The notes beneath the pieces were generated by a model. It was not told the origin of the DNA, did not search any database, and saw only the letters and a program-made list of their open reading frames with translations. Source: Candidatus Saccharimonadota bacterium (GTDB lineage: Bacteria; Patescibacteriota; Saccharimonadia; Saccharimonadales; Saccharimonadaceae). From it: 32,000 nt of DNA. The DNA lies in contig DIRZ01000001.1 in NCBI GenBank assembly GCA_002421785.1, forward strand, positions 120,001-152,000. Direction: 5' to 3'. Position 1 is the stretch's first letter. Every line of letters begins with the position of its first letter. A program made the translations under genes and the position numbers. Below are positions 1 to 32,000 of the stretch, piece by piece.

Positions 1-545
1 ATGTCACCCTGCTCGGCTGGGCGTAGTCCCTTTTCATTAATGTCATACATATATGTTTTTTGTTCATCGAGGGGCCGTCCCGCAACATCACGCTCCAAGT
101 TCAGCTCATAGCCCGTCAGTTCAGCATAATGTATGTAGAACCACGCCTGTGTCAGTTGGAGCGGAATCGTCGACACATCGAGCCCCATATACACTTCGCT
201 CAACACTCCGTACCACTCTGGCTCGTCGATGTGTTCGCTGGCACGTGAGACCAAGTTAATCGCCTCGTAGCCAAACTGTAACCGGTCGTAATCTTCCAGA
301 ATATGACGATAAAAATGCACCAAGCGCGCCGACGTGAGTATACCAAGGTCTCCCTTGCCACTGTTTACCACGATGTCAGCAATGCCGAACAATTCAATAC
401 CGCCAGCTAGCTTGCTTTTCTCGCGCCGGACACCCTTCGCGATAACGCTTCGTTGTCCCAAGGGTGTAATCATTCGCAGTATTCGATCAGCTTCTCCGTA
501 ATTTGTCCGGCGTAGCACAATCGCCCTCGTTCGTTCAGCACTCAT
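1..545 (-). CDS. recO: DNA repair protein RecO, N-terminal 181 codons (the gene runs off the window's left edge)
   Basis: It is absent from the ORF track because no stop falls inside the window. Hand translation of the reverse strand from the ATG at 545 gives MSAERTRAIVLRRTNYGEADRILRMITPLGQRSVIAKGVRREKSKLAGGIELF..., open to position 1. This is a typical RecO OB-fold N-terminus. An ATGA overlap (542-545) links it to the upstream regulator's stop. Confidence 0.8.
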   Translation of the reverse strand, partial: MSAERTRAIVLRRTNYGEADRILRMITPLGQRSVIAKGVRREKSKLAGGIELFGIADIVVNSGKGDLGILTSARLVHFYRHILEDYDRLQFGYEAINLVSRASEHIDEPEWYGVLSEVYMGLDVSTIPLQLTQAWFYIHYAELTGYELNLERDVAGRPLDEQKTYMYDINEKGLRPAEQGD

Positions 546-916
546 GGCAACACCCTCCGTACTGCGGTTACAATGTCATCCGGGTGCATCGTGGTTTTAT
601 CGAGTACCGCCATCACCCCGTACTTCGCGAGGTTACCGTGCGGAATGTCACTTGCGCTGTTACTGCACACAATGATCGGGATATTCGCCAAATCACTATG
701 CGAGCGCATTTCGTGTAGTAGCACGATACCGTTCGGGCCGGGCATAAAGATATCTAGCACAATCGCGTGCGGATGATGCTTATCGATCATATCCATCGCT
801 TCAAGCGCATTGGCTGCAACAAATGGACGATAGCCCGCAATTTCGAGCGTACGGGAGTATTGCGACGCCAACCATCCGTCATCATCGACGATGAGAATTG
901 GCGCCAGTACGCTCAT
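542..916 (-). CDS. Receiver-only (CheY-like) response regulator, 124 aa
   Basis: Receiver signature residues are visible: the acidic pair in ILIVDDDGW, the phospho-acceptor Asp in AIVLDIFMPGPNG, IIVCSNS, and the Lys in AVLDKT. There is no output domain. ATGA overlaps occur at both ends (913-916 and 542-545). Confidence 0.85.
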   Translation of the reverse strand: MSVLAPILIVDDDGWLASQYSRTLEIAGYRPFVAANALEAMDMIDKHHPHAIVLDIFMPGPNGIVLLHEMRSHSDLANIPIIVCSNSASDIPHGNLAKYGVMAVLDKTTMHPDDIVTAVRRVLP

Positions 917-1641
917 AGCAACCTCAACTGAGCCGAAGACGACACATCCACATAAAACGTCGCGCCGTCGCGATGACGCATTGCCCCCACAGAGCCGTTC
1001 ATCGCTTCGGCAAACTGATGAGCAATGTAAATGCCCAGCCCGCTTGATTCTGGTCGACTATGGAGCGGTTGCGCATGGACCCCAAGGGAAGATCCGAGCG
1101 ACTTCCATAGGTTCGCCGGAAGCGCTGGCCCATAATCGCGAACGCCAAGTCGTACGTGTCCCCCAACGGTTTGAGCGCTTATTACGACAGCGGAATCCCC
1201 CTCACTGTAATGAAGTGCATTGTCGGCAAAATTAAGGAGGATACGGCGTAGTAGGTCGCGATTTGCGAGCGCCAGCAGCGGCCGCGAACGCTTAGCCAGC
1301 CGTAAGGTTCGCCCCTTCGCGGCATACAGCGGCTCAAGCTCATGCACCACCTCTTCGCACAGCGCCACGGGATTAAGTGGTTCAAGCTCAAATAGACTGT
1401 CTTCAAGCCGTGATGAACGCGTTAAGTTGGTCGTTAGCCGCAAGGCGCGCTCGCTTGTCAGTGTAATGCGACGCGCAAGCGTTTCGATATCCTTGGCGGT
1501 ATAGTCACCACTTTCTAGGCTGAGTGACAACTGCCGTATGAGCGCGAGTGGCGATTTAAGTTCATGGGCCGCTGCAACAAAAAGTGGCACTACGCTATCA
1601 GTAGTACCACCCGACATAACTTGTTGCTCTGGACCCTCCAT
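913..1641 (-). CDS. Soluble histidine kinase consisting only of DHp and catalytic domains, 242 aa
   Basis: The H-box AAAHELKSPLALI starts about 22 residues from the N-terminus. The N-box LLNFADNALHYS and the G-box-like SSGLGIYIA are present. There is no hydrophobic TM segment and no room for a sensor domain. Confidence 0.8.
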   Translation of the reverse strand: MEGPEQQVMSGGTTDSVVPLFVAAAHELKSPLALIRQLSLSLESGDYTAKDIETLARRITLTSERALRLTTNLTRSSRLEDSLFELEPLNPVALCEEVVHELEPLYAAKGRTLRLAKRSRPLLALANRDLLRRILLNFADNALHYSEGDSAVVISAQTVGGHVRLGVRDYGPALPANLWKSLGSSLGVHAQPLHSRPESSGLGIYIAHQFAEAMNGSVGAMRHRDGATFYVDVSSSAQLRLL

Positions 1642-1670
1642 ATGCTACGTCTAGTGTAGCACGAAACGGC

Positions 1671-2330
1671 CTATTCGTTGAACTTGACTGTTTTCAGAAT
1701 CGCTTCAAAATCAGGCAAGAAGACATCACCATCGGTCCTCAGGGTGAGCGTTCGATCCCGTATTTTTATTAGCACCGCGGTACCAACGATGTCTTTGTTG
1801 AAGTTCCCCGTCAAACGAGTACCCGTTCGATTGCCATCAACATACACACTCGACTTCAGGTCGCCTTTTTTAATCTGGCTAGCATATTCGTCTAGTGCTT
1901 TGTCGTAAATCTTTTGCTCGATAGTAATGCGCAGCGCAAACTTAGTTGTCTCGCTCACTGGCGGCACGATAACGGGGTTCAGATACGCCGCGTAGGTAAC
2001 TCCCCCACCCTGGCTGACATCACTTTCCTGAAATGCACTCCAGGTTTTCGGGTAATCAAACGACAAACGTCCATAGTCAGACGGGCCAACAAAGATTCGC
2101 AGTGGCTGCTTTTCTTTCTCCTCAAACTCTGCCTGCAATTTTTCCGAAGCCTTCAGGACTGCTTCCGCCGTTGCTTCTTCAATCTTCTGGTCAGTGTTCG
2201 TTTTTTGATCTATGTAATTCATGTAGGACCATATTCCAAACGAGCCAAACAATAGCACTAAAATCACCAGCGCAACAATCGTAAATACACTCCCGTTAAC
2301 TGACCCTCGCTCTAAATGTCGCTTATTCAT
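1671..2330 (-). CDS. Hypothetical membrane-anchored protein, 219 aa
   Basis: The ORF has a single N-terminal TM helix (VFTIVALVILVLLFGSFGIW), a charged helical linker and a ~130-aa extracytoplasmic domain. I recognise no family. Confidence 0.6.
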   Translation of the reverse strand: MNKRHLERGSVNGSVFTIVALVILVLLFGSFGIWSYMNYIDQKTNTDQKIEEATAEAVLKASEKLQAEFEEKEKQPLRIFVGPSDYGRLSFDYPKTWSAFQESDVSQGGGVTYAAYLNPVIVPPVSETTKFALRITIEQKIYDKALDEYASQIKKGDLKSSVYVDGNRTGTRLTGNFNKDIVGTAVLIKIRDRTLTLRTDGDVFLPDFEAILKTVKFNE

Positions 2331-2348
2331 GCTTATGATTATAGCGGG

Positions 2349-2861
2349 CTACTGCCCCCCTTGTAAAGGCGCCACCGTATAAAGGTAGTGCGCGCCCACC
2401 GCTTTTGCGGGAGCAATCCCCGGCACGTCAAACCCATAGGTAATAAACTGAAGCGTGTGACCAATTCGCGTTGCTTCCGCCTGGACCTTGTTGTACATTC
2501 TCGCGATGTCGCGCGCGTCTCCAAACGTATATACAACTGTTGTCTCCTGGGGTATGGCTGTCTGCCAAAAATTAGCCAAATGAATGCGTACTCCAGGATC
2601 GCGGCGTGACAAAAATCGTGCAATCGCCACTAAGACTGGGTGGATCTCATACCCAATCGCCTGCGCGCCATATGCGCGGGCTTCGCGTAGCACTACGCCG
2701 TCGCCCGACCCAATGTCTACCAGCACATCCGCGCTACTCAGCGGGTACAGCTCGGTAAATGCCACGCGCACATCACGCCGCTTTGATGGCACGTAGGGAG
2801 CGCCTGTAAACGCCACAAAGCCAATGGAAACTATTGCGACAAAAACGAGCCACCACCACAT
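2349..2861 (-). CDS. Small membrane-anchored class I SAM-dependent methyltransferase, 170 aa
   Basis: It has an N-terminal TM helix (MWWWLVFVAIVSIGFVAF) and SAM motif I VLVDIGSGDGVVL, followed by an acidic residue in GYEIHP. Confidence 0.65.
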   Translation of the reverse strand: MWWWLVFVAIVSIGFVAFTGAPYVPSKRRDVRVAFTELYPLSSADVLVDIGSGDGVVLREARAYGAQAIGYEIHPVLVAIARFLSRRDPGVRIHLANFWQTAIPQETTVVYTFGDARDIARMYNKVQAEATRIGHTLQFITYGFDVPGIAPAKAVGAHYLYTVAPLQGGQ

Positions 2862-2866
2862 GGGCG

Positions 2867-3073
2867 CTACGCGGCCTCGTCAAATTTTTGCTTCAGCACT
2901 GTAATTTCATTTTTTAGTGCCAATAGGTCTTTCTCAATATCACTCGCTAACTTCTCGGCTTCTTTGAACTTGCCAATTGCTTCTTCAATCTCAAAGTCTT
3001 CACCATCGAACCAGCTCACGAGCGTATCAAGTTCCGCCATTTTTGCGTTCAGGGTATTATTTGTTGCTGACAT
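2867..3073 (-). CDS. xseB: Exodeoxyribonuclease VII small subunit
   Basis: This is a 68-aa helical protein with the XseB-like core LDTLVSWFDGEDFEIEEAIGKFKEAEKL. It lies immediately downstream of xseA and overlaps it by 17 nt. Confidence 0.85.
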   Translation of the reverse strand: MSATNNTLNAKMAELDTLVSWFDGEDFEIEEAIGKFKEAEKLASDIEKDLLALKNEITVLKQKFDEAA

Positions 3074-4157
3074 GCGTCACCTCCGCTTGTATTAATTGTT
3101 GTGCCGTTTCTACTTCAATTGGCTTGCCTATCTGCGCCGAGCCTCGCACGATCGCATATCCCCGTAACAGCGCTTGCTTCGGGTTTAACTCAACAAGCAC
3201 GCGCCGTGTCGACATAAGCCTCTCTTCGTACTTTTGCCAACGCTGATCAATCTTCGTCCATGCCCGCTCAAGCGACTGTCGCGTTGCTATCTGGTAGGTG
3301 GCGACCGCGTGGTCAAGCCTATGCACAATGCCAAGCACTTTCTGGCGTGTCCAGCGGGCAATTTCGCGCTTATCTGGTACGACAATCTGCGCCGCGTTAC
3401 TCGGCGTCGCCGCGCGTACATCTGCCACCATATCAGCAAGTGATTGATCAACTTCATGCCCCACACCCACGAGTGTCGGAATGCGGCTCCCCGCAATTTC
3501 GCGCGCTAGCAACTCATCGTTAAATGCACTGAGGTCATCGGCGCTTCCGCCGCCACGAATAATCACCAACACCTCAGGTAGCTTCTCTTGCTCATTAAAG
3601 TAACGGATTGCCCTGATTATTTGATCAGGCGCCGCCTCACCCTGCACCTGTACATGCGCGACGTCCACCCTCACCCCGCCCCAACGGTCATTTAAAATTT
3701 TAACAAAGTCCACATACCCAGCAGCCTGAGTGCTACTAATCACTGCAATGTGCTGCGGCATCGGTGGCAGCGGTCGCTTGCGCTCAGGGCTGAACAGTCC
3801 TTCCTTGTCGAGCTTCGCGACAAGGAGTTCAAAGCTTTTCTTCAAACTCCCCTCTCCGCTCGGTCGAATCGATTGCACCGTTAAACTGAACTTACCCCAC
3901 TGGGTCACTTTTGGCACAGCCCTCACGACAACTTTCATGCCATCTTCGATTGGTATGCGCAGCTGCCAAACTGTCATAAAACACCCCACGCTACTATTGC
4001 CGTCTTTCAAATCAAAAAACACAAATTTATTCTGGTTCACCTTAAAGCTGGCAACTTCACCCTCAATTTCAACAAACGGGTAGGCGTACTCTAGCGTCTG
4101 ATTAACAACCGCTAAAAAGTCGCTGACACTAAATATCGGCGTCTGGTCGCTTGCCAT
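3057..4157 (-). CDS. xseA: Exodeoxyribonuclease VII large subunit, 366 aa
   Basis: The N-terminal OB fold FSVSDFLAVVNQTLEYAYPFVEIEGEVASFKVN is present. Catalytic-core motifs are VISSTQAAGYVDF, IIRGGGSADDLSAFNDE and GVGHEVD. Confidence 0.9.
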   Translation of the reverse strand: MASDQTPIFSVSDFLAVVNQTLEYAYPFVEIEGEVASFKVNQNKFVFFDLKDGNSSVGCFMTVWQLRIPIEDGMKVVVRAVPKVTQWGKFSLTVQSIRPSGEGSLKKSFELLVAKLDKEGLFSPERKRPLPPMPQHIAVISSTQAAGYVDFVKILNDRWGGVRVDVAHVQVQGEAAPDQIIRAIRYFNEQEKLPEVLVIIRGGGSADDLSAFNDELLAREIAGSRIPTLVGVGHEVDQSLADMVADVRAATPSNAAQIVVPDKREIARWTRQKVLGIVHRLDHAVATYQIATRQSLERAWTKIDQRWQKYEERLMSTRRVLVELNPKQALLRGYAIVRGSAQIGKPIEVETAQQLIQAEVTHVSNK

Positions 4158-5178
4158 ATTTCACCAATGCTTGCTGATAAAAGATATACCCACCAACGAT
4201 GGTCACGAATAAAATAATTGCTCGCGTTAGTACAATTCCCGCAATTGCTTCACCATTCGACATACCCGCAATAGCCAGCACCAACACCATCGTGGCCTCA
4301 TACGCGCCAGCGCCGCCAGGCGTCACCACCAAGAACCCTGTTACGCTTGCGAGTCCATAGGCAATCAATATCGGCGCAGGATTCACGGGCGACCCAAGCG
4401 CCCAAAACACAATGGTGAAGATAGCAATTTCGGTAATCGTAAAAAAGATTCCCCATAGGTATGGCCTAAGAAGAAGACCCTTTTCGCGCATAATACCCAA
4501 AAAATCTTCGTGCATCTCGTTCAAAAATTCATGCATCACACCATCGGCGACAACTCGCTTGAACCGCCCAAACGTCACACGTCGTACAAATGCGTTACAA
4601 ACGCGCGTCGCAATAACTGCAAACCTATCAATACGTACTTTGCTCCGAAGTAAAAAAGCACCGATCATCGTAGCGGCAACGAGGCCGAACACCAGCGTTG
4701 AACTCATCAGTATAATCCAGCGGTTCACTGTGCCGTCGATTGTTACGGCGATAACTGCTACGAAAAGCAACGAAACGATTGCCGCGAAGCCCGCCACATA
4801 GCGAACGGCCTGCGCCATCGTCGCCTTACCCGTCCTCACACCAAGCTTACTTAGGCGCCAATTGACGTATGATATTCCGCTCACGCCCCCACTGGGCAGT
4901 ACATGGTTCACGAAGTTCAGTTCCATTGAAATTCGCATCTGTGTCCATATACTCACGTGATCAATGAGTCGTTTCTGGCGCAGGTAGGAAAAAATCATCT
5001 CCCCAGCCGCCAAATAGCCAATCGCTGCCACTGGCAAAATAAGTGCAAGCACCCACAAATCAACACGGCCCAACATTTCCCAGGCTGTCGACAGCTCATG
5101 CCGCGAAAAATATACAATCACCGCAATGAATACTAGGGTTATGATGCTCATCCACGAGCGAAATGACAGACGTTTCAT
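4129..5178 (-). CDS. Polytopic membrane protein, flippase-like / lysyl-phosphatidylglycerol-synthase TM-region (UPF0104) family
   Basis: The protein is 349 aa with about 8 hydrophobic helices. Its length and loop pattern are typical of the UPF0104 family. Its 3' end overlaps the xseA start by 29 nt. Confidence 0.55.
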   Translation of the reverse strand: MKRLSFRSWMSIITLVFIAVIVYFSRHELSTAWEMLGRVDLWVLALILPVAAIGYLAAGEMIFSYLRQKRLIDHVSIWTQMRISMELNFVNHVLPSGGVSGISYVNWRLSKLGVRTGKATMAQAVRYVAGFAAIVSLLFVAVIAVTIDGTVNRWIILMSSTLVFGLVAATMIGAFLLRSKVRIDRFAVIATRVCNAFVRRVTFGRFKRVVADGVMHEFLNEMHEDFLGIMREKGLLLRPYLWGIFFTITEIAIFTIVFWALGSPVNPAPILIAYGLASVTGFLVVTPGGAGAYEATMVLVLAIAGMSNGEAIAGIVLTRAIILFVTIVGGYIFYQQALVKYGKRPDADI

Positions 5179-5186
5179 GTTATTCC

Positions 5187-5196
5187 TAGTATACTA
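5187..5196. promoter_or_regulatory. Palindrome TAGTATACTA with overlapping opposite-strand -10 boxes in a 23-bp divergent spacer
   Basis: TATACT on the plus strand (5190-5195) lies 6 nt before ATG 5202. TATACT on the minus strand (5193-5188) lies 9 nt before ATG 5178. Confidence 0.4.
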
Positions 5197-5201
5197 TACG
5201 T

Positions 5202-6359
5202 ATGCACATCGCAATACTTGGCCGCCAGCCAGCTCTCGGCATGGCCGAACTCGAACAACTTTATGGCTCAAGGGCCGTTCGGTGGTTTTCTGATACCACA
5301 GCGATTATCGACTCACCTGCCTTCGACTTCGAACGCCTAGGTGGTACCCAAAAGGCCGGCCGCGTTGTCAGCGAACTTAGGGGTGATTGGCGCCAAGTCA
5401 GCATGAAACTCGTCAGTGCCTATGCGCAGGCCTGGGCAGATCATGAGGGTAAAATTACCCTCGGTATCAGCGCGTACGGCTTCAAGACCACACCGCGGGA
5501 CGTCCAAAAAACCGGCATTATCCTCAAGGGCAAACTCAAAGAACGCGGCGTGAGCCTGCGACTCATCCCCAATACCGACATCGCGCTCAGTAGCGCCACC
5601 AGTCACCACAACAAGCTTGGCCTCAGCGATAATCACGTTGAGCTCATTGTGGTCCGTGGAGCCAACGGCGCTGCGATTATCGCCGAGAGCGTCGGTGCGC
5701 AGAACATTACCGCGCTGGCTGCTCGCGACCAAGGCCGCCCAAAACGCGATGCCTTTGTTGGCATGCTTCCCCCTAAACTTGCTCGAATGATGGTCAACCT
5801 CGCCCCAGTCAAAGCCGGCCGAATCCTCGACCCCTTCTGCGGAACGGGCGTCCTTCTCCAGGAAGCGGCGTTACTGGGCTACGACGTCTACGGTACCGAT
5901 CTTGTCCCGAAGATGGTTCAATTCACCCAGGCAAATTTGAACTGGCTTACCGATACTCACCATGTCACGCCCAACGTGACACTCGATACTGGCGACGCCA
6001 TGACGTACCAATGGCAAGCCCCCGTCAACGCTGTATCCTGCGAAGCATACCTTGGCCAGCCGTTTAGCGCTCCCCCGTCTCCAGGTAAACTTACTGAGGT
6101 TCGTGGCAACTGCAACCACATCATTAGCGAGTTCCTGCGCAACATTGCGCCGCAGCTAGCCCCTGGCACACCCCTCTGTGTCGCCGTGCCCGCATGGCGT
6201 GATAGTGCGGGGCGCTTCACCCATCTCCCCCTTGTCGACAGCGTTGGTTCACTCGGCTTCAACCGCACAACGCTTCGCCACGTCCGCGACGACCAGCTGT
6301 TGTATTACCGTGAAGATCAAGTCGTTGCCCGCGAGCTCCTGCTGCTCACCAAATGCTAA
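5202..6359 (+). CDS. SAM-dependent methyltransferase of the UPF0020 / Trm11-RlmL-like type, 385 aa
   Basis: Motif I reads ILDPFCGTGVLLQEAALLGYDVYGTDL. The canonical (D/N)PPY motif is not obvious; CEAYLGQPF sits at the expected place. The substrate is unknown. Confidence 0.6.
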   Translation: MHIAILGRQPALGMAELEQLYGSRAVRWFSDTTAIIDSPAFDFERLGGTQKAGRVVSELRGDWRQVSMKLVSAYAQAWADHEGKITLGISAYGFKTTPRDVQKTGIILKGKLKERGVSLRLIPNTDIALSSATSHHNKLGLSDNHVELIVVRGANGAAIIAESVGAQNITALAARDQGRPKRDAFVGMLPPKLARMMVNLAPVKAGRILDPFCGTGVLLQEAALLGYDVYGTDLVPKMVQFTQANLNWLTDTHHVTPNVTLDTGDAMTYQWQAPVNAVSCEAYLGQPFSAPPSPGKLTEVRGNCNHIISEFLRNIAPQLAPGTPLCVAVPAWRDSAGRFTHLPLVDSVGSLGFNRTTLRHVRDDQLLYYREDQVVARELLLLTKC

Positions 6360-6363
6360 TCAA

Positions 6364-6392
6364 TTGATTTATATCCATAAGCACTGTACTAT
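6364..6392 (+). promoter_or_regulatory. Sigma-70-type promoter upstream of the 6424 membrane-protein gene
   Basis: TTGATT (6364-6369), a 17-nt spacer, then TACTAT (6387-6392). Confidence 0.45.
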
Positions 6393-6423
6393 CATAGTAG
6401 CTAATTAAATAAAGGGGTCAAAG

Positions 6424-6972
6424 ATGACGACTGGTGCAATCGGTATGATGGTAGTAATGGTAATTTTCGTGTTACTTTTCGTCGGAGTTTTGCTCTTTGC
6501 AATCCCGGCTATCATTACCAACTGGCAGCTCTTCACCAAAGCCGGCAAACCAGGCTGGGCATCAATTATCCCCGTATATAACACGGTTGTTATGGCCCAA
6601 ATCGGCAAAAAACCCGAATGGATGGGTTGGGTTGCTGGTTTTGCGTCGATTTTTTCAGGCATGCTCGACGGTATCGGCGAAGCAGCAAATGACACCTACG
6701 TCACTCTCGCCTTCTCATCACTCAGCTTCATGATTAACATTGGCGCGCTTGTTCTTACTATCCTTATCCTCATTGGCTTCATCAAGCAGTATCGTCACGC
6801 CGCAGGCGCATCGACCGTCGGATTCTGGGTCTGCTACTTCCTCGTCCCGATTGCCGCAGTATTCATGGTTAAGAATATCGTTCACAAAGGCGCCACAGCC
6901 GACTATGCGCCCGCAACGCCACAACTTCCCGGCCAGCAGCCAGCGCCACCTTACGTGCCACCAGTAGCCTAA
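6424..6972 (+). CDS. Small multi-pass membrane protein, DUF5684-like, with a Pro-rich C-terminal tail
   Basis: The protein is 182 aa. Its motif WQLFTKAGKPGWASIIPVYNTVVMAQIGKKPEWMGW resembles the DUF5684 family. An AGGGG Shine-Dalgarno (SD) sequence lies 6 nt upstream of the ATG. Confidence 0.6.
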   Translation: MTTGAIGMMVVMVIFVLLFVGVLLFAIPAIITNWQLFTKAGKPGWASIIPVYNTVVMAQIGKKPEWMGWVAGFASIFSGMLDGIGEAANDTYVTLAFSSLSFMINIGALVLTILILIGFIKQYRHAAGASTVGFWVCYFLVPIAAVFMVKNIVHKGATADYAPATPQLPGQQPAPPYVPPVA

Positions 6973-6985
6973 CGACCCCCGAGCC

Positions 6986-7010
6986 AAAGAAAAACCCCGA
7001 TTTCTCGGGG
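6986..7010 (-). terminator. Rho-independent terminator downstream of the high-GC gene
   Basis: The stem is CCCCGA / TCGGGG (6995-7000 and 7005-7010). On the minus strand it is followed by TTTTTCTTT (complement of 6986-6994). A second 7-bp hairpin lies at 7040-7058. Confidence 0.5.
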
Positions 7011-7068
7011 TGGGAAGGATTCGCTCCTTGCCTTAGCGGGGTATGTTAACCACATACCGCCTCAGTGA

Positions 7069-7836
7069 TTACCGACCCGGATCCGCGTCCGTTGTCACGG
7101 GCGACTCTGGGTCCGCCGGCATGGTGGGCGCCGGCATCGGATACCGGTCGACCGGAGGCGTGGGCACCATCTGGCACTCCTTGCCTTCGCAGTTCGGCTG
7201 AGGCGGCGTGGGCCGGGAACGATTCCCGCACATCGCATCTCGCGTCGCGTTGAAGCTGGCGCTCTGGCCTACCAGATCGGTGAATACCACACGTGCAGCA
7301 CTGCGCTGCTGGTCGCTGGGCACATCGAGTGCGCACAGGTACGCAACCGCAGCGGCAGCCTGAATGGACTTTGGCGCATCGTCTGCCGTGTACTGGCCGA
7401 CGTAGTCACGCACCAGCTGCTCCGCGGCAAGCTGCTTGGTAGCAGCTACCTCGTAGCGAGTGTACTCTCCGGGAGTCATGCAGATGCGCATGCCCTTGTC
7501 CGCGCCCAGGCCGTCGTAGACGCTCATGCCGCTAGGCACGGTCATCTGCACGCCGGGAAGGCTCTCTCCCCAGCACAGATCGCGCGCAGTGTCCTCGTCG
7601 AAGTACTCGACCGGAGTGGGCGTGGAGGTGGGGGTCGGGTTGACCGCGGTAGACCGAGTGACGCTCACCGGAGGCTGCGACACGTTGTCCTCGGGGGAAC
7701 CCCCGCCTGCCACGAAGTGGTTGTAGGCGAAGATGCCGAGGGCGCCGATCACGAGCACGGCGATGACTGCTGCCCAGAGGGGGCTCCTCTTGGGCTCGAT
7801 GATGCCGTTCTGGTTCATGTAGGAAGGTTCAGACAT
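7069..7836 (-). CDS. High-GC, probably horizontally acquired, membrane-anchored Cys-containing Pro/Thr-rich surface protein, 255 aa
   Basis: This is the only frame with strongly G/C-biased third codon positions. It has a TM anchor (SPLWAAVIAVLVIGALGIFAY), a PTPTSTPTP linker, a ~150-aa domain with 6 Cys, and a Pro-rich tail. An AT-rich upstream region carries TATAAT and a purine-rich SD-like stretch (GAAAGAGAGAG). Confidence 0.7.
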   Translation of the reverse strand: MSEPSYMNQNGIIEPKRSPLWAAVIAVLVIGALGIFAYNHFVAGGGSPEDNVSQPPVSVTRSTAVNPTPTSTPTPVEYFDEDTARDLCWGESLPGVQMTVPSGMSVYDGLGADKGMRICMTPGEYTRYEVAATKQLAAEQLVRDYVGQYTADDAPKSIQAAAAVAYLCALDVPSDQQRSAARVVFTDLVGQSASFNATRDAMCGNRSRPTPPQPNCEGKECQMVPTPPVDRYPMPAPTMPADPESPVTTDADPGR

Positions 7837-7948
7837 GCAACTCTCTCTTTCGTCGGAATATGTCTTGTAGTTTCATTATAGCATAAATAGCATTAAATGT
7901 CAATCGTTTACCCTTGTTGCGCTCCTGCCGCACTCCCCTTTTTACCCC

Positions 7949-7977
7949 TTGACTTGGGTGGGATTTTCCCGTACAAT
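7949..7977 (+). promoter_or_regulatory. Sigma-70-type promoter upstream of rpmA
   Basis: TTGACT (7949-7954), an exact 17-nt spacer, then TACAAT (7972-7977), located 33 nt upstream of the rpmA ATG. Confidence 0.6.
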
Positions 7978-8010
7978 GGAACAGATTATTTATATCAACT
8001 AAGGAGTTTT

Positions 8011-8283
8011 ATGTCACACGTTAAAGCAGGTGGTTCAAGCAAGAACATCCACAACAATGCCGGCGCCCGCCTTGGCGTCAAACGTTTTGGTGGCCAAGCC
8101 GTCACTGCCGGACAAGTTCTCGTCCGACAGACCGGTAGCACCAAGATTGCAGGTCCTGGCACATACATCAGCCGTAATTTCACGATTCACGCAGCTGTCG
8201 ATGGTATTGTTGGCTTCAAAAAAGTCAAAAAAGGCTCGTTCACAGGCCGCACCCACCCACGCACACAAGTTACGGTTCAGTAG
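8011..8283 (+). CDS. rpmA: 50S ribosomal protein L27
   Basis: The sequence MSHVKAGGSSKNIHNNAGARLGVKRFGGQAV... is a classic L27 N-terminus. An AAGGAG SD sits at 8001-8006. The ORF-track start at 7897 is an in-frame upstream extension. Confidence 0.95.
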   Translation: MSHVKAGGSSKNIHNNAGARLGVKRFGGQAVTAGQVLVRQTGSTKIAGPGTYISRNFTIHAAVDGIVGFKKVKKGSFTGRTHPRTQVTVQ

Positions 8284-8293
8284 TTCTGCTGAC

Positions 8294-8334
8294 AATAACG
8301 AATACCCCGCCGATATGGCGGGGTATTCGTTATT
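8294..8334. terminator. Perfect 18-bp-stem hairpin between convergent rpmA and the FHA-protein gene
   Basis: AATAACGAATACCCCGCC (8294-8311), a GATAT loop, then GGCGGGGTATTCGTTATT (8317-8334). No flanking U-tract occurs on either strand. The right arm overlaps the FHA gene's stop codon by 2 nt. Confidence 0.6.
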
Positions 8335-9976
8335 AAGAACCTAGTCTTGCACGGCGGTAATCGCGCACCCAAGGCATTCGGTCGAGGGTTTTCTTGACAC
8401 TCACATAGGTACCACCAGCTATGGCGTCATAGTCTTCGCCCTCAACCATCTGCGGCGTCTGGCTGCGATAGTCTACCGGCTTGGCATTGAGGGCACCTGC
8501 TAATATGAGGTCCCGACGGGTGCCATACTTGGTAACCCCGCCACCCTTGACCGCAAGCCGCTCAAGCCACACAGTGCCCGTACTCTCATCTGTCGCAACA
8601 TGCCATTCGATATCTTTGCCCTTGTAGGGCACCAGGTATACCTCTACCCTTGTTTTGCCGAGAATCGTGTGTTCGGTCTGGTAACTCCTGCGGGGCTGCG
8701 CAGTAAAGTCTGGCGTAAAGCCATCCGGTAGTCGCATCGCTTCAATCATTCCCCTAGAAACTTCTGGCTGATATTTAAACCCCTTACCCGACATATATGC
8801 ATAAAGTCCATGGCCGCCAATACACTCCACACTAAGATCAGCCGAGTAAACCTCATCAATGCCGCTACGCTCGTATGCAGACTTCACGAGAAGTGATCGA
8901 AAACTATTTTTAACATCGCGAGGAGCACTCGCCTCAACCTTCAAACGCTCCATTTCTTCAAGCAATGCCGCAATAGATTCATCAGGTTTTGTCGCCTGAG
9001 TATACTGGCCATACTCAACATGCTGACCCTGTTGATCTCGCAGCGGGATATCACCCTTAGAGTAGACGCCGTCCTCGTATAAGTACGGCGACATACGCCA
9101 CCCACCGTCACTCTTCGATTTATAATACATATGCGGCACGATTCTGCCATCGCCATCATCCGCATAACACAATGCATGCGTACGGCCGTCAGATGTATCA
9201 AGAAGCCCGCTAAACATAAACTCCCTTTCACCAACCCCTATACCAACGATTGGGTCGAGTCCTTGAGTTGCGAGTAAATCATGTGTCAAACGAGGCTGTC
9301 GATAATCACTCTTCCATTCAGCCGCTTTTTGCGCAACATATGCTGCATCCAAAATGCGTGAACGTTCGTCAAGTGTTCGAACATCATTTTTTTCGGGTGC
9401 CCCAGTCAAGTACTCCTCTGGTTTGGGTGCATCTCGTCGTACACTCAGTGGTGGCAGTTGACCGCTTGTTATCACTGTTCCATTAAGGGAGTGATCCTCA
9501 AAAGCTAATATACCTTCCTGCTGGTCATACCGAACGGTTACGTGTTTACGTGAAGTAGTTTCCTGCATGTGAGGGAACCGCGCGGGGTGAGTATTACGGC
9601 CGAGAACTACTTCCTCTCCGGCGCGGATACCTTTGTATCCTATATCTTTTTCCCAATCAACTTGCGCGGGGTCGATTGCAAGAAATACAACCGACGGATC
9701 GATTAACTGGCCTTCATATATACTTGCTCCCGCGGCATTTTTTTGAGCAGTACGTAAATCGACGAGCCTAATATGGCTCCCTGGTAGCAATTTGCCGTGT
9801 TGATCATATTCATCACTCGACCCAAACTTCAGGTCAACTACATCACCCGCTCCCCCAGTAAAAGGATATTTCACGGGTATTTGCATGCCCTCACCACTGC
9901 GCAGTTCTGTGCTATGCACAGCCGTATGCCGAGCCTCAAACGTTCTCATATTACGCCGCAACCTGCCTGTGTGCAT
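8333..9976 (-). CDS. FHA-domain protein with a large uncharacterised C-terminal region, up to 547 aa
   Basis: The FHA signature reads VVLGRNTHPARFPHMQETTSRKHVTVRYDQQEGILAFEDHSLNGTVITSG. The remaining ~350 aa match no family I recognise. The start is uncertain: in-frame ATGs occur at 9976, 9949 and 9886. Confidence 0.7.
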   Translation of the reverse strand: MHTGRLRRNMRTFEARHTAVHSTELRSGEGMQIPVKYPFTGGAGDVVDLKFGSSDEYDQHGKLLPGSHIRLVDLRTAQKNAAGASIYEGQLIDPSVVFLAIDPAQVDWEKDIGYKGIRAGEEVVLGRNTHPARFPHMQETTSRKHVTVRYDQQEGILAFEDHSLNGTVITSGQLPPLSVRRDAPKPEEYLTGAPEKNDVRTLDERSRILDAAYVAQKAAEWKSDYRQPRLTHDLLATQGLDPIVGIGVGEREFMFSGLLDTSDGRTHALCYADDGDGRIVPHMYYKSKSDGGWRMSPYLYEDGVYSKGDIPLRDQQGQHVEYGQYTQATKPDESIAALLEEMERLKVEASAPRDVKNSFRSLLVKSAYERSGIDEVYSADLSVECIGGHGLYAYMSGKGFKYQPEVSRGMIEAMRLPDGFTPDFTAQPRRSYQTEHTILGKTRVEVYLVPYKGKDIEWHVATDESTGTVWLERLAVKGGGVTKYGTRRDLILAGALNAKPVDYRSQTPQMVEGEDYDAIAGGTYVSVKKTLDRMPWVRDYRRARLGS

Positions 9977-10024
9977 AGATACAGATTTGATTATTTGTTT
10001 GTTTTGGATGTATCATTTGTATTT

Positions 10025-10053
10025 ACTATAGCAAAAAATTGACTAAAAGTCAA
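10025..10053 (-). promoter_or_regulatory. Near-consensus sigma-70 promoter upstream of the FHA-protein gene
   Basis: The minus strand reads TTGACT (10053-10048), a 17-nt spacer, then TATAGT (10030-10025). The -35 box lies inside the small palindrome TTGACTAAAAGTCAA (10039-10053), which on the minus strand is followed by TTTTTT. Confidence 0.55.
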
Positions 10054-10078
10054 TAATGCTTTTGCTTATAACAAGTTA

Positions 10079-10498
10079 TTAGTCGTTTGAGTCGCCGGGA
10101 ACAACGGGTGCTGTTGTATCGATGCCCAGATGGAACTTCACACGTGCCACAACGTCACCAATAACCACCTGTGATTTCACCAGATAATCGTCAACACCAA
10201 GCTGCTCTGCGCGCTCTTTGTCTTTTGGCTGGCTAAGCGCCGTGAGCATAATCACGCGCATATTAGTAGTTTCAGGGGTATTGCGTAGGATATCTAGCAC
10301 GTCAAAACCACTAATTTTCGGCATCATAGCATCAAGCAAGATCAGGTCAGGGCGAAGTGAAAGTGCCGCGGAAAGAGCCTCTTCACCGTTGTGAACTTCG
10401 TTGATTTCAAACCCCTCAAGCTCAAGCCGTGAACGATACACCGCAGCAAGCGCTGTGTCATCTTCGACGAGCAATATCTTCTTTTTTGATGCTTCCAT
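10079..10498 (-). CDS. Receiver-only response regulator, 139 aa
   Basis: The sequence MEASKKKILLVEDDTALA...LILLDAMMPKISG...VIMLTALS...DYLVKS contains all receiver signature residues. The start is chosen at ATG 10498 so that it does not overlap the upstream protease. Confidence 0.85.
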   Translation of the reverse strand: MEASKKKILLVEDDTALAAVYRSRLELEGFEINEVHNGEEALSAALSLRPDLILLDAMMPKISGFDVLDILRNTPETTNMRVIMLTALSQPKDKERAEQLGVDDYLVKSQVVIGDVVARVKFHLGIDTTAPVVPGDSND

Positions 10499-10550
10499 AC
10501 TACCTCTATAGTACCCCTCTGCGCCAAAAAGCACAAGCTTATCTGTTGTA

Positions 10551-11765
10551 TTAAAACGATGCTCGGGCCGCGTCCATTTGTGGATCACGACTGGCGTTCA
10601 TGTCGTCAGATGTCAGGGGCACGGTTTTGTCAGGCGTAATGCCTTCTTTGGTGATGTTTCTGCCATTCGGCGTGTACCAGCGCGCCACGGTAATCTTGAC
10701 TTGGCGACCATCGGGAAGGTCAATTAATTTCTGCACGGTCCCCTTACCAAACGTTTTTTCACCAACCAGTGTCGCAAGTTTATAGTCTTGCAGCGCACCA
10801 GCGACGATTTCGCTTGCACTCGCGCTGCCACCGTTCACCACTACCACCGTCTTCACGCCCGCCAGTATCGCCGATGAGCCGGCTTTTATCTCGTCAGTAA
10901 CCTTTCCCCCGGTTTTCTCCGTCACGACGACTTTGTTTTCAACCCACAGGCCAGAAATGTCACGCGCGGCAGTGAGATAGCCGCCTCCGTTGTCGCGGAG
11001 ATCAATAATGACGCCACGCACATTCTGCGCCTTAAAGTCCGCAGCGGCAGCTCGAGCAAGCTCATACGTGTCTTGGTCAAACCGAGAGATAATCATTGTG
11101 CCAATTCCATCGCGTACTGATGCGCGGACGCTTTTGTCAGAAACTTTCGCCCTCGTCATCGAAAACTCTTTCGCCTCGGTGCCACGAACAACCGCGATTT
11201 TCACCGACGTCCCCACTTCGCCACGAATCTTCTCTGCCACGCTTGCCGAATCAGCACCGATGACAATCTCGTCATTCACGGCACGAATCACGTCCCCAGC
11301 CTGCAGGCCAGACTTTTCGGCCGGCGAGTCCGGCAGAACACGCAAAATCGTCGGCTGCTTGCTTCGAACGCCAATTTCACAGCCAATTCCACTCACCTCA
11401 CCGATAAGTTGTTTGGCAAATTCCTCGGCCTCTGCTTTATCCATATACACAGTGTGCGGATCGCCTGTCGCAGCTGTCATGCCCCGCGCTGCTCCATCAA
11501 TCAGTGCCTGTGTGTCAAGTTCGCCGTCGTAATTAACCTTCAGTTGCTGGTAGGTTTTTTGGACGATGCCAAGGTCGAGCGTATCAGTACTCACCTTCAG
11601 CCCAAACAGGGGCGCAATTGCTGCGTATAGTTCGCCACTCCGGGTGCCGGCCACAAACCCAACCAGCAGGCATACCGCTATCGTCCCAAAAAATAAGCTC
11701 TTCGATACACTATTATTACGACGCGGTAATGAATTCTGACGCTGCTCAGGCACTGCTTCAGTCAC
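10551..11765 (-). CDS. ctpA: S41 carboxy-terminal processing peptidase with a PDZ domain, 404 aa
   Basis: The PDZ segment is ILRVLPDSPAEKSGLQAGDVIRAVNDE. The catalytic Ser lies in NGGSASASEI and the catalytic Lys in TFGKGTVQ. It has an N-terminal TM anchor and a GTG start preceded by GGGGAG. Confidence 0.85.
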   Translation of the reverse strand: MTEAVPEQRQNSLPRRNNSVSKSLFFGTIAVCLLVGFVAGTRSGELYAAIAPLFGLKVSTDTLDLGIVQKTYQQLKVNYDGELDTQALIDGAARGMTAATGDPHTVYMDKAEAEEFAKQLIGEVSGIGCEIGVRSKQPTILRVLPDSPAEKSGLQAGDVIRAVNDEIVIGADSASVAEKIRGEVGTSVKIAVVRGTEAKEFSMTRAKVSDKSVRASVRDGIGTMIISRFDQDTYELARAAAADFKAQNVRGVIIDLRDNGGGYLTAARDISGLWVENKVVVTEKTGGKVTDEIKAGSSAILAGVKTVVVVNGGSASASEIVAGALQDYKLATLVGEKTFGKGTVQKLIDLPDGRQVKITVARWYTPNGRNITKEGITPDKTVPLTSDDMNASRDPQMDAARASF

Positions 11766-11801
11766 GTGGCTCTCCCCTGTTTATATAACTCTTATGCATT
11801 A

Positions 11802-11833
11802 TTATAGCGCATCAGTACTTTGATGCGCTATAA
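11802..11833 (-). repeat. 13-bp perfect inverted repeat between the CHAP-hydrolase gene and ctpA
   Basis: TTATAGCGCATCA (11802-11814), a 6-nt loop, then TGATGCGCTATAA (11821-11833). On the minus strand the 3' arm contains TATAAT (complement of 11801-11806). Confidence 0.45.
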
Positions 11834-11852
11834 CGATATGTATTCCGTAGAC

Positions 11853-13016
11853 TTAGAAGTAAACGTACGTCAGGCCGCCAGCAGGACGCGTGTAGTAATG
11901 GTAGCGTCCCCAACCCATGCCATCCATGTTGTTGTTGTAGTCGCTCACCGTAATAGTACCGTCGCCGTTCACCGCTTCGACATACATCGAGTGTCCATAC
12001 ACACCGATGTACTGAATAGCAACCGACCCGGCGACAGGCGTTGAGCCGCTGCCGATACCATGCCTTGCGGCAGTCGATGGCCACTGATTGGCATTACCTG
12101 CTCCAGCAAAGTGCGGCACATAGCGCCCCGTGCTCCAGACTTTCCACGCTGTATAGCTGACGCATTCGCGATTATAGAGACCCCAGTTGTCAACGAGTGA
12201 ATCCTGCTCAGCGTACGCCCAAATACCAGGGTATCCACCGCCGCCGACACTACCATTACCAATGCCCCAACCACCGCTTGCGCGCGCAGCCGCAGCCATT
12301 TCGGCAGCTTGTTGCGATCGAAGATTGTTGATTTGGCCATTACGCTCGCTCATAAGTGACTGGTAGGCAGCTTCTTGTCCCTGGGTGTCAGCAAGCAGTT
12401 TTGCCTGCTCAGCTTCTTTAGCGGCCAGCTGGTCGCGCTGTGACTTTTGGTCGGCAAGAACACGTTCAACAGAAACTTTCTGCTCTTCAAGCTGCTTTTT
12501 CAGGTCATTAATTCGGTCGATTGTTTCGGTAAGATTCGTCTGGATTGAAGATCGATACTCTTGTTGATCGACGTAGTCGCTGATGTTGTTCGCGCTTGCA
12601 AGCATTTCGAGCGGGCTGATTGAACCATCGACGTACATATCAGCAATGATCTGCCCCAGGGCATCTTTGTTGTCTGCGATATCCTTTTCGGTTTGGGTGA
12701 TGTCGGCAATCAGTTTGTCATACTTCGCCTGGCTTAGGTCAACCTGGGCCTGGATGCTCGCCTTTTGCGAAGCGAGGGTCGCTAGTTCATTCTGAAGCGT
12801 GTCAGCCTGTGCGCTGAGCGTCGCTGCTTGTTGCTGGTAGCCATCAATTTCAGCTTGAATTGCGCGAATCTGATCGTCATATTTGTCGGCGAATACATAG
12901 TCGCCCATACTCAGGGGGGTGGTCAACGCCATCAACACCGCAGCTGCCACTAGCGCCGACTTAGTGACTAACCCTTTGGAAACTGGTGTGGTGGACCGTT
13001 GTTTCATTGCATTCAT
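11853..13016 (-). CDS. Secreted coiled-coil plus CHAP-domain peptidoglycan hydrolase (PcsB-like architecture), 387 aa
   Basis: It has a signal peptide and a ~200-aa heptad-rich region (QAEIDGYQQQAATLSAQADTLQNELATLASQ...). The C-terminal CHAP domain carries Cys in NRECVSYTAWKVW and His in YGHSMYVEAV. It lies directly downstream of ftsEX. Confidence 0.75.
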   Translation of the reverse strand: MNAMKQRSTTPVSKGLVTKSALVAAAVLMALTTPLSMGDYVFADKYDDQIRAIQAEIDGYQQQAATLSAQADTLQNELATLASQKASIQAQVDLSQAKYDKLIADITQTEKDIADNKDALGQIIADMYVDGSISPLEMLASANNISDYVDQQEYRSSIQTNLTETIDRINDLKKQLEEQKVSVERVLADQKSQRDQLAAKEAEQAKLLADTQGQEAAYQSLMSERNGQINNLRSQQAAEMAAAARASGGWGIGNGSVGGGGYPGIWAYAEQDSLVDNWGLYNRECVSYTAWKVWSTGRYVPHFAGAGNANQWPSTAARHGIGSGSTPVAGSVAIQYIGVYGHSMYVEAVNGDGTITVSDYNNNMDGMGWGRYHYYTRPAGGLTYVYF

Positions 13017-13069
13017 ATTAGCATAAGCTCCATACCTTTGTCAAGCCATGACGGCCACAAAAGCCTATA

Positions 13070-14047
13070 TTAAATCTTCAAATATCGGCGGGTCGCCAGC
13101 AACGAGGAAATCGTGCCAATAATAGCGCCCAGAAGGATCATTCCCACGAGCACGAACGCAACATATGCGACCACAAGGTCAACCGTTCGATCAATCGCAA
13201 TGCCATATTCCTGCATGCTTGGTGCAAAAAACGACAACAGACTAATACCTACTGCTGTCGCGATGACCGCCGCAATAAATCCGTACACAATCGCTTCGAC
13301 CACAAATGGTCCCCGTATAAAGCTACGATCCGCGCCAATCAACTTCATCATTTGAATCTCTTCCTTGCGATTAAAAATGGCCATGCGAATCGTATTGAAT
13401 ATAATCAGCATAGAAATAGCGACAAAAATACCGCTCATCGCGATTCCCACCTGTTGAGCAATCCGAGTCCAGTCAGCAATCGTGTCGGTCGCTGATTTAC
13501 GCTCACCCATAAAACTCGGCTTACGGTTCTCGTCGATATAGGGCTTAAGGGCTTTGCTGGTATTAACGTAGTCAACAATCTGGCTGGTATCGTTCACATT
13601 CTTTAGTGAAATGCGCACGGTCGCAGGAATGCGATTTGCTGCTTCGTTGAGCGCACTTAGCGTGCCCGTGCTTGATTTGTTCTTTTCGGCAAAATCAGCA
13701 CGACCTTCTTCGGTACTAATAAAGTCAACCGACTCCACGTTGGATAGCGCGCGCAGGTCGGAGATAATAGTCTTGGCCTGCGTTTCAGTAGTACCGGTCT
13801 TCAGGTAGATAGAGCGCTCGATTCGCTTCCCCACTACCTCTGTCGTATCGGCCAGAACGTTCTGTGCGACGACCGTCACAAAAATAATAAGCAGAGTAAT
13901 CGTCATCACTACTGTTGCAGCAACTGTCAGCCAGGCATTACGTGTGAAGTTATTGACACCATAGCGACACATGCGCAAAAACGCCAACCACTGCCGTCGG
14001 TGTCGATGCTGACCAAATGCTCGTGCGTTGTTTGATTTGCGTGCCAT
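13070..14047 (-). CDS. ftsX: Cell-division ABC transporter permease-like protein FtsX
   Basis: The protein is 325 aa and shows FtsX topology: a TM helix, a large extracytoplasmic loop, then 3 TM helices. A TAATG overlap joins it to ftsE. Confidence 0.9.
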   Translation of the reverse strand: MARKSNNARAFGQHRHRRQWLAFLRMCRYGVNNFTRNAWLTVAATVVMTITLLIIFVTVVAQNVLADTTEVVGKRIERSIYLKTGTTETQAKTIISDLRALSNVESVDFISTEEGRADFAEKNKSSTGTLSALNEAANRIPATVRISLKNVNDTSQIVDYVNTSKALKPYIDENRKPSFMGERKSATDTIADWTRIAQQVGIAMSGIFVAISMLIIFNTIRMAIFNRKEEIQMMKLIGADRSFIRGPFVVEAIVYGFIAAVIATAVGISLLSFFAPSMQEYGIAIDRTVDLVVAYVAFVLVGMILLGAIIGTISSLLATRRYLKI

Positions 14048-14730
14048 TATTGCCTATAACTCCCCTGTGCTTGGTCGCTCGTAATCTTGCCGTGTTCGAT
14101 TGTTATCACGCGACGTTTCAGTTTGTTAACGATTTCAACGTTGTGTGTTGTCAACAGAACAGTCGTACCATATTTATTGATTTTTTCGAGCAAACGCACG
14201 ATATCCCAGCTATGGCGTGGGTCGAGGTTGCCGGTCGGCTCGTCTGCGATCAGGATTTTCGGCTGACGCACCACAGCACGAGCAATGGCGACGCGTTGCC
14301 GCTCACCACCGCTCAATTGGTGTGGGAAGTTCTTTTCCTTACCCGCAAGACCCACCAGGTCAATCACCTTTGGCACGGTGTTTTTAATTTCCTTGTTCGT
14401 CATCCCAGCAATTTCGAGCGCGAACGCAATGTTTTCAAACACGGTACGCTGCGGCAGTAGCTTAAAGTCCTGGAACACCACGCCGATTTTGCGGCGCAAC
14501 AATGGGATGTGCTTGTCCTTTAGCGTATCGTAATCGATGCCGCCCACGACAATTTTGCCACTTGTAGGCTTTTCCTCGCGGGTCAGGAGCTTCAGGAGTG
14601 TTGACTTCCCTGCGCCAGAGGCGCCGACCAGAATAACGAACTCATTTGGCTCCACGTGAAGTGACACTCGGTTCAGTGCCGGCTTCAAATCTTTGCCGTA
14701 AGATTTCGTTACCCTATCTAACAGAATCAT
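14047..14730 (-). CDS. ftsE: Cell-division ATP-binding protein FtsE
   Basis: Walker A is GASGAGKST, the ABC signature is LSGGERQR, and Walker B is [12 protein letters not shown]. It is 227 aa and sits next to ftsX. Confidence 0.9.
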   Translation of the reverse strand: MILLDRVTKSYGKDLKPALNRVSLHVEPNEFVILVGASGAGKSTLLKLLTREEKPTSGKIVVGGIDYDTLKDKHIPLLRRKIGVVFQDFKLLPQRTVFENIAFALEIAGMTNKEIKNTVPKVIDLVGLAGKEKNFPHQLSGGERQRVAIARAVVRQPKILIADEPTGNLDPRHSWDIVRLLEKINKYGTTVLLTTHNVEIVNKLKRRVITIEHGKITSDQAQGSYRQ

Positions 14731-14737
14731 TGTGCCT

Positions 14738-14746
14738 AGTATAGCA
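14738..14746 (-). promoter_or_regulatory. Extended -10 element directly upstream of ftsE
   Basis: The minus strand reads TGCTATACT, then 7 nt (AGGCACA), then the ftsE ATG at 14730. No SD lies between them. Confidence 0.45.
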
Positions 14747-14778
14747 TGTTTCAGGCGTAAACACTACCTGCTTGCACG

Positions 14779-15681
14779 CTACCAACTGCCGCTCGAGCCG
14801 CCGCCGCTGAAACCACCACCACCAAATGAGCCGCCACCGATACCACCGCCTCCGCCGCCACCCCAGGTGCCCCCGCCTGCCCACCAGGATGGCAACGTCC
14901 CCGTTGCTTTATGCTCACGATAGTTGCGCGACACGACAAAATCAAATAAAAGACCAAATGGAACAAGGACGAGCGTCGCGATAAATGCCAATGGATGCGC
15001 CTGGGTAATCAAGAGGCTCACTAGCCCTACGACGCCACCTATCACGCCACCCGCCCACCAACTTTTGCTGCGCGCAAGCATAGAGCCGAGCCACATTAAC
15101 CCAAAAATGATGAAGAAGAATACCGAGCCAATGCCCTCCATAATACTCTCAAAGCCACCGGATGAATCAGTTTTCAGGGCTGGATCAGCCTGCTTCGCTA
15201 CAGCCGCCTGAATACTACTAACCCCCGCACTAATGCCGCCATAGTAGTCGTTGGCTTTGAACTTCGGACGAATAACTGATGTGATGATTTTTTTGGCTCG
15301 GGTGTCAGTCAGATCGCCCTCGAGCCCTCGGCCCACCTCGATACGAAGTACTCGGTCGTTTTTGACGACAATCAACAAAACGCCGTTATTTGTGGAGTCG
15401 CCAATCCCCCACCGTCTCGCTACTTCTAGGGAGTACTCTTCCAGCACCTGCCCTTCGAGTGTCGGAATCATCAGAATACCGATCTGGTAGGACTTCTCTG
15501 CGCGGCCAGCTTTAATCTGCGTGGCCAGCAGCTCAATCTGTTCACTCGTTAAAGTTGACGTCGTATCGACAATCGGCACAGCAAGGCTCGGCGCTGTAGG
15601 CACGCTCAGCGCGCCCACCGACTGGCCCATACAAGCCATAACTACCACCGCCAATGCTCCTGCTCGGATACGACGCCACAT
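14779..15681 (-). CDS. TPM-domain (YgcG-like) membrane protein with a Gly-rich C-terminal tail
   Basis: It has a signal/anchor sequence, a TPM core (VPIVDTTSTLTSEQIELL...NGVLLIVVKNDRVLRIEVGRGLEG), TM helices, and the tail GGGGGGGIGGGSFGGGGFSGGGSSGSW. Confidence 0.8.
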   Translation of the reverse strand: MWRRIRAGALAVVVMACMGQSVGALSVPTAPSLAVPIVDTTSTLTSEQIELLATQIKAGRAEKSYQIGILMIPTLEGQVLEEYSLEVARRWGIGDSTNNGVLLIVVKNDRVLRIEVGRGLEGDLTDTRAKKIITSVIRPKFKANDYYGGISAGVSSIQAAVAKQADPALKTDSSGGFESIMEGIGSVFFFIIFGLMWLGSMLARSKSWWAGGVIGGVVGLVSLLITQAHPLAFIATLVLVPFGLLFDFVVSRNYREHKATGTLPSWWAGGGTWGGGGGGGIGGGSFGGGGFSGGGSSGSW

Positions 15682-15694
15682 AGTAACGAACGAG

Positions 15695-16291
15695 TTAGTT
15701 ACCGAAGTCGATAACAGGGGCTTTCTCTACACCCTTTTCTGCTTCAAAGTAGTTACTCTTTTCGAATCCAAACAATGCCGCAACAATGTTGGTCGGGAAA
15801 CGCTGAATCTGTGTGTTGTATGGTCGCGCGACGTCGTTGTAGTCTTTGCGAGCGACGGCAACACGATTTTCCGTGCCTTCAACTTGAGTTAGCATATCCT
15901 GGTAGGCCTGCGTCGACTTAATGTCTGGGTATTGCTCTACCGTAACCAATAAACGGCTAAACGCACTGCTCATTTCGCTCTGCGCAGCCTGATACTGAGC
16001 AATTTGCTCTGGCGATGCGTTTGCGATATCAATCGTGGTACTTGTTGCTTTGGCGCGTGCTTCCACAACCTTGGTGAGTGTTTCCTGCTCGAAGTTAGAA
16101 GAACCCTTTACTACCCCGATTGCTTGCTGCACAAGGTCAGTTCGACGCTGGTACTGCGACTGAAGGTCGCTCGCCGCAGCAGTCACTTTTTCGCGGTTCG
16201 TCACAAGACTATTATACGTTCCGCCGATTGCCATACCTAGCACCACCAAAATGGCGATAATAATGCCAGGAATCATCCACTTGCTTTTCAT
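15695..16291 (-). CDS. lemA: LemA family protein
   Basis: The protein is 198 aa with an N-terminal TM helix and LemA-like helical repeats (YNSLVTNREKV...QYQRRTDLV...). An AAGGAG SD is present. Confidence 0.85.
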   Translation of the reverse strand: MKSKWMIPGIIIAILVVLGMAIGGTYNSLVTNREKVTAAASDLQSQYQRRTDLVQQAIGVVKGSSNFEQETLTKVVEARAKATSTTIDIANASPEQIAQYQAAQSEMSSAFSRLLVTVEQYPDIKSTQAYQDMLTQVEGTENRVAVARKDYNDVARPYNTQIQRFPTNIVAALFGFEKSNYFEAEKGVEKAPVIDFGN

Positions 16292-16343
16292 ATATTCTCC
16301 TTATCGTTATGGTTTCAGTATACAGAATACCCCTACCCTCTGA

Positions 16344-17432
16344 CTAGTCACTCGCGCCGGAATGCGCTTCAAGGTATGCGTCGATGAATTCATCAATCTT
16401 ACCATCAAGCACTCCCGCCGCGTCACGAGTTTCGTGCTTTGTGCGGGCATCTTTTACCATGGTATACGGGTGAAGGACGTAGTTGCGAATCTGCGCACCC
16501 CAACTCGCTGATTCCCCCGCCCTTAGGTCCGCCAGCGTTTCGGCATGCTGCTCCATGCGCATTTGCGCCAGTTTGCCGCGCAGAATTTTCATAGCCGTTT
16601 CTTTATTTTGCAGTTGCGAGCGTTCATTTTGGATTGCCACCACCGTATTAGTTGGTAAATGCGTAATGCGCACCGCTGAGTCGGTCGTATTAACACTTTG
16701 GCCGCCATGGCCCCCGCTACGGTATACATCAATTTTCAGGTCTTTATCGTCAATTACCACTTCGTCAGGTGCATCAATTTCCGGCATTGCCTCTACAAGC
16801 GCAAAGCTTGTTTGGCGTAAATTATCGCTGTTAAACGGACTAAGTCGCACAAGCCGATGGACACCGTGCTCGCCACGCAGTTTGCCGTACGCATACAGCC
16901 CGCGGACGCTATACGTCGCGTTTTTAATACCCGCCTCTTCGCCAGTTGCTCGTTCAATTAATTCAACCGTCATACCTGCTTTTTCTGCCCACCGAAGGTA
17001 CATACGCTCTAGCATTTCAGTCCAATCCTGCGCGTCCGTACCACCTGCTCCAGCGCTGAGCTTTAGGATTGCCGCGTGGTTATCAAATTCACCATTAAAT
17101 AGTAGTGTCTTGCGCAAATCGGCATACGATGATTCATAGACCGCAAGTTGTTCTTCCACCTCAGCCGCCAGCGAATCGTCACCCATCCCAATTAGCTCGG
17201 TAATATCCGCTAGCTGGGCCCTGAGTGCTTGCCACGGCTCAATCAATGAACGCAGTTCGGCCGAGCGTCGCGACAGCGTCGTAGCGCGCGATGCATCATT
17301 CCATACACCGCTGTCCGCAAGCTGTTCGTCAACTACCGCGAGCTCCCTAGCTTGCGCTTCAATATGAAGCCGCTCACAGGCGTCTTCAATTTGCTTGCTC
17401 AGATCAGTCGCGCGTTTTTTGAGAGGTTGCAT
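16344..17432 (-). CDS. prfB: Peptide chain release factor 2, encoded in one uninterrupted frame
   Basis: The protein is 362 aa. It has the SPF tripeptide in RLSPFNS and the GGQ motif in RSGGHGGQSVN. There is no internal in-frame stop or +1 frameshift site. Confidence 0.95.
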   Translation of the reverse strand: MQPLKKRATDLSKQIEDACERLHIEAQARELAVVDEQLADSGVWNDASRATTLSRRSAELRSLIEPWQALRAQLADITELIGMGDDSLAAEVEEQLAVYESSYADLRKTLLFNGEFDNHAAILKLSAGAGGTDAQDWTEMLERMYLRWAEKAGMTVELIERATGEEAGIKNATYSVRGLYAYGKLRGEHGVHRLVRLSPFNSDNLRQTSFALVEAMPEIDAPDEVVIDDKDLKIDVYRSGGHGGQSVNTTDSAVRITHLPTNTVVAIQNERSQLQNKETAMKILRGKLAQMRMEQHAETLADLRAGESASWGAQIRNYVLHPYTMVKDARTKHETRDAAGVLDGKIDEFIDAYLEAHSGASD

Positions 17433-17467
17433 TAGTTCTAGTATACCGCACTGCTATACTAGAACTA
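17433..17467. promoter_or_regulatory. Perfect 13-bp inverted repeat carrying mirrored -10 boxes for divergent prfB and murI
   Basis: TAGTTCTAGTATA (17433-17445), a 9-nt spacer, then TATACTAGAACTA (17455-17467). Each arm presents TATACT 6-7 nt upstream of its gene's ATG. Confidence 0.5.
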
Positions 17468-18111
17468 TGCAAATCGGCGTATTCGACTCGGGCAAAGGTG
17501 GTGCGTTTGTTGCCGATCGCCTGCGGCAGCTCGTCCCAAGCTGCACCTTTGTACTCGTCGATGATTCCGCAAATGTTCCGTACGGCTCACGGCCAACCAG
17601 CGAAGTTATCGAACTTACCGATCAAGCCATTCAGCCGCTTCTCGCCACGTGCCCAATCATAATTATCGCCTGTAATACAGCAACAACGGCTGGTATACAT
17701 GAACTACGCCGTCGGTATCCTAACACCACATTTATCGGTATCGAGCCGATGCTAAAGCCCGCGCAAGCACAAACAAAAACAGGCCGCATTACGGTCCTGG
17801 CAACTCCCGGTACACTCCGCAGCAAGCGCTACCAAGAGCTCAAACAGCTCTTTGCGCATGTATCGACCGTTGATGAGCCCGATACGATCGATTGGGCGCG
17901 AAAAATAGAAGATGGGCTTGCGCATGAGATTGATCTCAGTGAGCTTCACGGTAGCATTAGTAACGGAAGCGATACTCTTGTGCTCGCATGCACACACTAC
18001 ATTGGTATCAAGGATCACTTACAAAAGGCATACCCAGCTGTTGCGATACTTGAGCCGTCAGGGGCTATTGCGGAGCGTCTGATGCAGCTGCTGCCACGGC
18101 ATTCGCGCTAG
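17467..18111 (+). CDS. murI: Glutamate racemase
   Basis: Diagnostic segments are MQIGVFDSGKGGAFVA, IIIACNTATTAG and LVLACTHY, the last two holding the catalytic Cys residues. The start is taken at ATG 17467. The track's 17395 start would run through the prfB start. Confidence 0.9.
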   Translation: MQIGVFDSGKGGAFVADRLRQLVPSCTFVLVDDSANVPYGSRPTSEVIELTDQAIQPLLATCPIIIIACNTATTAGIHELRRRYPNTTFIGIEPMLKPAQAQTKTGRITVLATPGTLRSKRYQELKQLFAHVSTVDEPDTIDWARKIEDGLAHEIDLSELHGSISNGSDTLVLACTHYIGIKDHLQKAYPAVAILEPSGAIAERLMQLLPRHSR

Positions 18112-18967
18112 GCTCGACATACGACTTCCACCTATCAATGTGGCTCAGTCGACGAACTAAAAATGGATGCGTGCTAAATGTTTGCGCAAGTCGGTTCATC
18201 GGCCGCTCCGCATTATACTGAAGCCATTGCCGCGCTGTTTCATTCATTGCCTTCGCAACATCTGGACCGATATGTACCTTTATGAGCGCTTCTTTAACAA
18301 GCTCTGAATCAGCCATATACATCAGCGCTAGCCGGTCGCAGGTTAGCTCAGTCCGGCGCTGCCAGAACCCAGCAATCCAGGTGCCAATCACATTAATAAC
18401 TGGCACGACCAAAAACGGTGAAATGTAGACGCTCGCGTGAGTGTGGCCAAATTTAATATGGCCCATTTCATGAACTACCACCACCTTCAGCTCATCGTGC
18501 GTTAAGTAGCGAATTGATCCAGAATGGAGCACGATAGTATACGGCTTAATATAGCCAAACGCGTAGGCATTAATCACCGGGTCCTGGGTAACAAATATTT
18601 CGACACGAGGCATTTCCAGATCAGCTGCAACCTGGTTCGCCCACTCCCGGAGCCACGCATAGTCGCTGTATTCTACTTGTAGCGCGTTTCCGAGCATCAC
18701 CTGGCGCTGCATACGCACCATGAACATCCCCAGCAATAACACACTCACAAACACGACCAGGCTTCCTATGAACGCAGCAAGCAATCCACCCGCAATTGTA
18801 CCAATTTGCTGATCACTCGCCGCAAATTCGTCACCAGCAAAGTAACTTACCAAAAAATACACTCCTGACATAGCAAAAAATGTCATAAACGTCATCGACA
18901 ACACCACAAGATCGCTGGACGACGAAGCTCTTCGCACCGCCAGCTGCCCCTTCGTTTCTTGTACCAT
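18065..18967 (-). CDS. M48-family (HtpX-like) membrane zinc metallopeptidase
   Basis: The protein is 300 aa with N-terminal TM helices and an HEXXH motif in VVVHEMGHIKFGH. Confidence 0.8.
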   Translation of the reverse strand: MVQETKGQLAVRRASSSSDLVVLSMTFMTFFAMSGVYFLVSYFAGDEFAASDQQIGTIAGGLLAAFIGSLVVFVSVLLLGMFMVRMQRQVMLGNALQVEYSDYAWLREWANQVAADLEMPRVEIFVTQDPVINAYAFGYIKPYTIVLHSGSIRYLTHDELKVVVVHEMGHIKFGHTHASVYISPFLVVPVINVIGTWIAGFWQRRTELTCDRLALMYMADSELVKEALIKVHIGPDVAKAMNETARQWLQYNAERPMNRLAQTFSTHPFLVRRLSHIDRWKSYVEPSANAVAAAASDAPQ

Positions 18968-18969
18968 TT

Positions 18970-20250
18970 TTACAGTCCCTCCACGGCAGTGATGAATTGC
19001 TCACCCCTGTCACTATAGCTTTTGTACTGATCAAAACTTGCGCTCGCCGGGCTTAATAACACACGGCTTCCGGGCTGCGCCATACGCGCCGCACGCGACA
19101 CAACCATAAGCATTCCACCCTGCTCACGCTCGCACGGCACACCATATTGTACACATAACTGCTCAATACGCTCACCCGTTTGGCCAATTGCAATAACTGA
19201 CGCGCCCACAGCTTTACATGTTGCAATAATTTCCATGTAGTCAGCGCCTTTATCTGACCCCCCAAGAATAATCACGTTTCTGCCTGGGAATGAACGCAGC
19301 GCCGCAATAGCAGAACCTGGCGTGGTTGCGATACTATCATCAAAGTACTCGACATCGTTAACTGTCCGAACATATTTCAGGCGATGAGGGAGGCCCGCGA
19401 ACGCGCGAAGACCGGCTTCGACAAAGGCTGGGTCTACCCCTGCCGCCAAGGCAGCAGTAATTGCCGCACAGGCGTTATCTTGGTTATGAGCACCAGGAAG
19501 TTGTAACGCATCAACTGAACAAATTACACCATTTGGGCCGATAAATTCAGCTTCTCGAACGTAAACGCCCCCGCCATCTGCATTCGCGTACCGTACTCGT
19601 CGACCACTCCCCAGCTCGGCAATCTGCTGGGAAAGTGCGTTAGTTGGATGATAGATGACCGTGTCCCGCTCAGACTGAAAACGCGCAATATTCGCCTTAG
19701 CCCCTACATATTCATCCATATCACGGTGAATATCCAGGTGATCAGGCTCTATCATCAGCACAACGGCAATCTGTGGACTCTTCTGCAAGTCCCACAGCTG
19801 AAAACTGCTCATTTCAAACACTACTACATCTGATGGTTGAATCGAGGGTAGTAAATCGAGCGGCGGAACACCAATATTCCCCACTAAGTGCACGCGCTGG
19901 CCGCTTGCACGGAGTATGGCGGCAATCAGGCTACACGTTGTGCCCTTGCCCTTCGTTCCTGTCACGCCAATCACTGGTGCAGGGCAAAGTGCCATAAACT
20001 CATTCGCCTGCGTCCAGACTTTGCCGCGCGTATGAATACTGTCTGGTCGCATTGGCGGAGTGCGAACCACCACATCAAAATCTTCGAGCTGTGCGAACGC
20101 GTCATCGGCAACGATTGCCTGCGCGCCATCGGGAACGGGATAATCAGGTGAAACTTTTGTCGTCACAATTGTCACGTCTTCGCCACGATTCGTGAAATAC
20201 CGGTAACTTGATTGTCCTTCGGCACCGTACCCCGCAATTGCAACTTTCAT
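18970..20250 (-). CDS. murD: UDP-N-acetylmuramoylalanine--D-glutamate ligase
   Basis: The protein is 426 aa. It has the Mur-ligase P-loop GVTGTKGKGTT and the MurD-type N-terminal Rossmann segment MKVAIAGYGAEGQS. Confidence 0.9.
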   Translation of the reverse strand: MKVAIAGYGAEGQSSYRYFTNRGEDVTIVTTKVSPDYPVPDGAQAIVADDAFAQLEDFDVVVRTPPMRPDSIHTRGKVWTQANEFMALCPAPVIGVTGTKGKGTTCSLIAAILRASGQRVHLVGNIGVPPLDLLPSIQPSDVVVFEMSSFQLWDLQKSPQIAVVLMIEPDHLDIHRDMDEYVGAKANIARFQSERDTVIYHPTNALSQQIAELGSGRRVRYANADGGGVYVREAEFIGPNGVICSVDALQLPGAHNQDNACAAITAALAAGVDPAFVEAGLRAFAGLPHRLKYVRTVNDVEYFDDSIATTPGSAIAALRSFPGRNVIILGGSDKGADYMEIIATCKAVGASVIAIGQTGERIEQLCVQYGVPCEREQGGMLMVVSRAARMAQPGSRVLLSPASASFDQYKSYSDRGEQFITAVEGL

Positions 20251-20255
20251 GTTCC

Positions 20256-21542
20256 CTACCCCTTGTTAAATATTGATTCGAGCTTCTTGTTTAGCGCGAC
20301 GAGTTCTTCCTTTTCGCCGCTACTGACACCCGCGAGAACCCAGGTATTATGAACGATAAACTCACGAGCCGTCGCGAGCATCCGCTCCAGTGTAATACTC
20401 CGAATCGCATCGGGCACCTTGTCATAGTCTTTTACGACGCCATCACCAAAATAGCGACCACTATAAAAATTGCTAATCTGCGATACCGTTTGTGCGCCCA
20501 TCTGGTGCCTCCCGAGAGCGTAAGACTTAGCAGCATCAAGCTCCTCAGTGGTAATCTTGCCGTCCATGACAGCCTTCACTTCTCGCACAATAATATCGAA
20601 CAATCCATCCGCAGTATCTAGGTTTACCTGGCCCCCAAAATCCCAGCTGCTGTCATGAAAGCCAACGCTCGTGTCGCTAAACATTCCGTAAGCAAGGCCT
20701 TTTTTACGAGCAGAGCCATAAATTCTTGAGTGCATTGTACCCGTTAAAATCTGGTCAAGACACGCCATCGCTTCAGCTTCTTCGTCGCTCAGCTCGCGCG
20801 GCAGGGTCATACTCCAACCAAACGTAAGATTACTCGCTTCCTTGCGTCGAATTAGCGTTGGATTGCCACTTGTTAATTCGTCTTTAGGTACATCAAATCG
20901 CTCGCCACGAGGCAGCTCCCATGTTTCAAGCATGCGCTGGATTTGCGCCTTACGGCCATCTAGCCTACCAGCGATCACAAAGCGCATATTATCGGAAGTA
21001 TGCGTCCGCTTGTGGTGCTCGCGGATGTCTTTGAGCTGCACATTATTAATCGTCTGTAGCCGCTGCCAGAACGTATAAACGTCCTCACCGAGCAATTGCT
21101 GAATCTTCGGCCACAACACGCGGTTATGATTGTTGAGGTAGCCAGTAAGCTCGCTCTTCACGTTGCCCTTTTCAGCTTCAAGCTCGACGTTATTAAACCG
21201 AGGCTGGCAAATCGCAACTTGCTGCAGCTCAAGGATTCGCTCCCATTCAAAATCTGCACAGTCCGCAACGTACGCCATTGATAAATCGCTTGTATAGGCG
21301 TTATGGTAGGCCCCGTTTTTCGTAAAATCAGCTTCGTATGCGTGTTCGCTCTTGTACTTAGCGTTCGCGCCAAAGGCCATGTGCTCCATGATATGAGCTG
21401 TCTCATAGATATCTTTGCTCTTCACATAGCGGTTCCCGGCACGGAACTGGAATTGAAAACTCATGACCGTCGCGCCGGGAATATCGATGAGCAATCCGCG
21501 CGCGCCATTTTTCAAGCGTAATTCAGTGGTGGTGTGCTTCAT
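20256..21542 (-). CDS. M16-family (pitrilysin/insulinase-like) zinc peptidase
   Basis: The protein is 428 aa with the inverted zinc motif HXXEH in AHIMEHMAFG. Confidence 0.8.
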   Translation of the reverse strand: MKHTTTELRLKNGARGLLIDIPGATVMSFQFQFRAGNRYVKSKDIYETAHIMEHMAFGANAKYKSEHAYEADFTKNGAYHNAYTSDLSMAYVADCADFEWERILELQQVAICQPRFNNVELEAEKGNVKSELTGYLNNHNRVLWPKIQQLLGEDVYTFWQRLQTINNVQLKDIREHHKRTHTSDNMRFVIAGRLDGRKAQIQRMLETWELPRGERFDVPKDELTSGNPTLIRRKEASNLTFGWSMTLPRELSDEEAEAMACLDQILTGTMHSRIYGSARKKGLAYGMFSDTSVGFHDSSWDFGGQVNLDTADGLFDIIVREVKAVMDGKITTEELDAAKSYALGRHQMGAQTVSQISNFYSGRYFGDGVVKDYDKVPDAIRSITLERMLATAREFIVHNTWVLAGVSSGEKEELVALNKKLESIFNKG

Positions 21543-21545
21543 GGC

Positions 21546-24176
21546 CTAGTGCTTCTTCTTGCGATTCTGGCGCTGCGCCTTCTTCTTTTTGCGAGCAGCG
21601 TTACGTTGGTGATTAACGTCAGCTGCAGTTTTACTCTTTTGTACCTTGCCGTCAAAGTCGTGATCGCGGTTCAACTCGCCACCCGTCACTTCATTCACGC
21701 CACGCTCAACAGCGTTTTCAGCAAGCTTCGTTAGTTCTGTTTCGTGTTCATCATCAGTCGCTTCGCGCGTAATTGCATCGGTCTTGTGGACATGGTAAAT
21801 TGCACGCAACACTTCATCGCGCAGAGTTTGCTGCAAGCTGTCAAACAGCTTCTGCGACTCGCTTCGGTACTCGACAAGCGGGTCACGCTGACCAACACTG
21901 CGCCAGTGAATGCCTTCGCGAAGGTGCTGCATGTTTTCGAGATGCTGCATCCAAAGCGTATCGAGCACCTGCAAGTAAACTTCACGCTCAACGCCACGAA
22001 TAAGCTCCGTGCCCAACTCTTTTTCCTTAGCGGTATAGAGTTTTTCAGCTGCAGCTTGCGCCAGCTCGCGACGCAACTTATCTTTTTTCTCGGCACCAAT
22101 CGTTGTTAGCTTTTCGGATTCAAGCGGAATCACCGACGTGAATTCATCGGCAAATCGAGGATTATTCTTCGCTGGAACCACGGTAAGTTCTGCTACCTTT
22201 TCGCGAAGAAGGCGCTGGATTTCAGGCTGAATGTTGTCGCCCTCGAGAATACGTCGACGCATCGTGTATACAACTTTACGGTGACGATTGATCACGTTGT
22301 CGTATTGCACCACGTTCTTGCGAGTATCAAAGTTGTAGCCTTCGACACGTTTCTGCGCGGCTTCTAGTGTCTTGCTGACGGCCTTGTTTTGGATTGCCGT
22401 CTCTTCGTCGACGCCCAATCTATCCATGAGGGCCGCGATACGCTCTCCCTGGAAAATTCGCATCAAATCATCTTCGGTACTCACGTAGAACTGCGTATCG
22501 CCTGGGTCACCCTGTCGACCGCCGCGGCCACGAAGCTGGTTATCGATACGACGGCTTTCGTGACGCTCGGAACCAATAACGACTAGTCCGCCAAGCTCAC
22601 GAACACCCTCGCCGAGTTTGATGTCTGTTCCACGACCGGCGATGTTCGTTGCAAGTGTAATTGCGCCCTTCTGGCCAGCCTTTTCAACAATCGCCGCTTC
22701 ACGCTCATTGTTCTTAGCGTTAAGAATCTCGTATTCGATACCCTCTTTATCGAGCCACTCCGCAATCATCTCGTTCTTAGCGATACTTCCCGACCCAACC
22801 AAAACTGGACGGCCTTCTGCATGGTATGCTTTGATTGCTTCAGCTACGGCCTTTAACTTACCCTTTTCCGTCTTGTAAATAAGGTCTTCGTGATCCTTTC
22901 GAACAATCGTCTTGTTTGGTGGAACGACCACGACATCAAGGCTGTAAATCTGCTGGAATTCTTCGGCTTCGGTAAATGCCGTACCGGTCATACCACTCAG
23001 TTTTTTGTACAAACGGAAGTAGTTCTGGAACGAAATCGTCGCGAGCGTCATGCTTTCTTGCAGCACCGGCACGCCCTCTTTGGCCTCGATTGCTTGGTGT
23101 AGGCCTTCGTTATAGCGGTTACCTTGCTTCAGGCGACCCGTATGCTCATCCACGATGATCACTTCGCCATTATTAGTAACAACATAATCTTTGTCGCGAT
23201 GAAAAAGCGTCTGTGCCCGAAGTGCCTGATCCATGTGATATACGCTGCGCACATACTCAGGCGTGTACAAATTTTTTATTCCGAGCATCTTCTGAACTTT
23301 TTCGACACCTTCATCTGTAAGGGAAACGCTTTTGCGTTTTTCGTCGAGGGTATAATCTTCAGGCACCAAACGATTAGCAATTTTCGCAAACTGATAATAA
23401 CTGTCGGGATTCTCTGCCGCAGGTGCACTGATAATGAGGGGGGTACGAGCTTCGTCAATTAAAATCGAGTCAACTTCGTCAACGATCGCGAAGTGCAGGT
23501 CGCGCTGACGGACTAAATCTATTTCGTTAACCATGTTGTCGCGGAGATAATCAAACCCAAACTCATTGTTCGTACCATATGTAATATCCGCTTGGTAAGC
23601 TTCTTTGCGAGAAACTGGGCGAAGTTTTTTCATTCGAGGGTCGCTATGGTGCTCGTTATCATACTTGCTGTCATACACAAACGACGCTTCGTTAATAATA
23701 ACGCCAGTACTGATACCGAGAGCTTCGTAAATCTCTCCCATCCAGCCTGCGTCACGCTGTGCCAAGTAGTCGTTAACCGTCACGATGTGAACACCCTTAC
23801 CTTCGAGGGCGTTCAGGTAGGCAGCAAGCGTTGACATGAGCGTCTTACCTTCACCAGTTTTTAGCTCCGCCACATTACCTTCATGCAGGACCATACTACC
23901 AATCAGCTGGACGTCATAGTGACGCTCACCAATAACCCTATCAGCCATTTCCCGCACGACTGCGAACGCATCAGGCAGAATAGTATCGAGCGTGACACCT
24001 TTTTTCGTCAAACGCTTCTTTAAAACTGCAGTTTGCTCCCGCAGCTCTTTTTTGCTCATTTTCTTATACTTGTCACTCAGCGCGTTGACTTCAACAACAC
24101 GTTTTTGCAGGCGTTTAATGATTCGCTTCTGCGGATCCCCGAAGATTTTTGTTAATGCTTTATCACGATTGACCAT
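21546..24176 (-). CDS. secA: Preprotein translocase ATPase SecA
   Basis: The protein is 876 aa. It has Walker A in MKTGEGKT-like LKTGEGKTL and the DEVDSILIDEARTPLIIS motif. The C-terminus is a Lys/Arg-rich tail with no Cys zinc finger. Confidence 0.97.
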   Translation of the reverse strand: MVNRDKALTKIFGDPQKRIIKRLQKRVVEVNALSDKYKKMSKKELREQTAVLKKRLTKKGVTLDTILPDAFAVVREMADRVIGERHYDVQLIGSMVLHEGNVAELKTGEGKTLMSTLAAYLNALEGKGVHIVTVNDYLAQRDAGWMGEIYEALGISTGVIINEASFVYDSKYDNEHHSDPRMKKLRPVSRKEAYQADITYGTNNEFGFDYLRDNMVNEIDLVRQRDLHFAIVDEVDSILIDEARTPLIISAPAAENPDSYYQFAKIANRLVPEDYTLDEKRKSVSLTDEGVEKVQKMLGIKNLYTPEYVRSVYHMDQALRAQTLFHRDKDYVVTNNGEVIIVDEHTGRLKQGNRYNEGLHQAIEAKEGVPVLQESMTLATISFQNYFRLYKKLSGMTGTAFTEAEEFQQIYSLDVVVVPPNKTIVRKDHEDLIYKTEKGKLKAVAEAIKAYHAEGRPVLVGSGSIAKNEMIAEWLDKEGIEYEILNAKNNEREAAIVEKAGQKGAITLATNIAGRGTDIKLGEGVRELGGLVVIGSERHESRRIDNQLRGRGGRQGDPGDTQFYVSTEDDLMRIFQGERIAALMDRLGVDEETAIQNKAVSKTLEAAQKRVEGYNFDTRKNVVQYDNVINRHRKVVYTMRRRILEGDNIQPEIQRLLREKVAELTVVPAKNNPRFADEFTSVIPLESEKLTTIGAEKKDKLRRELAQAAAEKLYTAKEKELGTELIRGVEREVYLQVLDTLWMQHLENMQHLREGIHWRSVGQRDPLVEYRSESQKLFDSLQQTLRDEVLRAIYHVHKTDAITREATDDEHETELTKLAENAVERGVNEVTGGELNRDHDFDGKVQKSKTAADVNHQRNAARKKKKAQRQNRKKKH

Positions 24177-24272
24177 GTATAACCCTCTGTCTCCTCTAGA
24201 ATATTTCGTTCAAAACTATGAATTATTATACCCTGTTTAGAGCCCAGATAAAAGAGATGAAGCAACGTGAAA

Positions 24273-24647
24273 TTATTGTTCGCGTGCGTAACTTCGCTTA
24301 AAGCGCGCCAATAGCTTGCGACGCCCGACGTGCGGCACCGTTTCCTGCTTGTATTTACGTAACTGTACAGCTAGCTTGGCTTCCACGATATCAACAGCAG
24401 CCAGGACATTGAGCGTCGAGTCTTTTGCGGTTAGCTCTTTGTCGGGAACGGAAATATTTACTTCAACTTCGTATTTATTGCCCTTGTCGCGGTTTACTTC
24501 CGCAACCTTAACCTCTGCGTGCATTGATTTACGCGCGTGACGTGGTGCGAGTCGTTCCAACGAACCGATTTTCTTCTTGATGTATTTTTTGGTAGGTTCA
24601 TCAACGGTGTAAGCGCCGACTCCGGTTATTTCAACTTGTGCGATCAT
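24273..24647 (-). CDS. hpf: Ribosome hibernation / ribosome-associated inhibitor family protein (HPF/RaiA type), 124 aa
   Basis: The sequence MIAQVEITGVGAYTVDEPTKKYIKKKIGSLERL...VEVNISVP...AAVDIVEAKLAVQLRKYK matches the family pattern. An AAAGGGG SD is present. Confidence 0.8.
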   Translation of the reverse strand: MIAQVEITGVGAYTVDEPTKKYIKKKIGSLERLAPRHARKSMHAEVKVAEVNRDKGNKYEVEVNISVPDKELTAKDSTLNVLAAVDIVEAKLAVQLRKYKQETVPHVGRRKLLARFKRSYAREQ

Positions 24648-24688
24648 GTGACCCCTTTCGTTTAACCGTTTCTACTTATAGTATACTC

Positions 24689-25813
24689 TTATTTTACGTC
24701 TGCGCCGATAGCTTGTGCGATGTTTGCATACCCATCGCGCTTCAGCAATGCCACAAGCCCGGCGTTGATGTCACCCACAACTTGCGGGCCCTCGAAGATC
24801 ATTCCCGTGATGAGTGCCACTAGACTTGCGCCCGCTCGAACTTTGTCGTAGGCATCCTGCGCCGTAAATATCCCTCCGACCCCTATAATCACTAGCTTGC
24901 TTCCATAATGCTTATACGTATTATGGATCAAACGCGTCGAAATCTCACGCGTTGGAGCGCCGCTCAAATTCCCCTTCACCTGACTTGGTAAACTATCCTG
25001 TAATTTCAGGCCCTTTCTCTCTTTGCGCAGATTACCAATCGTCACCGCTTGAATGTTATGCTGCACGATCACTTCAAGCAATGCGCGAAATTCTACCCAT
25101 GGCTTATCAATCGGCATTTTTATACTGATGGGCCGATGAATTGCTAAGTCGTCGATTGCCGCGAGCAACATCTCCAGTCGCTCAGGCGTCGTAAAGGGTT
25201 CGCCGCCATGTGTATTTGGGCACGATATATTAATCTCATAAAACGGCGCTACGCCATCGCGCTCAAGACGCTTTAAACTTGCGCAATAGTCGGCAATCGC
25301 CTCCTTGTCAGTTGCAGCGGCGATTGAATTCGTTTTCGCAACCGAGACGACGAGCGGAAAATCATCGAACATACGCCGTGGATAAGTGGTGAGGCGAGCC
25401 GCAATACGCTCGACCCCTTGGTTCGGCAGTCCGGCGTATACTACGAGCGAATGCGACTTCGGCAATCGATGGAACCATGGCTTCGGGTTACCATCGCATA
25501 CTTTAGCCGTGACCGAGCCGCCAACCATAAACCCAAATCCCACATTCCGCATAACCGAAGCCATATCGATATTTTTATCAAATCCAGCACTAAGCCCAAC
25601 GGGATTCACAAACCGCGAACCAAGCAGCGTCTGCTCCAGAAATGACGACTGGTATCCCCACAGGCGTGGAAGCTCACGAATTACTGGAACTTTTTGCACT
25701 ACCTTCGCAGTACGCACCAAGCGATGATGTACGTCATCGGGATGCTGCTTAAACAACAACGGTTTGGCAACATGCTTGTAGCCTAATCGAGTTGCCTGGC
25801 GTATTGTTTTCAT
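24689..25813 (-). CDS. pyrD: Dihydroorotate dehydrogenase-like flavoenzyme, class-2-like fold
   Basis: The protein is 374 aa. Segments align by eye to E. coli PyrD: FVNPVGLSAGFDKN, GNPKPWFHRL, INISCPNT, GNLSGAP, IIGVGGI and GASLVALITGMIFEGP. Cys stands where class 2 enzymes have the catalytic Ser. Confidence 0.75.
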   Translation of the reverse strand: MKTIRQATRLGYKHVAKPLLFKQHPDDVHHRLVRTAKVVQKVPVIRELPRLWGYQSSFLEQTLLGSRFVNPVGLSAGFDKNIDMASVMRNVGFGFMVGGSVTAKVCDGNPKPWFHRLPKSHSLVVYAGLPNQGVERIAARLTTYPRRMFDDFPLVVSVAKTNSIAAATDKEAIADYCASLKRLERDGVAPFYEINISCPNTHGGEPFTTPERLEMLLAAIDDLAIHRPISIKMPIDKPWVEFRALLEVIVQHNIQAVTIGNLRKERKGLKLQDSLPSQVKGNLSGAPTREISTRLIHNTYKHYGSKLVIIGVGGIFTAQDAYDKVRAGASLVALITGMIFEGPQVVGDINAGLVALLKRDGYANIAQAIGADVK

Positions 25814-26154
25814 GATTTCCTCCCTTTTTTAAATCGCGCGTCGACAGACCAACGAAGCGATGCCTGCGCCATTACAAATATTGCTACCATCGCTGTCATC
25901 ATAACTCCAATCATTACAAACATGAGTGGCCAAAGTGGCGTTTTTGATACAAGCTTAGGGAGCGTCGTCGCAAATGCCATAACAACAAGAGGCGTAATCA
26001 CGACAAGCAGTACATTCCAGGCAAATAAGCACACCTGTCCGATCGGCCCAGTAGCTTCATACCGAGCAACGGTCACATTCCAAAACCCAAACGTCGTATA
26101 AGTATCACTCGGCGATAAATCTGCCCTGACAAGCACGCGCTTTGCGTCGAACAT
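25810..26154 (-). CDS. Small hypothetical membrane protein, 114 aa
   Basis: It has two or three hydrophobic helices. An ATGA overlap joins it to the pyrD start, and it begins 4 nt after the serS stop. Confidence 0.5.
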   Translation of the reverse strand: MFDAKRVLVRADLSPSDTYTTFGFWNVTVARYEATGPIGQVCLFAWNVLLVVITPLVVMAFATTLPKLVSKTPLWPLMFVMIGVMMTAMVAIFVMAQASLRWSVDARFKKGRKS

Positions 26155-26158
26155 GACA

Positions 26159-27454
26159 CTAAATTCTTTCGCGACCCGCTAAATACGGTCGGAGAACCTC
26201 GGGAATAATCACATCTCCCTCTGCTGTCTGATAGTTTTCGATAATAGCGACCATGCATCGGCCTAGCGCAAATGCTGTGGCGTCGTTAGTATGCACCAGA
26301 ACCACCCCGTCACTCGTTCGCACCCTGGTTTGCAGACGTCGCGACTGATAGTCGGTCATGTAATCCGCGGTGTGCGTTTCGCGATATTTGCCCTGGCCAG
26401 GCAGCCAGACTTCCATATCAACCCCACGAGCATTCGGCTTGCCAATATCCGCAGTACATTTCATGAGCACGTGGTATGGCAGCTTTAACGCCTGTAGCAA
26501 ATATTCCTGAACGGCCACAAACAACAGGTGTTCATTGTAGCTGTCGCCTGGAGTGGTAAAGCTTTCCATTTCGAGCTTGTCGAACTGGTGCATGCGAATT
26601 AGCCCTTCCATGTCCTTACCGTAGGTGCCCGCTTCTTTGCGGAAGCTGGTCGCAAACCCTAAGTAGCGTCGCGGCAATTCGTCTGATTCGAAAATCTCGC
26701 CCGCATGCATACTTCCCAGCACATGCTCCGCACTGCCCTGCAGCCACAGTTCCTCGCCCTCTATCTTGTAGCGGTCATCACTTGGCTGGAGCCGATCCAT
26801 CTGGTCATACGGCTCGGTTCGTATCATGAGAGGCGGCAAAACGGGGATGAAGGGCCGAGTATTAACATTCAGGTCAGCCGCAGCAGCTATTTCTTTCAAC
26901 TTCGATTCGTCAGTGAGTGTCGCCATAACGAACTGAATGATAGCTTGCTGCAACAAGACGAGATCACCCATGACATACGCGAAGCGACTACCTGCGACTT
27001 TCGCGGCGCGCTCTTTGTCGAGCCATCCTTTGGCCTCTGCAATTTCGTAATGATTTTTTGGCTCAAACTCGAGCACAGGAATATCACCAACAATCTTTAC
27101 TTCCACATTTTCGTCTTCGCTCGCGCCCACTGGCACGTCTGCATGTGGCATATTCGGAACCTTTTTTAGAAGTTCTGTATACGTCTCCTCGGTTACTCGC
27201 AGGTGGTCGTCTACCTCGGCTAATTCGGTTTTTATCCGTTTACCTTCTTCAACGAGCTCAGGTGATGGCTTGCCACCCTTCATCTGGCTGGAAATTTCAT
27301 TGCGGCGAGCTCGCAATTCCTCTGCCTTTACAAGCAGCTCGCGACGCGATTCATCAGCACCCAAAAGCTCTTTAATACTTACATCGTAGCCTTTTTGTGT
27401 CGCCGCTTCCTGGACGCGGTCGGCGTTCTCCCTGATGAATCGAATGTCTAACAT
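26159..27454 (-). CDS. serS: Seryl-tRNA synthetase
   Basis: The protein is 431 aa. It has the N-terminal coiled-coil arm MLDIRFIRENADRV...ELRARRNEISSQM and a class II catalytic core. Confidence 0.95.
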   Translation of the reverse strand: MLDIRFIRENADRVQEAATQKGYDVSIKELLGADESRRELLVKAEELRARRNEISSQMKGGKPSPELVEEGKRIKTELAEVDDHLRVTEETYTELLKKVPNMPHADVPVGASEDENVEVKIVGDIPVLEFEPKNHYEIAEAKGWLDKERAAKVAGSRFAYVMGDLVLLQQAIIQFVMATLTDESKLKEIAAAADLNVNTRPFIPVLPPLMIRTEPYDQMDRLQPSDDRYKIEGEELWLQGSAEHVLGSMHAGEIFESDELPRRYLGFATSFRKEAGTYGKDMEGLIRMHQFDKLEMESFTTPGDSYNEHLLFVAVQEYLLQALKLPYHVLMKCTADIGKPNARGVDMEVWLPGQGKYRETHTADYMTDYQSRRLQTRVRTSDGVVLVHTNDATAFALGRCMVAIIENYQTAEGDVIIPEVLRPYLAGRERI

Positions 27455-27460
27455 ACGACT

Positions 27461-27469
27461 ATTGTATCA
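27461..27469 (-). promoter_or_regulatory. Extended -10 element directly upstream of serS
   Basis: The minus strand reads TGATACAAT, then 6 nt (AGTCGT), then the serS ATG at 27454. Confidence 0.45.
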
Positions 27470-27475
27470 CAAGGG

Positions 27476-27880
27476 TTATCGGTCGCTTATTTCCAGCGTA
27501 TCCTCGCCGTGAACTATGCGCGACAGCTGCGTGCTCACGCACCCATAGCCACCCATCACAAACTCGCCACATGCGCGCGGAAATTCCTGCTGCTCATACA
27601 CCGAGCAGGACGTCGCACCGTCTTCAGCTACACTAAGGCGCGCGCAGTCAGACGCGAGAACATAAAGTTTTCGCCCAAGAACGCGCCTACGGCCGCGCAT
27701 ATCGGCAGGTAATTCATACAAATCTGTACCTGCTGCCTGCATACTCCGATGCTCCGCCCTAGTAAGTGGAATTGCCATTCCTTTGCGGCAACAGGCGGAC
27801 GGGCACCTACTGCACGTCACGTCTTTATCGACGCCGTCTATCGGAATTATATCCAGATTCAGCCGGTTAGAGTTTCTCAT
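27476..27880 (-). CDS. YkgJ-type Cys-cluster (CxxCxxxCC) putative zinc/iron-binding protein, 134 aa
   Basis: It contains the CSRCPSACCRKG motif plus further Cys residues. The start is chosen at ATG 27880. The track's 27952 start would overlap the upstream permease. Confidence 0.6.
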   Translation of the reverse strand: MRNSNRLNLDIIPIDGVDKDVTCSRCPSACCRKGMAIPLTRAEHRSMQAAGTDLYELPADMRGRRRVLGRKLYVLASDCARLSVAEDGATSCSVYEQQEFPRACGEFVMGGYGCVSTQLSRIVHGEDTLEISDR

Positions 27881-27920
27881 GGATGATACTATACCATCAA
27901 AGAGATTATTTACAAATTTA

Positions 27921-29279
27921 CTATTCCGTACGTAGTGCTTCAATCGGGTCAAGTCGGGCCGCTTTGCGCGCTGGCAACCACCCCGCTACAATCGCCACGA
28001 CGATTAACAGCACGAGAAGCGCACCAATTTGCCACCACACGAATATCAGCAAAGAGTTCCCATCACCCAGTGTTAATGTTTCCGTAATCCAGGGGTTAAG
28101 GGCTGTGCCGATAGCGAAAGCAATCCCCGCCCCTATCAGACCACCGATGAACCCAATCCATGCTGCCTCATAACGGAACAATTTTGCAATGGCTCGACGC
28201 GGCATACCGAGAGCCTTCATCAGGCCGATTTGGCTTGTACGCTCAAGGACACTGATGTATTGAGTGTTAATGATACCAAATACACTCGCAATCAGCGCCA
28301 GTACCCCAAATCCCGTCACAATTCCCTGCAGAATATTCACAATTGTAAAGATTGCACCTGACAAATCTTTAGCCGACATTGCTCCAAATCCCTTATCGCG
28401 AATTGCCGCTTTCACTTCTTCGGGGTCCTTTGACTCGTCAACTGATACTGTGGCGGCAATGTACTGTTTATATTGGCTCGTTCCCTCCGTGAGGTAGTTC
28501 GACAATTCGTCAGCCTTCGTATCTGCCAAAAACACTGCCGCGCTCGCCGAAAACGAAGTGCTTGATTTTGCACTAATCGCACGAATCGTCAGTACCTCAT
28601 CGCGAGATTCTGTTTGAATCAGTGATTGTACTGCTCCCATCCCGCCGCTAACGACAGCAGCCTGAATCTCTTCCTCGGTTGGTTGCTTACCGGTTTTTAC
28701 CAAATGCAGCGTCAGCTTTTTGCCCACAAGGTCTGCTGGTTTTTTGCCAAGCGTCTCCGCATACGATTCGGGTATCACAACTTCGTTTTTTCCAATCTGG
28801 GTACCGAGTTCTGGTAGCGTCCCCGCCGCCACCGACGCCAGCACCGTCGGATCATACGTCGTCACATCAGAAGTATACTTCTTGTCGCTACCCTCGAACT
28901 GAATATACTGGGTGCTCACCAAATAGGCCGGCATGACGCTAGTGACGTTAGGGATACCCTTAATTTGCGCCAGGTCATCAGCACTGAGTGACTGCATAGT
29001 CACGCCCGCATACTGCGTTGCATTCTCGCTATAGTCTTTGAGACCAGGAGCACCAGGCGCGCCATTCTCACGTATTTTTTCCTTGGTAACGTACACTGAC
29101 TGCGGGTCGACGTTACTTTTTATCAGCCTGTCGGCGTACTGACGCGCGCCCTCCCCAACAGCAAGGCTGGCCGTTAGGGTAAATGCACCGACCGCAATGG
29201 CAAGGCTCGTCAGAATGGTTCGCCCCTTCGCCTGCCGTAGGTTTCGGCCGGCACGCTTCATAATATCGAGTGTTTTCAT
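27921..29279 (-). CDS. MacB/FtsX-type ABC transporter permease with a large extracytoplasmic domain, 452 aa
   Basis: The sequence begins [35 protein letters not shown]. The layout is TM1, a ~250-aa loop, then 3 C-terminal TM helices. An ATGA overlap joins it to the ATPase gene. Confidence 0.85.
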   Translation of the reverse strand: MKTLDIMKRAGRNLRQAKGRTILTSLAIAVGAFTLTASLAVGEGARQYADRLIKSNVDPQSVYVTKEKIRENGAPGAPGLKDYSENATQYAGVTMQSLSADDLAQIKGIPNVTSVMPAYLVSTQYIQFEGSDKKYTSDVTTYDPTVLASVAAGTLPELGTQIGKNEVVIPESYAETLGKKPADLVGKKLTLHLVKTGKQPTEEEIQAAVVSGGMGAVQSLIQTESRDEVLTIRAISAKSSTSFSASAAVFLADTKADELSNYLTEGTSQYKQYIAATVSVDESKDPEEVKAAIRDKGFGAMSAKDLSGAIFTIVNILQGIVTGFGVLALIASVFGIINTQYISVLERTSQIGLMKALGMPRRAIAKLFRYEAAWIGFIGGLIGAGIAFAIGTALNPWITETLTLGDGNSLLIFVWWQIGALLVLLIVVAIVAGWLPARKAARLDPIEALRTE

Positions 29280-29962
29280 GATACTGCACCCCCTAGCACT
29301 CTCGTGATTTCTCCATCCTTGATAAATACTTGCATATCGCATTTTTTCGCCAAATCCACATCATGCGTCACAACAATCAGCGTCGTACCGTTTTGTTTAT
29401 TGTAATTGAAGAGGAGGCGTTCGATGGTTGCACCGGTCGTACTATCTAGGTTGCCAGTCGGCTCGTCTGCAAATAGAATTTTTGGCTTCGTGACAATTGC
29501 ACGCGCAATGGCCAGTCGTTGCTTCTGCCCGCCCGATAAGTCCTTGGCGCGAGATTTCACCTTATCGTCCAACTCAACAGCCTTCAATGCGCCCATAATC
29601 ATCGCGCGTCGCTTGCGGAGCGGTACATCCGCTATTTCAAGGGGCAAGCTGACATTGTTATAGCAACTTTCATTCCCTTGCACAAAAAAGCTCTGGAAGA
29701 CGAAGCTCATTTCATTGCTTCGAAATTTATCAACGGCTTTTTGCTTGAACGTCAGGATGTTCTCGCCGTCAATAACAATCTTTCCCTGCTCTGGCCTATC
29801 CAGTCCACTCATCACGTGCATGAGTGTGCTCTTCCCGCTGCCTGATTTGCCAATGATTGCCACGCTTGCGCCCGTCGGAATAGTAAAGCTCACATCGTCA
29901 AGCGCCGTAAAGACGTTTTTCTTTTTACCGTAGGTCTTTGTCACCCCTTGAACCTCTATCAT
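29276..29962 (-). CDS. ABC transporter ATP-binding protein (MacB/LolD-like)
   Basis: Walker A is GKSGSGKST, the ABC signature is LSGGQKQR, and Walker B is [12 protein letters not shown]. An AAGGAGGG SD is present. Confidence 0.9.
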
Positions 29963-30052
29963 ATCCCTCCTTATTGCTTACCTCTATTATACGCTATTGC
30001 AACCAGGGTAACAGTTATGCTTTAATAAGAATGTAAACGAATCAACAAAAAC

Positions 30053-31327
30053 ATGGCAAATCGCCCCCGCAGAAATAACCCAAATAGCTCTGGAAATAAC
30101 GCACCAGTGCCAACGACTCCCGAACAGGGTCCACTTAGTGAGTACGACACAAAAATACTTGCTGCCCCTACGCCACTTGACCTCGCGCTTCTGCCTGGCA
30201 GCGAAACAACATCATTTGCCGCGGAAGCAGCCTACAATGACGTACAGGCATCACTCGACACAACTGTGGATCTGTTGAAACAGCAATACCCCACTCCCGT
30301 TGGCGATAAATACGTCAGTCCTGGAGGGCCTGGCATTGACATGCTCAACCTAATGGCGCTCATGGCCCATCGCAGACGTAACGAAAAAGGCAATTACACC
30401 CCCGTGCAGGATCCGTCCGCCACGATGGCTCAGAATATTATTTGTGCCTATCCCAACCCCAAGCAGCTAATTGCAGATGTTTCCACGCACGCCAAAGCAA
30501 TGCTCGAACGTAGCCGACACCAGGGCGATACATTTGACCCTGCGGGACTGCAAGAAAGCTTCGCGCGCCTCCTCCCTATTGTGTATGGGCCTCGCTACCA
30601 AGAATACCGCGACCAGCACCGTGCAGAGCGTCACGCCACCGCAACCGTCGCCGCCGAACAAGCTGCCGTGGCTACACGCGAACAACAGGCACGGGACGAA
30701 GAAGAGTCGCTAAAATACACAGGGCGCGAAATTCTTGCCAACTCAAAATCCGCTACCTTAAATCGCACCCAGCTTATCAATCAGTCGCTTATGTCATTAC
30801 AGATGCGACAAGCCACCGCGCGCAATGCCCTTTCCACTCCTAAGCATGCGCTGCTTCAGTGGAACAAGAACCGCGCCGAAGCGAAGTACCTTCGCAAGCA
30901 AGCCAAGGTGGGCTCCAGCATGTTCAAATTTATCAATAACCACCACGCCCGAGTCGCCACCAAAGCAAAGCGTACACTGGATGCGCGCAGTGGCGTCCTG
31001 AGCGCTCATCAAGCCTTGATAGATGGGCGGACGAGAACCGTGGAGGCGCAAGCAGCCGTTCGTGAGCGCGCCTACAAAGAAAAAATTAAGTTTTATAGCG
31101 AACAGAAGATTGCTGCAGAAGAATCGCGCATACAACGACGCGCCCTAAGACAGCGCGAACTACACGCGCGCAGCCAAGGCATGAACAAACACGAAAGCAA
31201 GCTATATGCCGCCAGGCTTACTCCCGAAGACAAACGACGCATCCGCCTTGTAGCAGTAACAGCCGCAAAACGTAATGCCATCCGGCAGGGCTATAACCCA
31301 GGAACAGACTATGACCGTGATAACTAA
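30053..31327 (+). CDS. Hypothetical soluble protein with a highly basic helical C-terminal half, 424 aa
   Basis: This is a long ORF with no TM segment. It has a Pro/Asn-rich N-terminus and an Arg/Lys/Ala/Gln-rich C-terminal half. I recognise no family. Confidence 0.6.
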   Translation: MANRPRRNNPNSSGNNAPVPTTPEQGPLSEYDTKILAAPTPLDLALLPGSETTSFAAEAAYNDVQASLDTTVDLLKQQYPTPVGDKYVSPGGPGIDMLNLMALMAHRRRNEKGNYTPVQDPSATMAQNIICAYPNPKQLIADVSTHAKAMLERSRHQGDTFDPAGLQESFARLLPIVYGPRYQEYRDQHRAERHATATVAAEQAAVATREQQARDEEESLKYTGREILANSKSATLNRTQLINQSLMSLQMRQATARNALSTPKHALLQWNKNRAEAKYLRKQAKVGSSMFKFINNHHARVATKAKRTLDARSGVLSAHQALIDGRTRTVEAQAAVRERAYKEKIKFYSEQKIAAEESRIQRRALRQRELHARSQGMNKHESKLYAARLTPEDKRRIRLVAVTAAKRNAIRQGYNPGTDYDRDN

Positions 31328-31607
31328 ACAACTCTTAGCCGATATCGGCATTTCGCTCGACGATTCCGCCTACGCGCAGTTTACCGAGCAATACGAAGCC
31401 GAGCTCGATAGCCGTATCGTCAATGAAATCGTCGATGAGCTAGATACCGAACAATTACGCGAACTAACAAGGTTCAAAGACAGCGGCGATGATGCAGAAC
31501 TACAACGATGGCTTGTCGAAAACGTCCCCGACCTCGATAAAATTGTAGAGGAAGAAATGGCAATTCTGCTGGGCGAGATTGCCGAAAACAGTGAATCATT
31601 TACCTAA
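31311..31607 (+). CDS. Small, very acidic hypothetical protein, 98 aa
   Basis: The sequence is MTVITKQLLADIGISLDDSAYAQFTEQYEAELDSRIVNEIVDELDTEQL..., rich in Asp and Glu. It overlaps the upstream gene by 17 nt, with an alternative start at 31275. It loosely resembles small acidic DUF proteins of Patescibacteria, but I have not verified this. Confidence 0.5.
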   Translation: MTVITKQLLADIGISLDDSAYAQFTEQYEAELDSRIVNEIVDELDTEQLRELTRFKDSGDDAELQRWLVENVPDLDKIVEEEMAILLGEIAENSESFT

Positions 31608-31656
31608 AGTCAATCCCTGCCCGTGACCCCACAAACACTAACCCAAAGGAGAACCC

Positions 31657-32000
31657 ATGTCAGAACGCGGCCCACGACACATCGTAACACAGGATGATGA
31701 GCCTATTCCGAATCCTGATACCAATCAGGATCAACTCCCTTTTGGTCCGCAGCCAGAAGCCGAACAATCAACTATCGTCGTACAACCACCGGAAGAATAT
31801 GCCGCACCGCCAGAGGCGACCGAACAACTCCTCACTCTAGAACAACAGCAAGATGCCGCTAACCGCTTTAACGACGCAGAACTACTCGGACGATCTTACC
31901 CCGTCAGGCGACTGGTTAAAACCATCGGAAACGAGCGTGTTCATGCGTGGGAATCCGCAAAAGCCGGTGTCGCTAACGCATGGGACACCCCTGGCAAGCT
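31657..32000 (+). CDS. Hypothetical protein, N-terminal 114 codons (runs off the window's right edge)
   Basis: The ATG at 31657 is preceded by an AAGGAG SD. Hand translation gives MSERGPRHIVTQDDEPIPNPDTNQDQLPFGPQPEAEQSTIVVQPPEEYAAPPEATEQ..., open to the end of the window. Confidence 0.6.
   Translation, partial: MSERGPRHIVTQDDEPIPNPDTNQDQLPFGPQPEAEQSTIVVQPPEEYAAPPEATEQLLTLEQQQDAANRFNDAELLGRSYPVRRLVKTIGNERVHAWESAKAGVANAWDTPGK

Follow-up and report, generated by a model that had tools for sequence, protein, structure and literature searches.

The stretch of DNA analysed here, 32,000 nucleotides long and called the window below, carries between a DUF5684 gene and rpmA (L27) a self-contained cassette composed of a consensus promoter, a Shine-Dalgarno (SD)-like run, one ORF, 3' hairpins and a terminator (Table 1).

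Table 1. Positions of the cassette, its expression signals and the segments of its product within the window.
Feature	Position	Strand	Basis or remark
Single-gene cassette	6973..7945	.	~970 bp; missing from outgroup L018
3'UTR block of 50 nt (small hairpin and intrinsic terminator)	6985..7034	(-)	100% identity, 7 lineages
3'UTR hairpin GGTATGT-loop-ACATACC	7040..7058	(-)	Stem covariation among alleles
GC3-rich ORF for a 255-aa orphan, predicted membrane-anchored exported protein	7069..7836	(-)	Frame and in-frame indels kept, 14 protein clusters
Pro-rich C-terminal tail, residues 209-255, with indel-variable CEGKEC (C215, C220)	7072..7212	(-)	Allele alignment
Conserved ectodomain (predicted), residues 78-208, ~130 aa	7213..7605	(-)	87% column identity
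Gly/Ser/Pro/Thr-rich stalk (predicted), residues 43-77, PTPTSTPTP at 66-74	7606..7710	(-)	Translation, alleles
Single hydrophobic helix, residues 19-42, predicted signal anchor	7711..7782	(-)	AF2/DSSP helix 19-42
Short head, predicted cytoplasmic, residues 1-18 (K16, R17 directly before helix)	7783..7836	(-)	Sequence reading
Purine-rich SD-like run GAAAGAGAGAG	7841..7851	(-)	4 nt upstream of ATG
Sigma-70 promoter TTGACA-17-(TG)TATAAT	7875..7903	(-)	Consensus match 12/12
Divergent native rpmA (L27) promoter TTGACT-17-TACAAT	7949..7977	(+)	Context, outside cassette

The ORF, read from an ATG start into 255 amino acids, has a G+C content of 0.652, against a mean of 0.512 (sd 0.026) for the 31 other ORFs of the window (z 5.3). 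First and second codon positions show only a mild rise, and at third positions G+C (GC3) reaches 0.793, compared with a mean of 0.534 (sd 0.042, max 0.640; z 6.2) for the same 31 ORFs. Tetranucleotide distance, computed over segments of 768 nt, has its maximum at 7041-7808 (z 6.4), which makes this segment the top outlier of the window. Composition beyond the genome's own spread, as proposed in an earlier note on this DNA, was thus borne out, and the five hand counts of 60-nt lines on which that proposal drew (44, 39, 23, 33 and 30 G+C per 60) were all exact on recount; third positions are indeed enriched in G/C, but the description "almost all G/C" overstated a measured 79%. The right edge of the island is abrupt, G+C falling from 41/60 (7741-7800) to 28 and then 19, while on the left the DUF5684 gene, whose 3' end is Pro-rich, smears the edge. 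A log-likelihood codon-usage score (z -0.5) was uninformative, native genes using their codons almost evenly, and GC3 together with per-codon tables was used in its place.

Consistently with the native-looking expression signals described earlier, a sigma-70 promoter, an SD-like run and a terminator were all found. The -35 element is invariant and the -10 element is kept in five of the seven aligned loci, GAAAGAGAGAG is invariant across all aligned orthologous loci, and the stem of the 3'UTR hairpin covaries among alleles (GTATGT/ACATAC vs GTATGC/GCATAC). Across 26 loci, this hairpin pattern was seen a single time in each clade locus and a single time in the cassette that fills the same slot in L016, and was otherwise absent. 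The 50-nt block downstream folds at -39.7 kcal/mol (z -2.35), and a terminator scan placed the intrinsic terminator at a stem (7011-6994(-)) followed by a T-run; neither the window nor the cassette matched an RNA family of Rfam, at gathering or at E-value thresholds. The rpmA promoter on the opposite strand is shared with L018, a locus that lacks the target gene.

Predicted architecture of the product

Substitution patterns differ strongly along the protein. Residues 1-44 have a dN/dS of 0.85 and an amino-acid identity among alleles of just 0.45, and the stalk (residues 43-77) has values of 0.60 and 0.46, both segments evolving nearly neutrally, whereas the ectodomain, with a dN/dS of 0.21, is under purifying selection. 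That ORF 7069-7836(-) truly encodes a protein follows from the constraint on the core relative to anchor and stalk and from the conservation of its promoter, SD and terminator.

The anchor, the Pro/Thr stalk and the Cys-containing domain that had been read from the translation were all seen, with the helix at about residues 19-42 and a Pro-rich tail at the C-terminus. By the positive-inside rule, the basic head would lie in the cytoplasm; the helix is probably a signal anchor, and its cleavage is conceivable. The translation contains no LPXTG motif and no Cys ending the hydrophobic segment as covalent anchoring signals, which suggests a plain transmembrane (TM) helix and not an anchor of the lipobox or sortase type. 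The six Cys (88, 119, 168, 203, 215 and 220) of the earlier note are present, but family-wide conservation is confined to the first four, which are invariant in 14 alleles; C215 and C220 belong to the indel-variable CEGKEC insert, carried by 6 of the 14 alleles, and a premature TAG shortens the tails of two alleles. In low-confidence AF2 models the ectodomain consists of a beta-hairpin and four helices, with a pLDDT of 42.7 for the full alignment and 57.2 for the core, too low to pair the Cys, and these models gave no Foldseek match in the PDB at E<=1e-3.

These features suggest a product, deduced from its sequence only, whose surface exposure, topology and disulfides are predicted. A short basic head would be kept in the cytoplasm, a single helix would anchor the protein N-in/C-out, and a flexible Pro/Thr/Ser stalk would hold off the membrane, into or through the wall, a compact and mostly helical ectodomain of about 130 aa, probably stabilised by two disulfides. 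Function would reside in the ectodomain, anchor and stalk needing only to remain hydrophobic or flexible. Together, the alleles define a protein family of restricted taxonomic range, in which the four-Cys ectodomain is conserved.

Distribution, age and allelic variation

The gene occupies the same locus in the same orientation in every sampled member of one Saccharimonadaceae clade (L001-L015, L023-L026), in the order DUF5684 - gene - rpmA and with a GC3 of 0.72-0.80. The clade members come from wastewater samples. The assignment of the genome as Saccharibacteria-like held up: among the homologues is one recorded as Candidatus Saccharibacteria bacterium 32-49-10, and Ca. Saccharimonas and UBA MAGs supply the outgroup loci. 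The sole point in favour of an assembly chimera, or of contaminating DNA from a high-GC organism, is how abruptly the composition changes at the ORF edges; we regard this possibility as negligible and as excluded for practical purposes: both junctions are spanned, identically, by five independent assemblies (one ENA, one JGI and three separate Logan run assemblies), ten distinct alleles from other samples lie at the same genomic position, and the UTRs are conserved.

By tblastn, the gene is absent from seven more distant Saccharimonadaceae species (L016-L022), all of which retain the flanking synteny XseA-LPG-MTase...L27...RR-S41-CHAP. L017, L019 and L021 have nothing in the slot, the MTase abutting rpmA, and L018 has DUF5684 only, straight before the rpmA promoter. 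The gene is thus found throughout its own clade and missing from L016-L022, and relative to these seven more distant species it is a clade-level insertion.

Synonymous divergence of the target (dS 0.36-0.57) resembles that of its flanks (0.07-0.87), so that the gene is neither a recent nor a strain-specific gain, while its dN (0.13-0.20) is about ten times that of the flanks (0.00-0.06). The claim of a recent acquisition is not supported: largely as in the outcome that the earlier note had named as a refutation, orthologues of similar GC3 sit at the same locus in all sampled clade members. We infer that the gain was old, at the level of the clade and before its radiation, and the locus serves as a clean example of an old compositional island, fixed in its clade, as opposed to a recent one.

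The alleles are recombinant mosaics. Between L008 and L012, identity is 99-100% over anchor and stalk and 82% in the core, and L008 and L014 share 99% identity in the tail and 63% in the anchor. Pilin and outer-surface antigen loci are likewise hypervariable, and homologous recombination between their conserved flanks reshuffles the alleles. The target resembles them in its conserved flanks and UTRs, its mosaic alleles, the concentration of variation in the least constrained or most exposed segments and a neighbouring slot that is hypervariable too, such that two hypervariable gene slots flank rpmA amid a housekeeping region of a reduced genome; it differs in lacking silent cassettes, repeats and a dedicated recombinase, and in varying mostly in anchor and stalk, not in the folded domain. 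No sign of a diversity-generating retroelement (DGR) was found, neither an RT domain in the window ORFs nor a repeat pair around the gene, and the variation sits in the N-terminal anchor and stalk, unlike the C-terminal variable region of a DGR target.

Searches for relatives and the origin of the G+C excess

No homologue outside the clade was found by phmmer against 1.84 billion representatives, and of 5.8 billion proteins searched with a core-domain profile (E<=10), only family members were recovered. Three non-family phmmer matches (P0015-P0017), long tandem-repeat proteins with many short scoring stretches, were judged spurious. Searches of phages (50,697 records) and plasmids by tblastn and a pattern scan of IMG/VR gave nothing, the target had no match in Pfam, NCBIfam or PADLOC, and the best PDB profile match had an E of at least 0.2. 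Relaxing Pfam to E<=10 across 14 members yielded only spurious TM-segment matches and no actinobacterial family. Pattern scans of GTDB species representatives and JGI metagenomes were also negative, and so was a search of metagenomes for exact copies of the invariant 3'UTR block; the clade is evidently not in these collections, which makes these scans weak evidence.

Traces of mobility were equally absent. The window contains no tRNA, its ORFs carry no integrase, transposase or other mobile-element domain, and the repeats around the cassette are short and at chance level. An integron-type cassette finds no support either: a consensus promoter of its own precedes the ORF, there is no integrase, and the 3' hairpin, inspected by eye for an attC site, is short and lacks the GTTRRRY core.

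Exported or anchored proteins of high-GC Gram-positive bacteria commonly combine Pro/Thr-rich linkers with paired Cys. Like them, the target is anchored at its N-terminus, has a PT-rich stalk and G/C-ending codons and carries conserved Cys in even number in its ectodomain; it differs in having no Pfam or NCBIfam family at E<=10 and no actinobacterial homologue. The earlier note had proposed a recent transfer from a high-GC actinobacterial host, with expression from a native promoter and a part in host interaction or mimicry. High GC3, C/G-ending codons and a TM segment with a Pro/Thr linker are compatible with Actinobacteria, the clade members are of wastewater origin, and a preprint (10.64898/2026.09.16.751625) links activated-sludge Saccharimonadia with Actinomycetota through CRISPR spacers and horizontal gene transfer, including a Saccharimonas-Tetrasphaera_A pair. 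The transfers of that preprint concern the same habitat and recipient group, with plausible high-GC partners, but they were called at >99% nucleotide identity to the donor in recombinase-associated DNA, whereas the target has no donor match and stems from an event older than the clade radiation. Moreover, such G+C and codon preferences are not specific to Actinobacteria, and the gene is fixed and syntenic over a clade with dS of 0.4-0.9. An actinobacterial origin is thus unsupported, no relative outside the clade having emerged from the sequence searches, and we consider a recent host transfer improbable.

A match to phrog_197 (Zot-like toxin; PHROGs) was weak (E 1e-3, best E 2e-4) and was obtained for 10 of the 14 family members. 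It could point to the remnant of a filamentous-phage Zot-like (pI) gene, namely a TM segment and C-terminal periplasmic part from a high-GC inovirus. However, residues 15-71, which comprise TM helix and linker, supplied 17.8 of its 19.4 bits, no phrog_197 match was obtained with the conserved ectodomain by itself, the P-loop NTPase domain is missing, and tblastn found nothing similar in the phage records or IMG/VR. We rejected the match as evidence of homology, the score deriving from helix and linker only, and regard a Zot-like remnant as very improbable.

With no outside homologue in the databases searched, it is composition and distribution that argue for a foreign origin. Compositionally atypical ORFans and islets are reportedly explained, in the framework of Lawrence and Ochman, as old horizontal transfers under amelioration. 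The target fits this picture in its G+C and GC3 far above the genome, the excess lying mostly at third positions, and in its clade restriction, its net drift from GC to AT and its lack of detectable homologues; it departs from it as a single gene with a perfect native-type promoter and with no integrase, tRNA or repeats, and in that another GC3-rich orphan fills its slot in a sister lineage. On balance we lean towards an old, clade-level gain of a high-GC ORF followed by vertical inheritance and G+C loss, the product being an anchored surface protein. The clade ancestor would have placed an ORF of non-identifiable origin under native-type signals before the radiation, in the variable slot that separates DUF5684/methyltransferase from rpmA; the ORF would have descended vertically since then, slowly losing G+C, while homologous recombination among clade members reshuffled its alleles.

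Polarised synonymous singletons are relevant to such a loss: changes from G/C to A/T (S>W) outnumber the reverse (W>S) by 23 to 5, or by 15:5 in a strict count (p = 0.04), where native mutation pressure predicts 3.2:1, compared with 64:59 in the native flanks (Fisher's test against the target, p = 0.005). This excess, drawn from small counts, is compatible with DNA of foreign origin that ameliorates slowly; AT-biased mutation opposed by selection or by biased gene conversion could also yield it, as could transient polymorphism under a GC-favouring force. The neighbouring 547-aa gene is equally hypervariable and has a GC3 of 0.45-0.51, so that G+C richness does not follow from recombination or hypervariability alone, and GC-biased gene conversion as the sole cause is disfavoured by this neighbour and by the S>W excess.

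The slot beside rpmA in the nearest outgroup and the possible role of the gene

In L016, the nearest outgroup, the same slot holds an unrelated orphan lipoprotein gene with a GC3 of 0.71, whose product has an LVAGC lipobox. This gene has the same orientation and promoter type as the target, its 3'UTR hairpin is homologous, and its protein has a similar layout (anchor, S/T/P linker, helical Cys domain). Comparison of the target with the slot proteins of L016 and L020 by hhalign and shuffled local alignments revealed no similarity, and synonymous sites are saturated between the L016 and target lineages.

These observations bring in a rival to an old foreign gain, in which the gene is lineage-intrinsic: an ancestral, very fast-evolving surface-protein gene of which the L016 lipoprotein is an orthologue diverged past recognition, its high GC3 being no foreign relic but maintained by mRNA or codon selection, or by GC-biased gene conversion tied to frequent allelic recombination. 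If the two genes are diverged orthologues, GC3 has been maintained and not ameliorated. Slot, orientation, promoter type, hairpin, layout and GC3 are shared; with dS saturated between the lineages, a passive G+C excess should be gone; the alleles recombine, no donor was found, and the roughly tenfold dN of the target would wipe out protein similarity over the L016 distance. Against this, the synonymous skew towards AT matches unopposed native mutation pressure and not equilibrium, the hypervariable neighbour is not GC-rich, the highly expressed rpmA has a GC3 of about 0.5, so translational selection here does not favour G/C-ending codons, the target and L016 ORFs have no protein similarity, and the slot is empty in three outgroups. 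We regard a lineage-intrinsic gene as a serious possibility, though an unlikely one.

The sequence suggests, as the most likely role, that the product would be made in large amounts and act in the envelope or in binding at the cell surface, perhaps in contact with the host cell. To our knowledge, few molecular handles have been described by which Saccharibacteria recognise or hold their partners; were the gene truly host-like and high-GC in origin, and its product surface-acting, it would be a candidate for partner recognition or attachment by wastewater Saccharibacteria.

A more speculative reading, which we consider improbable, takes the rpmA-adjacent slot as a resident expression frame (promoter and SD on one side, covarying hairpin and terminator on the other) repeatedly filled with GC-rich ORFs from high-GC (actinobacterial) hosts or their mobile elements, giving lineage-specific, strongly expressed, anchored host-contact surface proteins. 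On this reading, one frame would have been filled twice independently, once with the target gene and once with the GC3-rich lipoprotein gene of UBA6258. The 3'UTR hairpin and the GC3 richness common to two unrelated slot genes are a small unexplained observation, and one that could help to tell amelioration from maintained G+C in CPR genomes.

Composition and expression signals of the target ORF

In line with the foreign-like composition claimed in the earlier note, whose five 60-nt G+C counts were exact on recount (44, 39, 23, 33 and 30 of 60), the GC-rich target ORF (255 aa, ATG start) had a GC of 0.652, against a mean of 0.512 (sd 0.026; z = 5.3) for the other 31 ORFs of at least 100 aa in the window, and a GC3 of 0.793, against 0.534 (sd 0.042, maximum 0.640; z = 6.2). 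Since GC1 and GC2 rose only mildly, this anomaly is not explained by amino-acid content. Two-fold codons ended in C or G nearly throughout, with codon shares far from the native ones [TTC 100% vs 32%, ATC 86% vs 31%, AAG 100% vs 49%, GAG 83% vs 43%], and the top tetranucleotide outlier of the window in a 768-nt scan (7041-7808, z = 6.4) lay on the ORF. The GC step was abrupt at the right edge of the island, while the left edge blended into the adjacent gene, whose end is Pro-rich. The rest of the window holds ordinary housekeeping genes (SecA, RF, Mur ligase, SerRS, FtsEX, S41 protease, XseAB, rpmA), with no tRNA and no mobile-element genes.

The expression signals around the ORF were of native type, as had been proposed, and the -35, SD and 5'UTR were conserved across aligned clade loci. 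A 50-nt 3'UTR block was 100% invariant over seven lineages that differ by 0.4-0.8 at synonymous sites, and no coding segment of the target was as well conserved. The hairpin upstream of this block showed compensatory stem changes (GTATGT/ACATAC vs GTATGC/GCATAC), and the whole 3'UTR folded into three hairpins (z = -2.35); neither block nor hairpin had an Rfam match. A 21-nt inverted repeat (86% complementary, arms 919 nt apart) pairing the 3' part of the target with the L27 coding start has probably arisen by chance, the sequence being GC-rich.

Positions of the target cassette and surrounding features (window coordinates unless a locus is named), with amino-acid identity among alleles and dN/dS of the protein segments
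Feature	Position	Strand	Identity	dN/dS
Promoter, perfect TTGACA-17-(TG)TATAAT	7903->7875	-		
Purine run upstream of target ATG				
Target ORF	7069-7836	-		
Head and helix	residues 1-44		0.45	0.85
Stalk	residues 45-77		0.46	0.60
Ectodomain	residues 78-208		0.87	0.21
Tail	residues 209-255		0.88	0.25
Hairpin with compensatory changes	7040-7058	-		
Invariant 3'UTR block	6985-7034	-		
Terminator, hairpin and T-run	7011->6994	-		
Cassette extent vs outgroup L018	about 6973-7945			
Inverted repeat arms	7117-7137, 8057-8077			
Premature TAG, L007	about 8700-8760			
Premature TAG, L014	about 757-810			
Methyltransferase gene	5202-6359	+		
DUF5684 gene	6424-6972	+		
rpmA promoter, TTGACT-17-TACAAT	7949-7977			
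L27, mechanical ORF	7897-8283	+		
L27, real start (MSHVKAGG...)	8011	+		
547-aa orphan	8333-9976	-		
Its counterpart, L006	5862-7484			
357-aa ORF, L007	6421-7494			
358-aa ORF, L023	6861-7937			
Lipoprotein ORF, outgroup L016	11266-11757	-		
Slot promoter, L016	12030->12002	-		
Slot hairpin, L016	11209-11228	-		
Broken methyltransferase, L002	7478-8637			

Clade-wide distribution and age

Both junctions and an identical target recurred in one ENA, one JGI and three separate run assemblies, which rules out an assembly artefact. The target family comprised only 14 clusters (90% identity) among 5.8 billion proteins, with 61-73% identity to the window protein; one homologue was annotated as Candidatus Saccharibacteria bacterium 32-49-10 and the closest species-level relatives were Ca. 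Saccharimonas and UBA MAGs, which places the taxon in Saccharibacteria. The arrangement rpmA, 165-174 bp, target, DUF5684, methyltransferase had the same place and orientation in all fetched contigs (L006-L015 and L023-L026, the last four reached through the DUF5684 neighbour), with a target GC3 of 0.72-0.80 in each and no presence/absence polymorphism among them. Seven more distant Saccharimonadaceae kept the XseA-LPG-MTase...L27...RR-S41-CHAP-FtsXE synteny, with a methyltransferase 64-76% identical, and these loci gave no tblastn trace of the target, which bears out a clade-specific insertion. In L017, L019 and L021 rpmA immediately adjoins the methyltransferase, and in L018 DUF5684 alone precedes the same rpmA promoter; no flanking repeats were found around the cassette.

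Computed against the window sequence, target dS (0.36-0.57) fell within the range of the flanking genes (0.07-0.87), so the target and its flanks have been passed on together from a time preceding diversification of the clade, and the earlier idea that it was acquired recently does not hold for the strain or the species. Its dN (0.13-0.20) and dN/dS (0.28-0.49) compared with 0.00-0.06 and 0.00-0.17 in the flanks. The target is thus a clade-level gain, an old, compositionally atypical ORFan: the observation made earlier is confirmed and its interpretation partly supported.

Probable GC decay, and source

Polarised synonymous singletons in the target comprised 23 GC-to-AT and 5 AT-to-GC changes (strict count 15:5, p = 0.04), a ratio consistent with the 3.2:1 expected if the ORF is now under the genome's own pressure; the flanking genes LPG (29:23), XseA (31:31) and L27 (4:5), taken together, differed from it (Fisher p = 0.005). 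This skew, together with an equally hypervariable 547-aa neighbour that is not GC-rich and an rpmA without bias to G/C-ending codons, favours, on small counts, foreign DNA under amelioration over recombination- or expression-driven GC. The methyltransferase gene ranked second in the window for GC3 (0.64) and also showed excess GC-to-AT change (40:24), and DUF5684, found in L018 alone among the seven outgroups, had 17:4; the compositional history of the neighbourhood may be more complex than one ORF.

The same slot in L016 (UBA6258), the nearest outgroup, is occupied in matching orientation by a 163-aa lipoprotein ORF, also an orphan, with a GC3 of 0.71 (about 0.50 locally), a promoter resembling the cassette's consensus promoter and a hairpin of the 3'UTR motif common to the target cassette and found nowhere else in the 26 loci. 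The lipoprotein had no protein similarity to the target, and synonymous sites were saturated between the two lineages. Either an old slot frame received GC-rich ORFs on two occasions, or both are a single old gene, diverged past recognition with its GC3 kept up, a reading in conflict with the 23:5 skew of the target. By eye, the lipoprotein seems to be preceded in the same transcript by a short ORF that includes a hydrophobic stretch.

Searches of 1.84 billion representatives with phmmer returned one true representative and three spurious matches to repeat proteins; the only matches to a core-domain profile at E<=10 were family members, and phages and plasmids (tblastn), IMG/VR, PDB, Pfam, NCBIfam and PADLOC gave no match. 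A weak PHROG "Zot-like" match was rejected, as its score came entirely from the TM helix and linker. With no relative found outside the clade, the suggested actinobacterial donor lacks homology support, and the proposed mimicry role was not supported either; an actinobacterial source stays compatible with the target's composition and with exchange between Saccharimonadia and Actinomycetota reported in activated sludge (preprint 10.64898/2026.09.16.751625).

Predicted protein and the rpmA side

Segments and conserved cysteines of the predicted product agree with the anchored Cys/Pro/Thr architecture first described. Four cysteines are invariant in the family (88, 119, 168 and 203), and C215 and C220 sit inside an optional 26-aa insert. 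The N-terminal helix would act as an N-in/C-out signal anchor, joined by a flexible Pro/Thr stalk to a putative disulfide-braced helical ectodomain, which a very strong promoter may drive to surface display. AF2 models were poor (pLDDT 43 and 57), both giving a beta-hairpin and four helices, and Foldseek found no match with them. The alleles are mosaics: L008 and L012 were 99-100% identical in anchor and stalk and 82% in the core, while L008 and L014 were 99% identical in the tail and 63% in the anchor. Premature TAG codons in alleles P0005 and P0006 remove the last ~12 residues (SPVTTDDPGR), with the old coding sequence beyond still alignable; the extreme C-terminus is therefore dispensable.

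The solitary rpmA (no rplU-rpmA operon) has its own promoter, and its mechanical ORF is 38 codons too long. On its far side, the hypervariable 547-aa orphan (weak FHA match, E 0.009) was 69% identical to its L006 counterpart, with dS saturated; L007 carries an unrelated 357-aa ORF in its place, L023 a 358-aa ORF at that position, and in outgroups the interval from rpmA to the response regulator is either empty or filled by further unrelated ORFs. Given such replacement and variation on each flank of rpmA, both sides are variable slots. Six metagenome contigs of the clade (L008, L009, L010, L011, L012 and L014) end 40-270 nt upstream of the target start codon, in or near rpmA, as though assemblies were broken there by strain variation in the hypervariable region alongside. 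In the JGI version of the window's own contig (L002), the methyltransferase is split into ORFs of 116 and 288 aa, probably by a sequencing or assembly frameshift; it is whole (385 aa) in the window, ENA and Logan assemblies.
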